64,000 nt of DNA from an uncultured Methanobrevibacter sp. (lineage in GTDB: Archaea > Methanobacteriota > Methanobacteria > Methanobacteriales > Methanobacteriaceae): NCBI RefSeq assembly GCF_900314615.1, contig NZ_OMWA01000011.1, positions 9,770 to 73,769 of the forward strand, written 5' to 3'. Positions 1 through 64,000 of the stretch are shown piece by piece. The position numbers and the translations under genes are program-made. The notes under the pieces were generated by a model, which worked only from the letters and a program-made list of their open reading frames with translations, had not been told where the DNA came from and made no database searches. Numbering within the stretch: the stretch's first letter is position 1; every line of letters starts with the position of its first letter.

Positions 1-50
1 AAGTTATAAATAAGATTATTTAAATACATTTTATCAATGTTTTAAGTTAA

Positions 51-986
51 GTGTTTATTATGAAAACAGCCGTTCTAATCCCATGTTATAATGAAGCAAA
101 AACCATTGAAAAAGTGGTTACTGATTTTAAAAGAGTGTTGCCGCATGCAGACATTTATGTCTATGACAACAACTCCACAGACAACACCGATAAAATTGCA
201 AAAGATGCTGGAGCTATCGTTAGATATGAATACAAGCAAGGCAAGGGTAATGTTGTTAGATCAATGTTTCGCGACATTAAGGCTGACTGCTATATCATGG
301 TTGACGGTGATGACACATATCCTGCGGAATCCGCTTGTGAAATTGAAAAACTCATTTTATCAAAACGTGCCGATATGGTAATCGGAGACAGACTCTCATC
401 AACATATTTTGAGGAAAACGACAGGCCATTTCACAATAATGGAAACAAGATGGTTAGAAAATTCATAAACCTATTTTTTAAAAGTGATTTGCAGGACATC
501 ATGACTGGAATGAGAGGTTTTAGCTACAATTTCGTCAAATCTTTTCCGATTCAGTCAAAGGAGTTTGAAATTGAAACTGAAATGAGCGTATTTGCACTTA
601 TAAACAACTTCAAAATCAAGGAAATTCCAGTCGAATACAGAGACCGGATTGAAGGAAGTGAATCAAAACTGAACACTTACAGGGATGGGTATAAAGTCCT
701 CATGATGATTGCTGCTTTAATCAGGGATGAAAGGCCGCTGCTTTTTTTCTCAGCAATCTCTTTAATACTTCTTATTATTGCGGGTATTCACTTCTTCCCA
801 ATATTATTCAGATACTTCTCAACAGGTTATGTGCTAAAAATCCCAACACTGATAATAATTTCAACAGTTGTAATCATTGCTTTCATTATCTTTTTTGCAG
901 GCGTTATTTTGCATGTTCTTAAAAAACAGCACAGAGACAACCTTGAACATCACCTGATTTTACTCAATGAATTAAATGGGGATTAA
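51..986 (+). CDS. Glycosyltransferase family 2 (DPM-synthase/GtrB-like) with C-terminal TM helices
   Basis: LIPCYNE, VYDNNSTD, QGKG, DGDDTYP, DIMTGMRGF and FEIETEM motifs; two hydrophobic C-terminal segments; ATG alternative at 60. Confidence 0.9.
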   Translation: MFIMKTAVLIPCYNEAKTIEKVVTDFKRVLPHADIYVYDNNSTDNTDKIAKDAGAIVRYEYKQGKGNVVRSMFRDIKADCYIMVDGDDTYPAESACEIEKLILSKRADMVIGDRLSSTYFEENDRPFHNNGNKMVRKFINLFFKSDLQDIMTGMRGFSYNFVKSFPIQSKEFEIETEMSVFALINNFKIKEIPVEYRDRIEGSESKLNTYRDGYKVLMMIAALIRDERPLLFFSAISLILLIIAGIHFFPILFRYFSTGYVLKIPTLIIISTVVIIAFIIFFAGVILHVLKKQHRDNLEHHLILLNELNGD

Positions 987-1032
987 ATTGATAGATGACT
1001 GATGTTTTGGGATTATATTGTCTGATTTTAAA

Positions 1033-1864
1033 ATGAAATCAGTTATCCTCGCAGCAGGATTGGGAACAAGACTGATTTGCCAACCAAAGCACAACCAAAG
1101 GAAATGTTGTCGGTTTATAACAATCCTGCTATCCAGAATGTTATGTGGGAAGCAATTTCTCAGGAATAGATGGCATTCTAATAGTTACGGCAGAATAAAA
1201 TGTCTATTGAAGATCCTTCGACAAGTCATATGAACTTGAATACACTCTTCAAAAATCAGGCAAAGACAGGGTTTTAAAACAAGTCAGAAAAATTACATAT
1301 CTTGATGATGTCTATTATATGTGAGACAAAAAATATTAAAGGATTGGGTCGATGCAATTTCATGTGCTGAAAGCACATTGGCGATGAACCGTTCGCAGTT
1401 CTTTTAGGAGATTCCATCACTAAAAGTACAAAACCATGCACAAAGCAGCTCATTGATGTTTTTAGAAAGTATAAAAAAACCTGCTATTTCAATTAGAGAA
1501 GTTTCATGTGACAATGTATGTAGTTACGGAATTGTTGATGGTAATAAAATCGATGATGATGTCTACAAGATTACTCAAATGATTGAAAAACCTAAAAGTA
1601 ATCAGATTAGTTCCAACTTGCAATACCTGGAAGATACATTTTAATTGATGATATCTTTGACAAGATTAGAGAAATGGAACAGGATTTAACGGTGAAATCT
1701 AGTTTACCGATGCACTATTGAAATTTGATGATGTCTACGGTGTAAAATTCGGAGTAAAGTTTTCAATATTGAAAATAGGATTGGGTGGCACATTACTATT
1801 GGCTTTTCAATCTTGGACAAGGGGTTTCTGGGCGATTTAATCAATTGCATAAAAATTTTCATTG
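1033..1864 (+). pseudogene. galU: Frameshifted UTP-glucose-1-phosphate uridylyltransferase (galU copy 1)
   Basis: Starts MKSVILAAGLGTRL, then multiple frameshifts; DNA stays colinear with intact galU at 20226-21068 (e.g. gaaccgttcgcagttcttttaggagattccat); end approximate. Confidence 0.9.
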
Positions 1865-2374
1865 ATTATCTATATGTCTTACAAAGTTTAATTTAAATTT
1901 TTCTTTATAATCATTCTGCTGTTTTTTCTGTGAAATTCAGGATATTTCTCACATCTGTTTTAAAATGGCTACAATGCATACATGTAGTTATGAAAAAATG
2001 ATTGTTTATATCAGCACTATATTTAAATTAATTTGTGATTAAATTATTTTTATAGATGATTTAAAAAGTAGTTAAATTATAACTTGTTTTTTGGAGTAAA
2101 TGGTAGTTTGAGGTTTGGATATTATTTTTGACATGTTGTACTTTCGTATGTTTTCATTGATAAGATACAATTTTTTGCTAAAATTGGCACGACGGAGCTA
2201 TGGTGAAAATCTGCCTTATATATTTTGTAATCAAATTTGATAGTGTCAAATATTTATAATTTAAATTTTAATTAAATAAAATTCATATTTTAATCAATAA
2301 GTGTAATTTTGGCATTTATTAAATAATTTGGGGTTGTATCATGAGTTTTTTTTGAGGTTTTGAATTTTGGTATC

Positions 2375-2403
2375 TGTGTATCTTACAATAGGTAAGATAC
2401 GCA
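2375..2403. promoter_or_regulatory. Inverted repeat, 12-bp arms (11/12) with 5-nt spacer
   Basis: tgtgtatcttac-aatag-gtaagatacgca; no U-tract on either side. Confidence 0.5.
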
Positions 2404-2444
2404 AAAATGCTGAATTAACTTCTTTTAAAATCTTTTATTTTCAA

Positions 2445-2468
2445 ATAAACCTATAAATATAGGTTTAT
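2445..2468. promoter_or_regulatory. Perfect 11-bp-arm palindrome overlapping a TATA-like box
   Basis: ataaacctata-aa-tataggtttat; contains ctataaata. Confidence 0.5.
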
Positions 2469-2777
2469 AAATTAAAACAATAAATTTAAATAGTGCATGG
2501 AATATAATAATGAGTATGGGATGAAGTAATCAAGATAAAATAAGCGAAAGAAGTCTTTGCATAGACCATTACTGTTAGGGTCGAGGTAATGATCCATGAG
2601 CGAAAGACAAACAACATATTATGAATTATAATAAGTTAAGTTATATTATGGTACTCCTGCCTATTATACTTTATCTATTTTTAGCTTGAAGGCTTTTGTC
2701 CGCTTATTGATGTTTGCATTGCCGATTCCCATTTACAAAGGAGTGATGAATCAGTTATGCTCCGGGAGGTGATTTAC

Positions 2778-2867
2778 ATGAGTATCAAAACAAAACACGT
2801 TCTGTCAAAGGGGATGCCAAAGTATAAGATTATTGCAGTGCCAATAATCTTGGATGGGCTGATTTAA
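2778..2867 (+). CDS. Candidate 29-aa small protein MSIKTKHVLSKGMPKYKIIAVPIILDGLI
   Basis: Strong SD gggaggtga 5 nt before ATG; no homology recognised; could be a gene remnant. Confidence 0.3.
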   Translation: MSIKTKHVLSKGMPKYKIIAVPIILDGLI

Positions 2868-2924
2868 CTCTATTCATTGGTGAAGGCATCTGACGTGAGA
2901 ACTTGACTAAATGGGGGTCTTATT

Positions 2925-3131
2925 ATGATTGAAGTTAGATCATCTAACTTAAGAGCTGTGGAATATAATCCGTCAACTCATACATTGACCATCTGGTTTC
3001 GAAACGGTAGTGTCTATGAGTATTATGGTGTTTCCCAAAACATCTATGATGGATTGCTTTTAGCCCAGTCAAAAGGCAGATACCACCACAGATACATAAA
3101 GAATTCCTATCGATACTGTAGGATTAGATAA
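2925..3131 (+). CDS. KTSC domain protein
   Basis: SSNLRAVEYN..TLTIWFRNGSVYEY..V....Y..L..A.SKGRY matches the KTSC pattern; SD-like gggggt upstream. Confidence 0.9.
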   Translation: MIEVRSSNLRAVEYNPSTHTLTIWFRNGSVYEYYGVSQNIYDGLLLAQSKGRYHHRYIKNSYRYCRIR

Positions 3132-3140
3132 ATGATGATG

Positions 3141-3164
3141 TCTGGCTTTAACTTAAAAGCCAGA
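3141..3164 (+). other. Intergenic hairpin (9-bp perfect stem, extendable by G-U pairs) between KTSC and DUF6119-like gene
   Basis: tctggcttt-aactta-aaagccaga; not followed by a U-tract. Confidence 0.5.
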
Positions 3165-3195
3165 TGTTAAATTATTAACATGGATTGGTGATAAT

Positions 3196-4803
3196 ATGAG
3201 TGATATTAGCTTATATAAAATTAATAATATTTCCAAATTGAAATCAAAATTAATAAAAGAGGGTTTTGAGAAAAAGAACAATACAAAGAAAGTCGAAATC
3301 GGCGAAGGAAAAGATAAAAAAGAATATTTGATGGAATTCTACTATGAACACGGCATGGACTTAAATGTGGTGTCTTGGCATAATTTTGCTGAAAATTTTG
3401 ATGTCACTCCTTCTGAAGTCCAGTCAAATCCACGTGCAGTGATATTGATTGAAAGAGATGAATCGTATTATGCCATATCATTTGGAACGGCTTACCATTA
3501 TGTGGAGCCGTTGTCTGATAAGCAGTGGGCATTCAATTTTGCAAAAAGACTAAATTATGACAAGATAAATCTGATGGCAACAACGATTCCACAATCTAAA
3601 TTGACCAAACAGATTAGTTCCTATAGAAACTATAATGAAACGGATATCAATGTTGGTGAGGCATTAAGTAAGATAACTGCATATATGGAACCGGACGATG
3701 AACTCATTGATGTTGGAGAGAAACTTCAGGTAGGCAATTCTCTAAAACTGAAACTTGAGAAGGATGACCTTGAAACTGTTGCAAAAACAATATCTTATAT
3801 TGAAGAGGTAATCTCAAAGGCTGATGTCCTGTGGGAAATTCCGCAGATAGTTGAAATTAAGGATGAAAAAGAACTTGAAAAACTTAATGCAAAGTTAAAA
3901 GAAGAGATATGCAAGTGGTCCGTTGAAAGACAAAAAAGCAATCTTCTAGACGTCAATAACTATGTGGTCTACAGCAATGATTTTAAAAATATTGATGATT
4001 TCGCAGAATTTCAACTAAAGTACAAAAAGAAGAATTCCAAAGAAAAGGCAATAGTGGAAAACTATGATGATTTAAGTATGGCTACAATACTAAAATTCAT
4101 CTCTTCAAATAATATTGCATCTGATGATGTTTTAGACATCAACATAATTTTTTCAAATGAAAACGAGAAAATCCAACGGACTTTGGATAAGATAATAATC
4201 TATGATTGCATTGATGAAAACTGTGTATATGAGTATGGAAAATGGAGCAGGTACAACCAGCATTATATTGATATGGTTGAAAAGGAGATTGCAACAATCC
4301 CTGCAAAATTCTGTCCGGAATACCGCTTTGAAAGTGATGAATATGATAGGTTCATAACTGACAGAAATGGCAGTAATAATAAGGAGTATAATGAAACAAC
4401 ATTCAATGACTATCTTGTCAAATGTCATGATTTTGTAAATTATGATAAAGAACTGAGGCGGAAAAAAGGTTATGCAGTTGAAATAATGGATTTGTATAAA
4501 GATGGTGTTGCTTATTCAGTCAAGAAAGGCAGTGGTTCACAAAAACTATCTGTTGTAGTTGACCAAAGTATCGAGGGAATGAGATTCCTCATAAAGGAAG
4601 ACACTAATTTTGCCAATAAAATCGAAACGGTTTGCATTTGGCTAATTTTAGACCGTAAAAAGGATATTCATGATGAAAATAATGTTGCAGACATTAACGA
4701 ACTAGATATGCTAATGTTAAAAACCAAACTGGTGATATGGGCTCAACAAATGAGATTATGGGGATATAAGCCCGTTATTCAAATAAATTATAAAAAAAGA
4801 TAA
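3196..4803 (+). CDS. DUF6119 / TIGR04141-like protein with C-terminal PD-(D/E)xK-like nuclease region
   Basis: RAVILIE..YYAISFGTAYH N-terminal pattern; C-terminal EIMDLY..SVKK..SQKLSVVVDQS resembles the TIGR04141 signature; 535 aa. Confidence 0.6.
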   Translation: MSDISLYKINNISKLKSKLIKEGFEKKNNTKKVEIGEGKDKKEYLMEFYYEHGMDLNVVSWHNFAENFDVTPSEVQSNPRAVILIERDESYYAISFGTAYHYVEPLSDKQWAFNFAKRLNYDKINLMATTIPQSKLTKQISSYRNYNETDINVGEALSKITAYMEPDDELIDVGEKLQVGNSLKLKLEKDDLETVAKTISYIEEVISKADVLWEIPQIVEIKDEKELEKLNAKLKEEICKWSVERQKSNLLDVNNYVVYSNDFKNIDDFAEFQLKYKKKNSKEKAIVENYDDLSMATILKFISSNNIASDDVLDINIIFSNENEKIQRTLDKIIIYDCIDENCVYEYGKWSRYNQHYIDMVEKEIATIPAKFCPEYRFESDEYDRFITDRNGSNNKEYNETTFNDYLVKCHDFVNYDKELRRKKGYAVEIMDLYKDGVAYSVKKGSGSQKLSVVVDQSIEGMRFLIKEDTNFANKIETVCIWLILDRKKDIHDENNVADINELDMLMLKTKLVIWAQQMRLWGYKPVIQINYKKR

Positions 4804-4809
4804 TTATGC

Positions 4810-5473
4810 AATGATGGTGTCCTTGTTATTGTGTATGGAAATAAAAGGTCAATCGAAGATTATTTCGACAAGTCTTACGAATTTGAACAAACTCTGCAGA
4901 AGGTAGGTAAAGACAGTGTCTTAAAGGAAGTTCGAAAAATCACGGATTTAGTTGGGGTGTGCTAATCAGGCAAAAAATCAGAGAGGCATGGGTGATGAGC
5001 CTTTGTAGCTCTTTTGGATGCACAATAACAAAATCCCAAACTCCATGCACAAAAGGGCTGATTGATGTTTTCAACAGATTCGAAAAACCCACATGTTCTC
5101 TGAAGGTGATTTCAAATGACAAGCTTAACAAGTACGGCATTGTCGGCAAGTCAAATTGAAGAAAACATCTACAAAACCAATCAATTGATAGAAAAACAGA
5201 AGATTGATGAGGCTCCGTCAAACCGTGCAATGGCTGGCAGATATATCCTGACGTCGGACGTCTTTGACAAGATTCGTGAAATGCAAGAGGGTGTTGGTGG
5301 CGGAATACCGCTGACCGATACACTCACAAAACTTGATGAAGTCTATGGAGTGCTCTTTGAAGGCAGGATATATAATGTGGCAACCCGTTTCGATTGGTTA
5401 AGTCATCCATAGAATTCAGTCTTGAGGATTCAACTGGGATGAACTGATACAATATATGAAAACATTCATATAG
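4810..5473 (+). pseudogene. galU: 5'-truncated, frameshifted galU (copy 2)
   Basis: aaataaaaggtcaatcgaagattatttcgacaagtcttacgaa matches intact galU; GRYILTSDVFDKI..IPLTDTLTKLDEVYG frame; ends atgaaaacattcatatag; first ~50 codons absent. Confidence 0.9.
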
Positions 5474-5695
5474 TTATCTAGGTGTGGGGATTTAAACCAA
5501 TTTGGCTAAACTTATAATTTCTTGGGAAGATTATTAGAGGTGCATAATATATAAATATACAAATACATATATATTAATTGCATTATTACTTTTCAAATGC
5601 TCTTGGAAAAAATAAATTTAATAGTATTAACTATAATTTATTTATATACTATTTGTATTTTATTAAAAACATTTATGTTGGAGATGTGTTAGTAG

Positions 5696-6583
5696 ATGTT
5701 AAAACTTGTTGATACCACCTCAAAAACCATGGATGATTTAGTAAAGTTTTTGTTTTTTGAACTTAAAGAGAATAATGAACCTATAAGTGAAACTCAAATG
5801 CAAAAATTAATTTTTAAAATTAAAATGGAATTGGGTGGAAGTCATGAGTTATATGAAGAATTGCCATATTATTGGTATATACATGGTCCGTTTTCAGAAG
5901 TTGTAAGAGATTCATTTAACGACATTAAAAATAATTTTTGTAAATTACAAGCATATAATAAGGTCATACTCAAAAAACAGCATGATGATTTTAAAGATAG
6001 TGAATTAGTTGATAATTTTTCTGAAATTATAAAAATATCCAAGAAGATTATAAATAATCAAAACCTATTTGATAATATTGTAAAACATGTTTATAATATG
6101 TATGCGCCATATAGAGTTATGCTTCCATTTAAATTTGAAATCTATCAGATTGCTAATAATAATAGGTTTTCACAGAATTTTGATGTTGATGAATATGTGG
6201 ATACATTTTATAAATGTGAATCACAATTACCTGATGATAAATATTTTGTTAACTTTTCAGAGATTTATTCTCAACTTTGCATAAATTTAGATTTAATTAA
6301 TGATAATGGCACTTTTGATGAAAATTGGAGATTTTTAAGGAATCTTATTAAAGAACTATGGACAACATTTGCAAAAGGTCTTCGAGTAAAATCTAAAGAT
6401 AACTATTATAATTATGAAATAGATGTTTGGAATCAAAAATTTGAGGATAATTTAAGAATATTGTCTCAATTTGTTGATAAGACTGAAATTCTCACTAATT
6501 ACAATAGTTCATCTAATAATAATTACACATCTTCTCAAAAAAAGATTTTAAATACAACTATTGGAAGTTATTTGAGGGGTTAA
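5696..6583 (+). CDS. Panacea (DUF4065/SocA-like) domain antitoxin with C-terminal extension
   Basis: ETQMQKLIF and YYWYIHGPFSEVV motifs typical of Panacea; directly upstream of a PIN gene. Confidence 0.7.
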   Translation: MLKLVDTTSKTMDDLVKFLFFELKENNEPISETQMQKLIFKIKMELGGSHELYEELPYYWYIHGPFSEVVRDSFNDIKNNFCKLQAYNKVILKKQHDDFKDSELVDNFSEIIKISKKIINNQNLFDNIVKHVYNMYAPYRVMLPFKFEIYQIANNNRFSQNFDVDEYVDTFYKCESQLPDDKYFVNFSEIYSQLCINLDLINDNGTFDENWRFLRNLIKELWTTFAKGLRVKSKDNYYNYEIDVWNQKFEDNLRILSQFVDKTEILTNYNSSSNNNYTSSQKKILNTTIGSYLRG

Positions 6584-6584
6584 T

Positions 6585-7295
6585 TTGGTTGAATGTGATT
6601 ATCATTTTTTAGATACTAATATTGTTTTAGCTTTAATTTTACCTAATGATGGGAGCAAGTCTGAAAGTGGAAAATATTTTACAAAATCAAGCCATGAAAA
6701 ATATTTTTCAAACACTGCATTTAAGGAAGCTAAAAATGTTATAAATAATTGGAGGCGTGTTTCGTTAAAAATCATAACTTGTATTAAAAATTACTTAACA
6801 CAAAATTTAATTAATTCTCAAAATGTAAATGCTCATTTTAGAAAAATTAAAGAATTATTTTTGAAAAGATATCAAGATGATGATTTTCCTGAGAATATGA
6901 AAAAGGAGAATTTTGAAAATGTAATTACTATCTTTTTTAATGAGTATGATAGTAAAATTAAACAAATATTAATCGATGATAACTTAAGTGAGTTGAATGT
7001 AATTTCAAAGGATATTAGAGATGCTTTTAAACAACTTCACAATGACCTCATAAGTTTTTTAGATAACTTGATTTGCATAACTTTTGTTGAAGAAAATACA
7101 AAATTAAAAGAACTTATTAAAATTGGTATTCACAAACCGGATAATGTATTAATTAATGAAGCTTTTGTTTTATCATTGTTTCTTGATCAGATAATTGGGT
7201 TTATAACTTTTGATAATGGAATTTTAAAGTATAATAATGAGATCATTAATCTTTTTTCATCTAAAATACATGTTTTAAATCCTATTGATATTTAG
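6585..7295 (+). CDS. PIN-domain ribonuclease (toxin)
   Basis: FLDTNIV, AFKEA, KPDNVLI and FITFD acidic tetrad; 1-nt gap after Panacea gene; TTG start. Confidence 0.75.
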   Translation: MVECDYHFLDTNIVLALILPNDGSKSESGKYFTKSSHEKYFSNTAFKEAKNVINNWRRVSLKIITCIKNYLTQNLINSQNVNAHFRKIKELFLKRYQDDDFPENMKKENFENVITIFFNEYDSKIKQILIDDNLSELNVISKDIRDAFKQLHNDLISFLDNLICITFVEENTKLKELIKIGIHKPDNVLINEAFVLSLFLDQIIGFITFDNGILKYNNEIINLFSSKIHVLNPIDI

Positions 7296-7449
7296 AAACG
7301 TTCATTAACGATTATTTAATTATCGTTATTTTTATAAAATAACGGATGTTATATTAATTTAATCAATATCTGTTTTTATCAATGTAGAATGTCTAAAACT
7401 TAAGCAATATAATCTTAAACTAATTCAATATTTTAATAGATAATATTTA

Positions 7450-7461
7450 GGGGGGGGGGGG
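7450..7461 (+). repeat. G12 homopolymer 7 nt upstream of the HEPN gene start
   Basis: atttag-G run-ttgaattTTG in a very AT-rich context. Confidence 0.8.
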
Positions 7462-7468
7462 TTGAATT

Positions 7469-8740
7469 TTGAATTCAATCAATTTCAAAACAAATTCTTT
7501 AATAAAAAATTTTAAAAATACTATAAAAGCTCTTCATCATTGCAAATGTGATTCAAAAACTTATTTTAGGTATAAATCAAAATTAAATATAGATAAAAAT
7601 GTTGATATGCATATTAAGCAAATTATTTCTGAAATGATGAGTGAAGAAGTTATTGTGAACAATTTTTCAAAAAAATATATAATCACTAATGTCATATCTA
7701 TTTTAGAGGAAATTCACGATAAAAATGGATTTAACTTAAATAATAATGATTTCAAAAATTTATATTTAAATTTAATTCGAGATTTCGAAAATGAGATTAA
7801 CAATACAATTGAAAATGAATTTAAAGAATTTGAATTCATTTCGCATATAGATAATTTAAAATTATCTAGGGAAATTAAAATTGCTGATGTAATTTTATTT
7901 CCTTATGATTCATCAATTTCAGATTTAGCATATATAAATGATAATGAGTATGTTTCTGATGATTTTTTCAGAGATGATGAAGTCTATGCCAGAACCTGTG
8001 TATATGGTTCAAAAGATTATGCTATTAAAAAGTCAGAAGTAAAAATTAAAATGGCTTTAAATATTTTAAAATTTTTACTACCTGGTCATTTAACTAATTT
8101 TAATTTAGATGGGGAAACAGTTAAAAATGTTTTTAGAGACTATATCTTTCTTAATTCAAATGAATTATTTGGAGGGGGGGCACGAAAAGTCGGTGATTTT
8201 CACTTTTGTTGCGATATTGATGATGAGTTATTAAAAGGGATGTCTTTTAATTTAGAAATTTTGTCTTCATTATTTAAAAATAATAATCGATTTACTTTTG
8301 AAAATAATTTATTGTCTGCTATTTATTGGTTTGGTGAGGCAGTTTCTCAAGGCATGATGAAATATAGGGATGCAGATAATAAATATTCAACGGAATTAGA
8401 TAATTTTGAATATTTTAATGCTTATCCAAAATTGTTAAATCTTATTATTTCTTTAGAAACTGTTTTTATTTATGGTAATGAAGATAAATCTAAAAGTATT
8501 TCTTCAAAAGTTTCTGCATTAATTGCAAATCCAGGATATGAAGAATTTATTTCAGAGTTTCTTAAAGAAATATATATTAATAGATCTAAAATAGTACATT
8601 CAGGAATTGTATATATTTCCAAAGATGACTTAAATACTTTGGTTAATTATACAAGAGCAGCAATATTTAAGATTGCAGTTATTAACCATTTAAATAGGGA
8701 TAAAATTTCATATTTTAATAAAATATATGGTGTAATATGA
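7469..8740 (+). CDS. Apea-like HEPN domain protein
   Basis: C-terminal LIISLETVF..ISSKVSAL..LKEIYINRSKIVHSG with RxxxxH motif. Confidence 0.75.
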   Translation: MNSINFKTNSLIKNFKNTIKALHHCKCDSKTYFRYKSKLNIDKNVDMHIKQIISEMMSEEVIVNNFSKKYIITNVISILEEIHDKNGFNLNNNDFKNLYLNLIRDFENEINNTIENEFKEFEFISHIDNLKLSREIKIADVILFPYDSSISDLAYINDNEYVSDDFFRDDEVYARTCVYGSKDYAIKKSEVKIKMALNILKFLLPGHLTNFNLDGETVKNVFRDYIFLNSNELFGGGARKVGDFHFCCDIDDELLKGMSFNLEILSSLFKNNNRFTFENNLLSAIYWFGEAVSQGMMKYRDADNKYSTELDNFEYFNAYPKLLNLIISLETVFIYGNEDKSKSISSKVSALIANPGYEEFISEFLKEIYINRSKIVHSGIVYISKDDLNTLVNYTRAAIFKIAVINHLNRDKISYFNKIYGVI

Positions 8741-9591
8741 CTAATCCTAAAAAACAGCATTATGTTCCTCAGTTTTATTTAAGAAACTTTAAAGATGGGT
8801 CTTCTGATAATATAATTAATTGTTTTAATATTAAAACTAAAAAATATTACAAAGCATCTATTGATAAAGTCGCACAAAAGAAATATTTCTATCAATCTTC
8901 TAAAAACAATTTAGAATATCAATTATCTTTAATTGAAAAGGAATCTAGTAAATATATTAACAATTTGGTTGAAAATAAGAAATATAAATATTTAAATAAT
9001 TTAAATATTAGGGCAAATTTATCATATTTCATGTCACTGCAGTTTATTAGAACAAATGATAAACGAGAATGGATAAAGAATCATTCTTATGAATTAAAAG
9101 AGGAAATTTCACAAGAAATAAAAATTCCTCTAAAATTTCAAAAGTTATTTGATGAATTTCCTTCAGATGAACATGTGAAAAATTGGCATTTGGAATATAT
9201 TGAAAAATTTTCTTTGAAATTTTTCAAATATTTTTATTATAAAAAATGGATTTTAATTAAAAACAAGACTAATTTGAATTTTTGGACATCAGATAATCCT
9301 ATTGCAATTTGGAATCCTATAAATCCTCAAGGTTTATGCAGGAAATGCAGTTTTATTTTCTTTCCACTGAGTTCAAAATTATGCCTATGTCTGGCGGATC
9401 CTTTTTATTTTTCTAATTTGGACCAGAGTAGAACTTCAAGTGTTGGAACTAATATTTTAAAGGCAACATCCTTTAAATTTAAGGAAGAAGTTGATGTTAT
9501 TAATAATAATTTTCTGGAAGTTGATTCTTGTAATATGAATATTTTTTCAAAAGATTGTGATTTTGAAGTATTATTTAATAGGTGTCATTAA
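8737..9591 (+). CDS. DUF4238 domain protein
   Basis: N-terminal QHYVPQFYLRNF and internal FWTSDNP..FFPLSSKLCL; ATGA overlap with the HEPN gene. Confidence 0.85.
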   Translation: MTNPKKQHYVPQFYLRNFKDGSSDNIINCFNIKTKKYYKASIDKVAQKKYFYQSSKNNLEYQLSLIEKESSKYINNLVENKKYKYLNNLNIRANLSYFMSLQFIRTNDKREWIKNHSYELKEEISQEIKIPLKFQKLFDEFPSDEHVKNWHLEYIEKFSLKFFKYFYYKKWILIKNKTNLNFWTSDNPIAIWNPINPQGLCRKCSFIFFPLSSKLCLCLADPFYFSNLDQSRTSSVGTNILKATSFKFKEEVDVINNNFLEVDSCNMNIFSKDCDFEVLFNRCH

Positions 9592-9796
9592 ATAATATGA
9601 TTTGACTGTAATTAAAATACTTTACCGTTTAAGAAGAGTATCTCTTCAATTAAGATATTGTGTGATGCAGTTTATTTAAATTGAAGTTACTGTTAGAATA
9701 GTTATTGGTAAATCAGGGTTATCTGGTGAGCAATGTTCAGGTCTTAATCGTATTAATTCATAAATAATTAATAGTATTGATTTAATACAAGTATAT

Positions 9797-10420
9797 ATGT
9801 TTTATTATTACTTGGTTATTGCTATATTTTCAAACATAATTGCCCTTAGTTTATCATGTGTAAATCCAGATATAATTAATACAATCATAAATGCAGTAAT
9901 TGTTGGTTGTTTTAGTTTAGGAGGTATTATTTATACTCAGCAAAAGACAGAAAAAAGATATCAAAGTGAATTGAATCAAAAAGATAATCAGATGAAAGTT
10001 CAGGAAGATTTTTTCAATGATATGATTATATATATGTCTAATTATCCTCATAAGATACATGCGTTAATAAAATTAAAAGATATACTAAATGAATTAATTT
10101 CAGTTTATGATATTCCATTATATAGATCATCTCCAGTATTTGGATATGGTAAAATAAAACAGGTCTATGTCAAATCCCAAAATTTTATTAATTCTCCCTT
10201 ATATTATTATTTAGATGATGATATAATATCAAAAATCGATCCACTATTTCAGGAACTGCATAAAAAATATGATACAAATCAAAGTGATTTATTTAAAATT
10301 CAAATGAATAAATATTCCACTCTTTTAACTGATAATCAATTTTTGGTTATAAAAAATATGGTTCCTGAAATTGAAAGCAGAATAAATGAAAAAATTAAAC
10401 ATGAGTTAGATAATACTTAA
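9797..10420 (+). CDS. Hypothetical protein with N-terminal transmembrane segments
   Basis: 207-aa ORF, two hydrophobic N-terminal stretches followed by a coiled-coil-like segment. Confidence 0.6.
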   Translation: MFYYYLVIAIFSNIIALSLSCVNPDIINTIINAVIVGCFSLGGIIYTQQKTEKRYQSELNQKDNQMKVQEDFFNDMIIYMSNYPHKIHALIKLKDILNELISVYDIPLYRSSPVFGYGKIKQVYVKSQNFINSPLYYYLDDDIISKIDPLFQELHKKYDTNQSDLFKIQMNKYSTLLTDNQFLVIKNMVPEIESRINEKIKHELDNT

Positions 10421-10439
10421 TATGCTATGTGGGATGTAA

Positions 10440-12452
10440 ATGATAAATGAATTTAAGATATCTGTTGATAAACTTTATAAAACTATTTCTATTAAAAAAG
10501 ATTTATTAAATTATTCAAATGAAATCTATGATGATTTTTTTGATTATATTTTAGTTTTAATTAGAAATAGATTAATTAATTTATTAAATTCTAATTATGA
10601 TGGTCAGATTACAATTAATGATTTAAATAATTTATTAATGGAACTAGTATATAAGTATCTGATTTTTGATGAAAAAAATGAAGAATATATAAAGATTATT
10701 TTTCTAATTAATAAGTTAAGTAATAATAAATATTTGCCAGTATTTAGTTCACCTAGTTGGAAAAAAATTGTAATTTTATCGAAAAATTATTTTTATTTAT
10801 CAAATGATATTAATTTAAATGATGTATTAAAAAGGAATTATCCTAAGGAATTTATTAGATCAAATTGTATAAAATTTTTATTAGATAAAGGTTATTCAAT
10901 TGAAATTGAGAGAAATAATATTAAATTCAAGGATTCTTTGGAAAAAGTTTGTTTAGATTTAGAAAATTTGATTCAGAGAGTTGGAGGTTTAACTTTACTA
11001 AATCATTTATTTTCTATTTTAATTTTTAGCCCTAAATTATCTAGGTTTTTATTTATTCAAGATTTAGAAAAAAATAGTTTGCATGTTCCATTTGATTTTT
11101 TATTTAATTTGTCATTAAAATATCCTAATTCTAATAATTTTAATAAATGTTCTTCATTAATTGAAGAGATAATAATATTATCGGTTATTGTAGTAGATTT
11201 ACATTATGATATTATATTTGAAAATTTATTTAAGCATTGGTTTGTAGAAAATAAGCATATTATTGATTATTTAAAAAAAATAATATTACAAGATTCTATT
11301 TTATATATTCCTCAAAGCAATTTGGATTTGGAAATAAAGTTATGTGATTCTTTATTTAGGGGTTATGATGAAAAATTTAAAGTGGAGTTAAATTTTTCTT
11401 TTGATGATTTTTTATATTTATCAAAATATTTAAAAGAAAATTTTAATCAGAATTCAATCAATATTCTTTCTATTGAGAATCATTCTGAAATTAATAATGT
11501 TCAATGTATAAATGTATTAAATTTCATGTCTCATTGGTCACAAGTTAATAGTGACTATCTGCTACCAGATGATTATTTTAAACATGATTATTTTAAAAAG
11601 CCATTTATTAAAAATGGTTCTCACTATATTTTATTGCCTCCTTCTATTTATTCTAAAAATTACTATGAATCTTTTGTCTCATTTTTAAATAATTATGATG
11701 AAATTGGTGATAAATTAGAAGATTTTGTAGAATATTTATTTAAAAAAAATAATATTGATTATAAAAGAAATTGTGAATACAAGTATGGGGGAATTGCAGG
11801 AGAATGTGATTTTATAATAGAATGTGATGATTCAATAATTCTTATAGAATTAAAAAAGAAAGGTTTTACAAGAAATGCACAATCCGGGGATAATTATTCA
11901 ATAATAATAGATTTATCTCAGGGTTTATTGATTTCTCAAATTCAAGCTTGTAAAGTAGAGTATTTATTGAAAAAGTATAATGATATTAAATTCCTAGACT
12001 CTGGTTATATTGAGTGGAATAATAGAGTAATTAAACGTGTATCACTAACTAGATTTGAATATGGTAGTTTTAATAATAAATTTGTTTTTAAAAATTTTAT
12101 TAATTCATTAGTATGTGGGGAATATGATTTTTATAATATTGGTGATTACTATGAAAAGACTATTGATGAGTTTAAAAAGAATTTAGAAAATTGGCATATC
12201 TATTATAATAAGTTAAATGAACTTTATAATGATTCTGAAATATTTTTATCTAATTCATATTTTATTAGTTTATCAAAATTATTCATTATTTTAAATGAAT
12301 CTTACGATAACAATTCTTTTGATAATTTGTTAAATAATGAGAATATTCACTATAATACTTTAGACTCATTCTATTGTTATTTTGAATGTATTAATGAAGA
12401 ATTTAGAAATTTAATTAATGATAATTCCACACGACAAAAATTCATATTTTAA
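10440..12452 (+). CDS. Large helical protein with C-terminal PD-(D/E)xK (NERD-like) nuclease
   Basis: LEDFV..GECDFIIECDDSIILIELKKK; 670 aa. Confidence 0.6.
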   Translation: MINEFKISVDKLYKTISIKKDLLNYSNEIYDDFFDYILVLIRNRLINLLNSNYDGQITINDLNNLLMELVYKYLIFDEKNEEYIKIIFLINKLSNNKYLPVFSSPSWKKIVILSKNYFYLSNDINLNDVLKRNYPKEFIRSNCIKFLLDKGYSIEIERNNIKFKDSLEKVCLDLENLIQRVGGLTLLNHLFSILIFSPKLSRFLFIQDLEKNSLHVPFDFLFNLSLKYPNSNNFNKCSSLIEEIIILSVIVVDLHYDIIFENLFKHWFVENKHIIDYLKKIILQDSILYIPQSNLDLEIKLCDSLFRGYDEKFKVELNFSFDDFLYLSKYLKENFNQNSINILSIENHSEINNVQCINVLNFMSHWSQVNSDYLLPDDYFKHDYFKKPFIKNGSHYILLPPSIYSKNYYESFVSFLNNYDEIGDKLEDFVEYLFKKNNIDYKRNCEYKYGGIAGECDFIIECDDSIILIELKKKGFTRNAQSGDNYSIIIDLSQGLLISQIQACKVEYLLKKYNDIKFLDSGYIEWNNRVIKRVSLTRFEYGSFNNKFVFKNFINSLVCGEYDFYNIGDYYEKTIDEFKKNLENWHIYYNKLNELYNDSEIFLSNSYFISLSKLFIILNESYDNNSFDNLLNNENIHYNTLDSFYCYFECINEEFRNLINDNSTRQKFIF

Positions 12453-12499
12453 ATTAGATCTGTTTGTTTCTAAAAACTGAATCAAGTTTTATAATTTAT

Positions 12500-13300
12500 T
12501 TAATCTTCTTTTTTCATTGAATTTGTGTTAATCTGTAAATGTTATTAATCGTGTTTTTGAGTTTGTTTCTTTATTTTATAATTTTAGGCTTCTACTTCTA
12601 TTTGTCATGTTAAATATTTTTTTATTACACTAAATATTGATTCCCCATTCTTTCTTCTTGAATATATTTCTTGATTGATTGTATTTTTGCTTTCAATCGA
12701 TAATACTCATTTTTTTTGCTCGTGTTTTTAATAGTATTTTGATCTTATGCTTTTGCTTCTTCGTTTATACATTTTTTGGGAGGGGGGGGGTTCTGTGACG
12801 TATGCTATATCTACTGGGATGTATTTTTGATTATATTTCTTCATGTTTCTTATGGCTACTATTACAAAGCGTGTGTCAAATCTTAGACCTCTTTGGGCTG
12901 CAAAATGAAGAATAATCTTGAGTCTACGTCGATTGGATATGGTTTTTTACGTACCTTTTTTCTTTCTTTTTGCATTATTATTGTGTAATATTTGTCAGCG
13001 TAGTCATTAGTTAATTAACTTCTATCCAAGCAATAATTTCACCATTTTGATGATTTATTAATATTTGTTATTTAATTCTTGTAATGCTGCTGTTTGAAGT
13101 CTTTGAAAGAATTTCTGGAGTGTTGTGTAGTGTAAAACTTTTTTAAGTGCAAATATATTTGTATTTTATCAGATAACTTCAATAAATCTATTATCTATCT
13201 GTATGTGCTTCGAATGTAGATTTTCACTGCTAAAAGAGTGAATAATGTGAGGTGTGTATAATCATACTAAACAAATTACTTTTGAATTATTATTTAATAA
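12500..13300 (-). mobile_element. Decayed IS5-family transposase, relative of the element at 23130-24301
   Basis: Colinear DNA match (e.g. tctttgggctgcaaaatgaagaat, tattacactaaatattgattc) with frameshifts and deletions; no TIR retained; limits approximate. Confidence 0.85.
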
Positions 13301-13553
13301 TGATAAAAAATTAGATTATCACATTGGAACAGTACACCGTGTGAAAGATTGTTCTTTAGAAGCAACATTACTTATTTTAAAAAATCAAACCCAAGATGAA
13401 ACACTATATCGGACTGTACTTCATGATGATTTAACTTTAATTAATAATGAAGAGTTAAGGATTGTTTATGTTGCTCTGTCACGTCCTAAAAAACTTTTAT
13501 ATTTGGCAGTCCCTGAAAATGATTATGACTTGTGGAAATCATTGTTTTCATAA
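13300..13553 (+). pseudogene. C-terminal remnant of a UvrD-like superfamily 1 helicase (GajB-like)
   Basis: HIGTVHRVK (motif V-like) and EELRIVYVALSRPKKLLYLAVP (motif VI-like); N-terminus replaced by the IS remnant. Confidence 0.7.
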
Positions 13554-14104
13554 AATATATGTATATCGATGAAAATTGTGAGTATGGTAACTTTTTAGAT
13601 GTTAATACTGGATTATCATGTATCTGGGATTTCTTTGAATTATTGAAATATGAGGCTATTCGTGAAGTTAAAATTCTGACTATCAATAATATTATTGGAA
13701 TGTTTTTATGAAATGGGATTTTAAGGAAACTAAAATGATTTTCTAAAGCTCATGAGACTTTCATAAGGAACATCAATGGAATCCTCGATGTACAGTAATA
13801 ATATAAATTCGTACAAATTATAGGGGTTTATAAATATTGGTGAATAACTATTTCAAAATGGGAAGCTATCACTTTGTTAAGAATAACTGCTTAACTAATA
13901 ATGATATAATAAATGGATAAATGGGTAGGAATAACAGCTGTGGATATATTATAAGTATTTTTTTTCAGTTTATAATAATTGTATTTATGTTTGATATTGT
14001 CAGTATTGTTTATTAGGAGCATTATTGGTTCAAAAAATATTTTAGTTATATTAATAAAACATATTTTTATATTAGAGAAATCAACTAATTTGATAGTGAT
14101 TATT

Positions 14105-16111
14105 ATGTATAATGATTCACCAATTAAGTATCGAAATCAGGATAAATTAAATCGGGTAAAATTTGCAAATTCGGTAGCCGAATCTATAATTAATTTGCCT
14201 GAACGGTCAGATAGTATTGTTATTGGATTGATGGGTGGTTGGGGCACTGGTAAATCCTCTTTGTTAAATTTAGTTGAAACTAAAGTTAAAGGTTATGCTA
14301 AAGTTTTAAGATTCAATCCCTGGAATTATTATTCTCAGCAAATGTTATTTTCTTCATTTTTTGATGAATTAATTGGTTGTTTGGATTTTGATAGTAAATT
14401 TTCTGCTTTATTTCAAAAGTATAAATATAAAATTATTGGTACTGGTGTTGAGCTAGTTAATACTATTCAACCGGGTGTAGGTTTACTTAATAATTTTGTC
14501 CCAGATTCAGAATATAAAACATTAAATGATATAAAAGATAAATTAAATGATATTTTTAAAAATCAACTTAAAACTGTTGTTATTATTGATGATATTGATA
14601 GATTAAATCCGGATGAAGTAAAACAAATATTTCAATTAGTTAAATCTTTAGCGGATTTTCCAAATATAATCTATATTTTGGCTTTTGATAAAAATTATGT
14701 AAATTATGCTTTAAAAGATTGGAATATTGAAGATGAGAAATATTCTCATACTGAAGATTTCATCGATAAAATTATTCAAGTTCCATTAACGATTCCTAAA
14801 TTTGGTGCTGAAGATTTTATTAACATATTCAAATACAAGTTTAAGAAAGTTTTAAATAATCATAATCCGGATATTGAAGATCTTAATATTGATAAATTAT
14901 ATCTAGACTTATCTCCTTTTCTTAAAAATATTCGTGACATTAATAGATTTTGCAATGCACTGGATTTTTATTTATATTCAGTAGATACTGAAATATGGAT
15001 TCACGATTTTGCATTAGTTACTGCATTACAGATTTTTGAAAAGGACATTTATGATAGCATTAAAAACAATAAAAATTTACTAACTGGTGATTTAGAAATT
15101 TTTGATGAAAAAATTGATTTAATTGATATTTTGGGAGGTAATTTAAAAAATTATTTAAATGTATTGTTTGATAATGATTTGAAATATAAAAATGCAGTTG
15201 AACAAATTTTATCTGACCTTTTCCCTAAAGTTAATTATATAATTAATGAATCTTCTCAAACCCCTAAATCTATAATTGATTTAAAAAAGAAGCATTGCGG
15301 AATAATGCAAAAAGAATATTTTGATTTATATTTCACATTTGACAATACTAACAGTTTATCTAAATCACGAATTGATTCTTTAATTTGTGCTGCTAATAAT
15401 GATAATATTAAAGAGCTAAAAACAAGTTTATTGATAATTAAGGAGATGAATTTGTTAAATTCATTAATTGATCAATTAGGTTATCATGTTGATAGTTTTG
15501 AGAATGTTGGGGTGAAAAATCTAATAAAATCATTTAATGATAATTATAATGAATTATTTGTAGATGAATCATTTAATTCCCAAAATACAAAGATTTCTAA
15601 TGCCATTAATTTAATATATTATTTAATAAAAGACAAAGAATTAGATGATAACGCTATTTTTGAATCGATTGACGAATCTGAAAATAACTATTTTAAAACT
15701 TACTTGATTTGGGAAATAACTAATGTTGTTTTGTTATCAGAAGAGATATCGTCTAAACTTAAAAAAATTATTTCTAGTTATTTATCAGATTATTTTGAGA
15801 AAACAGATTTTTCTGAAATTGAGCAAATTAGGTCAAATATTGCATTTTGGAAGAATTTTTCAGGATTTGAAGTTACCAACAAGTATATTAATGATTTAAA
15901 TGATGAAAATTTAATAATGCTTATTTCTGAATATGTGGAACATGATTTCTTTAAAGATGAGGACGTGATGAGGTACGAGTATATTGGAACTGTTGTTGAA
16001 TTGGATTCTGTTAAAAGGCGTTTTGATGAATTAAAGAATCTTGAAGGGGAATTTAATACAGAACAAATGAATACAGTAAATTTATTCGTTAATAATTTTC
16101 CGGATGATTGA
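14105..16111 (+). CDS. KAP family P-loop NTPase
   Basis: DKLNRVKFA, GLMGGWGTGKS Walker A, FNPW, VVIIDDIDRL Walker B, KIIQVP; start moved from TTG 13979 to ATG 14105 by comparison with the second KAP. Confidence 0.9.
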   Translation: MYNDSPIKYRNQDKLNRVKFANSVAESIINLPERSDSIVIGLMGGWGTGKSSLLNLVETKVKGYAKVLRFNPWNYYSQQMLFSSFFDELIGCLDFDSKFSALFQKYKYKIIGTGVELVNTIQPGVGLLNNFVPDSEYKTLNDIKDKLNDIFKNQLKTVVIIDDIDRLNPDEVKQIFQLVKSLADFPNIIYILAFDKNYVNYALKDWNIEDEKYSHTEDFIDKIIQVPLTIPKFGAEDFINIFKYKFKKVLNNHNPDIEDLNIDKLYLDLSPFLKNIRDINRFCNALDFYLYSVDTEIWIHDFALVTALQIFEKDIYDSIKNNKNLLTGDLEIFDEKIDLIDILGGNLKNYLNVLFDNDLKYKNAVEQILSDLFPKVNYIINESSQTPKSIIDLKKKHCGIMQKEYFDLYFTFDNTNSLSKSRIDSLICAANNDNIKELKTSLLIIKEMNLLNSLIDQLGYHVDSFENVGVKNLIKSFNDNYNELFVDESFNSQNTKISNAINLIYYLIKDKELDDNAIFESIDESENNYFKTYLIWEITNVVLLSEEISSKLKKIISSYLSDYFEKTDFSEIEQIRSNIAFWKNFSGFEVTNKYINDLNDENLIMLISEYVEHDFFKDEDVMRYEYIGTVVELDSVKRRFDELKNLEGEFNTEQMNTVNLFVNNFPDD

Positions 16112-16154
16112 TTAGGTATTCAGTACTTATTGATTAGAATTAAATAAAATAAAT

Positions 16155-17630
16155 GTGAAACTCATGAAAATTAATAAAGAGTTACTTAATCAAATTAATA
16201 AATTCATTGATTTAGAAAAATTTGACTCTGAAGAAGATATCTTAAATTCATTAAAATCTCAACAAGAAACTCCAAAATTAAAATATTTAACTGCAAGTTT
16301 ACTTTTTGATTTAGGTATTAGAAATGAGGATTTGGATCAAATTAACGAGGCTATTAAAATTTTTGAAGAAATCAAAGAACAAGATTTTGATTTTGTTAAC
16401 TATTATCTGGGAACATTGAATTTAGTGAAATATTATAAGCTTAAACCTAACTATTTGTCTGATCCAGATGACCTTCTTTTTAATTCTAAACTATATCTAA
16501 AACAAGAATTGTTAATTAATTGTCCTGAAACATTTCGTGAGGCTAGTGTTCATTTAGGTATTGTTTATAATGGTTTGGGGAGAACAATCGAGTCTTTGGA
16601 CTGTTTTGATAATGTATTAAAATATCATAATAGTACCTATGCACTTTATAATAAAGCTTATGCATTATATACATATTCTTTCTTTTCAATCAATCATTCT
16701 TTGATTATTCGTGATGCATATAATTGTTTCAAGATTGTTTTGGAAGATGATAATTTTTCACAAGAAATGAAAGTGAAATCAAAAGAGTATGTTGATGAAA
16801 TATTAATATTATTTGAAAAAGAATTTCTTGAAAGTGACTCCGAGGAGGAAATTAAAATAGAAGTAGAAGATGATTTTGAATGGTTTATGGTAAATTATTG
16901 TTGGGAAAATCGTTTATATTTAAATTTATGTAATTTCTGCCAAAAATGTAGTAATTCTATTGGGGATGCTATTGTTATAGAAAAGATGATTAATGAAATT
17001 TCAGAAAGTGTTGAAAATGATTCATTCTTAGTTTTATCGTCATATTTAAACCAGCTTAAAATGGATTATGTTTCTGCAAGATTTTTGTTAATATTATCTC
17101 AATATGATGGTTTTGATTTAGATGTTATAACAAAACATGTTTTTATTGTTGATACTCAATTTAGTGAAGAAAATAATATTAGAATACAATTATTGAAAGA
17201 TGCATTTAAGAATTTTTTCAATATTCTTGATAAAATTGCTTATTTTATGAATGATTATTTGGATTTAGGAGTTGACCAGAATTATATTGGGTTTCAAAAT
17301 GTATGGTTTAAAAAAGGAAAGTATAATCAAGGAATTAATGAAAAATTACTTAAAATGGATAACTATGGATTAACTGCATTATATGATATTTATTTAGAAT
17401 TAAAGAAAGGTAATGAAAAATTTTATTTAAGGGACACAAGGAATTTATTAACTCATAAATACTTAAGAATTACTGAAAATCCCTTTGAAAACAGTAAAAC
17501 AGTTGAAGAATTACATAATGAAACTATTGAAGTTGCAATCCTTGTTAAAAATGCTATAATCTATTTGTTGAGATTAGTTAAAATTAATGAAAATCAAAAA
17601 GAACAAGACTTGGACATGGATTTTATATAA
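16155..17630 (+). CDS. TPR-like plus LA2681-family HEPN protein
   Basis: YLNQLKMDYVSARFLL, LKDAFKNFFNILDKIA, RNLLTHKY (RxxxxH); helical TPR-like N-terminus; ATG alternative at 16164. Confidence 0.8.
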   Translation: MKLMKINKELLNQINKFIDLEKFDSEEDILNSLKSQQETPKLKYLTASLLFDLGIRNEDLDQINEAIKIFEEIKEQDFDFVNYYLGTLNLVKYYKLKPNYLSDPDDLLFNSKLYLKQELLINCPETFREASVHLGIVYNGLGRTIESLDCFDNVLKYHNSTYALYNKAYALYTYSFFSINHSLIIRDAYNCFKIVLEDDNFSQEMKVKSKEYVDEILILFEKEFLESDSEEEIKIEVEDDFEWFMVNYCWENRLYLNLCNFCQKCSNSIGDAIVIEKMINEISESVENDSFLVLSSYLNQLKMDYVSARFLLILSQYDGFDLDVITKHVFIVDTQFSEENNIRIQLLKDAFKNFFNILDKIAYFMNDYLDLGVDQNYIGFQNVWFKKGKYNQGINEKLLKMDNYGLTALYDIYLELKKGNEKFYLRDTRNLLTHKYLRITENPFENSKTVEELHNETIEVAILVKNAIIYLLRLVKINENQKEQDLDMDFI

Positions 17631-17653
17631 GTGAAATTTGTGCATCTGATGAA

Positions 17654-19174
17654 ATGCTTAAATTGAATAAATGTGGTGATTATATGGAATATTTTTCAAA
17701 ATTTGAATGGGAATTTCTTCAAGAAGATTTGGATTTATCAACAAATTATGTGTTAAAAAGCAATCTTGAGATATCGTCTTTCGAATCTTGTTATTTAAAA
17801 AGGGATGGGGATTATAATTTAATTTTTGAGATTATTGGTAATATAAATAGGGAATCCTATGATAAATTACAAGAAAATGCAAATGTGGTTCATTTTTTAT
17901 TTGAAAATGATGAGGAATGTATTATACTTAATTTTTGTATATTGCATAATAGGTTAATTTCATTTAATAAAGATACTGGTTATAAAGAAGTAACTGAATT
18001 TAAAGTTAAACATGTTGAAAGAACATATAAAAACAATTTAAATACGGTTGATTGTATTAAAGAGTTCTATTTGAATAGTGTGAGATATAAGGATATATTT
18101 TCTAGAGTTACAAATTATTATAAAGATGAAAAATTTCTTAAAGTAAGGGAGTGGGAAGAAGATAAGTTAAATGAATTAAAAGGTATCTCTCCAAAAATGT
18201 CTGCGGGGGATCATCTTTTATTGGATTTGGATGAATTTAGTTTTATTTTACAGGATATTCGTGAATTTGGTCCAAAATGGTCAAATAAACTATGTATTGA
18301 ATATCAAAGACAATTTAACATCCCTTCAGAAGAAATTCGTCAAAAAAATAGGGAAATTCTTTCTTTTTTATTGGGAAAACATTTGATAAAGGTTGGTGAA
18401 ACTTATTTCGATAATCAAAACAGAATTATTAAAGAAATCGCAATGTTGCCTTCTTTTTCTCCAAGAATTAATTTAAAAGAGGCATGTAAACGAATTGAAG
18501 TTCCAGCTATTTCACCTAATAATTTCCCAATGTTTAATCCTTTAGAAAAAGATTTAAGCAGATTAATTGACGCATATTTATCAGAAAATGAAATAGATTT
18601 GTCATATGTTTTAGAATACATGACATTTTCCACTACAATTCCAACTGAACACGAAATAATTGTTATTGGGGGTTGTTTAGATGAATTAGCAGATATTTGG
18701 TTTAATTCATCTAAATCGGATTCTGTTGGGGAATTAATTAAAAAAGATGAATTTGATATTTTATTAAAAGAGTGTCTTCCTATTATTAATGAAAAATTAG
18801 TAAATCATCCTGATGTTTTTAAAAATATTCATGAGGGTTATAAAATTACTGGTTATCAAAAGGTTAAAAAATTTTTGGATGAAGTAGGAATATCTCAAGG
18901 TAACGCTGAAAAAAAGGCAAGGGGATATAGAAATATTTCTGCTCATGGTCATGAGATGTCTGATGAAACTAGATTGAAAATGATTTATTTAACTGATGTT
19001 TATAGAACTTTTTTAAATAGGATTATTTTAAAAATATTAGGTTTTGAAGTTTATTTTGATTTGACTAATTATATGAATATTCAAATTGGAGACCATTTAC
19101 CTAACAATATTTTTAAAAAGAATTATACGGAGATTAAAAAGTTTTATGATGATCTTAAAAAGAATGGTGAGTAA
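17654..19174 (+). CDS. ApeA-like protein (beta-rich N-terminal domain plus HEPN)
   Basis: C-terminal YRNISAHG (RxxxxH) followed by YRTFLNRIILKILG; size and layout fit the ApeA-like class. Confidence 0.6.
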   Translation: MLKLNKCGDYMEYFSKFEWEFLQEDLDLSTNYVLKSNLEISSFESCYLKRDGDYNLIFEIIGNINRESYDKLQENANVVHFLFENDEECIILNFCILHNRLISFNKDTGYKEVTEFKVKHVERTYKNNLNTVDCIKEFYLNSVRYKDIFSRVTNYYKDEKFLKVREWEEDKLNELKGISPKMSAGDHLLLDLDEFSFILQDIREFGPKWSNKLCIEYQRQFNIPSEEIRQKNREILSFLLGKHLIKVGETYFDNQNRIIKEIAMLPSFSPRINLKEACKRIEVPAISPNNFPMFNPLEKDLSRLIDAYLSENEIDLSYVLEYMTFSTTIPTEHEIIVIGGCLDELADIWFNSSKSDSVGELIKKDEFDILLKECLPIINEKLVNHPDVFKNIHEGYKITGYQKVKKFLDEVGISQGNAEKKARGYRNISAHGHEMSDETRLKMIYLTDVYRTFLNRIILKILGFEVYFDLTNYMNIQIGDHLPNNIFKKNYTEIKKFYDDLKKNGE

Positions 19175-19406
19175 AATCTATAAATTATTTTAGGAGGTCT
19201 GAATTTTTCTGATACAAACATACATTTATCTTGATGGTTAATAGTGGATACTCTTAAATTTCTAATTTTTCAATTTAAAGTAGTTTAATTAAAAATAAAA
19301 AATAGGTTATACATGATTAATTTTTGTTTAAAAAGGGTCACGATAATAATTATATAATCCCAAAAACAAAATAATAATTATAATACTTATTTTTAGGTGA
19401 ATAATC

Positions 19407-20204
19407 GTGCAAATAACTGATGCAAATCAACTTCTGGAATTAAATGAAAATGAATTCATAGGTGAAGTTCCAATAATGACAAACTCCCAAATTAATTTCA
19501 ATGGTAAAAATAACATTTTAGTTTGTGAAGATGATGTTCATCTGTGGAACTCCAGAATTGATTTCAACCTTGACAATTCCGTTTTATACCTTTCAAGCAA
19601 TATCCATGATTATTCAGTTAATATTTCACTTCACAACAACAATGTCTGTTTTATCGGAAAGAACAATTTCTTCAACGGCAGAACCAGCTTTGTTTTATCT
19701 GAATCCAAAAACATCATTTTAGGTGATGAATGTTTCATTTCATATAATGTTGTTTTTAGAACCTCTGACGGACATCCGATTTACAATGACATGTCAAAAA
19801 AGAGGATGAACTGGCCTAAAAGCATTTATGTTGGAGATCATGTCTGGTTTGGTCAAAACGCAATGATTTTTAAAGGATCCAAAATAGGCTCAGGTTCTAT
19901 AATAGGTGCCAATTCAGTTGTTTCAAACAAAAGGATTCCTTCAAATACAACTTACGCCGGTGCGCCTTTAAGATTAATTCATGAAAATACCTTCTGGACT
20001 CCGCATTCTGTTCATGGGTGGAATAATGAGGAAATCGAAAAAATGTCTGAGTCCGATTCAGATTTGTTCAGCTATTCTCCTGATGAAAACACATTGGATT
20101 TTGATGAAATTGAAAGTATCTTAAATAGTTCTAATCAAGACGACGCAGTTGAATATGTGTCAATGTTTTTATTTGCGGGCAAAAATCGTTTTTGTCTAAA
20201 ATAA
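19407..20204 (+). CDS. Hexapeptide-repeat (LbH) O-acyltransferase
   Basis: IILGDECFIS, RTSDGHPI, IYVGDHVWFG, KIGSGSIIGANSVV, YAGAP. Confidence 0.85.
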   Translation: MQITDANQLLELNENEFIGEVPIMTNSQINFNGKNNILVCEDDVHLWNSRIDFNLDNSVLYLSSNIHDYSVNISLHNNNVCFIGKNNFFNGRTSFVLSESKNIILGDECFISYNVVFRTSDGHPIYNDMSKKRMNWPKSIYVGDHVWFGQNAMIFKGSKIGSGSIIGANSVVSNKRIPSNTTYAGAPLRLIHENTFWTPHSVHGWNNEEIEKMSESDSDLFSYSPDENTLDFDEIESILNSSNQDDAVEYVSMFLFAGKNRFCLK

Positions 20205-20225
20205 TATTTATAGGAAGTTTTAATT

Positions 20226-21068
20226 ATGAAAGCAGTTATCCCAGCGGCAGGTTTAGGTACAAGATTACTGCCTGCCACCAAAGCACAACCAAAGGAAATG
20301 TTGCCGGTTTATTACAAACCCACAATCCATTATGCTGTTGAAGAGGCAGTAAATTCTGGAATTGATGATATTTTAATCATAACTGGTAGAAATAAACGGT
20401 CAATTGAAGATTATTTTGACAAATCATACGAACTTGAATATACTCTGCAAAAGGCAGGAAAAGACCGTGACCTTAAAAAGGTTAGAAAAATCACAGATCT
20501 GGCAGATATATGTTATGTCAGACAGAAAAACCTTAAAGGTCTGGGTGATGCAGTTTCATGCGCTGAGCGACACATTGGAGGTGAACCGTTCGCAGTTCTT
20601 TTGGGAGATTCCATTACACGGTCTAAAACTCCTTTAACAAAACAGCTGATTGATGTTTTCAACAAATACGAAAAATCTGCAATTGCAATCCGAGAAGTTT
20701 CACAGGACAGACTAAACAGGCACGGAATTGTGGATGGGCCTAAAATCAGTGATAACGTTTATAAAATTAACAATCTGGTTGAAAAGCCTGAAATCAGCAA
20801 AGCTCCGTCAAATCTTGCAATTGTCGGAAGATATGTTCTAACACCAGATATTTTTGATAAGATTTCACAAACTGAATCTGGATTTAATGGTGAAATTCAG
20901 CTGACTGATGCTTTATCAAAACTTGATGAAGTTTACGGTGTCAAATTTGACGGTAAAGTCTTCAACATTGAAACCCGTCTTGAATGGCTTAAATCATCAA
21001 TTGATTTTGCAATGTATGATGATGAGTTTAAAGATGATTTGATTGATTATATGAAAACTTTCATATAA
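20226..21068 (+). CDS. galU: UTP-glucose-1-phosphate uridylyltransferase (intact)
   Basis: KAVIPAAGLGTRLLPATKAQPKEMLP, VEKP, GEIQLTDA. Confidence 0.95.
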   Translation: MKAVIPAAGLGTRLLPATKAQPKEMLPVYYKPTIHYAVEEAVNSGIDDILIITGRNKRSIEDYFDKSYELEYTLQKAGKDRDLKKVRKITDLADICYVRQKNLKGLGDAVSCAERHIGGEPFAVLLGDSITRSKTPLTKQLIDVFNKYEKSAIAIREVSQDRLNRHGIVDGPKISDNVYKINNLVEKPEISKAPSNLAIVGRYVLTPDIFDKISQTESGFNGEIQLTDALSKLDEVYGVKFDGKVFNIETRLEWLKSSIDFAMYDDEFKDDLIDYMKTFI

Positions 21069-21520
21069 TTTCAATTTTGTTTTTAGTTAATCTACATGTA
21101 CTCTTCACATTTCATTATTTTAATTTTGTACTTATATTAAATTAATTTTGTACTTAATAATTTTTACAAGTGAGTTAAAAAGTTGTTAAATTATTAACTG
21201 GTTTTTGAAGTATGTGGGATTTATTTTTGAGCGGGAATTTCTAATGTCCTTTTGAACGTTCGGATTAAAGGCTGCACAAAAGCCCATGTTATTGGGTTAA
21301 ATGCATTGCCAAAACAATCACCGCTAGTGGACTTGCCGTGAAATGTGAAATACAGTTATCTTATGAATGTAGCTGTGCCAACATAGCTTTTCAACGAAAA
21401 CTCGGATGTTTGTTCACTAAAATGTCCTAAAAACATCGACGTTTCCAAATCCCTCCGTTTCAAATACATAAAAGTTCAATTTAGAAATAAATATTAATCT
21501 TAAAAATAAAAAATCTAAAC

Positions 21521-22996
21521 ATGCTTTACAAAAATAATAAAGATTTATTGGGAATATTTTTTCTTGTATTGTCTGTTCTATTTTTAGTTTATTTATTAGT
21601 AACTCCTCTTAATCATTTGGTTTGTCAAATTGATGAATATTTTACAAGAACTATTCTGCTTCTTCCCGTTTCAGATATCATTACTGTAACTGCTGGTGAT
21701 GTTCACCCGCCTTTATATTATCTGATGGGAAAAGCGGTGGCTGAACTCAGCGCAGTTCTGGGCGTTGATTTATTATACAGCTTAAAATTATTGTCAATTG
21801 CAGCTTACGTGCTGATTTTAGGAATTTCTGTAACTAAAATAAGAAAAGATTACGGATTGTTCACTGCAGGATTGTTTCCTTTTGCAATTGCGATAATGAA
21901 TGAATTTTCCAAATACGTTCTGATTGGAAGAATGTACTGCTGGGTAGTTTTATTTGTTCTGATTATATTTTTGGCTTTCAGAAATACTATAAATGACAAA
22001 TCGGATATAAAATCATGGATTATAATGGCAGTCTTTACAATTGTGGCGGCATATACTCATTATTTTGCAGCAATGACTGCGGCATGCATTTATCTGGTAT
22101 TGCTGGTTTATCTTATAAAAAACAATAAGGAGCATATTAAATACTGGCTGATTTCAGTTGCCGTGATTGTTGTATCATATCTGCCGTGGGTGCCTCATCT
22201 TTTAAGTCAGATGGCCCATGTTCACAACGGTTACTGGATTCCGGAAATTACCTGGGAAAGTGCACTTTTGTTTTACGGATATTACGGATATAACGAAAAT
22301 GTACTCATTGCAATACTTTCACTGGTGATTTTAGCGGCAATAATATTCATGTATATAAAAGAAAAGTCATCTTTTGAAAAATCAGATCAGAATCTGATTT
22401 TAAGCGGTATTGCCGTTTATCTTGGAACAATCACTCTGGGTGTTGCAATATCATTTTTATTTAAGCCTATTTTGGACGGAAGATATCTTATGGCCGCTTC
22501 ATCGGTATTGTGGTTAACAATTGCCATAATTTTAAGCAAACTTGAAAATAAAAAAATGTTTTATCTTTCACTTGCATTGGTGGCAATACTTTTAATTTCA
22601 GGTGTTGCAAATACGGTAAACACGTATGATGAAAATTATCAAAAAGCAATAATTCAGGAAAACTATTTCAACAATATTACCAGTGACAATAATTCTGTTT
22701 TAATCATTTCCACAACCAATGACTCAACGTACTTTTTATCATATTCAGATAGTGTAGATTTATATATTTTAAACGTTTCGGATGTCTTTGGTCTTGATAT
22801 GGAGCGGATTCATCAAACCTTTGATTTTAAAAATGTGAATGCAAGTAAAATCGATGATTTTATAACGGATCATCCGGATAAAAACATTTATCTTATCAGC
22901 TGGAAGGAACCTAAAATAAACTCATCATATGAAGTTATTAACCAGGATGTCTTTTTGTATTTCACAAAAATAAACGAGACGTCGAAAAATGTGTAA
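21521..22996 (+). CDS. GT-C fold membrane glycosyltransferase (PMT/GT39-like)
   Basis: IDEYFT and DVHPPLYY motifs, YTHYF, about 12 hydrophobic segments. Confidence 0.75.
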   Translation: MLYKNNKDLLGIFFLVLSVLFLVYLLVTPLNHLVCQIDEYFTRTILLLPVSDIITVTAGDVHPPLYYLMGKAVAELSAVLGVDLLYSLKLLSIAAYVLILGISVTKIRKDYGLFTAGLFPFAIAIMNEFSKYVLIGRMYCWVVLFVLIIFLAFRNTINDKSDIKSWIIMAVFTIVAAYTHYFAAMTAACIYLVLLVYLIKNNKEHIKYWLISVAVIVVSYLPWVPHLLSQMAHVHNGYWIPEITWESALLFYGYYGYNENVLIAILSLVILAAIIFMYIKEKSSFEKSDQNLILSGIAVYLGTITLGVAISFLFKPILDGRYLMAASSVLWLTIAIILSKLENKKMFYLSLALVAILLISGVANTVNTYDENYQKAIIQENYFNNITSDNNSVLIISTTNDSTYFLSYSDSVDLYILNVSDVFGLDMERIHQTFDFKNVNASKIDDFITDHPDKNIYLISWKEPKINSSYEVINQDVFLYFTKINETSKNV

Positions 22997-22997
22997 G

Positions 22998-23030
22998 ATA
23001 GAGATTTATTCTCTATTTTTTTATTTTTTT
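22998..23030 (+). terminator. Hairpin plus T-tract after GT-C gene
   Basis: atagaga-tttat-tctctat then long T-run. Confidence 0.6.
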
Positions 23031-23129
23031 AGGGTTGTCAATAATTCTGTTTTTTTTTGGTTATATTTTATTCATTAGACCAAACTCTCATGAAACCATG
23101 ATTGGTCTATAGAATTTTTTTAATTTTTA

Positions 23130-24301
23130 GGCTTTGTAGAAATCTTCATTTTTATTGAATTTGAGCGGATCTATAGATGTTGTAAATTGTGTTTTTGAGT
23201 TTTGTTTCTTTGTTTGATAATTGTAGGCTTCTGCTTCTGTTTGTTCCGTTGAATATTCTTTTTATTACACTAAATATTGATTCTACATTATTTCTTCTTG
23301 AATATATGTCTTTGTTGAATGTATTTTTACTTTCTAGTCGATAATGTCCTGTTTTTGCTCGTGTTTTTAGTAGTATTTGATCTTGTGCTTTTGCTTCTTC
23401 GTTTATGCATTTTCTGATGGGTTCTGTGTCGTATGCTCTGTCTGCTAGGATGTATTTTGGATTATATTTTTTTATGTTTCTTATTGCTGCTATTGCGAAT
23501 CGTGTGTCGAATCTTGGGCCTCTTTGGGCTGCAAAATGAAGAATTAATCTTGAGTCTACGTCGATTGAAATATGGTTTTTTACGTAGCTTTTTCTTTCTT
23601 TTCGTCTTATTATTGCGTAATATTTGTCTGCGTAGTCATTGGTGAATCCGCTTCCATCTAAAGCAATTATATCGCCATTTATTTGGTGATTCATTAATAT
23701 TTGTTTGTTTAATTCTTTCAATATTGCTGTTGGTAGTCTTTGGAAGAATTTCTGGAGTGTTGTGTAATGTGGGACCTTTTTTAAGTGCAAATATTGTTGT
23801 ATTTTATCAGATAACTCCAATAAATCAATTATTTGTCTGTATGTGCTCCTGGTGTAGATTTTAACTGCCAAAAGTGTGAATAATGCAGGTTGTGTGAAGT
23901 CATGCTTTGAAAAATTGCTTGAATATTTATTTAACACGATTTTTGAGTATTTAAATGCATATTTAATGAATTTTAACAGTTTATTTGGTCTAATGTCATT
24001 GTTTATTTCTTTAATTTTTTTGAGTGCTGGTTTTTCAAAACCAAAATCCGAAAGATTTAATTGCTTTGAAAACAAACTATTAACTGGAGAATGAGTATTT
24101 TCGGGTTTCATATTAATATTTATTCTCCATTTTAGTATATATAATTATATATTGCTTATTTTTTCTAATCGATGTGAAATTTCAAGTGTAAACCTTATTA
24201 CTCAATAATACGATTATTTTATCAAATTTAAATCAAAAATAAGAATAAAAATAGATTTTAAAAAATTTATTGAAAAAATCAAATAGGATTTCTACAAAGC
24301 C
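23130..24301 (-). mobile_element. IS5-family insertion sequence, 1172 bp, 15-bp perfect TIRs
   Basis: ggctttgtagaaatc (23130-23144) and gatttctacaaagcc (24287-24301); encloses a DDE transposase; no perfect target duplication seen. Confidence 0.85.
23152..24111 (-). CDS. DDE transposase (IS5/IS4-like)
   Basis: IALDGSG, ILADRAYD and YSRRNNVESIFS supply the D-D-E triad; TTG start as listed. Confidence 0.9.
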   Translation of the reverse strand: MKPENTHSPVNSLFSKQLNLSDFGFEKPALKKIKEINNDIRPNKLLKFIKYAFKYSKIVLNKYSSNFSKHDFTQPALFTLLAVKIYTRSTYRQIIDLLELSDKIQQYLHLKKVPHYTTLQKFFQRLPTAILKELNKQILMNHQINGDIIALDGSGFTNDYADKYYAIIRRKERKSYVKNHISIDVDSRLILHFAAQRGPRFDTRFAIAAIRNIKKYNPKYILADRAYDTEPIRKCINEEAKAQDQILLKTRAKTGHYRLESKNTFNKDIYSRRNNVESIFSVIKRIFNGTNRSRSLQLSNKETKLKNTIYNIYRSAQIQ

Positions 24302-24396
24302 CAAATTTATTTAAATGCATAAAACAAATTATTTTTATATCTAAAAACTAGTGAAAATTTTTAATTCGGAAATTCTGTAAAATCTATGTTGATAAA

Positions 24397-26565
24397 ATGA
24401 ATTTTTATAGTGAACGGCCTATTCTCAATAAGGATGATGATAAATTAAACAGATCTTTATTTGCGGAAATTCTCGCAGAATCTATTTTACATTATGATGG
24501 GGAAGACTGTTTAATAATTGGGTTAATTGGGAAATGGGGGTCTGGAAAAAGTTCAATAATTAATATGGCAGTAGATAGTATTCAATCAGAAAATTTAATT
24601 ATTATAAATTTTAATCCATGGTATTTTTCAACACAGGATAATTTATATCAGCAATTTTTTAATTTAATTGTAACTGAAATTGAAAAAAGAGAATTTGGAG
24701 ATAAATTTTGGGTTCAAAAGAAATGGTTTCAACTAAAAACACAATGGGATTATGCGTCACGAATTGAAAAAGGAAATAAGTCAATAATGCAATATGGTAA
24801 AGAAATTGTTTTAACGTTACGGGAGTTACAACATTCAGATATTATAAATAAATATTACAATCAAGTAAAATCTAATTCGGCAATCAATTTAAATGCTCCT
24901 GGCCTTGGTTATACATATAATTTCACTGATTCTAAAAAAGAGTATAATTCTATTTCTTATCTTAAAACTAAATGTAATGAATATTTTAAAAGTTTAGATT
25001 ATAAATTTCTAATTATCATCGATGATCTTGATAGGATGACTAAATTCGAAATTGAACAAACATTAATTTTAGTTAAATCTTTAGCAGATTTTGATGATTT
25101 TATTTATTTGTTAGCTTTTGATGATGAAATAGTATCGGAATCCTTGTCGAATGTTCCTGAAAAATTTCAAAAACTTTTTTTGGAAAAAATTATTCAAGTT
25201 TATCTCACTGTTCCTAAATTCAGTGAATCTCATTTAAATGGATTGATTTCTGATAGATTAGAGGATTTTTATAAAAATTTTGTCATTGATGAAAGTAATG
25301 ATGAAAATGTGGAAAATAATAGGGAATTGCCACAATCAATTCAAAAAGAATTTTTAGATATTTATTCTTATCTTAAAATGTTTTTTAAAAGTCCAAGAGA
25401 TTTATACAGATTTATTAATATTTTAAATTTTAATTTTTCAGTTTTTAAAGATGAAGTTAATAGGAAAGATTTTATACTAATTCTTGCAATCCAATTATTC
25501 GAACCAAATATTTATCATGAAATAAAAAATAATAAGGATTTATTCATTGTAAATTATGTAAATTTAACTAAATTGGAAAAAGAAGAGAATAAAGGTTACA
25601 TTGAGGATATTATTAAACTTAAGAGTAATAATTTATCTAAAAATATTGTTAGAGATATTTTATTTAAATTATTTCCTAAAATTGAAAGTTATTATAGGAA
25701 TATTGAGTATGGTTCTGAATGGGATGATTCATGGAAATATGAACGCAGAATTTGTTCAAAAAAATTTTTTGAGAAATATTTCACTTTGACATTGGAAACA
25801 GATGAAATAAGTATTGTTTCAATACAAAATTTATTAAGTGCGTCAGATTCCAATAGTATTTCGGATACTATTTTGGAATTTAATAATAATCATAAAACAA
25901 AAGATTTATTTGATTTGATGATTAATCGTATGGAAGACATTCCCAAAGAAAATGCCCAGTATTTCATTTCATCATTGATTGATATTGGGGATTTACTTGA
26001 AATACCATATAATATGTTTTTTGATAAAAGAATTTATTTATCCAGAATTCTTCATGATTTATTGAAAAAATATGATACTAAAGATGAAAGATTTGAAGTG
26101 TTGAAAAATGCAATTTCAAATTCTAAGATGAGTTTATATGTTGCAGTGGATTTATTAGCCGGTTTTGATTTTGATTATAATAAGTTCGACTATAAAAATG
26201 ATAAACCAAGTCCAGATGTTCTTATTTCAGAAGAACATTTGGAGGTTCTTGAAGAAATCATGAAAAATAAAATTAGGGAATGGGATGAAGATGGCAGATT
26301 ATGGGAAAATCCTAATCTAGAAGGAATTTTATACAGTTGGAAATCATGGGATAAAGAAGGTTATGTGATTAAACGTGTTGGGGAATATACTGCTGATGAT
26401 GAGAATTTATTAAAATTTTTAAATGGTTTTAAAAGTGTTGCAACAACTACTATGCATAGAAATTCTCCAAGTGATGTGGAGTTCAAACTCAATTTCAAAT
26501 CTTTGGAAAATTATTTTGATTTATATGAGTTAAATGACCGTCTTAAAAGAATTGGTAAGCAATAA
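24397..26565 (+). CDS. KAP family P-loop NTPase (second paralog)
   Basis: DKLNRSLFA, GKWGSGKS, FNPW, IIIDDLDRM, LEKIIQV. Confidence 0.9.
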   Translation: MNFYSERPILNKDDDKLNRSLFAEILAESILHYDGEDCLIIGLIGKWGSGKSSIINMAVDSIQSENLIIINFNPWYFSTQDNLYQQFFNLIVTEIEKREFGDKFWVQKKWFQLKTQWDYASRIEKGNKSIMQYGKEIVLTLRELQHSDIINKYYNQVKSNSAINLNAPGLGYTYNFTDSKKEYNSISYLKTKCNEYFKSLDYKFLIIIDDLDRMTKFEIEQTLILVKSLADFDDFIYLLAFDDEIVSESLSNVPEKFQKLFLEKIIQVYLTVPKFSESHLNGLISDRLEDFYKNFVIDESNDENVENNRELPQSIQKEFLDIYSYLKMFFKSPRDLYRFINILNFNFSVFKDEVNRKDFILILAIQLFEPNIYHEIKNNKDLFIVNYVNLTKLEKEENKGYIEDIIKLKSNNLSKNIVRDILFKLFPKIESYYRNIEYGSEWDDSWKYERRICSKKFFEKYFTLTLETDEISIVSIQNLLSASDSNSISDTILEFNNNHKTKDLFDLMINRMEDIPKENAQYFISSLIDIGDLLEIPYNMFFDKRIYLSRILHDLLKKYDTKDERFEVLKNAISNSKMSLYVAVDLLAGFDFDYNKFDYKNDKPSPDVLISEEHLEVLEEIMKNKIREWDEDGRLWENPNLEGILYSWKSWDKEGYVIKRVGEYTADDENLLKFLNGFKSVATTTMHRNSPSDVEFKLNFKSLENYFDLYELNDRLKRIGKQ

Positions 26566-26685
26566 CTGTGAATCGATTGGCTAAAATAATATTTTTAACT
26601 ATGTGACAGAGCAAGATTTAAGATTTTATCAAAGAAGAACTTTTATTAGTTAATCTGATTATATAAATTTTTAAAGAGGATTACA

Positions 26686-28560
26686 ATGTTTAATATTAAG
26701 CATTTGAAAATACAAAATGAGTTGTATACAATAATAGAGTCTGAATTTGAAGACAGATTGAATGACTTATCAAGAGTAAACGTATTTGTAGGTGCAAATA
26801 ATTCTGGAAAAAGCAGGTTCATGAGATCTTTATTTTATATTGATAAAAATGCCAAATTGAATTTTTTACCTAATGATAAATGCTATGATTATTTTATGAA
26901 TCAATCTAAGATTTTCAAGGATTTTATCAAAAATCCTGGTGAAAAGCGTTTTTATAATACTGAACATCAAGCGTATTCAATTGTCAATACTAACTTGGGC
27001 GAAATAGGATATTTTACTGAATCAGAAACTCCTTGTTCATCGTTAATTCAAATTAGCAAAAATGCGAATAGGCATGGAGTGGGGCATGGCTCTCAATTGT
27101 ATTATTGTAAGGAAATTCTCAAAGAATACTTTGGAAAAATTAACTTTGATGATAATTTATTTAACTATAATTTTTATAAAATTTATATTCCTTCCTTAAG
27201 AGGTTTAATTCCATTAATTCCCAAAGATTTCATTCAAAATGATGATTTCTATAATGATTTTTATGCTGAAAGGATTAAACGAGATTATTTTGGCGAAAAA
27301 TCAGATATTTTAGTTAATGTAAATGATTTCTTATTAAGTGGAGATGTTAAAACTAGAAACGCAATTATAAGTGGTTTGCAGTTTTATGAATATGTGAAAA
27401 ATTATTTACTGGGAGATTTTGAGCAAAGGGAAATGATTCGCAAATATGAATCCTATTTGTCCGAAACGTTTTTTGAAAATGAAAATGTAGTGTTAATTCC
27501 AAAAGTAAATGATGATGTTTTAACAGTTAAAATTGGTGAGGAAGAACATAGAATTTATGATTTGGGGGAGGGCATTCAATCGATAATTTTAATAACTTTG
27601 CCGTTATTTTTATATTTGGAAAAATCTAAAGAAGAAAATACTACTGTTTTAGTATTCATTGAAGAGCCGGAAGTTAATCTTCATCCAATGTTGCAGAGGA
27701 TCCTGTTAAATACTTTATTGGGGCCATTATTTGAAGATTATCAGTTTTTCATCACGACACACTCAAACCATTTTATTGACAGGTTATTTGAAGACCAGAA
27801 TATCTCTATTTATTCATTTGATAAAAAAATAAATTATGCCGAAGGTTCTTCTGTCGAGTTTACTATTGAAAAAGTGGGTTTTGACCATTTACCTACTTTA
27901 AAACGATTAGGTGCGCTTCCATCATCTATTTTATCCCATAATTCCACTATTTTAGTTGAGGGCTCAACAGATAAGGAACATTATAGTTTATATTTTGAGT
28001 TATTTCAGCAACACCTTGAAAATAAAAAACCTAACTTTGAACGTTTTGTGGAGGGCATACATTTTTCATTTTTTAGAGGTGGAGGGTCAGAAGCAATTGA
28101 AAATGTAAAAGAATTTAAAGATATAGAAAAGGAAAGAATATTTTTAATTTTAGATAATGATTCAAAAGATGAAACAATTAAGAAAGAAAATTTATTTTCA
28201 GATATTGGTTATCAAAATTATTATATTTTGAATGTCAAAGAAGTTGAAAATTTAATCAATAAGGATGCTGTGATTAATATTCTTCAGAGGGTTTATAATA
28301 TTCCAGATAGAAATATGAATAAGAATTTCGATGAAAATGAGTATTATGCTACCAATGATTTCTATGATTTCATTGTCAAGACGGTTTTAAAAGGCAATAA
28401 ACCAGATAAGTTTCCCGAAAATAGATCTAAACTAAAAGATAAACTTAGCAGATATGAATCGAATTATACGAAAAGTTTTGATGATTTGACTGGAGAAGCT
28501 AAAAATGTTGCAATAGAAATTTACAAATTTATTAAAAAGAATAATCCAAAAAACTATTGA
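26686..28560 (+). CDS. OLD-family ABC ATPase-TOPRIM nuclease (GajA-like architecture)
   Basis: GANNSGKS Walker A, LGEGIQ signature, IEEPEVNLHP, TTHS, TOPRIM ILVEGSTD and LDND. Confidence 0.85.
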   Translation: MFNIKHLKIQNELYTIIESEFEDRLNDLSRVNVFVGANNSGKSRFMRSLFYIDKNAKLNFLPNDKCYDYFMNQSKIFKDFIKNPGEKRFYNTEHQAYSIVNTNLGEIGYFTESETPCSSLIQISKNANRHGVGHGSQLYYCKEILKEYFGKINFDDNLFNYNFYKIYIPSLRGLIPLIPKDFIQNDDFYNDFYAERIKRDYFGEKSDILVNVNDFLLSGDVKTRNAIISGLQFYEYVKNYLLGDFEQREMIRKYESYLSETFFENENVVLIPKVNDDVLTVKIGEEEHRIYDLGEGIQSIILITLPLFLYLEKSKEENTTVLVFIEEPEVNLHPMLQRILLNTLLGPLFEDYQFFITTHSNHFIDRLFEDQNISIYSFDKKINYAEGSSVEFTIEKVGFDHLPTLKRLGALPSSILSHNSTILVEGSTDKEHYSLYFELFQQHLENKKPNFERFVEGIHFSFFRGGGSEAIENVKEFKDIEKERIFLILDNDSKDETIKKENLFSDIGYQNYYILNVKEVENLINKDAVINILQRVYNIPDRNMNKNFDENEYYATNDFYDFIVKTVLKGNKPDKFPENRSKLKDKLSRYESNYTKSFDDLTGEAKNVAIEIYKFIKKNNPKNY

Positions 28561-28575
28561 TTCAGAGGTGATTAA

Positions 28576-29433
28576 ATGGAATTTAAAGAATATTTCAATT
28601 TAATTTATATTGTAATAGTTTTATGTGTTATTCTGATAATTTATTTTTCGATGAATGCTGGTTTTTTGTTCATCGAAATTTATCATAATGAAACATTGAC
28701 TATTCAATCAAAACTAGACACGGTAAGTATCTATTCAAGTTTGATTGTAGTTTTAGTTTCTATCATTAGCATATCTATAACCACCAAATATGCAAGGGAT
28801 TCTTTAAATCAAACCAATGAATTAATCGAAGAGAATAAAAAGGATTTATTCATACAATTAAGGTTTGATGGGACAAAAAGGGGTGTTGATAAATTAATTA
28901 AGTATTTAGAATCTACATTTGGTGTTTATAATCAGTTAGTTAATTTATATAATTCAGATAATCCTGAAAAGGATAAATATTTATCGCCTAGAGCTTTTTT
29001 AGTATTGCAATATGTAAATATAATTTCTAATGAGGAACTGTTATTCGAATTGCCGGATTCTTTGAAAACAAATATTGAATCCGGATTTATAAATTTTAAT
29101 GATGAATCTATATTAACTAGAATCTATGATTACTCAAATTTCAATGAATTATTGAAAAAATACGGGTTTGTCGATGATTATCATAAATATTTTTCTATTA
29201 TCACTTCTAAAAACCCGCCTACTAAGGTAATTCAAAATTATATTTCTTATCAAAGTTGTATCAATGAATTTAACGCTGAAAAAGATTATGAACTGCAAGA
29301 ATCTGTTTTTAGATATTACTATGGTTTTAAGAAAATTACTGTTGAAGATTTTTATAATTTTTATGTAGATATTTATAATGACTTAAAATTTCATACTACT
29401 GAAGAATTAATTCTAAGGGATTTTAAGTTTTAA
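28576..29433 (+). CDS. Hypothetical protein with two N-terminal TM helices
   Basis: 285-aa ORF 15 nt after the OLD gene with SD gaggtga; hydrophobic residues ~8-35 and ~52-70. Confidence 0.65.
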   Translation: MEFKEYFNLIYIVIVLCVILIIYFSMNAGFLFIEIYHNETLTIQSKLDTVSIYSSLIVVLVSIISISITTKYARDSLNQTNELIEENKKDLFIQLRFDGTKRGVDKLIKYLESTFGVYNQLVNLYNSDNPEKDKYLSPRAFLVLQYVNIISNEELLFELPDSLKTNIESGFINFNDESILTRIYDYSNFNELLKKYGFVDDYHKYFSIITSKNPPTKVIQNYISYQSCINEFNAEKDYELQESVFRYYYGFKKITVEDFYNFYVDIYNDLKFHTTEELILRDFKF

Positions 29434-29449
29434 CAAAGTATAAAATAAT

Positions 29450-29621
29450 GGTTGCAATTTTAAAAAAGTGGTAGGTTACTGATTGTAATCTACGATACTT
29501 CCACCATCAAACAAAGTTAATGTTTTGTTCATTTACAGAAAATAAACTTCGTTTTATCATTAATTTTAATGAATCTTATTGTTTCTGCTTTAATGACTAT
29601 ATAACCAGACTAACAAAGCCC
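29450..29621 (-). mobile_element. Isolated IS end with start of a decayed transposase-like ORF
   Basis: Terminal gggctttgt (minus strand) resembles the TIR at 24301; frameshifted ORF MIKRSLFSVNEQNINF/DGGSIVD starts at 29560. Confidence 0.4.
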
Positions 29622-29826
29622 AATATTAACATGAATAAAAAATATTAAAATTTTAATACATTGGCCGACTTTCTTCAAACAAGGAATTTTTGTATGAATC
29701 TCGTAGACTACAATCAGAATACTTCACATCTCAATAATTTCAATGTTAAAAATCATCTCTACTAAAGCAATGGCTTTAGCCGATTTATATAAACTGACAT
29801 CCATACCTTTAACCACCCAATAAAAG

Positions 29827-30171
29827 GTGATTAAAGTGGTTTGTAAATCTAAATTAAATGAAGAATATCAATTAAATTACTCTTCAAAGACTGTCTTTGA
29901 ATGTTTAAAAGAATCTCTGCCCAAAACTAAAATCGTAAGGGCTTATCCCAGAATAGTTGAAATCAATGATGCTGATATGGTGATTGACTGTATGACTCCA
30001 GGCTATAAAACCAAGATAACTGTAGTTCCGCTGTCTGATGATAAATCAACCGTAAAATTCTTTTTAAAATCTGCATCTCCCGGCCAGATTATAGATTTGT
30101 GGAACAGAAACAAAAAGAATGTAAAAGCAATCCTTGAACAACTCACAGCAGATCTCGAATCAAATAATTAA
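29827..30171 (+). CDS. Hypothetical protein
   Basis: 114-aa ORF; no family recognised. Confidence 0.6.
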   Translation: MIKVVCKSKLNEEYQLNYSSKTVFECLKESLPKTKIVRAYPRIVEINDADMVIDCMTPGYKTKITVVPLSDDKSTVKFFLKSASPGQIIDLWNRNKKNVKAILEQLTADLESNN

Positions 30172-30180
30172 TGATGTCCT

Positions 30181-30330
30181 ATGAATATCAGAGCAATTTT
30201 GGAGATCTTTTTCGGCATATGTTTTTTTGTTGTTGCAAGCTTTCAGCAAAGCCCTTTAAATTTTTTCACTGCAGTTGTAGGGCTGATTGTTTTAATCAAC
30301 GGAATCTATATTTTGGTTAGGCGAAATTAG
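30181..30330 (+). CDS. Small two-TM membrane protein (49 aa), not in ORF track
   Basis: MNIRAILEIFFGICFFVVASFQQSPLNFFTAVVGLIVLINGIYILVRRN, 9 nt after the previous stop. Confidence 0.55.
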   Translation: MNIRAILEIFFGICFFVVASFQQSPLNFFTAVVGLIVLINGIYILVRRN

Positions 30331-30796
30331 CCAAAAAATCTTCAACACCATCACCAGTGTTTTTTTCTGCAATTTTTCATGAAAAATCATCATCAAAAGC
30401 GTATCTTTTGCATATTATTGTCTGTAATATACGTTTCTTTTATATATAAAATTTCATGAAAATTGTTCTGAGTTCGTAAAATTGTTTTCACTAAGTAATA
30501 TTGTTCTTAAATCAAAGAATAAGTTTTTCTAATGTGTTATTCATAATATTGAGTTTTAATAGTTATAAACTCGCTATGTTCAATGGGGTGTATCGATTAA
30601 GCGAATAAACCTTATAACTGTTGTTGATGAACCTGTGATGGGGATATGTACTATAAATGTGCTGGGATTATTTATTTTAAAAATAATGGCTTAATCAATC
30701 ATAATACTAATAAACAAAAGTTATGAAAACTTAAAAATGTTTAAAAAGTATGAATGGTTTGAAAACTGAGTATGGTTCATAGGAGGTGATAATGCT

Positions 30797-30886
30797 ATGG
30801 GTGATGAAAAATTGAGATGCATTGCAGCAGTCCTAATGTTTGTGACAGCATTAATTCAACTGCTGAAATGCCTATTATGGGGTTAA
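30797..30886 (+). CDS. 29-aa hydrophobic peptide MGDEKLRCIAAVLMFVTALIQLLKCLLWG
   Basis: SD aggaggtga 7 nt upstream; single TM helix; stop codon lies in the loop of a 10-bp hairpin. Confidence 0.6.
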   Translation: MGDEKLRCIAAVLMFVTALIQLLKCLLWG

Positions 30887-30898
30887 TTCCCCATAATA
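30873..30898 (+). other. Perfect 10-bp hairpin enclosing the peptide stop codon
   Basis: tattatgggg-ttaatt-ccccataata. Confidence 0.75.
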
Positions 30899-30966
30899 CT
30901 TACTCATATTTTTCTAATCCAATAGTATATAATACTTCCTATAATCTCTTTTAAAAAGGTAGGGTC

Positions 30967-31095
30967 ATGTTCAAAATACTGTTAATAATTATCCAAATTA
31001 TATTGAGTCTAGCTATAATATATATGGGATACAAGAACCGAGATGGGCTCAGCATATTCATTGGCATCTGCTTGATAGTTATTTCAATATTATAA
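30967..31095 (+). CDS. 42-aa two-TM peptide MFKILLIIIQIILSLAIIYMGYKNRDGLSIFIGICLIVISIL
   Basis: Purine-rich aaggtaggg before ATG; helix-loop-helix hydrophobic pattern. Confidence 0.55.
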   Translation: MFKILLIIIQIILSLAIIYMGYKNRDGLSIFIGICLIVISIL

Positions 31096-31139
31096 TCTAA
31101 AAAAAGGGGAATAATGAAAATACTTGTGGAAAATCTTAT

Positions 31140-31424
31140 GTGGTAATGAGGTATATAATATATACAATAACCAAAGTAAGTTCTTCAAACCAGATTGAAG
31201 TTCCCCTATATTTTAGTAAACATTATGGTATTGTTGCAGGTGATGAAATTTCATGGACAAACACAGAATGGGGGGGGATACTATTGAAAATTGAAAAGAA
31301 AGTCACTGAAGATGACATAATTGGATTAATAAAAAGTGAATTGCCATACAACTGTGTTGAAATTAAAAAGAGGGGATCAAAAGGATTGAAATGGGATAAC
31401 TTGAGATTTGCAGATATCTCTTAA
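31140..31424 (+). CDS. AbrB/MazE/SpoVT-like DNA-binding protein (antitoxin-like)
   Basis: TKVSSSNQIEVPLYFSKHYGIVAGDEISW fits the AbrB fold pattern. Confidence 0.65.
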   Translation: MVMRYIIYTITKVSSSNQIEVPLYFSKHYGIVAGDEISWTNTEWGGILLKIEKKVTEDDIIGLIKSELPYNCVEIKKRGSKGLKWDNLRFADIS

Positions 31425-31636
31425 TATTGCATCATGATTGAAAAGATCAAATCAAATAATGTTGTCCGGTCACTTCAAAAATTAAAATCAGAAGATAAAA
31501 CAATCTTTGAACCAATGTTGTTTAAAAAATACGATTATTTGATTTAAGGTTGTAACATTTCCAACCCTCAGGTTAATTTTTTTCATACATAATCTAAAAG
31601 AGGAAATTATCTCCATCTGCATTAATGAAGTGAATG

Positions 31637-31779
31637 TGGTTGATGATTAAGCTATTTTTTGGTTGATGATTAATTTTTTTAAATTCCTTAAACTGCTTGT
31701 TTTTTAATTATAAGCATTTTAATTCAAAATAAAAAATTGGTGTTGGTTGATGATTAAGGTTGATGATTAGTGTTTTGAA
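31637..31779. repeat. 143-bp direct repeat, copy 1 (downstream of fic), with four GGTTGATGATTA boxes
   Basis: Boxes at 31638, 31661, 31745, 31758; near-identical to 32841-32983. Confidence 0.95.
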
Positions 31780-31783
31780 AAAT

Positions 31784-32803
31784 TCATGCTAATGTATATT
31801 TTGTAGTTCTGCCTCTTCCAGTACTTTTTATTAACTTTTTATTTTTTAATTTTTGAATAATCTTATAACTGGCCTGCGGAGAGATATTCAACATCTTTTG
31901 GATATCTTTGTTCTGAATAATTTCTTTTTCTTCAAGAAGGTTTAATACTGAAATTTCATTTGGAGTCAATTCGATGGTTCTGTCATATCTTGATGTGATT
32001 TTGGACAGATTTAATACTTCTGATTTGACTTGATCAATTGAATATAATACTCCCTGACAAAAATATTCTAACCAGTTTGTTAAATCGTTGTTTTTGTCTG
32101 CACTGTTCAGCGCAGCAGTGTATGCCTGTCTGTCCTGATTGTAATATTCATCTAAAGTGAAATAGTTATTGATGTTAAATCTGTGGATGGATAAGATTAA
32201 TGTTGCCATTAGTCTGCTGGTACGGCCGTTCCCATCAATGAACGGGTGGATGCGCACTAATTCATAATGGAGAATTCCTGCGATGATGACGGGATACAGT
32301 TCAGCTGTTGAATTGTTCAGCCAGTCCAATAATTCGTCAATTAGGTAGGGTACTTTGTATGAGTCCGGGGGCACATAATTTACCTCTCCGGTATGGGGAT
32401 TGCCAATGACTACTGGAGTATCTCTGAATTTGCCTTCATATTTGCAATCTCTTAACAAGTCTTTTGTCAAATCCTTATGCACAGACAAAATTGTGTCTTT
32501 TGTAATGATTTCATCGGAATAGTCATTTAAATGATTCAATACATTGAAATAATTCAATACTTCCTGTTCTGCTTTTGTAGTTGGTTTTTGATTGTTATTA
32601 ATTAATGTTTTTACTTCATCTAAATTTAATGGATTTCCTTCAATTGATGTTGAATAGTGTGAAGACTTAATGAGGGCGTCCTGTTTTAATTGAGTATCGT
32701 ATGATGGGATTATTTTTGTATGGCTAATGACTTCTTTAGCTGAAGCGATTTTTGCAATATAATTAACGATTTTGTTTGTAAAGGTAAATTTTGGTTCATA
32801 CAT
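31784..32803 (-). CDS. Fic family protein (class II) with C-terminal winged HTH
   Basis: HPFIDGNGRTSR catalytic motif; STSIEGN inhibitory motif; C-terminal SPQASYKIIQKL..KSTGRGRTTKY. Confidence 0.95.
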   Translation of the reverse strand: MYEPKFTFTNKIVNYIAKIASAKEVISHTKIIPSYDTQLKQDALIKSSHYSTSIEGNPLNLDEVKTLINNNQKPTTKAEQEVLNYFNVLNHLNDYSDEIITKDTILSVHKDLTKDLLRDCKYEGKFRDTPVVIGNPHTGEVNYVPPDSYKVPYLIDELLDWLNNSTAELYPVIIAGILHYELVRIHPFIDGNGRTSRLMATLILSIHRFNINNYFTLDEYYNQDRQAYTAALNSADKNNDLTNWLEYFCQGVLYSIDQVKSEVLNLSKITSRYDRTIELTPNEISVLNLLEEKEIIQNKDIQKMLNISPQASYKIIQKLKNKKLIKSTGRGRTTKYTLA

Positions 32804-32840
32804 AATATCAGCTTATTTTTCTTAATTGTTACTATGTATA

Positions 32841-32983
32841 TGGTTGATGATTAAGTTATTTTTTGGTTGATGATTAATTTTTTTAAATTCTTTAAACTGC
32901 TTGTTTTTTAATTTTAAGCATTTTAATTCAAAATAAAAAATTGGTGTTGGTTGATGATTAAGGTTGATGATTAGTGTTTTGAA
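32841..32983. repeat. 143-bp direct repeat, copy 2 (upstream of fic)
   Basis: Boxes at 32842, 32865, 32949, 32962, same spacing as copy 1. Confidence 0.95.
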
Positions 32984-33106
32984 TTCACAGTTAAACTCGG
33001 CAATTGCATATGCAATTTTCAGGATTGCAAAACACCTAAAATTTCACTGCCCGATATGAAATAAGCTTAAACTTTTATATGCTAGGTTTGATAAACATTA
33101 CATACA

Positions 33107-33817
33107 ATGAATCGATCTGTTAAAATTTTACTTGTAATGCTTATTTTGCTTGTTGCTTTTGCAGCAATAATAACTTTAACACAAGATAAGGACCCGTTTT
33201 TAAATGAAAATACAACAATTCTTGGAAGCAACTCCAACGGTACAGTCTACAAGATGGTGTGCGGAAACAATTCGTCTTCAGATACTGCTATCGTGATACT
33301 GGGAGTTCACAGCCTTGAAAGCGGAATTCACAACGCTACCTATGAGGCATTATTGAATTTCACCCATGACAATTCCCTAAATAGAAAATACATTGTTTAC
33401 TTTATCCAGCTAAACTTCAAGGACAGCGGAATGAACACAAGCGACTATGATACCAACAGACATATGGGTGAGCTTCTGGCACATGACTATATCGTTCCGG
33501 ACATTGAAAACTATAATCCTTACGTTGTAGTTGACGTTCATGAGATGGAAAGCTACTGGGACCTCCAGAGATATGTGGGAGTCCTTGACAACAAGTCCGA
33601 TGTGGAAAGGGAGTATGCAAAAGAAATCGGAAGTAACATAAACTATCCTGTGTATCCAATCAGAGGTGGAACTTCACCTGAATGGGTTACAATACCGGTT
33701 TCCCAAAAGCATCACAATACAATTCTCTTTGAAACCGCACAAAGCGACACACAGTACAACAAGACTCTCACTGCTATCGAATTGGTCAGGGCCATTGACC
33801 GTCTGACAGTCTATTGA
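33107..33817 (+). CDS. Membrane-anchored/secreted protein with M14-like Zn-peptidase motifs
   Basis: N-terminal hydrophobic signal; LGVHSLE (HxxE) and VDVHE. Confidence 0.55.
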   Translation: MNRSVKILLVMLILLVAFAAIITLTQDKDPFLNENTTILGSNSNGTVYKMVCGNNSSSDTAIVILGVHSLESGIHNATYEALLNFTHDNSLNRKYIVYFIQLNFKDSGMNTSDYDTNRHMGELLAHDYIVPDIENYNPYVVVDVHEMESYWDLQRYVGVLDNKSDVEREYAKEIGSNINYPVYPIRGGTSPEWVTIPVSQKHHNTILFETAQSDTQYNKTLTAIELVRAIDRLTVY

Positions 33818-33879
33818 ACCGTAATGTGATGAAATTCAGTGTTAAAAGCAGAACTATTGGTCGTTAATGTCAAATGAGG

Positions 33880-34044
33880 TTATTTTGCAAGGGTTTTTTC
33901 GACGAAATCCTTGCTGACATTTAGTGTTTCAATTATTTCGTTAATTGTGCATCCGTGGTTTTTAAGGTTGATTATTATTTTTTCATTGTTTTCATTTATT
34001 TTGTCTTGTGCGTATTCTTGTGCGTATTCTTCTACATTTTTCAT
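33880..34044 (-). CDS. Stand-alone copy of the Rpn C-terminal module (cassette 3, 54 aa)
   Basis: gtaggtggaaacATG; MKNVEEYAQEYAQDKINENNEKIIINLKNHGCTINEIIETLNVSKDFVEKTLAK then TAA. Confidence 0.65.
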   Translation of the reverse strand: MKNVEEYAQEYAQDKINENNEKIIINLKNHGCTINEIIETLNVSKDFVEKTLAK

Positions 34045-34097
34045 GTTTCCACCTACTATGTTGGTTATTCTTTTTCTTAGCATGAATTTTGTTGATA

Positions 34098-34352
34098 TTA
34101 TTGGTAGTATTTGTTTTTGGTGAATTGTGTATTGTTCTTTGTGGATTTTGATGTTGGTTTTTTTTGGGAGTCAAGGGATTTCGCAAGTGTTTTTTCGACG
34201 AAATCCTTGCTGACATTTAGTGTTTCAATTATTTCGTTTATTGTGAATCCTTTGTTTTTAAGGTTGATTATTATTTTTTCAGTGTATTTATTTAGTTTGT
34301 CTTCTGCATAGTCTTGTGCATAGTCTTGTGCGTATTCTTCTACATTTTTCAT
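34098..34352 (-). CDS. Stand-alone copy of the Rpn C-terminal module (cassette 2), reading through into the linker (84 aa)
   Basis: Same SD/ATG context; three YAxD repeats; stop lost relative to the main gene. Confidence 0.55.
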   Translation of the reverse strand: MKNVEEYAQDYAQDYAEDKLNKYTEKIIINLKNKGFTINEIIETLNVSKDFVEKTLAKSLDSQKKPTSKSTKNNTQFTKNKYYQ

Positions 34353-34505
34353 GTTTCCACCTACTATGTTGGTTATTCTTTTTCTCAGCATGAATTTTGT
34401 TGATATTATTGGTAGTATTTGTTTTTGGTGAATTGTGTATTGTTCTTTGTGGATTTTGATGTTGGTTTTTTTTGGGAGTCAAGGGCAAGGGGTTTTTTTG
34501 TGATC

Positions 34506-35330
34506 TTATTTCGCAAGTGTTTTTTCGACGAAATCTCTGCTTCTTCCGGTTATTTTTAATATTTCTTCTATTGTGTGGCCGTGGTTTTTAAGGTTGATTA
34601 TTATTTTTTCATTGTTTTCATTAACTTTGTCTTTTGCATAGTCTTGTGCGTATTCTTCTACATTTTTCATGTTTCCACCTACTATGTTGGTTATTCTTTT
34701 TCTCAGCTTTTTGTCTTTGACGAATTTGTCGCATAGCATCAGGACGATTCCTTTGGCAAATTGTGCAATGTCATTTTTCAATCCTGATATATTGGTAATA
34801 AGTTCCGCTGAATCAAGAATGCTGGTTTCTATATCTTTTTCACTTTTCATGAAGCAAAATAAGCTTATCATGAGTAATTCCTTTTCAGTGAAGTGTTCAT
34901 CATGTTTTATTTTGGTGGTCATCTTATTTATAAGCTTGTCTTTGTCAATACTTTTTAAGGAATGGATATATATCGGAAAGCATGAATCCGGATTGATATT
35001 GTACCATTTTGTCTTTTCAAGTTCAACAGTACTTAAAACATGCACTTCAATCGGCTTTTTGGATTTGATTTTGACCTGGTCGATTATTGCGCTGTAGAAG
35101 CGAAATCTTCGTTTGTCGTTAACATCCACATAGCTGCTTTGAAATTCTAGAATTATTATTTTTTCTTCCAGCTCAAAAACAAGGTCCGGCTTGTACATTT
35201 TGGGATCTACAATTCCGTATTCTGTCTGATGCACTTCCACTATTTTTCCTTTGATATTCATGATTTCTATCAGTTCCTGCCCATATTTCTGGCCTTCAAT
35301 CTTAAAAATGGTGTCCTCGTGAAATTTCAT
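34506..35330 (-). CDS. Rpn/YhgA-like PD-(D/E)xK nuclease (putative transposase family)
   Basis: KPDLVFELEEKIIILEFQS (PD..ExQ), RFRFYSA; internal SD and ATG at 34670 defining a 54-aa C-terminal module. Confidence 0.75.
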   Translation of the reverse strand: MKFHEDTIFKIEGQKYGQELIEIMNIKGKIVEVHQTEYGIVDPKMYKPDLVFELEEKIIILEFQSSYVDVNDKRRFRFYSAIIDQVKIKSKKPIEVHVLSTVELEKTKWYNINPDSCFPIYIHSLKSIDKDKLINKMTTKIKHDEHFTEKELLMISLFCFMKSEKDIETSILDSAELITNISGLKNDIAQFAKGIVLMLCDKFVKDKKLRKRITNIVGGNMKNVEEYAQDYAKDKVNENNEKIIINLKNHGHTIEEILKITGRSRDFVEKTLAK

Positions 35331-35653
35331 ATGTTTTCACCTCTTTTAAATTTATTATTCTTTAATTTGATTTTTAAAGGTTATAAACCTTTTGATTTAA
35401 GTATAAATCAATATTATTAGGTTAATATAATAAAACAAGAACAAATAAATATTTATATGTAATTATAAATAATATTCATCAGAATCAATATTGATTTTTC
35501 AGAGGTGTTGGTCTGTCGGGGGATTGAATTGCATTTTCAAGTAAGTGTTTCACAAATGTGTGAGAAAATTTGAGGTTAAATTAGTCATTTCCGAAATTCT
35601 TTTATTAAATGATTTACATAAATATTTCCAGTTAAAACAATTTCGGTGAAAAA

Positions 35654-36826
35654 ATGAGTGAAGTATATAGAACTTTTACATCTGAATCCGTAACACAAGG
35701 ACACCCGGATAAAGTAGCAGACATCGTTTCAGATGCAATTTTGGATGCATACATGGCACAGGACCCTAATTCACACGTAGCATGTGAAACCTGTGTAACT
35801 ACCGATTTCTGTATGGTATTCGGTGAGATAACATCAGATGCAGACCTTGATAAGGATGATATTGAAAAAATCATAAGAGACACTATTATTGAAATAGGTT
35901 ACGATAATCCTGATTTGGAATTCGACGGCCACAAATGTGAAGTTGTAAACAGGCTCCACGCACAGTCTCAGGACATCAACCAGGGTGTTGACAGGGGAGA
36001 TGAAGAAACCGGTGCAGGAGACCAGGGTATGATGTTCGGTTTTGCAACAAACGAAACAGAATCTCTCATGCCGTTCCCGATTGATCTTGCAAGAAAACTT
36101 ACAAACAAACTTACCGAGTTAAGGGAATCCGGTGAAATCCCATACCTCAGACCTGACGGTAAAGCACAGGTATCAGTCAACTATGATGAGAACGGAAACG
36201 TTTTATCACTTGATGCAGTAGTTCTTTCAACCCAGCATGACGAAAGCGTTTCAGACGACCAGGAAAAACTCAAAGAGGACATCAGAGAAAAACTCTTCAA
36301 GGCAGTTATTCCTGAAGGACTCATGACTGAAAACACCAAAGAGCACATCAATCCGACAGGTAAATTCGAAATCGGAGGACCTCATGGTGACGCAGGTCTT
36401 ACCGGACGTAAGATTATTGTAGATACCTACGGAGGTTATGCAAGACACGGTGGAGGAGCATTTTCAGGAAAAGACTGTACCAAAGTGGACAGAAGCGCAT
36501 GTTACATGGCAAGATATATTGCTAAAAACATTGTAGCTTCAGGGCTTGCTGAGAAATGTGAAATCCAGCTTTCATATGCAATCGGTGTAGCAGAACCTAC
36601 TTCTGTAATGGTAGATACCTTTGGAACAGGTGTTGAAACCACCAAGAAAATGGAAGAAATCGTACGTGAAAACTTCAAATTGACTCCTGACGGAATTATT
36701 GAAACCCTTGACCTCAGACATACAGGATACAAACAGACTGCAAAATACGGTCACTTCGGTATTGAAGGTCTTCCATGGGAGAAAACCGACAAGGTTGACG
36801 ATTTGAAAAAATATATTAAAGAATAG
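35654..36826 (+). CDS. metK: S-adenosylmethionine synthetase, bacterial/eukaryotic type
   Basis: [49 protein letters not shown]. Confidence 0.97.
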
Positions 36827-36860
36827 CTCTTTGAGCTAATTTCTTATTTCTTTTTTTTTA
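36824..36860 (+). terminator. Hairpin plus T-tract after metK
   Basis: tagctc-ttt-gagcta followed by T-rich run. Confidence 0.55.
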
Positions 36861-37057
36861 AAATTCTAATGAATTGCTAAATTTTAATCTACATATTACA
36901 GTTAAAAAATCTCATTTTTAAATTATAGTCAACTTAAATTTACATTTACTTTTATTATATTAACAGTTGGTCAAAAAAATAGTATAATTATTAATCGTTT
37001 CTTTAACTATTTGCACACTAAAAATCATGTGACAAAAATAAAAAATTGGGGGAAATG

Positions 37058-38473
37058 TCATTTCCACCAGTCAAGTTTTTCCTCGTCAAGCCCTATTGAG
37101 CTTGCCTTAAACACGGGATTTTTTCCAGATTTCTTTTGAATTTCATAATCCTTCAGACAGTCAATTGCGGTTTTACCCATAATCGCACATGTTGGAAGGT
37201 TGATAAGTGTCATAAGGCCCATTGTAATGTCTGCCATCGCCCATGCAGCATCCATTGGGATTATCGCTCCCACAAATATGATTACGGTAGCCGCCAGGTA
37301 AAATATTCTCATGAATCTTTTTGATGGTTTTTGTTTTTTGTTGAGAAATGCCAGGGCGTTGTCCACATAGAAAAGGTTTCCAAGAAGTGTTGTGAATGCA
37401 AAAAGAACCATTGCAACGGTAATGTAAACCGGTCCTGCAGTTCCCATAACTGTTGAAAGCGCATTCTGCACATACGGTGCACCTGAAACTGCGGCATCTC
37501 TTGCAACTCCTGTTGAAAGACACATTAGTGCGGTAGCTGAACATATGAGAAGTGTATCAATATAAACTGATAAAGTCTGTACAAGTCCCTGTTTTGCAGG
37601 GTGTGAAACGCTTGCTGATGCTGATGCGTTTGGAGCTGAACCTACGCCAGCTTCATTTGAAAAGAGTCCTCTTTTAATTCCGTATACGAGACATGACCCT
37701 ACAAATCCTCCGGCGATTGACTGGAAATCAAAGGCATCCTGGAATATGATCATAATCATTGAAGGAATGTTTGCATAATTGATTAGAATGATTATAGCAG
37801 CGATTGCAACATAGATTATTCCCATTACAGGAACGATTGTACCTGTAACCTTAACGATTCTTTTGCCGCCGCCTAAAAGGCAGTATCCGGTCAGTATTGC
37901 AAGTATTGCGCCGATAATGATTGGGGTGGTGTTGGCATTGTAAAATGCATAGTCCATAAATGTTGACTGAAGATTGTATGAACATAACAGGTTGAATCCG
38001 ACTGCGTAGGTTGCAATCAGGAAAATACAAAAAAGAGCAGCAATTTTAGGTTTGTTCAAACCATGTTCGATATAGTATGCCGGACCTCCGTAGAACTGTC
38101 CGTTTTCATCTTTTCTTTTGTAAATTTGTGCTAAAGTACTTTCAATGAACGCTGAGGACGCTCCTATGATACACATAAGCCACATCCAGAAGCACGCCCC
38201 TGGTCCTCCGAGACATATTGCTGTTGAAACACCGATGATATTTCCGGTACCTACCCGTGAAGCGGTTGATACAAGCATTGCCTGCAGGGAAGATACGGAA
38301 TCGCTGTCGCCTGAAGGTTCTAAAAGAAGTCTTATTGACTCAAAAAGCATTCGAATCTGCACGCCTCTTGTACGTGCGGTAAAATAAAGGCCTGCTGCAG
38401 CCATTACAATAATCAGTAGCGGAAAGTACATAAAGTCATCAATCGTATTTAAAATAAAAACAATATCCAGCAT
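37058..38473 (-). CDS. Alanine/glycine:cation symporter (AgcS/AlsT family)
   Basis: STASRVGTGNIIGV, GGPGACFWMW, GIKRGLFSNEAGVGSAP. Confidence 0.93.
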   Translation of the reverse strand: MLDIVFILNTIDDFMYFPLLIIVMAAAGLYFTARTRGVQIRMLFESIRLLLEPSGDSDSVSSLQAMLVSTASRVGTGNIIGVSTAICLGGPGACFWMWLMCIIGASSAFIESTLAQIYKRKDENGQFYGGPAYYIEHGLNKPKIAALFCIFLIATYAVGFNLLCSYNLQSTFMDYAFYNANTTPIIIGAILAILTGYCLLGGGKRIVKVTGTIVPVMGIIYVAIAAIIILINYANIPSMIMIIFQDAFDFQSIAGGFVGSCLVYGIKRGLFSNEAGVGSAPNASASASVSHPAKQGLVQTLSVYIDTLLICSATALMCLSTGVARDAAVSGAPYVQNALSTVMGTAGPVYITVAMVLFAFTTLLGNLFYVDNALAFLNKKQKPSKRFMRIFYLAATVIIFVGAIIPMDAAWAMADITMGLMTLINLPTCAIMGKTAIDCLKDYEIQKKSGKNPVFKASSIGLDEEKLDWWK

Positions 38474-38680
38474 AATTTATCACTTTGTCTTGAATTTTCT
38501 CTCTCTATATATTGTTTATATTGGAGTTGATAGTATAATAAACTATACATTATCCTTCAAAACATGAGTAAAGCAAAAAAAGCTTTTAAAATTAAACACG
38601 GATAAAAAATTTAAGCAATAAATCTGATTGACTTTCATTAATGTAGTGATTTTTTAAAAAAAGTAAAAAAAAGAGATAAT

Positions 38681-39865
38681 TTAGTCATTTGCTAAATTAT
38701 CAAAGTATCCCTGAATGAATACGACAGGTGTTCCCTTATCACCGGAACCGCTTGTAAGATCACAAAGTGAACCGATTAAATCAGTCAGTCTTCTAGGTGT
38801 AGTTCCTTCTGTAATCATCTGGCCGGTAAGGTCCTTGTCTTTGGTTCTGATTTCCTCTTTGATTGCTTCTTTAAGCTCATCGCCTTTCAAATCAGCAAAT
38901 TTGTTGTCTGAAACATATTTGAGTTTGATTTCATTAGGTGTTCCGATTAGTCCTGATGTGTGTGCAGGGGATACTACCGGATCTGCCAGTTCCCAGATTT
39001 TTCCGACAGGGTCCTTGAATGCTCCGTCACCGTAAACCATAACTTCAATCTGTTTGCCGGTAAGCTCAATCAGTCTTTTTTGAACTTCGTTTACGAGCTC
39101 ATCGCCTGTTTTCGGGAAGAGTTTGAGTTTTTCTTCGGTTGCCTTGTTTGAACCGAGAAGTCCGTATTCAGGGTTGAATCCTGAATCTCCAACAGGTTCA
39201 GTTAAGACCTGGTGCATTCCGTATACGTTTGCTCCAAGGCTTTTGAGCAGTTTTGTGGTTTTTTCTCTTGTGTGAATGTCACAGCTTAAAACATCATTGG
39301 TGTAATCGAGAATTGTTTTGACATCGTTTGAAAATACGAATTCAACTTCACAGTCTTCGCTTTCAATAAGTTCACGGTAAAAATCAATCATGTTGATTCC
39401 GGTAAACGGATGTATCCATGAACCGAAAGTTTCTTCGTATTCGCTTTCGGAAATAACGCTTGCAAGATTGTATTTACTTTCTTCTAAAATCTCTTCATCT
39501 AAAATACCGTTTCCAACTTCATCTGATGGAAATGAGGTTAAAAGAGTAATCTTGTCCATTCCTCTTGCAATACCTTTAAGTACAATAGAAAATCTGTTCC
39601 TGCTTAAAATCGGATTGACTACACCGATTTTTTTGGATGGGAATTTTTTCACTAAATCTGCAGCGACATCGTCTACAGTTACGTAATTTCCTTCTGAAAT
39701 TCCAACAACAGCTTCGGTTATTGCAACAACGTCCTTGTCTCTGAATTCAAATCCTTCGCTTTCCTTTGCAGCCATAAGTGAATCTACAACTATGGTTGCT
39801 AAATCATCGTCTTTTTTAATAATTGGTGTTCTTATTCCACGTACTACAGTACCAACACATCTCAT
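38681..39865 (-). CDS. Coenzyme F420-0:gamma-glutamyl ligase family protein
   Basis: VRGIRTPIIKKDDDLA, DKDVVAITE, GTTPRRLTDLIGSLCDLTSGSGDKGTPVVFIQGY. Confidence 0.8.
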   Translation of the reverse strand: MRCVGTVVRGIRTPIIKKDDDLATIVVDSLMAAKESEGFEFRDKDVVAITEAVVGISEGNYVTVDDVAADLVKKFPSKKIGVVNPILSRNRFSIVLKGIARGMDKITLLTSFPSDEVGNGILDEEILEESKYNLASVISESEYEETFGSWIHPFTGINMIDFYRELIESEDCEVEFVFSNDVKTILDYTNDVLSCDIHTREKTTKLLKSLGANVYGMHQVLTEPVGDSGFNPEYGLLGSNKATEEKLKLFPKTGDELVNEVQKRLIELTGKQIEVMVYGDGAFKDPVGKIWELADPVVSPAHTSGLIGTPNEIKLKYVSDNKFADLKGDELKEAIKEEIRTKDKDLTGQMITEGTTPRRLTDLIGSLCDLTSGSGDKGTPVVFIQGYFDNLAND

Positions 39866-40027
39866 TTTTCTTGCTCCTAACTCATAGGTCGGATTAAAAT
39901 AAGTAACCCAATAACTTTATATCATTCCATATATTTATAGTTAAAGTATGATTTAATGATTTGATTCATCTAAAATTTTAAATATTTTTTAAGACAAATT
40001 AATCTTTATCTTATTTTTTGGTGATAT

Positions 40028-41629
40028 TTGATGAAAAATGCTATTATACTTGCGGCAGGCAAATCAAACAAGTTTGCCCCATTTACCTATGAAAAGCCCA
40101 AAGGACTTTTTATAGTCAGAAACGAGGTTTTAATCGAAAGACAAATCGAACAGCTCATTGAAGCGGGAATTAAAGATATCTATATCATTGTAGGATACAT
40201 GAAGGAAAAGTTCTTCTACCTTGAGCAGAAATATCCTCAGGTCAGCCTTATTGTAAACAACACATTCGGAAGATACGGAAATCTCTACTCACTTTTCTCC
40301 GCACGCCAGTACCTTTCAGACACTTTCATATGCTGTGCTGATCACTACTTTTTGGAAAACCCCTTTCTTGACGGCAACGATGACAACATATCATACCGTA
40401 CCTGCGCATATCTTGAAGGAAATTTCAGGGAGTTTTCAGTAGACTATTCAAATTCAGACATTATCACCGGATGCTACATCGGAGGCCGGGACAAGATGGC
40501 GATGATCGGACCGGCATACTTTAACAAAAGCTTTTCTGAAGAATTTAGAAAGCTGATGGAGGATGAGATAAACAACTTCGGCGTTGCAAACATGTACTGG
40601 GAGGAGTTCTATGCCTCACACATCAGGGATCTGACACTGACTTTAAAGCAGGTTGATCCCTCAAAGCTTCTGGAGTTTGATGATATTGACGATTTAAGGC
40701 AGTTTGACTCCGATTTTCTTTTGAATGTGGACTCTGAAATCATCACTAACATCTGCGATACTTTAGATGCCCATCCGAATGAAATAAAAGATATTGAAAT
40801 CGTACAGGCGGGCCTTACAAACGTATCTTTCAAGTTCTCAATAAAGGACACTCCATACATCTACAGACACCCTGGAGGAACCGCTGACAATCTCATTGAC
40901 AGGACCTCGGAGCTTTATGTTCAGAGAATGGCAAAAGAAATTGGAATTGATGAGTCAGTAATATATATGGATGAGTCAGGCTGGAAGCTTTCATACTACG
41001 TTCAGGGCATTGTCGAGTGCGATTTTATAAAAAACTCAGATCAGCTTGAAAAAGCAATGGAATACATTCACAAAACCCATGAAATTCCGATAACTGATGA
41101 TGTTAAAGTTTTTGACGATGTGGCTGAAGGTAAAAAGCTCATGAAAATAGCATCAGCAACAAAAGGAAATCTCTTCAGGGAATTTGAAGATATCATCGAA
41201 AAAGTCAATGTCCTTGACGGACTCGTCAAGGCAGAACAGGAAAAATACGGAATTGAACCTGTAATTTCACATAATGACGTTTATGAGCCTAACTACATTG
41301 CAAATGAAGATAAGCAATTATACCTAATCGACTGGGAATATGCTGGCATAAACGATCCGTTAAATGACATTGCATGCATTATCGCAAGATATGACTACTC
41401 GGAAGAGATAAGGGAGATGTTTTTAGAGGCATATTTCGGCCGTGAACTCACTGAAGCCGAACATCGCCATGCAAGAGCCCAGGCAGTTCTGTGTGCATTC
41501 TACTGGTTCTGCTGGGGACTTTACAAGGGAAGCGTAGGGGACGATGACGGATTTTTCTTCATGCCGTCCTACAGATATCTCTCAACACACATTGACGAAG
41601 CCCTTGAAAGCTATGAGGTGATAAAATGA
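40028..41629 (+). CDS. LicC-like nucleotidyltransferase fused to choline/ethanolamine kinase-like domain
   Basis: AIILAAGKSNKF..EKPKGL; C-terminal SHNDVYEPN and IDWEYAG. Confidence 0.85.
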   Translation: MMKNAIILAAGKSNKFAPFTYEKPKGLFIVRNEVLIERQIEQLIEAGIKDIYIIVGYMKEKFFYLEQKYPQVSLIVNNTFGRYGNLYSLFSARQYLSDTFICCADHYFLENPFLDGNDDNISYRTCAYLEGNFREFSVDYSNSDIITGCYIGGRDKMAMIGPAYFNKSFSEEFRKLMEDEINNFGVANMYWEEFYASHIRDLTLTLKQVDPSKLLEFDDIDDLRQFDSDFLLNVDSEIITNICDTLDAHPNEIKDIEIVQAGLTNVSFKFSIKDTPYIYRHPGGTADNLIDRTSELYVQRMAKEIGIDESVIYMDESGWKLSYYVQGIVECDFIKNSDQLEKAMEYIHKTHEIPITDDVKVFDDVAEGKKLMKIASATKGNLFREFEDIIEKVNVLDGLVKAEQEKYGIEPVISHNDVYEPNYIANEDKQLYLIDWEYAGINDPLNDIACIIARYDYSEEIREMFLEAYFGRELTEAEHRHARAQAVLCAFYWFCWGLYKGSVGDDDGFFFMPSYRYLSTHIDEALESYEVIK

Positions 41630-42330
41630 ACATTCCAATAATACTTGCAGGAGGGGTGGGCTCAAGAGTCGGAGCAGACAGGCCAAAACAGTTTATCGAG
41701 GTTTTTGAAAAACCGATACTTGTATATACAATTGAAGCGTTTCAGAATCATCCTGAAATTGATGCAATTGAAGTGGTCTGCATAAAAAGCCATATTGATT
41801 ATTTGAAGGAACTGATAGATGAGTACTCACTTACTAAGGTAAAGTGGATTTGCGAGGGAGGAGAGGACTTCCAGCACTCTGTAATCAACGGAGTCAACAA
41901 CCTCAAAGGAAAAATCAATGATGATGATATCGTGCTGGTCCACTACGGTGCATCTCCGTTCATTTCAGATGAAATTATCTCAGATGCAATCAGGGTATGC
42001 AAAGAGAAGGGAAATTCTGTTCCTGCAATGCCTTCACCGATTTTGATGGGAACCAATGACGGTGATAAATCCACAAAATGGGTTGACAGGGATAAGGTGC
42101 TTATGCTTACCTCACCGCAGTGCTTTAACTTTGCATATGTCTGCCAGCTTTATGAAGAGGCAATAGAGAAAGATTTAATTGATAAGGTGGAGCCTCACAC
42201 AACAACTCTGATGTATGAGATGGGAAGGGAAATCTATCCTTCAAAAACCAATCAGACCAATATCAAGATTACAACTGCTGAAGACATTGATTTATTCAGA
42301 GGTTATGTGATGGCGAAAAAGTCGCAGTAG
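41626..42330 (+). CDS. IspD/TarI-family cytidylyltransferase
   Basis: IILAGGVGSRVGADRPKQF, NIKITTAEDI; 4-nt overlap with the upstream gene. Confidence 0.88.
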   Translation: MNIPIILAGGVGSRVGADRPKQFIEVFEKPILVYTIEAFQNHPEIDAIEVVCIKSHIDYLKELIDEYSLTKVKWICEGGEDFQHSVINGVNNLKGKINDDDIVLVHYGASPFISDEIISDAIRVCKEKGNSVPAMPSPILMGTNDGDKSTKWVDRDKVLMLTSPQCFNFAYVCQLYEEAIEKDLIDKVEPHTTTLMYEMGREIYPSKTNQTNIKITTAEDIDLFRGYVMAKKSQ

Positions 42331-42383
42331 TCACAAATTGTATATAGGATAGTGGATATATAGTTACTTTGGAGGACTGAAAC

Positions 42384-45029
42384 TTGGATTTTAAAATTTC
42401 TGTTGTCATGGCTGTTTACAACAAAGAGAAGTATGTAGCTCAGGCAATAGAATCAATCATCAGCCAAACTTTGGATTTTGAAAAAAACATCCAGCTGATT
42501 TTAGTAAACGATAAAAGCAGCGACAACACCAGGGATGTTTTAGAAAAATACCAGGCGAAGTATCCTCAAAACATCATTCTCATAAACAATGAAAAGAACA
42601 TGGGTTCGGCCTATTCCAGAAACCGTGGCCTTAAATACGTTGAAGGAAAATATGTCAACTTCCTTGACAGTGACGATTACATGTCAAAGGACGCATTCAA
42701 GACTGCATGTGAGTTTCTGGACAAATATCATGAAGTAAACATCGCATCCATTCCGATTGTCTATGTTGGAGTCAAAAGAGGAGACCATAACCTTAACTTC
42801 AAATACCAAAAGGACCAGATTGTAAACGTAATAACTGACCCTGCCTATATACAGCTTTCAGGAGCTTCAGCCTTTTTCCGCTTTGACAAACTTAAGAATT
42901 ACCATTTCAACGAGAATTTAAGAGTTTCAGAAGACGCCCTAATGATAAATCAGATGCTTATGGAAAATCCACTTTTAGGATTTCTCTCAAAGCCTACATA
43001 TTACTACAGAAAGGACGGAACCCAGAATTCTCTTATAACCTCATCAGCAAGTACCAGGTCCTATTTTACAACACGTATTGATGAATATTTTCTCAATCTT
43101 ATAGATTGCGCCAAAGAGAAGCTCGGAAATGTTCCGAAGTTCATCCAGTATGTGCTCATGTATGACCTGCAGTGGATTGTGGAGATAAGAAAAATCGACA
43201 CACTGCTTTCAGATGAGGAGATGAAAACGCTTTTTGAAAAGATTTTGGAGATTCTCTCATATATCGATGAGGACGTTATATTCAATCAGCGTTCAATTCC
43301 GGCAGCTTTAAAGGCTCATGTAATTTCAATGAAACGTCACGGATGGGACTATTTAAATGATAAGAGAAATGCAGTTGACAATTTCAAGCTGAATTCAGTA
43401 TTTATAGACAACTTTTTCTTTTTAAATGAAAATGAAATCGAAATACAGGGGATTTTAACAGATTTTACTCAAGGCACTGAAATTACAGCAGTTGTTGACG
43501 GAGAGGAAATTCCAGTAACTGAGATATTGTATCCTCAGCGTGACAATTATTCCCTGAACTTCAATTACGGATTCAATCACTGCTTTAAAGTCACTGTTCC
43601 ATATAAGGAGGGTACTGAAATATCATTCAAATCACAGAATACTGACTTAAGCATAAGCTATAATCAGACATCAAGGCTTAATGATGTGTCAGGATATAAG
43701 CTTTCAAAAAACAGTATTGCAATCGCTTCAGAAGATAAAATCATTGTTAAGGCCAAATCACTTGCATCCGCATTTGTACTGGAGCTTAAGACAATCAGGA
43801 GAATGTTTTCAACACGTTCTCAGGGTTGGGTTACAGGAGTATTTTTAAGATTTCTCAATATAGCCGCATATCCGTTTTTAAGAAACAGGCGCATATGGCT
43901 TTTTATGGATTTGCCGAATGCCGCAGGGGATAACGGACTGGAGCTTTTCAGATACGTAAACTCCACAGACTCCAAAGTCAAATCATATTTCGTCCTGGAC
44001 AGCGCTCCCGAAGAGGACTATGATTATTATGTAGGATCTAGAATGCATAAAATCAGAAGGCTTTTCGGTTTCAATAAAAAATCAGAGCAGTTTCTTGAAA
44101 TTGAAAAAATAGGCAATGTCCTAGCCTACAGGTCAATAAAGCACAGGCTCTTTGCACTTTTCAGCGAGTTTATAATCACATCTCACCCTGACAATACCAT
44201 TATCTATCCGTTCTGGGGAAACTATCCTCACCTTTCAGGGCTTATGAAATCAAAGACTGTATTTCTACAGCACGGGGTTACAAAGGATACAGTTTCAGAA
44301 TGGCTCAATCAATTTGACAAGCCTCTTGCAATGCTTGTAACTGTTTCAGACAGGGAAAAAGAATCTTTCAAAGATCCGACCTACGGGTATTCGCAGGATA
44401 TCGTAAAGACACTGGGTTTTCCAAGATTTGACAGGCTCGAGGACAATAACAAAAGGGAAATAGTAATAATGCCTTCATGGAGGCGCCAGCTTGACCAGCT
44501 TTCAGCATCCGATTTTGTTAAAACAAACTTCTACAAGCTTTTCAATCAGCTTATCACTGATGAAGAGCTTATAAATTATGTTGAAGAGCACGGATATAAA
44601 CTGGTTTTCAAGCCTCACAGGAATCTTCATAAATTCATAACTGCATTTACAAATCATCCTGACGTCAAATTCGATTTGGACCTTTCAAACTACAGCGATA
44701 CCTTCAGCAATTCTTCACTTATCGTAACGGACTACTCCTCAATCGCTTTTGACTTTGCATATCTCAAAAAGCCTCTCATATACTACCAGTTCGACAACAA
44801 CTACCACTTTGATGTTGAAAAAGCATATTTCAGCTATGAAGATGACGGATTCGGACCTGTCGCCAAAAGCCACGATGAGCTTAAACGTCATATCTTTGAG
44901 ATAATTGACAGGGGATGTGAGATGGATGGGGTTTATCTTAAACGGGTAGATGAATTCTTTAAATACATTGACAAAAACAATTCCAGAAGGGTTTATGAAG
45001 AGATTCTCAGACTTGACAACTATTATTAA
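42384..45029 (+). CDS. GT2 fused to CDP-glycerol/ribitol glycerophosphotransferase (TagF/TagB-like)
   Basis: N-terminal VVMAVYN..VNDKSSD..FLDSDD; C-terminal FLQHGV, GFPRFD, MPSWR, KPH, TDYSSIAFDFA. Confidence 0.9.
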   Translation: MDFKISVVMAVYNKEKYVAQAIESIISQTLDFEKNIQLILVNDKSSDNTRDVLEKYQAKYPQNIILINNEKNMGSAYSRNRGLKYVEGKYVNFLDSDDYMSKDAFKTACEFLDKYHEVNIASIPIVYVGVKRGDHNLNFKYQKDQIVNVITDPAYIQLSGASAFFRFDKLKNYHFNENLRVSEDALMINQMLMENPLLGFLSKPTYYYRKDGTQNSLITSSASTRSYFTTRIDEYFLNLIDCAKEKLGNVPKFIQYVLMYDLQWIVEIRKIDTLLSDEEMKTLFEKILEILSYIDEDVIFNQRSIPAALKAHVISMKRHGWDYLNDKRNAVDNFKLNSVFIDNFFFLNENEIEIQGILTDFTQGTEITAVVDGEEIPVTEILYPQRDNYSLNFNYGFNHCFKVTVPYKEGTEISFKSQNTDLSISYNQTSRLNDVSGYKLSKNSIAIASEDKIIVKAKSLASAFVLELKTIRRMFSTRSQGWVTGVFLRFLNIAAYPFLRNRRIWLFMDLPNAAGDNGLELFRYVNSTDSKVKSYFVLDSAPEEDYDYYVGSRMHKIRRLFGFNKKSEQFLEIEKIGNVLAYRSIKHRLFALFSEFIITSHPDNTIIYPFWGNYPHLSGLMKSKTVFLQHGVTKDTVSEWLNQFDKPLAMLVTVSDREKESFKDPTYGYSQDIVKTLGFPRFDRLEDNNKREIVIMPSWRRQLDQLSASDFVKTNFYKLFNQLITDEELINYVEEHGYKLVFKPHRNLHKFITAFTNHPDVKFDLDLSNYSDTFSNSSLIVTDYSSIAFDFAYLKKPLIYYQFDNNYHFDVEKAYFSYEDDGFGPVAKSHDELKRHIFEIIDRGCEMDGVYLKRVDEFFKYIDKNNSRRVYEEILRLDNYY

Positions 45030-45054
45030 ATATTTCAAAATACTAATTTTAATC

Positions 45055-45573
45055 ATGGAATTTATGGATGTATTACTAAAAAGAAGGTCAACCAGAAAAT
45101 TCAATGATGAAAAAATCACCAAAGAAGAACTTGATTCAGTTTTGCGCGCAGGACTGCTGGCGCCGTCAAGCATGAACAGAAAACCGATTAATCTTATGGT
45201 TGTTGAAAGGAAAGAAACTTTAAAAGAACTTTCCCAGGCAAAAGACCATGGGGCTGAACTTCTTGCAGATGCCGATAAGGCAATTGTGGTTCTTGCAGAT
45301 ACAATGATAAGCGATACCTGGTGTGAGGATTCATCAATTGTTCTGACATACCTGCATTTAATGGCAACCGATTTGAATCTGGCAAGCTGCTGGGTGCAGA
45401 TACACATGAGAAAGAAAGATGGTGTATATGCGGAGGAAGTTGTAAGGGATATTTTAAAAATTGATGATCATTACAGGATTGCAGGAATTATGGCTCTTGG
45501 CCATTCAGATGATATTCCGCAACCTCACAGTCCGGATGACATTGATAAAAACAAGATTCATTTTTTAGTTTAG
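45055..45573 (+). CDS. Nitroreductase family protein
   Basis: RRSTRKF, APSSMNRKP, LASCWVQ; start moved to ATG 45055. Confidence 0.88.
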   Translation: MEFMDVLLKRRSTRKFNDEKITKEELDSVLRAGLLAPSSMNRKPINLMVVERKETLKELSQAKDHGAELLADADKAIVVLADTMISDTWCEDSSIVLTYLHLMATDLNLASCWVQIHMRKKDGVYAEEVVRDILKIDDHYRIAGIMALGHSDDIPQPHSPDDIDKNKIHFLV

Positions 45574-45598
45574 TCACTTTTACCCCGTGAAAAGTGAC
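45573..45598 (+). terminator. 9-bp hairpin after nitroreductase
   Basis: gtcactttt-accccgtg-aaaagtgac. Confidence 0.5.
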
Positions 45599-45657
45599 AT
45601 AATCTTTAAATATGGATTTTGATAAACTTTAATTTAACTATTAAAGGAGTTTTTAAT

Positions 45658-45948
45658 ATGCACGTAAAAGATTTACTTGATGATTTAGGATTAAGATTAA
45701 AATTGCCTCAGCACTGGTTTTCAACAGACATAAGCAACGATTTTGAAGAAGGGGAACTTGTCCAGAACGATGAAATAATCAAAATCGAAGCTCATGGAAA
45801 AGACAACAGAAAAGTTATTGTCATTGACGTTAATGATGGAATGAGCGTTGTAACAGTATTTCCCGACGGTAAAGTCATTGGCGTTAAATACTTGAACAAC
45901 AAGGATGATTTTGAATACATCGGAAAGCCATCTGAGCTTTATTACTGA
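45658..45948 (+). CDS. Hypothetical protein
   Basis: SD aaggag before ATG 45658; 96 aa; no family recognised. Confidence 0.65.
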   Translation: MHVKDLLDDLGLRLKLPQHWFSTDISNDFEEGELVQNDEIIKIEAHGKDNRKVIVIDVNDGMSVVTVFPDGKVIGVKYLNNKDDFEYIGKPSELYY

Positions 45949-46056
45949 TTTTTTAAAATTAAATTTATAATTTGTGTGGCTGGCGAAATTAAATTACATA
46001 ATATTTAAATATTTATAAAATATACTTAAAAACAATACAATTAGGAGGATAATACT

Positions 46057-46620
46057 ATGGCTGATAAAAAAGCTCCTGCAGATGGCTGGCCTGTAATCAG
46101 TGGCGATTACATTGTTGGGGACCCAGAAAGTCCAGTTGCAGTAACAACTCTTGCTTCACACATCGAAGCAGAACTTTCCGGAGCAGCTATTGCAGGACCA
46201 TGTAAAACAGAAAACTTAGGTATCGAAAAAGTAGTTGCAAACATCATTTCAAATCCGAACATCCGCTTTCTGATTCTGGCGGGTGCGGAAGTGCAGGGAC
46301 ACATTACCGGTCAGAGTTTCAAGGCGCTTCATGAAAACGGTGCAGATCCTGATAAAAAGAAAATCATCGGAGCAACCGGAGCAATTCCTTTTGTTGAAAA
46401 CGTTCCTCTCGAAGGTGTTGAAAGATTCCAGCAGCAGCTCGAAATTGTTGATTTGATTGATACTGAAGACATCGGTGCAATCCAGTCCAAAATCAACGAA
46501 TGCGTTGAAAAGGATCCCGGCGCACTTGAAGCCGAACCGATTGTCATGGAAGTTGATGAAGAAAACGAGAAAATGGTAATTGTCGATAAAAAGAAAAAAG
46601 AAAAGAAGGCTGAAGCTTAG
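46057..46620 (+). CDS. mtrA: Stand-alone MtrA (tetrahydromethanopterin S-methyltransferase subunit A) lacking the TM anchor
   Basis: [38 protein letters not shown] with cobamide-ligand His; charged C-terminus. Confidence 0.92.
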
Positions 46621-46984
46621 GCTTTGGCTTTTTACTATTTTTTTACAGGATGATGTAATATATTTTTCACTAAAATATTTTCTCACTTCGCAGTATTTGT
46701 GCCTGTGCACATAATCACTTTTGTGTTTTTTCCTACAAAATGCAGAAATAACACAAAACTTTATATACTAGTTTATGCATAAATTTAACCAACATGATGA
46801 TACTTTGAATTTTTTAGGAAAATCATGTTAAAATAGTTAAGTTTATATACTATTATGAATAATGTAATATTGCACCTTGTATTTTGTAGAAAAATGCAAG
46901 AACTTTTAGAAAGTTTTTTTCTAAAAAAGATTGTTGAACAACACCACATAATGTGGATTTTTATAAAAAAATAGGGGTGATAAT

Positions 46985-47332
46985 ATGAACCATAACCATT
47001 CAATTAACTGGAGTGACAAGGTAAAAAGCCTTGATAAAAATATCAGAGATGAAATAGGCATCGAAGGTGAAAACGAAGCCAAGCACATCCTGATTAGAGT
47101 GCAGACAAAATCCGCCGAGGCGATTGAACCTGCATTCATTGTTGGAGAGGATGAAACATTTCTCGACCTCTTTGTACTGTCCGCCCAGGGACACGGAATA
47201 ACTTCAACTGCAGTGCTCAAGGACAACATTCAAAGTGTCGGAGTCATAGGAGGGGTGTCAGCAGAAAAGGTTGACCCTGCTGAAATACCTGAAAGCAGCC
47301 TTCTCGATGATGTTGATGGATTATACCAATAG
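46985..47332 (+). CDS. Hypothetical protein
   Basis: SD ggggtga; 115 aa; no family recognised. Confidence 0.65.
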   Translation: MNHNHSINWSDKVKSLDKNIRDEIGIEGENEAKHILIRVQTKSAEAIEPAFIVGEDETFLDLFVLSAQGHGITSTAVLKDNIQSVGVIGGVSAEKVDPAEIPESSLLDDVDGLYQ

Positions 47333-47407
47333 AATGCTTATTTCAGCCACCGCATTGTTTAGGGAAGCTCACCACTTCCCACACTAAACCAACTGAGGCG
47401 AAAAATC

Positions 47408-47974
47408 ATGAAAAAAGTCAAATTAGCACAAATTGCTGAAATCTCAACAGGCCTTTCATACAGAAGATATCTGGATGATGAAGGTAAGGAATTTGATGTA
47501 ATACTTCAGAGATCAATAAAAAAAGACGGAATAATTGAAGATTTCGAAAAAGTCAGAATGAATCCCAAATACATTAAACCACACCATATCACCAGACCTG
47601 GAGACATTCTGATGAAAATGCCATATCCCTATGATGTAGTCTGCGTAAAGGAAAAAGGACTGGTTGTAAGTGACAGGATAGCTATCATACGCCTCGACAA
47701 GTTTAACCATCCACCATTCATAGCTCACCTGCTCACCAACGCCCATGTTCAAAAGCAGCTTTATGAGCTTGCAAGTGCCGAAAGGATTGCTCATGCATCT
47801 CTCACACAAATCAAAGAGCTTGAGCTTGTCCTTCCAGACCTAATAACACAGAAAAAGTATGCAGAACTCCTTGATACTATAAACGAAAAGATCATCGAGG
47901 ATTTGAAAGTAGTCGAATATGACCGAAGACTTAAAGAGGGAATACTCAACGAACTATGGGGTGAAATGCCATGA
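47408..47974 (+). CDS. Half-size type I restriction specificity subunit (single TRD)
   Basis: VKLAQIAEISTG, GDILM, ELELVLPDLITQKK plus C-terminal helix; 188 aa. Confidence 0.7.
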   Translation: MKKVKLAQIAEISTGLSYRRYLDDEGKEFDVILQRSIKKDGIIEDFEKVRMNPKYIKPHHITRPGDILMKMPYPYDVVCVKEKGLVVSDRIAIIRLDKFNHPPFIAHLLTNAHVQKQLYELASAERIAHASLTQIKELELVLPDLITQKKYAELLDTINEKIIEDLKVVEYDRRLKEGILNELWGEMP

Positions 47975-49656
47975 GGAATAAATACTCCAACAATCTTCGC
48001 AATTTAAGGACAATTATCTCTAAAATCCGCCAGATTCGCATAACTCCCGATATCTCCTATATGGTGGCCTACACATTTCTTTATAAATACTGCTCAGATT
48101 CACTGAAAGAATATCTCCTGATGCTGATTGAGGATAAGGCCATAACTCTGGATGAGGCATACTCTGACGAAAAGTGCCTGAAAATGTTTAAATCCCAGTC
48201 AATCCAGAAACACGGATTTTTCATAAACAGTCCTGACTGCTTTTTTGATGAGGTAATAAACAGGAGCTTTTCTGAAAATTACTTTGTATATACATTCTTC
48301 AAATCATTTTCCGGAAGTATAGAGTTTGGTGAGAAATCAAACTATGAAAAATACTTCCATTTCATATTTGACGTATTAAAGGATGTTGTCAACTTCAACA
48401 AATATGAATTTGAAGGGGAAAACCATATCATTGTCAAGGATATTGTCTATGCCATATCCAAGATGGATGTTTTTGAAAGGGAATATCCCTTCGAAAAGGT
48501 ATTTGACAGACTGTGCGAGTCACGTCTTTTTAGAATTGACACTGATCCGGATTATATAACTTCAATTCTATCATCTCTGATAGCTGAAAGCAGATATTCA
48601 ATTGGCGATATCTACAATCCATTTTTAAACGATGCATCAGCACTGATTGATCTTTCTTACCGCTATAATGCAGGATTCAGACATATCTATGCAAGAAGCA
48701 ATGACAGATTAACATACTGCACAAATATCGTCAAGTTCACAATTGGATATTATGATATGGATAGCGTATTTCTCGAATTCGGCTCTCCTTTTGAAGCAAT
48801 GGATATTTCCGGAAAATCCTTTGACGTTATAACTGCAAGAATTCCTCCAATCACAAATAAAAATTTTCAAAGACTCAGCAGGGCTCAAAGCATGGAGATT
48901 GCAAAGCAGAACAAAAGAAAAGAGCTTCAAAGTCTCCTGGCAGATAACTTCAACATTGACGAAGAGTCATTTTCAAATGATTCGGAGCTAAATAGCACTA
49001 TCGAAAGTCTAGTTGACAAGATTGACCTTGAAGAGGAATCAAAAGTCCAGTTTAGAGGAGAATATGCAAGCCTGCAGGATAATGAATATCTCTTTTTGAT
49101 TAATCTTATCAACTCTTTAAATGATGACGGAATAATGGCTGTTGCAATGTCTCAAAGCATTCTTTTCAAAAACACACTCAGGACTTTAAGAAAATATCTC
49201 ACATATGAAAAAAACTATATCGATGTTATAATCAACATCCCGAATGAGCTTTCAAGACGCAAAAGCTCAGATATTGTAGTTATATTTAAAAAGGACAGGG
49301 TTTCAGATGACATTCTTTTTATAGACATGTCAACAGACTACAACCTCAAAAAAGAAAGATATACTGTTCCGGGACTTTTCAAAAGGAATCTTACATTTGA
49401 CTTGGAATCCCTTAAATATCTTGTAGATGTCTATAAAAAACGTGAAATTGTGGATAAATACTCAAGTATTGTCAGTATGCCGGAAATCTGTAAAAATGAT
49501 TTCAATCTGTCAATTTCAAGATATGTCGATACCTTTGAAGGGGAATTCATCAGACTTGAAGATTTAAAAAATGAAAAGAAAGAAATCACATTAAATATCA
49601 AAAAATTAAATTTAAAAATAGATAGGATGATGGATGAGCTGAATCTTAGAAAATGA
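47971..49656 (+). CDS. HsdM-like N6-adenine methyltransferase fold with degenerate motifs
   Basis: HsdM-like N-terminus (FLYKYCSD) and C-terminus (NDFNLSISRYVD); motif I reads YNPFLNDAS and motif IV reads ARIPP. Confidence 0.75.
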   Translation: MRNKYSNNLRNLRTIISKIRQIRITPDISYMVAYTFLYKYCSDSLKEYLLMLIEDKAITLDEAYSDEKCLKMFKSQSIQKHGFFINSPDCFFDEVINRSFSENYFVYTFFKSFSGSIEFGEKSNYEKYFHFIFDVLKDVVNFNKYEFEGENHIIVKDIVYAISKMDVFEREYPFEKVFDRLCESRLFRIDTDPDYITSILSSLIAESRYSIGDIYNPFLNDASALIDLSYRYNAGFRHIYARSNDRLTYCTNIVKFTIGYYDMDSVFLEFGSPFEAMDISGKSFDVITARIPPITNKNFQRLSRAQSMEIAKQNKRKELQSLLADNFNIDEESFSNDSELNSTIESLVDKIDLEEESKVQFRGEYASLQDNEYLFLINLINSLNDDGIMAVAMSQSILFKNTLRTLRKYLTYEKNYIDVIINIPNELSRRKSSDIVVIFKKDRVSDDILFIDMSTDYNLKKERYTVPGLFKRNLTFDLESLKYLVDVYKKREIVDKYSSIVSMPEICKNDFNLSISRYVDTFEGEFIRLEDLKNEKKEITLNIKKLNLKIDRMMDELNLRK

Positions 49657-50581
49657 TTCTCTCATCAGCTCCTTCGCCATTTTTGTCGTTAATAGCAATT
49701 TTTTCAGATGCGTTTTTAAAGTATGACATGTGTATCATTTCATCCTGGTAAGTGTAGATTTTTCCAAGACCTTCTGAATTTTCAAATTCAAGCACTTCTT
49801 CCATGCCGTTGCTTTTTCCTGCATTAAACTCACTGTCTAAAGCATCTGAAACAAGACTTTTTGCCTCATCGGTGTTGATTGTAAAAACTGAATCGTTAAT
49901 GTTAATGTCAATCAGATAGCTTTTTAAAATCTTTTCATGGTATTCCTTATAGATTGGGGAATTTAAAAAGATTTCAAAACCTTTAATTTCACCGTCAACA
50001 ATTATCACAACACCGTTCTGTTTATCTTCAATTTTAAAGTGGGTTAATGCTTCATCAAGGTCCATTTTTGCATTGTCATAGCTTTCACTCATTGCCTGTG
50101 TCGGGGAAGAAAATGACCTTTCGACTTCAAGGCATTCTATTGAATCCCAGACTGCCTGCTGGTCGCTCATATTATTTCTGCTTGCAACTTCTTTTGATGA
50201 ACGTGTTCTGTAGTTTGCCATATAATTGGACTGTACAAATTCATGCTTGTAGCCCCAGCGTCCATGTTCTGTACAGTTGACAGGAATCGGCTTTTCACTC
50301 TCAGGTGCTATAAGAATTGTTGCACTGACAATACGATTCTGGTCACCTCCAATGATTTCTTCACCGTCAACTAAAATAAGGGGAGTTACTGAGCTGTTTT
50401 TAACAATCAGGGTATTTACAGTTGAGTGTTCACATTCCTTAACTTCCACAAGGTCCAGTTCAAAACCTTTTTTAAGGGTCAGTATGTCGAATTTATATGA
50501 TGGGGGAGTCATTACTGGAATTATTGTAACGTTTCTATGTGTTTGAGGACTCATCAGTGTGATGTCATCTCCTGCAATCAT
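49646..50581 (-). CDS. ARPP-1 (DUF6569) family protein
   Basis: VNTLIVKN..LILVDGEEIIGGDQNRIV..IPVNCTEHGRW, QQAVW. Confidence 0.8.
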   Translation of the reverse strand: MIAGDDITLMSPQTHRNVTIIPVMTPPSYKFDILTLKKGFELDLVEVKECEHSTVNTLIVKNSSVTPLILVDGEEIIGGDQNRIVSATILIAPESEKPIPVNCTEHGRWGYKHEFVQSNYMANYRTRSSKEVASRNNMSDQQAVWDSIECLEVERSFSSPTQAMSESYDNAKMDLDEALTHFKIEDKQNGVVIIVDGEIKGFEIFLNSPIYKEYHEKILKSYLIDININDSVFTINTDEAKSLVSDALDSEFNAGKSNGMEEVLEFENSEGLGKIYTYQDEMIHMSYFKNASEKIAINDKNGEGADERIIF

Positions 50582-50977
50582 TTACATTCCTCCGAAATGC
50601 TTTTTAATGAAATCCAAATCGATTTTTGCTTCGTTTTCAACAAGATAATGTACGTCACTTTCAGGATCTTCCACTTCTTTTATGTATTCATCGGCAGTGA
50701 GAATTTTAGCAATTGCAGTTGATCCGCTTACGAATTTGATTGATGCGAAGTATTCGTCATTGATTTTATCGTATAGTCTTCCTGCACTCATTGTTCCTTT
50801 GATGACGGTTCTTGTGCTGTTTGCTATGTATCCTATTTTTCCGAAATATCTCATTTCACATCTTATAGCTTCGGTATCGTATTTGTTGTCAGGTTCCTTT
50901 ACAAGCTTTACGATTCCGTTAAGTTTCAATGGCTTTTCACCATGCAGGTCATTAAATGATGTTATTGTAATGTACAT
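50582..50977 (-). CDS. HIRAN domain protein
   Basis: VKLVKEPDNKYDTEAI..KIGYIAN; TAA-ATG coupled to ARPP-1. Confidence 0.85.
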   Translation of the reverse strand: MYITITSFNDLHGEKPLKLNGIVKLVKEPDNKYDTEAIRCEMRYFGKIGYIANSTRTVIKGTMSAGRLYDKINDEYFASIKFVSGSTAIAKILTADEYIKEVEDPESDVHYLVENEAKIDLDFIKKHFGGM

Positions 50978-51015
50978 ATTATCACCTTGTGTATATATTG
51001 TGAATTTTTTAATAT

Positions 51016-52956
51016 TTAAATGTTTCTAAAGAAATTGTTGATATTTTCCCTGTGACCTATAAAGAGTATCAAATCATCTTCCAGGAACTTGAAATCCGGT
51101 TTGACTTCAATAAAAGTATCTTTTCCACGAACGACTCCGGTTACCTTCAGATTATGCTCTTCAAATGGGAAATCGTCAAGATGGGCATTTTCACTGACTC
51201 TTAAGGAGTCGATTTCCAGATCTGTGTATTTGTGGTTGAGGTATGTCTCGATGTCTTCGCTTGTAACGGTTCTGAATGCATCATAGTTGTCTGACCTTAA
51301 ATCATTCAGGGCATCAGCAATTTCATCTGAATCCTTGTTGTAGTAGTCCATGATTCTTGTAAACATCATAATACTTGTTTCAAACTCTTTTGGAATTACC
51401 TCGTCAGCTCCTGCCTCAATTACTTCGTTGATGTTTCTCAGATATTTTGTACGTACGATAATGTGGATGTCAGGATTAAGGCGTCTTGCAGCATCGATTG
51501 TTTTAAGTGTTCCCTCATAGGTGGATGCTGAAATGACTATGCACTGAGCTGAGGTAATGTTGAGCTCTTTTAAGACACTTTCGTTTGATGCATTTCCGTA
51601 AATGATAGGTATTCCCAAAGCCTGCTGGTTTTCAACAATGACTGGATTCATGTCAACGATGCGGTAGGGAATCTTGAATTCACTGCAGGCCTTTGCCATC
51701 TGTTTTCCGTTACGCCCCATACCTACAAGAATTACATGGTCTTTAATTTCACGGGGACTTTCTATCTCTTCAGGAAGGCTTTTAAGATCACTGTCAACCT
51801 TGAAGTAGTCTATTCTGGATATTGCAGAAACGATTTTAGGCGTAAGCTTTTCTAAAAACGGTGTTGATGACATTGTAAGGATGCTCACACCCAGAAATAT
51901 TGAGAAAAACTCATTTGTCATAAGTCCATAGGTCATTCCTTCACGGGCCAGTACAAAGGAAAATTCCCCAATTTGGCTTAAAAGGATTGCAATACTGACT
52001 GATATTTTTGTAGGCAGTTTAAGAGCCATTCCTGTTATAAGTGTTGCTGTAAAGTTGATAAGTAATATTACAACTGTCAGAGCAATGATAATGCCTATGT
52101 TTGCAAGGAAAAGATGGAGATTGACCATCAGACCGATACTTATGAAAAACAGGCTCATGAACACGTCCTGGAAAGGCTGGATGTATCCCAGTGTCTGGTG
52201 GGAATATTCGGTATTTGAAATGAGAAGTCCTGCCAGAAACGCTCCAAGTTCGGGTCCGATTCCGATAAGGCTTGTTGCAAATGTTGTTCCCATGCAGATG
52301 AACAGTGTCAGAAGCATAAAGAGATCCCTGTTTTTTGTACGGGCAGAATCTCTAAGGGCAAGAGGTATGAACCATTTTGCTCCAACATAGATTATCACTG
52401 CCAATCCCAGATATTTTAAAATCAGTGTCGGAAGTGCATTTATGACTAAGTCCTGGCCTCCTAATAATGGGGTAATTAAAATAACGATAATTACTGCAAT
52501 ATCCTGGAAAATCAGAATACCCAGTGTCACTCTTCCCTGAACTGAATGGGTGATGCGCTTTTGCTGCATGACTTTCATCACAATTGCTGTTGATGAAAAT
52601 GCAACGAGAAGTCCTAAAAATACGGCGCTGTTTAAATTCAGCCCTAAAACAAGGCCAAGCAGTGTTATCAGGGCGGTTGTAATGACTACCTGCAGTATCC
52701 CTCCAACAAGAGCATACTTCTTGATTGCCGAGAACTTTTCGGCTGAAAACTCAAGACCGATTATAAACAGCAGAAATATCACTCCAAGCTCAGAAAGGCT
52801 TGAAATCATACTGGTGTCGTTAATTACATGTCCCAGTACGATTCCTGTTATAAAAAGGCCAATCATTGTTGGCAATTTAAGTTTATTGAAAATAAGCAGC
52901 ACGAATACGGCTGTTATAAGAATCATTGATATGTTTTTAAGCAATAAAATATCCAT
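51016..52956 (-). CDS. CPA2 cation:proton antiporter with TrkA-N/TrkA-C domains (KefC-like)
   Basis: LSELGVIFLLFIIGLE, GILIFQDI, LSQIGEFSFVL, VILVGMGRNG. Confidence 0.92.
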   Translation of the reverse strand: MDILLLKNISMILITAVFVLLIFNKLKLPTMIGLFITGIVLGHVINDTSMISSLSELGVIFLLFIIGLEFSAEKFSAIKKYALVGGILQVVITTALITLLGLVLGLNLNSAVFLGLLVAFSSTAIVMKVMQQKRITHSVQGRVTLGILIFQDIAVIIVILITPLLGGQDLVINALPTLILKYLGLAVIIYVGAKWFIPLALRDSARTKNRDLFMLLTLFICMGTTFATSLIGIGPELGAFLAGLLISNTEYSHQTLGYIQPFQDVFMSLFFISIGLMVNLHLFLANIGIIIALTVVILLINFTATLITGMALKLPTKISVSIAILLSQIGEFSFVLAREGMTYGLMTNEFFSIFLGVSILTMSSTPFLEKLTPKIVSAISRIDYFKVDSDLKSLPEEIESPREIKDHVILVGMGRNGKQMAKACSEFKIPYRIVDMNPVIVENQQALGIPIIYGNASNESVLKELNITSAQCIVISASTYEGTLKTIDAARRLNPDIHIIVRTKYLRNINEVIEAGADEVIPKEFETSIMMFTRIMDYYNKDSDEIADALNDLRSDNYDAFRTVTSEDIETYLNHKYTDLEIDSLRVSENAHLDDFPFEEHNLKVTGVVRGKDTFIEVKPDFKFLEDDLILFIGHRENINNFFRNI

Positions 52957-53095
52957 TTTTTCCTCGTGTTTAATTAGGTATATTAAATCAATATATTGTC
53001 AGTTATATATTTTTTACATCAATATAATTTTAATTAAGTGTCAGGTAATAGTTAAAGTAATGCTGTGGTGTTAAAAAGAAAAAGGTGTAGTAGAT

Positions 53096-53707
53096 TTAAA
53101 TTCTACTAACTTTAATTAAAGATTCGACAGGAATGCCTTCAATTTCTGAAAGTCCCGCTTTATCAATGAGGACAACAACGCATGTTGGCTCTCCACCTAA
53201 ATCTTTTACTGTGTGGATTACTTCACGTGCTGTTTTTCCACTGGTAATGACGTCATCTACAATAACGACTTTTTTGCCTTCGACAGTTCCGAAGTTGGTA
53301 CTGATTGTTCCTTCGTCATCGCTTTCATCAGTATCTTTTCTGTGTTTGTTAGGGTGGAAAATAGCAAGGGATGTGTCGAATCCAGTCAAGTCTTCTAAAA
53401 ATTCAGTCATTACGGTTGCAAATGGAATACCGCTGACTGCAATTCCGCAGACAACTTCCGCATCACCATGTGCAATTGCCAAATCGCTTAAAGCGCCTGA
53501 AACATAACTTAAACGGGTTGAATTTCCGCCGATGCTTTTCCAGTTAATTGCAAAGTCTCCAGGAGCTTCAGCTTTTACTTCAGCTGTTTTTTGAAGGGTA
53601 AGCCATCTGGCAGTGTCCATACTTACATTAAGTTCGTCAGCAATTTCTCCGGTTGTAAATCCGTGTTGTCTAAGTTCTTGAGCCTTTTGAATTAATTTTT
53701 GTTTCAC
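53096..53707 (-). CDS. Orotate phosphoribosyltransferase-like protein with N-terminal HTH (GfcR family)
   Basis: [28 protein letters not shown]; [11 protein letters not shown]. Confidence 0.9.
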
Positions 53708-53716
53708 ACTATCACC

Positions 53717-54673
53717 TTATTCCAGTTCATCAAAACTAATTGGTTTATGTTCTTTAGAAGATCTGTTAGCAGCAATAACCATTTTAAGAGCTTTAAGTCC
53801 ATCTTCACCTGTAATTTCAGGTTCCAAATCATTCACAACAGCGTTAAGGAATGATTTTAACTCTCCTTTCAATGGTTCTTCATGTTTGATTTCAATATCC
53901 TGAGCGAATTTACCGAATACTTCAATACTTTGTTTGATGTAGTCAACGGAAATGATTCCTGCAGTACCGGTAAGTTCCAGTTCTCTACGTTTGTACGGAG
54001 TTAACCAGTTTACTTCAATAATACCTGTTGATTCGTTTTCAAAGTTAACCATAATCTCTGCATGGTCTTCAAATTCAGAGTCGTCAAAACTGCAGTTCAT
54101 TGAACCGTATACCTGAATGACTTCTTCTTCAAAGAGATAATTCATAATGTCCAAATCGTGAATAGCTAAATCGATTGATACTCCTACATCCTTGATTCTT
54201 GGTGGGAGAGGTCCTACTCTTTTTGCAAATGCTGATACTACATCTCCAATTACTCCGTCATCAATAAGTTCTTTAGCTTTTTGAACTGCCGGGTTAAATC
54301 GCTCTACATGTCCGGTTGCAAGCATTACTCCAGCTTCTTTTGCAGCAGCAATCATTTCTTCTGCTTCATTTAATGTAAATGCGATTGGTTTTTCAACAAG
54401 TACGTGCTTTTTAGCCTTGATAGCTTCCATTACCACAGCATGGTGGAAAGTGGTCGGTACACATACGCTTACAGCTTCGATTTCCGGGTTTTTAAGTAGT
54501 TCGCAATAATCCGTATATCCTTTGGCACCATATTTTCTTTCTATTTTCTTAAGTGCTCTTTCACTAACGTCAGAAACAGCAATTAAATCTGCCTCTTCCA
54601 TCTTATGATATACACGGACATGGTTTTCACCCATAGCTCCTACTCCGATAACTCCTACTTTAACAGTTTTCAC
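53717..54673 (-). CDS. Gfo/Idh/MocA oxidoreductase
   Basis: VGVIGVGAMG, HVLVEKPIA, GHVERFNPA, DLAIHDLD. Confidence 0.92.
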   Translation of the reverse strand: MKTVKVGVIGVGAMGENHVRVYHKMEEADLIAVSDVSERALKKIERKYGAKGYTDYCELLKNPEIEAVSVCVPTTFHHAVVMEAIKAKKHVLVEKPIAFTLNEAEEMIAAAKEAGVMLATGHVERFNPAVQKAKELIDDGVIGDVVSAFAKRVGPLPPRIKDVGVSIDLAIHDLDIMNYLFEEEVIQVYGSMNCSFDDSEFEDHAEIMVNFENESTGIIEVNWLTPYKRRELELTGTAGIISVDYIKQSIEVFGKFAQDIEIKHEEPLKGELKSFLNAVVNDLEPEITGEDGLKALKMVIAANRSSKEHKPISFDELE

Positions 54674-54687
54674 TACAATTCCTCCGT

Positions 54688-55557
54688 TTATACGTAATCT
54701 TCAAAAGTCTTTCCAATGCGTCTCCCAAGTTCAAGCGCATTTTTGATGGAACCTTTTTCAGTCTGCTTTTTAAGGATTTCTCCTTCTTTAGTTAATAATA
54801 TTGAATAAATATTAAATTCTTTATCTCTCACACGTGCAATTGCTCCAATAGGCCATTGACACCCAACTCCAAGCTCTTCAAGCACGCTTTTTTCTGCAAG
54901 TACTTCCTGCATTGAAACATAATCATTCAATTTTTCAATAGTCCTGTTGAATTCACAATCCTTTCTGGTAATGATGGCCAGAGCCCCCTGACCTGCAGGA
55001 GGTGTAATGTAGTCCAGCGGAAATACGTCTTTGATGTATTCTGTCAGATTCAACCTTTTCAGTCCGGCTTCAGCCATAATTGTCCCATCCAAATCACTGT
55101 TTAAAGCCTTGTCTATTCTGGTTTCAATATTTCCACGAATAGGTTTAAGCTCGAAATCCTTTTCGTAGTGATTTAAAAAGGCCTCTCTTCTAAGGCTGCT
55201 GGTTCCCATTTTGGATCCAGGTTCCAGTTCATCCCAGTTCTTGTGAGATATGAGGACTTCATGTGGAGATTCACGCTTTGGAACAGCAACAATTCTTAAA
55301 TCTTCGTCGAGTTCTGTTGGCAAATCCTTAAAACTGTGTACGGTAAAATCAACTTCCTCTTCAAGAAGTGCAATATCAAGTTCCTTGGTGAAAAGACCTT
55401 TGGAATCCATATTGTATAATTGTGAGGTGGTAATTTTATCTCCTTTAGTTTTAATAACTTCTACATCAATTTTCTCACCTGTAATTCGAGACAGGTCTCT
55501 ACAGACTTGTGTAGTTTGCGCTAGAGCCAATTTACTTCCACGAGTTCCAACAATCAT
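54688..55557 (-). CDS. hemC: Hydroxymethylbilane synthase
   Basis: GTRGSKLALAQ, GLFTKELD, VHSFKDLPT, GTSSLRR, RGNIETR, LGVGC. Confidence 0.97.
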   Translation of the reverse strand: MIVGTRGSKLALAQTTQVCRDLSRITGEKIDVEVIKTKGDKITTSQLYNMDSKGLFTKELDIALLEEEVDFTVHSFKDLPTELDEDLRIVAVPKRESPHEVLISHKNWDELEPGSKMGTSSLRREAFLNHYEKDFELKPIRGNIETRIDKALNSDLDGTIMAEAGLKRLNLTEYIKDVFPLDYITPPAGQGALAIITRKDCEFNRTIEKLNDYVSMQEVLAEKSVLEELGVGCQWPIGAIARVRDKEFNIYSILLTKEGEILKKQTEKGSIKNALELGRRIGKTFEDYV

Positions 55558-55701
55558 TATTTAAATCTCCGAATTTTTCTTTTCTAGAAAAATTAATTTT
55601 TACTAGAATACAAGTTGATACTTGTAACTAGTCCTACATTGTTAATTTTTATAGCTATTTATTATTAAATGTTTCAATTTTTAGTATAAAATAGTTGTAA
55701 T

Positions 55702-57123
55702 TTATCTCTGTGAAACTTTGCTGTAATTGGAGCGGTAGATAAACAGAAGATTTTTACCGTCCCGTTTTGCCATATCAAAAATATTAGTGTAATCGGCCAT
55801 GACTTTAACGTCGCGCTTCATCAGTGAAGCTATTGAAGAACCGACGTCTCCTGTAAGTATAATATCACAGTTCAGACTGTCCAGGTATTCGCTAACTTTT
55901 AACTCATCAATTTCTTCACATGTAATTCCATAGTCACCGCCAACTGCAATGTAATAGGAGTCCAAATTCCTAATCATGTTTATAGACTGCTTTATGGCTT
56001 CGGTATTTATGCCTGGATTAATCTCTTCAATTATAATAAATTCTCCATTACTTCTTTTATTGGTTCTTCCAGTAATTCCATTATAATTTCTTAATCCTTC
56101 AGCAATTTGTTTTTCATCAATTTCCAAAACTAATGCGGTCAGTACAACTCCCAATACGTTTGAAACGTGATGAGGTCCTGGTGCAAATGTTTTAACCGTT
56201 AAAGCACCTGATAAATTTTGGCCTGAAATTGTGGTTATTTCACGGTATTTTATCCGGATTTCAGTTCTGTCAAGTGAAAAATCAACCTTTTCGACATAGA
56301 GATTTGCACTTTTGTCGGTAAGTGAAAACGTGCTGATGTGGGGATGTGAAACATCACTGTAGTACTTATCATAAGCTTCCTTTTCACACACTACATTAGG
56401 GCATCTGAAAACCTGCCTTTTGGCCTGACTTGCTGTTGATTTTTTCTTAGCTATTGAGTAGTTTTCAGAGATATTGGTTAAAAGCCCCACATCTCCAACA
56501 CCGCTTACTCCAAGTGATGATTCAAATATTGCTGATGAGTATTTTCTGAGGTTTTCACTTTCAACATGACCTTCAGCGATTTCACATACAGGATTTGCAA
56601 TCTTATATGCAAGATCAACTGTCTCTTTTATGTTTGCAGGGGTGATTGAAATGTTTTTCTTAAGTATAATCTCCTTGCCGTTTTCATATAAAATGGCGCC
56701 GAGGCTTGATAAAATCAGCGGATTTTCACTGATCATGATTTCTTTAAGCATAAAAACAGAGCTGGTCTTTCCTTTAACGCCTGTAACTTCAACAACAGGG
56801 ATATCATCGCCCCAGCCCTCAAGAATTTCACATACGGCTTCATGATGTGTTAAAAAGGTATAATTTAAATTCGGATTGTTTTTTGAAATTTCATCTCGGG
56901 TTAAAGGAAGGTGAACCGGATAAATTATCTTCAAATCATCTTCAAAACCGGCCAAATCAGATAAATCCTCAAGCAGTTCGACACCGTAGGCTTCAAGCAT
57001 CTGCATGTCGGCACTTTTTAAAGTTCCGTAAATGTCATAGGCATAAACATTTTCACCCTTCTTTTTAAGGCTTACGGATATTTTTACTCCTCCGTGAGTG
57101 AGATCAATTACAAGATTATTCAT
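55702..57123 (-). CDS. cfbE: Coenzyme F430 synthase (Mur ligase-like)
   Basis: LVIDLTHGG, VEVTGVKGKTS, SITPA, FESSLG, EEINPGIN. Confidence 0.9.
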   Translation of the reverse strand: MNNLVIDLTHGGVKISVSLKKKGENVYAYDIYGTLKSADMQMLEAYGVELLEDLSDLAGFEDDLKIIYPVHLPLTRDEISKNNPNLNYTFLTHHEAVCEILEGWGDDIPVVEVTGVKGKTSSVFMLKEIMISENPLILSSLGAILYENGKEIILKKNISITPANIKETVDLAYKIANPVCEIAEGHVESENLRKYSSAIFESSLGVSGVGDVGLLTNISENYSIAKKKSTASQAKRQVFRCPNVVCEKEAYDKYYSDVSHPHISTFSLTDKSANLYVEKVDFSLDRTEIRIKYREITTISGQNLSGALTVKTFAPGPHHVSNVLGVVLTALVLEIDEKQIAEGLRNYNGITGRTNKRSNGEFIIIEEINPGINTEAIKQSINMIRNLDSYYIAVGGDYGITCEEIDELKVSEYLDSLNCDIILTGDVGSSIASLMKRDVKVMADYTNIFDMAKRDGKNLLFIYRSNYSKVSQR

Positions 57124-58975
57124 TTGCGCACCCGTTGGAGTTATTGATGCCTCCAGCGTTCAGTTTGTCTTTAACTTTCTTGTAGAAGTATTTGGATGAT
57201 GTTCTGATGAAGTATGCAGGCTTGTCGGATTTCTTGAATTTGATTTCCTCTTCGTATTCAGCTTCCTCGTTTCGCTGACCATCCATAACAAATACTGCTG
57301 TTTTTCCCTTTTTAAGCAGTTTTACTGTAATTTCACTGTTGTCAGATACGATAAACGGTCTTGCTCCAAGCTTGTAAGGACAGATTGGAATGATAATGAA
57401 TCCTCCGACTTTAGGATCAAGAATAGGGCCTCCGGCAGACATCGCATATGCTGTAGAACCGCTCGGAGTTGAAATGATAAGTCCGTCAGCTCTGACCTCA
57501 TCAATGATTTCTCCGTCTACCTTAATCTCGAATTGGAGCATCTTGGCGGTCTGATTGGTCATTATAACCACTTCATTGATTGCTGAGTAGTGGTTGTTTT
57601 CGTGGGAGACTACAAGCCGTGTTCTTTTCTCACGGTAATATTCTCCTTTAAGGATTTCATCAAGGGCGGTGAATGTGTCTTTAACTTCTGTGTCTGTTAA
57701 AAATCCGACAGTTCCCATGTTTATACCGAATATTGGTATTGTAGGTTTCATTTTGGCCTGTGCACGGAGCAGTGTTCCGTCTCCTCCAAGAATGATTGCC
57801 ATATCGCATTCAAAGTCATAGATGTTTCTTGAAAGGGTATCATAGTTGATTTTGAAGTTGATGTTTGAAAACTCGTCTGCAATTTCAGGATACGCCTTTT
57901 TGGCATTTTCAATGACTTCAGATAACCTTGGACTTTCAACAAGTTCGATAATCTTTCTTGAAACACTTTTTTCAATAATCACTTCACGTCCGTTGGTTAG
58001 AAGATAGTCAACGAGCTTTGCTGCAAAAAGCACGGCCTTGTCCTGGTCGATTCTTCCCACAATTCCGATTTTACCGATTACGTCAGTCTGATTGTCATTT
58101 AAAATATCAATCATCTGCTTGTGAAGTATTGTGGTGTTTGCTGCAACGACAATTGTCTTTTCATAGATGCTCAATGTGTTGTTCAAGTTTTCACCATACT
58201 TATCGGTGATTATTCCGCCGGCTTCTTCAAGAATAAGTTTGGCAGCGGCAATGTCAATTATTCGGCTTCCCCTAAGGTCAATGAATGCGTCATATCTTCC
58301 GCTTGCAACATATGAAAGTTCCAGAACTACGCTTCCAAGCACTCTCATTCTTCTTGCATTATCAACAAGTTTTGATGCCTGTGATGTTCCGCTTTTGGTA
58401 AAACCTCCAAGGGTCATGTTGCTTATTCTGACTTCATCGCTTGGATGAACCCTTTTATTATTGAGCCAGCATCCTTTTCCCTTTTCGGCTTCAAAGAAGT
58501 TACCGTTTGCAAGGTTGCTTATAAAAGCAAGTTCGACGTCATTCAATGTTGCAACTCTTCCGTCCGGTACGCTTGCAACGGCAAGTGAAATTGCAAATGC
58601 CGGAATTTCCTTGATTGCATTGCTTGTTCCGTCAATAGGATCAACCAGAAAGATGAATTTAGGTTTTTCATCTTCTGGAATGTCAGTACGTCTAAGCTCC
58701 TGAGTAAGGGAAACGCTTCTTTTTGTTCCTTTACCTAATTTCAGCTCACCGATTTCCTCACTGACTATATAAGAATAAACTGGTGCTTCCTTTAGTATAT
58801 GCACAACTTTTTCTTCTGATATAACATCAATTAAGGAAGTTGGTGTTCCGTCAGCACCTATCTTTACCTTTTCACCCGCTTCAGGTTTTCCAAAGTAGGG
58901 CCTTGTTGCTCGGCTTACTTCCTTAATGATTTCATATGCAAGGTCTGTTGCAATTTTTTTGTCCTTAGCATCCAT
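57116..58975 (-). CDS. Bifunctional NADP phosphatase (IMPase-like) / NAD kinase
   Basis: VDPIDGT, DIAAAKLILEEAGG; GGDGTLL, NEVV, DGLIISTPSGSTAY. Confidence 0.95.
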   Translation of the reverse strand: MDAKDKKIATDLAYEIIKEVSRATRPYFGKPEAGEKVKIGADGTPTSLIDVISEEKVVHILKEAPVYSYIVSEEIGELKLGKGTKRSVSLTQELRRTDIPEDEKPKFIFLVDPIDGTSNAIKEIPAFAISLAVASVPDGRVATLNDVELAFISNLANGNFFEAEKGKGCWLNNKRVHPSDEVRISNMTLGGFTKSGTSQASKLVDNARRMRVLGSVVLELSYVASGRYDAFIDLRGSRIIDIAAAKLILEEAGGIITDKYGENLNNTLSIYEKTIVVAANTTILHKQMIDILNDNQTDVIGKIGIVGRIDQDKAVLFAAKLVDYLLTNGREVIIEKSVSRKIIELVESPRLSEVIENAKKAYPEIADEFSNINFKINYDTLSRNIYDFECDMAIILGGDGTLLRAQAKMKPTIPIFGINMGTVGFLTDTEVKDTFTALDEILKGEYYREKRTRLVVSHENNHYSAINEVVIMTNQTAKMLQFEIKVDGEIIDEVRADGLIISTPSGSTAYAMSAGGPILDPKVGGFIIIPICPYKLGARPFIVSDNSEITVKLLKKGKTAVFVMDGQRNEEAEYEEEIKFKKSDKPAYFIRTSSKYFYKKVKDKLNAGGINNSNGCANE

Positions 58976-58999
58976 GTTTTCACCGTTTTTTGTTAATAG

Positions 59000-59461
59000 T
59001 TATTTTTGAATAATTTCATCTGTAATGTAGACTACGCTTGATACGACTGATGCGATTTCTTTAACTGTGGTTGTTGAGGGATTGATGATCAGTTTTTTGA
59101 TTTCAACGTCACGTTTTTCCATCATGTATCTTGCCATAAATTCAGCTTCATCAACAAGCTCATCAGGGTCTTTGTTGATTCCTGATGTTTCAACAACGCA
59201 TCCTAGTCGCTCTCCAATTGCTATGGCTGTTACTGCGGTTATTTCATCGCCGGGATTATCTGAAGTAACACATGAAAGAACGCAGTTCACCATGCTTCCT
59301 GGTTTCAATTCAGGCAAATCCACAATTTGGGCATTGCCTGCAAGCATGCTGGAAACTTTGATGAGATTTACATCTCCAATTCCGGCATCGCTTAATGCAT
59401 TGTCAAAAGCGTTCAATTTTGTTGGGCCTTCATCTTTTCCATTAACAATAGCTATTTTCAT
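59000..59461 (-). CDS. pdaD: Pyruvoyl-dependent arginine decarboxylase
   Basis: LNAFDNALSDAGIGDVNLIKVSSML. Confidence 0.92.
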   Translation of the reverse strand: MKIAIVNGKDEGPTKLNAFDNALSDAGIGDVNLIKVSSMLAGNAQIVDLPELKPGSMVNCVLSCVTSDNPGDEITAVTAIAIGERLGCVVETSGINKDPDELVDEAEFMARYMMEKRDVEIKKLIINPSTTTVKEIASVVSSVVYITDEIIQK

Positions 59462-59553
59462 AATAATTATATTTAGTTCAATTAGGTTAAAAATATTTAG
59501 ATTAACTATTTAAATGCTTAATTTTATAAATAGTATATATTTTGGTGATTGTA

Positions 59554-60108
59554 ATGAAAGTATTAGGAATTAATACAAGTCCAAGAAAAGAAAGTAACGT
59601 AAGAATTGCTTTGGAGACTGCCCTGAAGGCACTTGAAGCAAAAGATGTCGAATGTGAAATTGTTGATGTTAACGCAATGGTAATCTCCCCATGTCAGGGT
59701 GACAACTACTGCAAAGAACACGAATCCCAGTGCGCTTTAAACGACGATATGGTTGATATATACGAAAAAATCGAAGAGGCTGACGGAATTATTCTTGCAA
59801 GCCCAATATACTTCTGTGACGTAAACGCACAGGCAAAAGCTGTAATTGACAGGTTGTATTCCTATTTCATGGATGAAACCTATCAGGAACTTTTCTCTTC
59901 CAAAAAAGTATCCATCATTGCAACTCATGGAGCTGCACCTTTAGAAGCATTTGAAAGTTCCCTCAACACTCAGATGGCAGCATTTCAGGTTTTAGGATTC
60001 CAGCCGGGCGATATCCTTGCACTCAATGACAACAATGTTCCGGGTTCAATAAAAGACAAAGCTGAACAGCTCAAACAGGCTAGCGAACTTGGTGAAAAAT
60101 TATTATAG
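59554..60108 (+). CDS. Flavodoxin-like / iron-sulfur flavoprotein family
   Basis: INTSPRKESN, PCQGDNYC..C, ADGIILASPIYF. Confidence 0.88.
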   Translation: MKVLGINTSPRKESNVRIALETALKALEAKDVECEIVDVNAMVISPCQGDNYCKEHESQCALNDDMVDIYEKIEEADGIILASPIYFCDVNAQAKAVIDRLYSYFMDETYQELFSSKKVSIIATHGAAPLEAFESSLNTQMAAFQVLGFQPGDILALNDNNVPGSIKDKAEQLKQASELGEKLL

Positions 60109-60142
60109 TGAAAAATTCTTTTTCACTTTTCCTTTTTTTATT
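60107..60142 (+). terminator. Hairpin plus T-tract
   Basis: agtgaaaaa-ttc-tttttcact followed by T-runs. Confidence 0.6.
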
Positions 60143-60280
60143 TTTAAAAATTTTTCAATTTCTAAAAACCGCTGAAATAAACGAATACTTTATATAAAAT
60201 AGGAAATATAGTTTATATTAATCTAATAATAATGCTTATTATAAGATTAAAAACCGGTTTTTAATTATGGAGGAAAATGA

Positions 60281-60679
60281 ATGTCAACAAAAGTTGTAGA
60301 AATTAAAACATTAAAAGTTGGAAAATACATTGTATTAGGCGGAGAAGCTTGTAAAATTATCAGTTACACTACTTCATCCCCAGGTAAACACGGAGCTGCA
60401 AAAGCTAGAATCGAAGCTGTAGGTATCTTTGACAACCAAAAAAGAAGCCTCGTAAAACCTGTAGATAACAAAGTAGATACTCCTATTATCGACAAAAGAT
60501 TAGGACAAGTTATTTCAATCCAAGGTGACACTGTTCAGTTAATGGATATGGAAAACTACGACACCATTGACTTACCAATGCCTGAAGACTTAAAAGACTC
60601 TATCGTTGAAGGTATTGAAGTTGAATACATTGTCGCTTTAGGAAACATGAAAATAATGAGAACTAGAGGATCTAACTAG
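60281..60679 (+). CDS. eif5a: Translation initiation/elongation factor 5A
   Basis: [13 protein letters not shown] hypusine loop. Confidence 0.97.
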
Positions 60680-60718
60680 ATTCCTTTTCTCTTATTTATT
60701 TTCCTTTAGAGATTAATT

Positions 60719-61585
60719 ATGCTTTTAAATACTTACGAACCGTGGAAATTTGCATTCTCTCAAGAAATTGAGGATATAAAGGAAAATTCATTTGGATTAA
60801 TCGGAGTTCCATTTGACAGCACTACTTCTTATCACTCCGGTGCACGTTTAGGGCCAATTGTTGTACGTGAAGCTTCATTTGGTTTTGAAAAATTTAATAC
60901 TGTTTTTAACAAGGATTTGGATACTGATTTTTATGATTTCGGTGATGTTAACGTTGTTCCTGGAAACTGCCAGAAAACATGCAACATCGTTGAAGACACA
61001 GTCAATGAACTACTTGATTTGAATCTAAAACCTATAATAATCGGCGGAGAACATTCTGCATCAATCGGAGCAATCAAGGCTTTGACTGACAGATATGAAA
61101 AGCTTACTGTAATACATCTTGATGCTCACAGGGACCTGGCATTTGATTTTGTAGGTGAAAAGTACTCTCATGCAACCGTAATGAGAAGAGCTCATGAAAT
61201 GGGAGCAAATCTTGTACAAATTGGAATTAGATCATCTTCCAAGAAGGAAGAGGAATTCGTAAAATCAACATATGACATCCAGACATTCAGAAACAGAGAT
61301 GTCCATAAGCATATGGATGCAATTGAGTATTATCTGGTAAACATTGACGGACCTATTTATATATCAATAGATATGGATGTAATTGATCCTGCCATTGCGC
61401 CAAGCGTTGGAAACCCGACTCCCGGCGGACTGGAAGTATTCCATCTTGAAAAGATTCTTGAAACATTATGCCACAAAAATATTGTTGGTTTGGATGTCGT
61501 TGAAACTGCTACAGATAAGTTGGGAGACAATACTGCAGTTGTGGCGGCTAAAATCATTTATGACTTTTTAACACTGATTGAATAA
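60719..61585 (+). CDS. speB: Agmatinase
   Basis: GVPFD, GARLGP, GGEHS, HLDAHRD, SIDMDVIDP; next to eIF5A and pdaD. Confidence 0.93.
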   Translation: MLLNTYEPWKFAFSQEIEDIKENSFGLIGVPFDSTTSYHSGARLGPIVVREASFGFEKFNTVFNKDLDTDFYDFGDVNVVPGNCQKTCNIVEDTVNELLDLNLKPIIIGGEHSASIGAIKALTDRYEKLTVIHLDAHRDLAFDFVGEKYSHATVMRRAHEMGANLVQIGIRSSSKKEEEFVKSTYDIQTFRNRDVHKHMDAIEYYLVNIDGPIYISIDMDVIDPAIAPSVGNPTPGGLEVFHLEKILETLCHKNIVGLDVVETATDKLGDNTAVVAAKIIYDFLTLIE

Positions 61586-61962
61586 TCTTTTTTTTAAATT
61601 CGTATTCACTTCTTATTTTATAAAAAAATTGTTCTATGTTTGTCGATTTATTAGATAATTTGCGAACGATTATTGATGTGCTTGAAATTGTTTTGGAATT
61701 GGTAATTGTCTAAAATAACATTCAAATAGTTATTTGTTTTTAAATTTAGGCATAACTAAATATAACTACTTTTTTTAGGTAAAACAAAGTTTAAATCAGT
61801 TACTTTTATATATAACTTCTTTACAATTATAATTAAGAAATATAAAATCATAGTGATTTTAATTAAATATTTTGTCGCCATTTTTTCCTGAGAGGGAATA
61901 ATCTATTCTGGGCTTAGATTATTCTCTGCAGGGTAGACTAAAACAAGTACTTTTTTTTAAAA

Positions 61963-62241
61963 TTAATCATTATAATCTTTTTCTACTTTGTCCAAGTAAT
62001 ATTTACCTTTCTCGGTAATGCTGTAGAATCTGTAACGTTTATCTTCCTCGTTAAGGCATTCTACAAGTTCAACATCCTTGAGGGTTTTTAGATATTTTGA
62101 AACGTGGTTGCTGTTGTCATCAATGTCTTTGCTTATTCTTGATGGTATCTTATCTTCACGTTCAAGTGATTTGAGCACTTTGATTCTTTTTTTGGACCTT
62201 GCAAGTAGAGATATTATGCTCATATCGTCCTTTTTATTCAT
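61963..62241 (-). CDS. Winged-helix transcriptional regulator
   Basis: RIKVLKSL..PSRISK..SNHVSKYLKTLKD..LVEC..RFYSITEKG. Confidence 0.85.
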   Translation of the reverse strand: MNKKDDMSIISLLARSKKRIKVLKSLEREDKIPSRISKDIDDNSNHVSKYLKTLKDVELVECLNEEDKRYRFYSITEKGKYYLDKVEKDYND

Positions 62242-62358
62242 GTTTTTAAGTTTGATTTAAACTTTTTAGTAGATATCTATACGCTATTAGCATGCTAATA
62301 GCAATACTTATATGTTGTGTGTAATATATTTATTATTACCGAATTGTGGTGTTTTGCT

Positions 62359-62856
62359 ATGAACAAAAAGATTTTAGTCGCAATTATAATTCTTGCCATT
62401 GCTTTGATTGTGTTTGTATTTCCTGTGAACCTCTTTGCTCAGGATTTTGACGGACATTTCACCATGAATGTTCCGGTGGGAAAACAGTATCGTGATATAT
62501 CATATTGTCTTCCAAACGGAGGATTAGGTTCTGAAGCCGAATATTGGGAAGTTAATGCAGGCTGTGATATAGAAGAGGGAGATATAGTGGTCTATTATTA
62601 TAATAACTCTCTTTTGGCTGAAGGGGAGTCAAATGCATGGCAGCATGCTCTCAATGGACTTACAACATCTTATCTATATCAAAGGGCTTCAAATGATGGC
62701 AATCTGGTTGTCCTGACCAATGATATTGATATGAAAAAAATGCCTCCATATTTGGTGGGAAAATCAAATGAAGATGGCAGTGAAGCTGTTTTTGTTGGTG
62801 GCAAAAACCTTGATGATGTTAAAAGGTATGCAAACACCATTGAATTTTTAAATTAG
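62359..62856 (+). CDS. Hypothetical secreted/membrane-anchored protein
   Basis: MNKKILVAIIILAIAL signal-like N-terminus; start moved to ATG 62359. Confidence 0.65.
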   Translation: MNKKILVAIIILAIALIVFVFPVNLFAQDFDGHFTMNVPVGKQYRDISYCLPNGGLGSEAEYWEVNAGCDIEEGDIVVYYYNNSLLAEGESNAWQHALNGLTTSYLYQRASNDGNLVVLTNDIDMKKMPPYLVGKSNEDGSEAVFVGGKNLDDVKRYANTIEFLN

Positions 62857-62864
62857 GTGGGAAA

Positions 62865-63410
62865 ATGTTAGTGCGTAATTTAGACTTTTTATCAATCCCG
62901 AAAGAATTTTCAAAAGTTGAAGTTGAAATTCATGATAAGCAATCCATTTCATTGGTTTACATTGAAAATAAAGGTTATTCTCTTGTTTTAAAAGATGACA
63001 ATAAAATTGATTCAGTCTTTTTGCTTAAAACTGATATTCTTCCAAACAATGTCAATGATCATCATGACAGGGAAGATTTCATAAATATCATTAAAATGTT
63101 GCTTGACAAGATTTATTCCGTTGCTGATATCAAGGAATACGAAAAGCAACACCAGGAACATGTATTTTTAAGGTTAATGGACATGCTGACTGACGGGGAC
63201 GCTGTTGATGTGATTACAGAAGAAAATTCAGACATATATTCAGATATTGAAAAAGGATTCATGAAGCTTGAAATTGATATTCTTGAAAACAAAATCAATG
63301 CTTTGAATTCATCTCTTTCAGACATGTCAAGCAATTTGCAGAATACTGTAAATGAAATTGAAGAAAATACATGGGGAAATAAGATTAGAAAAACAATCAA
63401 TCAGCAGTAG
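62865..63410 (+). CDS. Hypothetical protein with C-terminal coiled coil
   Basis: 181-aa ORF, SD ggtgg; co-oriented with neighbours. Confidence 0.7.
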   Translation: MLVRNLDFLSIPKEFSKVEVEIHDKQSISLVYIENKGYSLVLKDDNKIDSVFLLKTDILPNNVNDHHDREDFINIIKMLLDKIYSVADIKEYEKQHQEHVFLRLMDMLTDGDAVDVITEENSDIYSDIEKGFMKLEIDILENKINALNSSLSDMSSNLQNTVNEIEENTWGNKIRKTINQQ

Positions 63411-63418
63411 GTGATTTA

Positions 63419-64000
63419 ATGGTTAGATGCAGCAAATGCGGATCTGAAGTTACAGGTTCAGATTTTTGCTTTAATTGCGGAGAAAAAGTTGAAAAAGCAG
63501 AAGCAGATTCCGGAATCTGTCCTAAATGCGGAACTCAAAATAATAAAAACACAAACTTCTGCGTCGGATGCGGATACAGGTTGAATAATGAAAAAACAAT
63601 GTCATTCAGCCAGCAGGAGTGGACTGCAAGGCGTGATGAAATCCTTGACAGGTATGATAAGCTTGCTGAGGAATTCGGAATTAAAGGTGAAGACTACTTT
63701 TTAACAAGTGTGAGAAGATTCAATAAGCTGGAACAGGGCACATCAAAACATAAGACTATAAATGCCCTTTTTACAGACAGATACTTATTTGACTCAGCAG
63801 GAATTCCATTTTTGAATGTTTCAAAAATATTTGGAAACGAAACAATAATTGACGGATTTTTCATGATTAAAGAGGACAAGTTCGTTTTCATGGAAATCGA
63901 CAACAGGGACTGGGAAAAAGTCAATGCAGGTATAAACAACTTCTATTTTGACAAGATTGTTTCAATGAGAGTTACATTAGGTTTAGGTGATGAAAGCAGA
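63419..64000 (+). CDS. Double zinc-ribbon protein (partial, runs off window)
   Basis: SD aggtga; CSKCG, CFNCG, CPKCG, CVGCG; frame open to the end of the window. Confidence 0.8.
   Translation, partial: MVRCSKCGSEVTGSDFCFNCGEKVEKAEADSGICPKCGTQNNKNTNFCVGCGYRLNNEKTMSFSQQEWTARRDEILDRYDKLAEEFGIKGEDYFLTSVRRFNKLEQGTSKHKTINALFTDRYLFDSAGIPFLNVSKIFGNETIIDGFFMIKEDKFVFMEIDNRDWEKVNAGINNFYFDKIVSMRVTLGLGDESR

Follow-up and report, generated by a model that had tools for sequence, protein, structure and literature searches.

The 64-kb stretch of Methanobrevibacter DNA analysed here (the window) contains a fic gene bracketed by two near-identical direct repeats, each of which carries four copies of a 12-bp box. 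On balance, the locus is probably a SoFic-like gene placed between two units of its own operators, with the downstream unit retained and the two units recombining with each other. The boxes are under selection in both copies. The most likely function of the boxes is as operators for the winged helix-turn-helix (wHTH) domain of the Fic protein itself.

The repeat pair and its boxes

A repeat search of the window returned a single family with two copies, which are direct repeats of 149 nt at 31631-31779 and 32835-32983 with 97% identity and a start-to-start distance of 1204 nt. Pairwise alignment of 31637-31779 with 32841-32983 gives three substitutions, and the identity stops at ...GTGTTTTGAA. 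There are eight exact matches to GGTTGATGATTA in the 64-kb window, all inside the two repeats with four per copy. The boxes occur at identical offsets in both copies (+1, +24, +108 and +121), and all eight share one orientation with periods of 23 nt and 13 nt. When up to one mismatch is allowed, the window has 11 matches against 0.85 expected, a number reached in 0 of 100 shuffles. The first-pass annotation of this DNA had described near-identical 143-bp repeats with four boxes each at equal offsets, and the repeat search and the alignment confirm this. The repeats also bracket fic as it had proposed, with 37 nt from the ATG to the upstream copy and 4 nt from the stop to the downstream copy. 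The coordinates are given in Table 1.

Table 1. Features of the fic locus in window coordinates
Feature	Coordinates	Strand	Remarks
fic, 339 aa	31784..32803	-	ORF; class II Fic AMPylase architecture
U_up, upstream copy of the 143-bp unit	32841..32983	-	boxes on the + strand at 32842-32853, 32865-32876, 32949-32960, 32962-32973
U_down, downstream copy of the unit	31637..31779	-	boxes at 31638-31649, 31661-31672, 31745-31756, 31758-31769
GGTTGATGATTA box starts, upstream copy (U_up)	32842, 32865, 32949, 32962		
GGTTGATGATTA box starts, downstream copy (U_down)	31638, 31661, 31745, 31758		
Spacer between unit and fic ATG, 37 nt	32804..32840	-	conserved at the upstream copy only
Relic of the fic start, ATTATGTATGAAAAAAA	31577..31593	-	43 nt beyond U_down

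Read in the sense of fic, U_up consists of two adjacent TAATCATCAACC boxes, a conserved AT-rich stretch of 72 nt with a T-run, and two boxes at a 23-nt period. These proximal boxes are located 38-73 nt before the fic ATG. The spacer is a candidate core promoter with a short 5' UTR and ribosome-binding site, and its consensus includes a TATA-like ATATATTATAA. U_down begins directly behind the gene and has a T6/T4 run (fic sense) about 45 nt past the stop. The repeat search found no inverted repeat within the unit, and thus no inverted-repeat site for a symmetric dimer. No Rfam family or tRNA was detected in the window, and a sigma-70 promoter and terminator scan, which is irrelevant for an archaeon, gave nothing above shuffles.

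The 12-mer at the fic start (TTCATACATAAT) recurs at 31582-31593, beyond U_down, and 15 of 17 positions match between 31577-31593 and 32790-32806. On the minus strand the relic reads ATG TAT GAA AAA AAT TAA, so that it opens only MYEKN-stop, as had been noticed at first pass. The relic and the real fic start have a species-specific TAT codon in common. Comparable AAACAT relics occur beyond downstream or solo units at loci L003, L013, L022, L006 and L004. The start relic may be the remnant of a second, truncated (unit-spacer-fic) copy. The same arrangement is present in nine independent metagenome assemblies of the window's species; therefore, it is not an assembly artefact.

The Fic protein

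The Fic catalytic motif HxFx(D/E)GNGRxxR is present as HPFIDGNGRTSR at residues 186-197. The inhibitory motif (S/T)xxxE(G/N) is found in the same chain, N-terminal to the Fic core, as STSIEGN at residues 51-57, and this motif is invariant across all clades aligned. Pfam matches are to Fic (6.4e-22) and to HTH_24 (2.3e-5, residues 281-326). The C-terminal winged helix is of the MarR type (residues ~277-339), with Rrf2 and MarR matches besides HTH_24, and the C-terminal 76 aa match the MarR-type ZitR/AdcR structures at ~1e-3. The intact Fic motif, the STSIEGN sequence and the C-terminal wHTH that the first-pass annotation had read from the DNA are thus borne out by translation and Pfam. Structure matches include PDB 4rgl (1.6e-24) and CccR 7XUX (9.1e-16).

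The PADLOC SoFic model matches over residues 18-336 with a value of 6.9e-59. The score against the NCBIfam SoFic equivalog is 66 bits, which is far under the cut-off of 550; therefore, the protein is a distant SoFic relative and no equivalog. Its defence-type neighbours in the window are two PifA-like proteins and an Old/AriA-like ATPase. Downstream of fic there is no small antitoxin ORF of the kind known as AS1 in E. coli, and only the 5-codon relic is found there. Contigs from runs labelled RNA cover fic at a depth of 2-9, with graph breaks. The product is predicted to be a SoFic-like toxin or defence AMPylase of rumen Methanobrevibacter, with a putative anti-viral role.

Distribution of the module and related clades

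The first-pass annotation proposed a search of related genomes for the box and the 143-bp unit, and this search finds the module to be widespread, with fic between paired copies. The double box occurs in 22 genome and 36 metagenome stretches, nearly all of which are labelled Methanobrevibacter, Methanosphaera or Methanobacteriaceae. By position, 40 units are upstream of fic, 39 are downstream, 1 is between two fic genes and 22 are solo, the last with intact boxes and without fic alongside. Among the complete fic genes of the clade that were fetched with 200 nt or more of flank, 33/33 lie between two units. One locus (L003) has the order unit-fic-unit-(two small genes)-unit, and no array exceeds three units. 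No boxes were found in the remainder of the 64-kb window or in the ~10-kb flanks of the other loci. A unit unique to this locus and without empty-site alleles had been named as evidence for a one-off local duplication; instead, the unit recurs and single-unit alleles exist.

A sister Fic clade (55% identity) has 3+2 TTAATCATAAAGT boxes upstream of the gene, with a 23-nt period and clusters 86 nt apart. This is the same two-cluster layout as in U_up, and it is found in one fixed housekeeping context. No downstream copy was found in the sister clade; therefore, the family can do without one. In the Methanoregula clade (40% identity) the boxes are behind the gene, as 3-4 tandem GGTTGTCGATT, and the tandem TGGTTGTCGATT is located 44-65 nt past the stop in two different contexts. 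The recognition helices vary in step with the boxes (NISPQASYKIIQKL, NVSSQSGYNYLNSL and GISRQAAGKELAGM), a correspondence that is based on three clades. Across these three clades, from two archaeal orders, the Fic-wHTH gene is the sole constant neighbour of the boxes.

Conservation of the two units

Conservation was profiled as pairwise identity over 16 non-redundant modules. The identity of the boxes is 96.0% in the upstream copy and 96.1% in the downstream copy, on a par with codon position 2 of the gene (95.5%), and codon positions 1 and 3 are at 89% and 72%, respectively. The non-box part of the unit is at 76-77% and the outer flanks are at ~40%. Among members of the window's species, the non-box sites vary and no box differs. 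The spacer at the upstream copy has a mean identity of 0.80, with many positions at 80-99%. The stretch beyond U_down that matches the position of the spacer is at ~35-40% across modules (mean 0.375, mostly 30-50% per column), so that the profile of U_down is that of U_up minus the conserved spacer and promoter part. Conservation of the spacer at the upstream copy only fits a single promoter and a promoter-less second operator set.

It is unlikely that the downstream copy has no function and, left over from a tandem duplication, persists only because it is short and is refreshed by conversion from the upstream operator, with fic instability as its sole effect. The fic-start relics beyond downstream units, the existence of a tandem array, the evidence of conversion between copies and the sister clade without a downstream copy are all consistent with a leftover. 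However, the downstream boxes are 96% conserved over 16 lineages in which the remaining sequence of the two copies at a locus has diverged by 6-16%. Outside the boxes, the units change about as fast as third codon positions, and conversion alone would homogenise whole tracts and not just the boxes. The copy is also kept in every complete module of two genera, and in the Methanoregula clade an unrelated array of boxes arose downstream of the gene.

Recombination and possible mobility

The single-unit alleles in related genomes have the same flanks as occupied alleles. The solo units at L022 and L006 are chimeras with a downstream-type left part and an upstream-type right part, and their flanks are those of the occupied loci L013 and L049. 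Another locus (L032) has the order fic-unit-fic-unit, which is a true tandem (unit-spacer-fic)x2 with two distinguishable copies. The two units of the window are 98% identical, compared with means of 90% for units of one locus and 84% for units of different loci, and comparison with strains L066/L067 suggests conversion of the window's upstream unit. These alleles demonstrate, at the level of sequence, that the two units recombine: fic is deleted with one chimeric unit left behind, the module is amplified in tandem, or the copies undergo conversion. The proposal that fic can be lost or amplified by recombination between the repeats is therefore upheld by the single chimeric-unit alleles and the one tandem array in related genomes. 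At the window locus itself no empty-site allele was found, since 9 of 9 close relatives, sought via the neighbouring 236-aa protein, keep fic there. Metagenome contigs break inside the unit, and junctions across units are not phased in them.

Less likely still is a self-contained mobile cassette, in which recombination between the units would free a 1.2-kb circle (fic and one unit) that re-enters other units or new sites. A box-binding protein would possibly synapse the units, and the repeats would exist for mobility, like att sites or LTRs. The module flanks are unrelated between loci and across species, and they are often defence islands, with DrmE, TIR, AbiJ and DpnII among the defence genes beside other loci. 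The common block of the modules ends ~20 nt outside each unit, and one identical Fic protein occurs in three flank combinations. Between Methanobrevibacter and Methanosphaera the identity is ~80% for Fic and 82-84% for the non-coding units, which suggests transfer. The sister clade without a downstream repeat has one fixed housekeeping context, solo chimeric units and a tandem array are expected footprints of a cassette, and many homologues are on contigs of 1125-1240 bp.

The flank pattern (A/A, B/A, B/B), however, fits a flux of defence genes around the module as a homologous anchor equally well. The Fic-homologue contigs of ~1.2 kb were considered as circles and discounted, since de Bruijn assemblers break in repeated units and yield contigs of this size. 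Among relatives, the units cluster by their position relative to fic (upstream or downstream), and the within-locus identity is 84-94% in most loci; therefore, the pairs are old and were not remade at each move. The module also stays at the same site in the 9/9 close relatives.

No terminal inverted repeats, target duplications or conserved target were found at 33 unit junctions and in identical modules with different flanks. The module encodes only Fic, with no Rep, recombinase, integrase or transposase, and the only transposase ORF of the window (23152-24111) is 7.5 kb from it. Searches of viral contigs, plasmids (PLSDB) and phage genomes gave no matches. No attC-like hairpin was found, and the single-strand fold z-scores are -1.5 and -2.0 without a long stem. 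A transposable element (IS, MITE or composite) was rejected for want of terminal inverted repeats, a target-site duplication or a transposase, and an integron cassette or attC site for want of an imperfect palindrome fold and an integrase. A dif/Xer or ORB-type site was also considered and is unlikely, since neither direct-repeat boxes nor their several contexts suit those motifs. The suggestion that the boxes are an iteron-like or dedicated recombination site is not sustained by these searches.

The more specific version, in which the box-bound Fic-wHTH synapses the units and promotes excision of the 1.2-kb circle and its re-insertion at other units as an autonomous mobile defence cassette, is quite improbable. 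If true, the DNA-binding tail of the toxin would also confer specificity on a cassette exchange, spreading between Methanobrevibacter and Methanosphaera, that is driven by host recombinases or works without any recombinase.

Predicted binding of the boxes

The boxes are most likely operators for the Fic protein's own wHTH because they are conserved, because related boxes occur beside related Fic clades, and because the TAATCAT sequence is common to the boxes and the CccR site. The first-pass annotation had offered this as one role of the boxes, and we infer the same from box conservation, the boxes of related clades, and the precedent of two known proteins. CccR of Yersinia pseudotuberculosis (Fic with a C-terminal HTH, PDB 7XUX) is a toxin that represses its own promoter, where the dimer binds 10-bp sites with the footprint AGATAATCAT-N26-ATGATAATCT (PMC9755527). 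SoFic of S. oneidensis, which is also known as a single-gene anti-phage defence system, is toxic and dimeric, its toxicity needs the C-terminal domain, and the dimer binds the 100 bp that precede the ATG of its gene (PMC12249575; bioRxiv 10.64898/2026.07.09.737422).

It is improbable that another host or viral factor, such as a regulator, chromatin protein or replication protein, binds the boxes and makes them a regulatory input (e.g. infection sensing) in place of autoregulation. The direct-repeat geometry is unlike the inverted CccR site, and boxes stay intact in solo units that have no fic beside them, both of which would suit such a factor. However, the Fic-wHTH gene is the only constant neighbour of the boxes in all three clades, the boxes are confined to the units in the window and in the flanks searched at other loci, and the homologous proteins CccR and SoFic bind DNA in front of their own genes. 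The solo units with intact boxes would be either young or bound by a Fic encoded elsewhere or by another factor.

An iteron-type origin or integrated mini-replicon with the wHTH protein as initiator would suit four direct 12-bp repeats flanking a 72-nt AT-rich stretch, but it is highly improbable, since the Fic-wHTH has no Rep, primase or helicase domain, the units are chromosomal, single or paired, and without plasmid, phage or viral match, and the sister clade, at a fixed housekeeping locus, has this layout upstream of its gene, which fits a promoter region.

Proposed mechanism and significance

In the favoured reading, with self-operators on both sides of fic, the 143-bp unit would be an operator region with two clusters of 12-13 bp boxes (TTAATCATCAACC in the gene sense) 84 bp apart. 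The wHTH domains of a Fic dimer would bind the boxes and thereby repress the promoter of fic itself, which would be within the proximal box pair or shortly downstream of it. In the Methanobrevibacter/Methanosphaera clade the operator unit would have been duplicated right behind the gene, probably from a tandem (unit-spacer-fic) copy of which the second gene was lost and the boxes were kept intact. The two operator clusters may cooperate via a DNA loop over 1.2 kb, and/or they may insulate the toxic gene from transcription that reads in from the shifting neighbourhood of a defence island. As a side effect, which the comparison of loci demonstrates, the direct repeats serve ordinary homologous recombination, and this leads to loss of fic, amplification in tandem and conversion between the copies.

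It was recognised recently that Fic-wHTH proteins such as SoFic and CccR, which are toxins or act in defence, also bind the promoters of their own genes, and the DNA sites have been experimentally defined for only one member. The present analysis predicts from sequence the operator of an archaeal clade (TTAATCATCAACC) and its variants in two others. A complete operator unit that is repeated behind the gene and under selection is an arrangement that we have not seen described for this family. If the two operator sets cooperate, fic would offer a compact case of a toxin gene held between the sites of its own repressor, an enclosure that may allow such a dangerous gene to work amid the constant turnover of defence islands. 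Because of the repeats, fic is also unstable, with loss, amplification and conversion across genomes, and this gives rumen methanogens a simple means of varying the presence and dosage of a defence gene.

Comparison with known systems

Gene-flanking operators that cooperate by DNA looping include lambda OL/OR, which are located around cI-rex, and gal OE/OI. The fic locus is similar in having repeated clusters of putative repressor sites on both sides of the regulated gene, here 1.2 kb apart. It differs in that the clusters are a 143-bp direct duplication, the putative regulator is fused to the toxin, and looping is predicted.

Recombination between flanking direct repeats also underlies solo-LTR formation, tandem amplification and the translocatable units of the IS26 type. 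These systems and the fic locus have in common a gene between direct repeats, single chimeric alleles, tandem arrays and conversion. The repeats at fic, however, are non-coding and of no known element, have no transposase, reverse transcriptase or target duplications, and form old, positionally orthologous pairs. The module resembles an integron in its promoter-less-looking gene bounded by repeated sites, and in the three-unit locus L003. It is unlike an integron in that its units are near-identical, there is no integrase or attC-like palindrome, and there are no arrays beyond three units.

CccR has the same two-domain architecture as the Fic protein of the window, with homology in the Fic domain (E 9.1e-16), and its half-site AGATAATCAT has a TAATCAT core in common with the box TTAATCATCAACC. 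The CccR site is one inverted pair 26 bp apart and upstream only, whereas each unit here has four direct boxes and a second full unit is located behind the gene, with binding predicted; this difference in geometry counts against binding by a symmetric dimer. CccR is also a secreted T6SS effector, while the gene here is archaeal and located in a defence island. With SoFic the protein shares the N-terminal inhibitory motif, the Fic motif, the wHTH and defence-gene surroundings; it matches the PADLOC model over nearly its whole length, and the SoFic dimer binds DNA upstream of its own gene. Unlike SoFic, the protein is far under the NCBIfam equivalog cut-off, and its gene is followed by a second operator unit where the small antitoxin ORF of E. 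coli AS1 would be.

Repeats, boxes and fic in the window

The 143-bp repeats of the first-pass annotation (31637-31779 and 32841-32983), hereafter units, are near-identical as described, with three differing positions in the alignment. The box GGTTGATGATTA occurs exactly eight times in the 64 kb, is confined to the repeats and falls at four shared offsets. Allowing up to one mismatch gives 11 matches against 0.85 expected in the window. The unit-fic-unit structure, hereafter the module, recurs in nine assemblies that are independent of one another and come from the same species. The fic ORF does carry the noted Fic features, namely STSIEGN, HPFIDGNGRTSR and, at the C terminus, a winged helix. 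The recurrence of the start-codon 12-mer was also correctly noted; it lies 43 nt past the downstream repeat and reads just MYEKN-stop. This presumed relic of the fic start (31577-31636 region) keeps the species-specific TAT codon and matches the real start at 15 of 17 positions. The stretch of 43 nt that separates it from the unit is nevertheless dissimilar to the spacer of 37 nt at the real start. A recent duplication would not account for both facts, nor would simple decay.

The PADLOC model for SoFic, a Fic-wHTH defence protein, matches the window Fic at 6.9e-59 over nearly the full protein length, and solved Fic structures resemble it, including the Yersinia pseudotuberculosis toxin CccR (7XUX, 9e-16). 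Since it scores far under the cut-off of the NCBIfam SoFic equivalog, it counts as a distant SoFic-like protein and not an equivalog. Sequence relatives bear the name Methanobrevibacter, and gut metagenomes (bovine, goat, sheep) contain the window's sequence.

The gene lies in a low-GC island at about 3 to 35 kb of the window. Between about 3000 and 30000 the GC content is 20-28%, and the genes are on the same strand with defence-type matches. The island genes left of fic vary between strains (L061, L064). Modules in other genomes have DrmE, TIR, AbiJ, DpnII and SLFN-type genes as neighbours. Behind a 274-aa gene that has no match in an NCBIfam search stand two tandem partial copies, which repeat its final 60-70 codons (33880-35330, minus strand) and vary in number among strains of the same species (L059-L067). 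One-mismatch boxes (GGTTGATTATTA) at 33966, 34262 and 34592 lie within these C-terminal repeats and are probably a coincidence and part of the coding repeat.

Coordinates of features in the window and, where an L handle is given, in loci from other genomes or metagenome contigs
Feature	Position	Strand	Remark
DUF6119	3196-4803		island gene
DUF4238	8737-9591		island gene
PifA-like KAP NTPases, two	13979-16111 and 24397-26565		island genes
DDE transposase	23152-24111	minus	island gene
Old/AriA/NsnB-like ATPase	26686-28560		island gene
Direct repeat copies	31631-31779 and 32835-32983		149 nt, 97% identity, 1204 bp apart
fic ORF	31784-32803	minus	339 aa, between the two repeats
Partial-copy ORFs	34098-34391 and 33880-34083	minus	repeats of ~300-330 bp, 85-98% identity
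274-aa gene	34506-35330	minus	weak CoiA-nuclease-like Pfam match
Methanoregula tandem TGGTTGTCGATT arrays	L081 4117-4152; L083 4096-4139; L085 1881-1915

Distribution and conservation of the module

The unit is found family-wide rather than being an accident of this locus. Two adjacent boxes occur in 22 stretches from one-genome-per-species contigs and 36 from metagenome contigs, nearly all labelled Methanobrevibacter, Methanosphaera or Methanobacteriaceae. A few bacterially binned contigs carry this archaeal module or its flanks and are probably mis-binned. Mapping unit and Fic over all loci gives 40 upstream, 39 downstream and 22 solo units (single units without adjacent fic), one unit between two fic genes and six cut by contig ends. 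Every one of the 33 complete genes with sufficient flank is bordered by a unit at either end, in a set that takes in loci found via the protein and not the box pattern (L068-L074).

Pairwise identities over 16 non-redundant modules are 96.0% for upstream boxes, 96.1% for downstream boxes, 95.5%, 89% and 72% for fic codon positions 2, 1 and 3, 76-77% for the rest of the unit and about 40% for the outer flanks. The conservation profile along the unit is alike in both copies. Together these values argue that the downstream boxes are kept by selection and are not merely decaying. Beside the upstream copy only, the spacer of 37 nt that leads to the ATG is conserved too; it is likely the core promoter and leader.

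Some loci carry further elements. A diverged unit (78%) with four intact boxes and no fic (L005 617-749) comes from a contig of 71.5 kb that was binned as Alistipes finegoldii. A phage-type DNA polymerase (phrog_405, 9e-60) is encoded about 6.5 kb away; the carrier of this unit may be viral or a mis-binned element. In many genomes, upstream or solo units pass on their outer side into a common flank of some 80 nt or longer (TGTGAAAAAATTT...GGTAAGTA...), which is the right flank of 28 units. In L048 (11394-11630) and L011 (2939-3175) it adjoins a C-terminal IS630-family transposase fragment (NCBIfam 3.2e-8). A piece of it is at the other side of a unit in L003, and the window is without it. A small two-gene insert encoding 65 aa and a 197-aa P-loop NTPase, with an overlap resembling a toxin-antitoxin pair (L003 1632-3004; L013 935-1528), separates the second unit from a third in L003 and is located beside the module in L013, L029 and L049.

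Recombination and mobility

Loss or amplification of the gene by repeat recombination had been proposed, and the comparative single-unit, chimeric and tandem alleles bear this out. Three loci (L013, L029, L049) have the full module between a left and a right flank, and the same flanks surround one unit in L022, in L006 and in a solo locus that is often found. The solo unit of L022 and L006 is a chimera, downstream-type on the left and upstream-type on the right, as would be expected from crossover between the copies or, in reverse, from circle integration. L032 reads fic-unit-fic-unit with two distinguishable copies, and L003 has a third unit past its small insert. Mean unit identity is 0.90 within a locus, and different loci give 0.84; the highest within-locus value belongs to the window's pair (0.98), and the upstream unit is more divergent in other strains of its species. 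These identities are evidence of conversion between unit copies. The unit pairs are old and not regenerated at each transfer, because upstream units group with relatives' upstream units and downstream with downstream. Several lineages have fic-start relics past a downstream or solo unit, which suggests that the downstream copy is derived from a tandem (unit-spacer-fic) through truncation of the second gene.

One identical Fic protein occurs in three flank combinations (A/A, B/A and B/B). Homology stops about 20 nt outside each unit. Turnover of the neighbouring defence genes, with the module as a homologous anchor, would fit these observations more simply; a module that moves would fit them too. 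The module encodes no recombinase and shows neither terminal inverted repeats nor a target duplication or a hairpin, and its sequence has no match in viral, plasmid and phage collections. Between species, the flanks beyond block 31621-32987 are unrelated. High module similarity suggests horizontal transfer between Methanobrevibacter and Methanosphaera. The many 1.1-1.2-kb contigs are not taken as circles, since contigs break inside the unit and assembly is expected to give this size.

Binding of the boxes and comparison with known systems

The predicted binder of the boxes is the Fic's own wHTH, to which three lines of sequence evidence point. A sister clade of about 55% identity, in which fic keeps a fixed place between eRF1 and DUF655, has the window's upstream layout of a distal cluster, about 85 nt and a proximal pair at 23-nt period, with TTAATCATAAAGT in place of TTAATCATCAACC and without the downstream copy. 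The Methanoregula clade is GC-rich, belongs to another archaeal order and has 40% identity; its Fic-wHTH genes, from at least two different neighbourhoods, have 3-4 perfect tandem TGGTTGTCGATT 44-65 nt past the stop, which differ from the window's box by two mismatches and are in opposite orientation. The predicted recognition helices differ in each clade compared. Many Methanoregula-clade members are on 1.2-1.5 kb contigs. Beside the most divergent Methanobacteriales-type Fic (P0121) is an ArsR/HTH_20 gene. In front of it stand three palindromic repeats, TAAC(C/T)TTTGGTTAC, spaced by 34-35 nt (L078 1724-1813), which presumably serve as the operator of this ArsR-type regulator itself.

As an experimental precedent, the Fic-HTH toxin CccR represses its own promoter through AGATAATCAT half-sites (PMC9755527). 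The half-site and the window's box have TAATCAT in common; however, CccR uses an inverted pair, whereas the window boxes are all direct with other spacing. SoFic binds as a dimer to the 100 bp directly before its own gene; the protein is toxic, and its C-terminal domain is important for this effect (PMC12249575; bioRxiv 10.64898/2026.07.09.737422). Candidate roles of the downstream copy are looping and insulation, but it may also have none. The boxes are best read as predicted operators of an autoregulated Fic-wHTH toxin or defence protein, which is an already known sort; what appears to be new is a whole operator unit duplicated behind the gene, retained by selection in two genera and with demonstrable recombination products.
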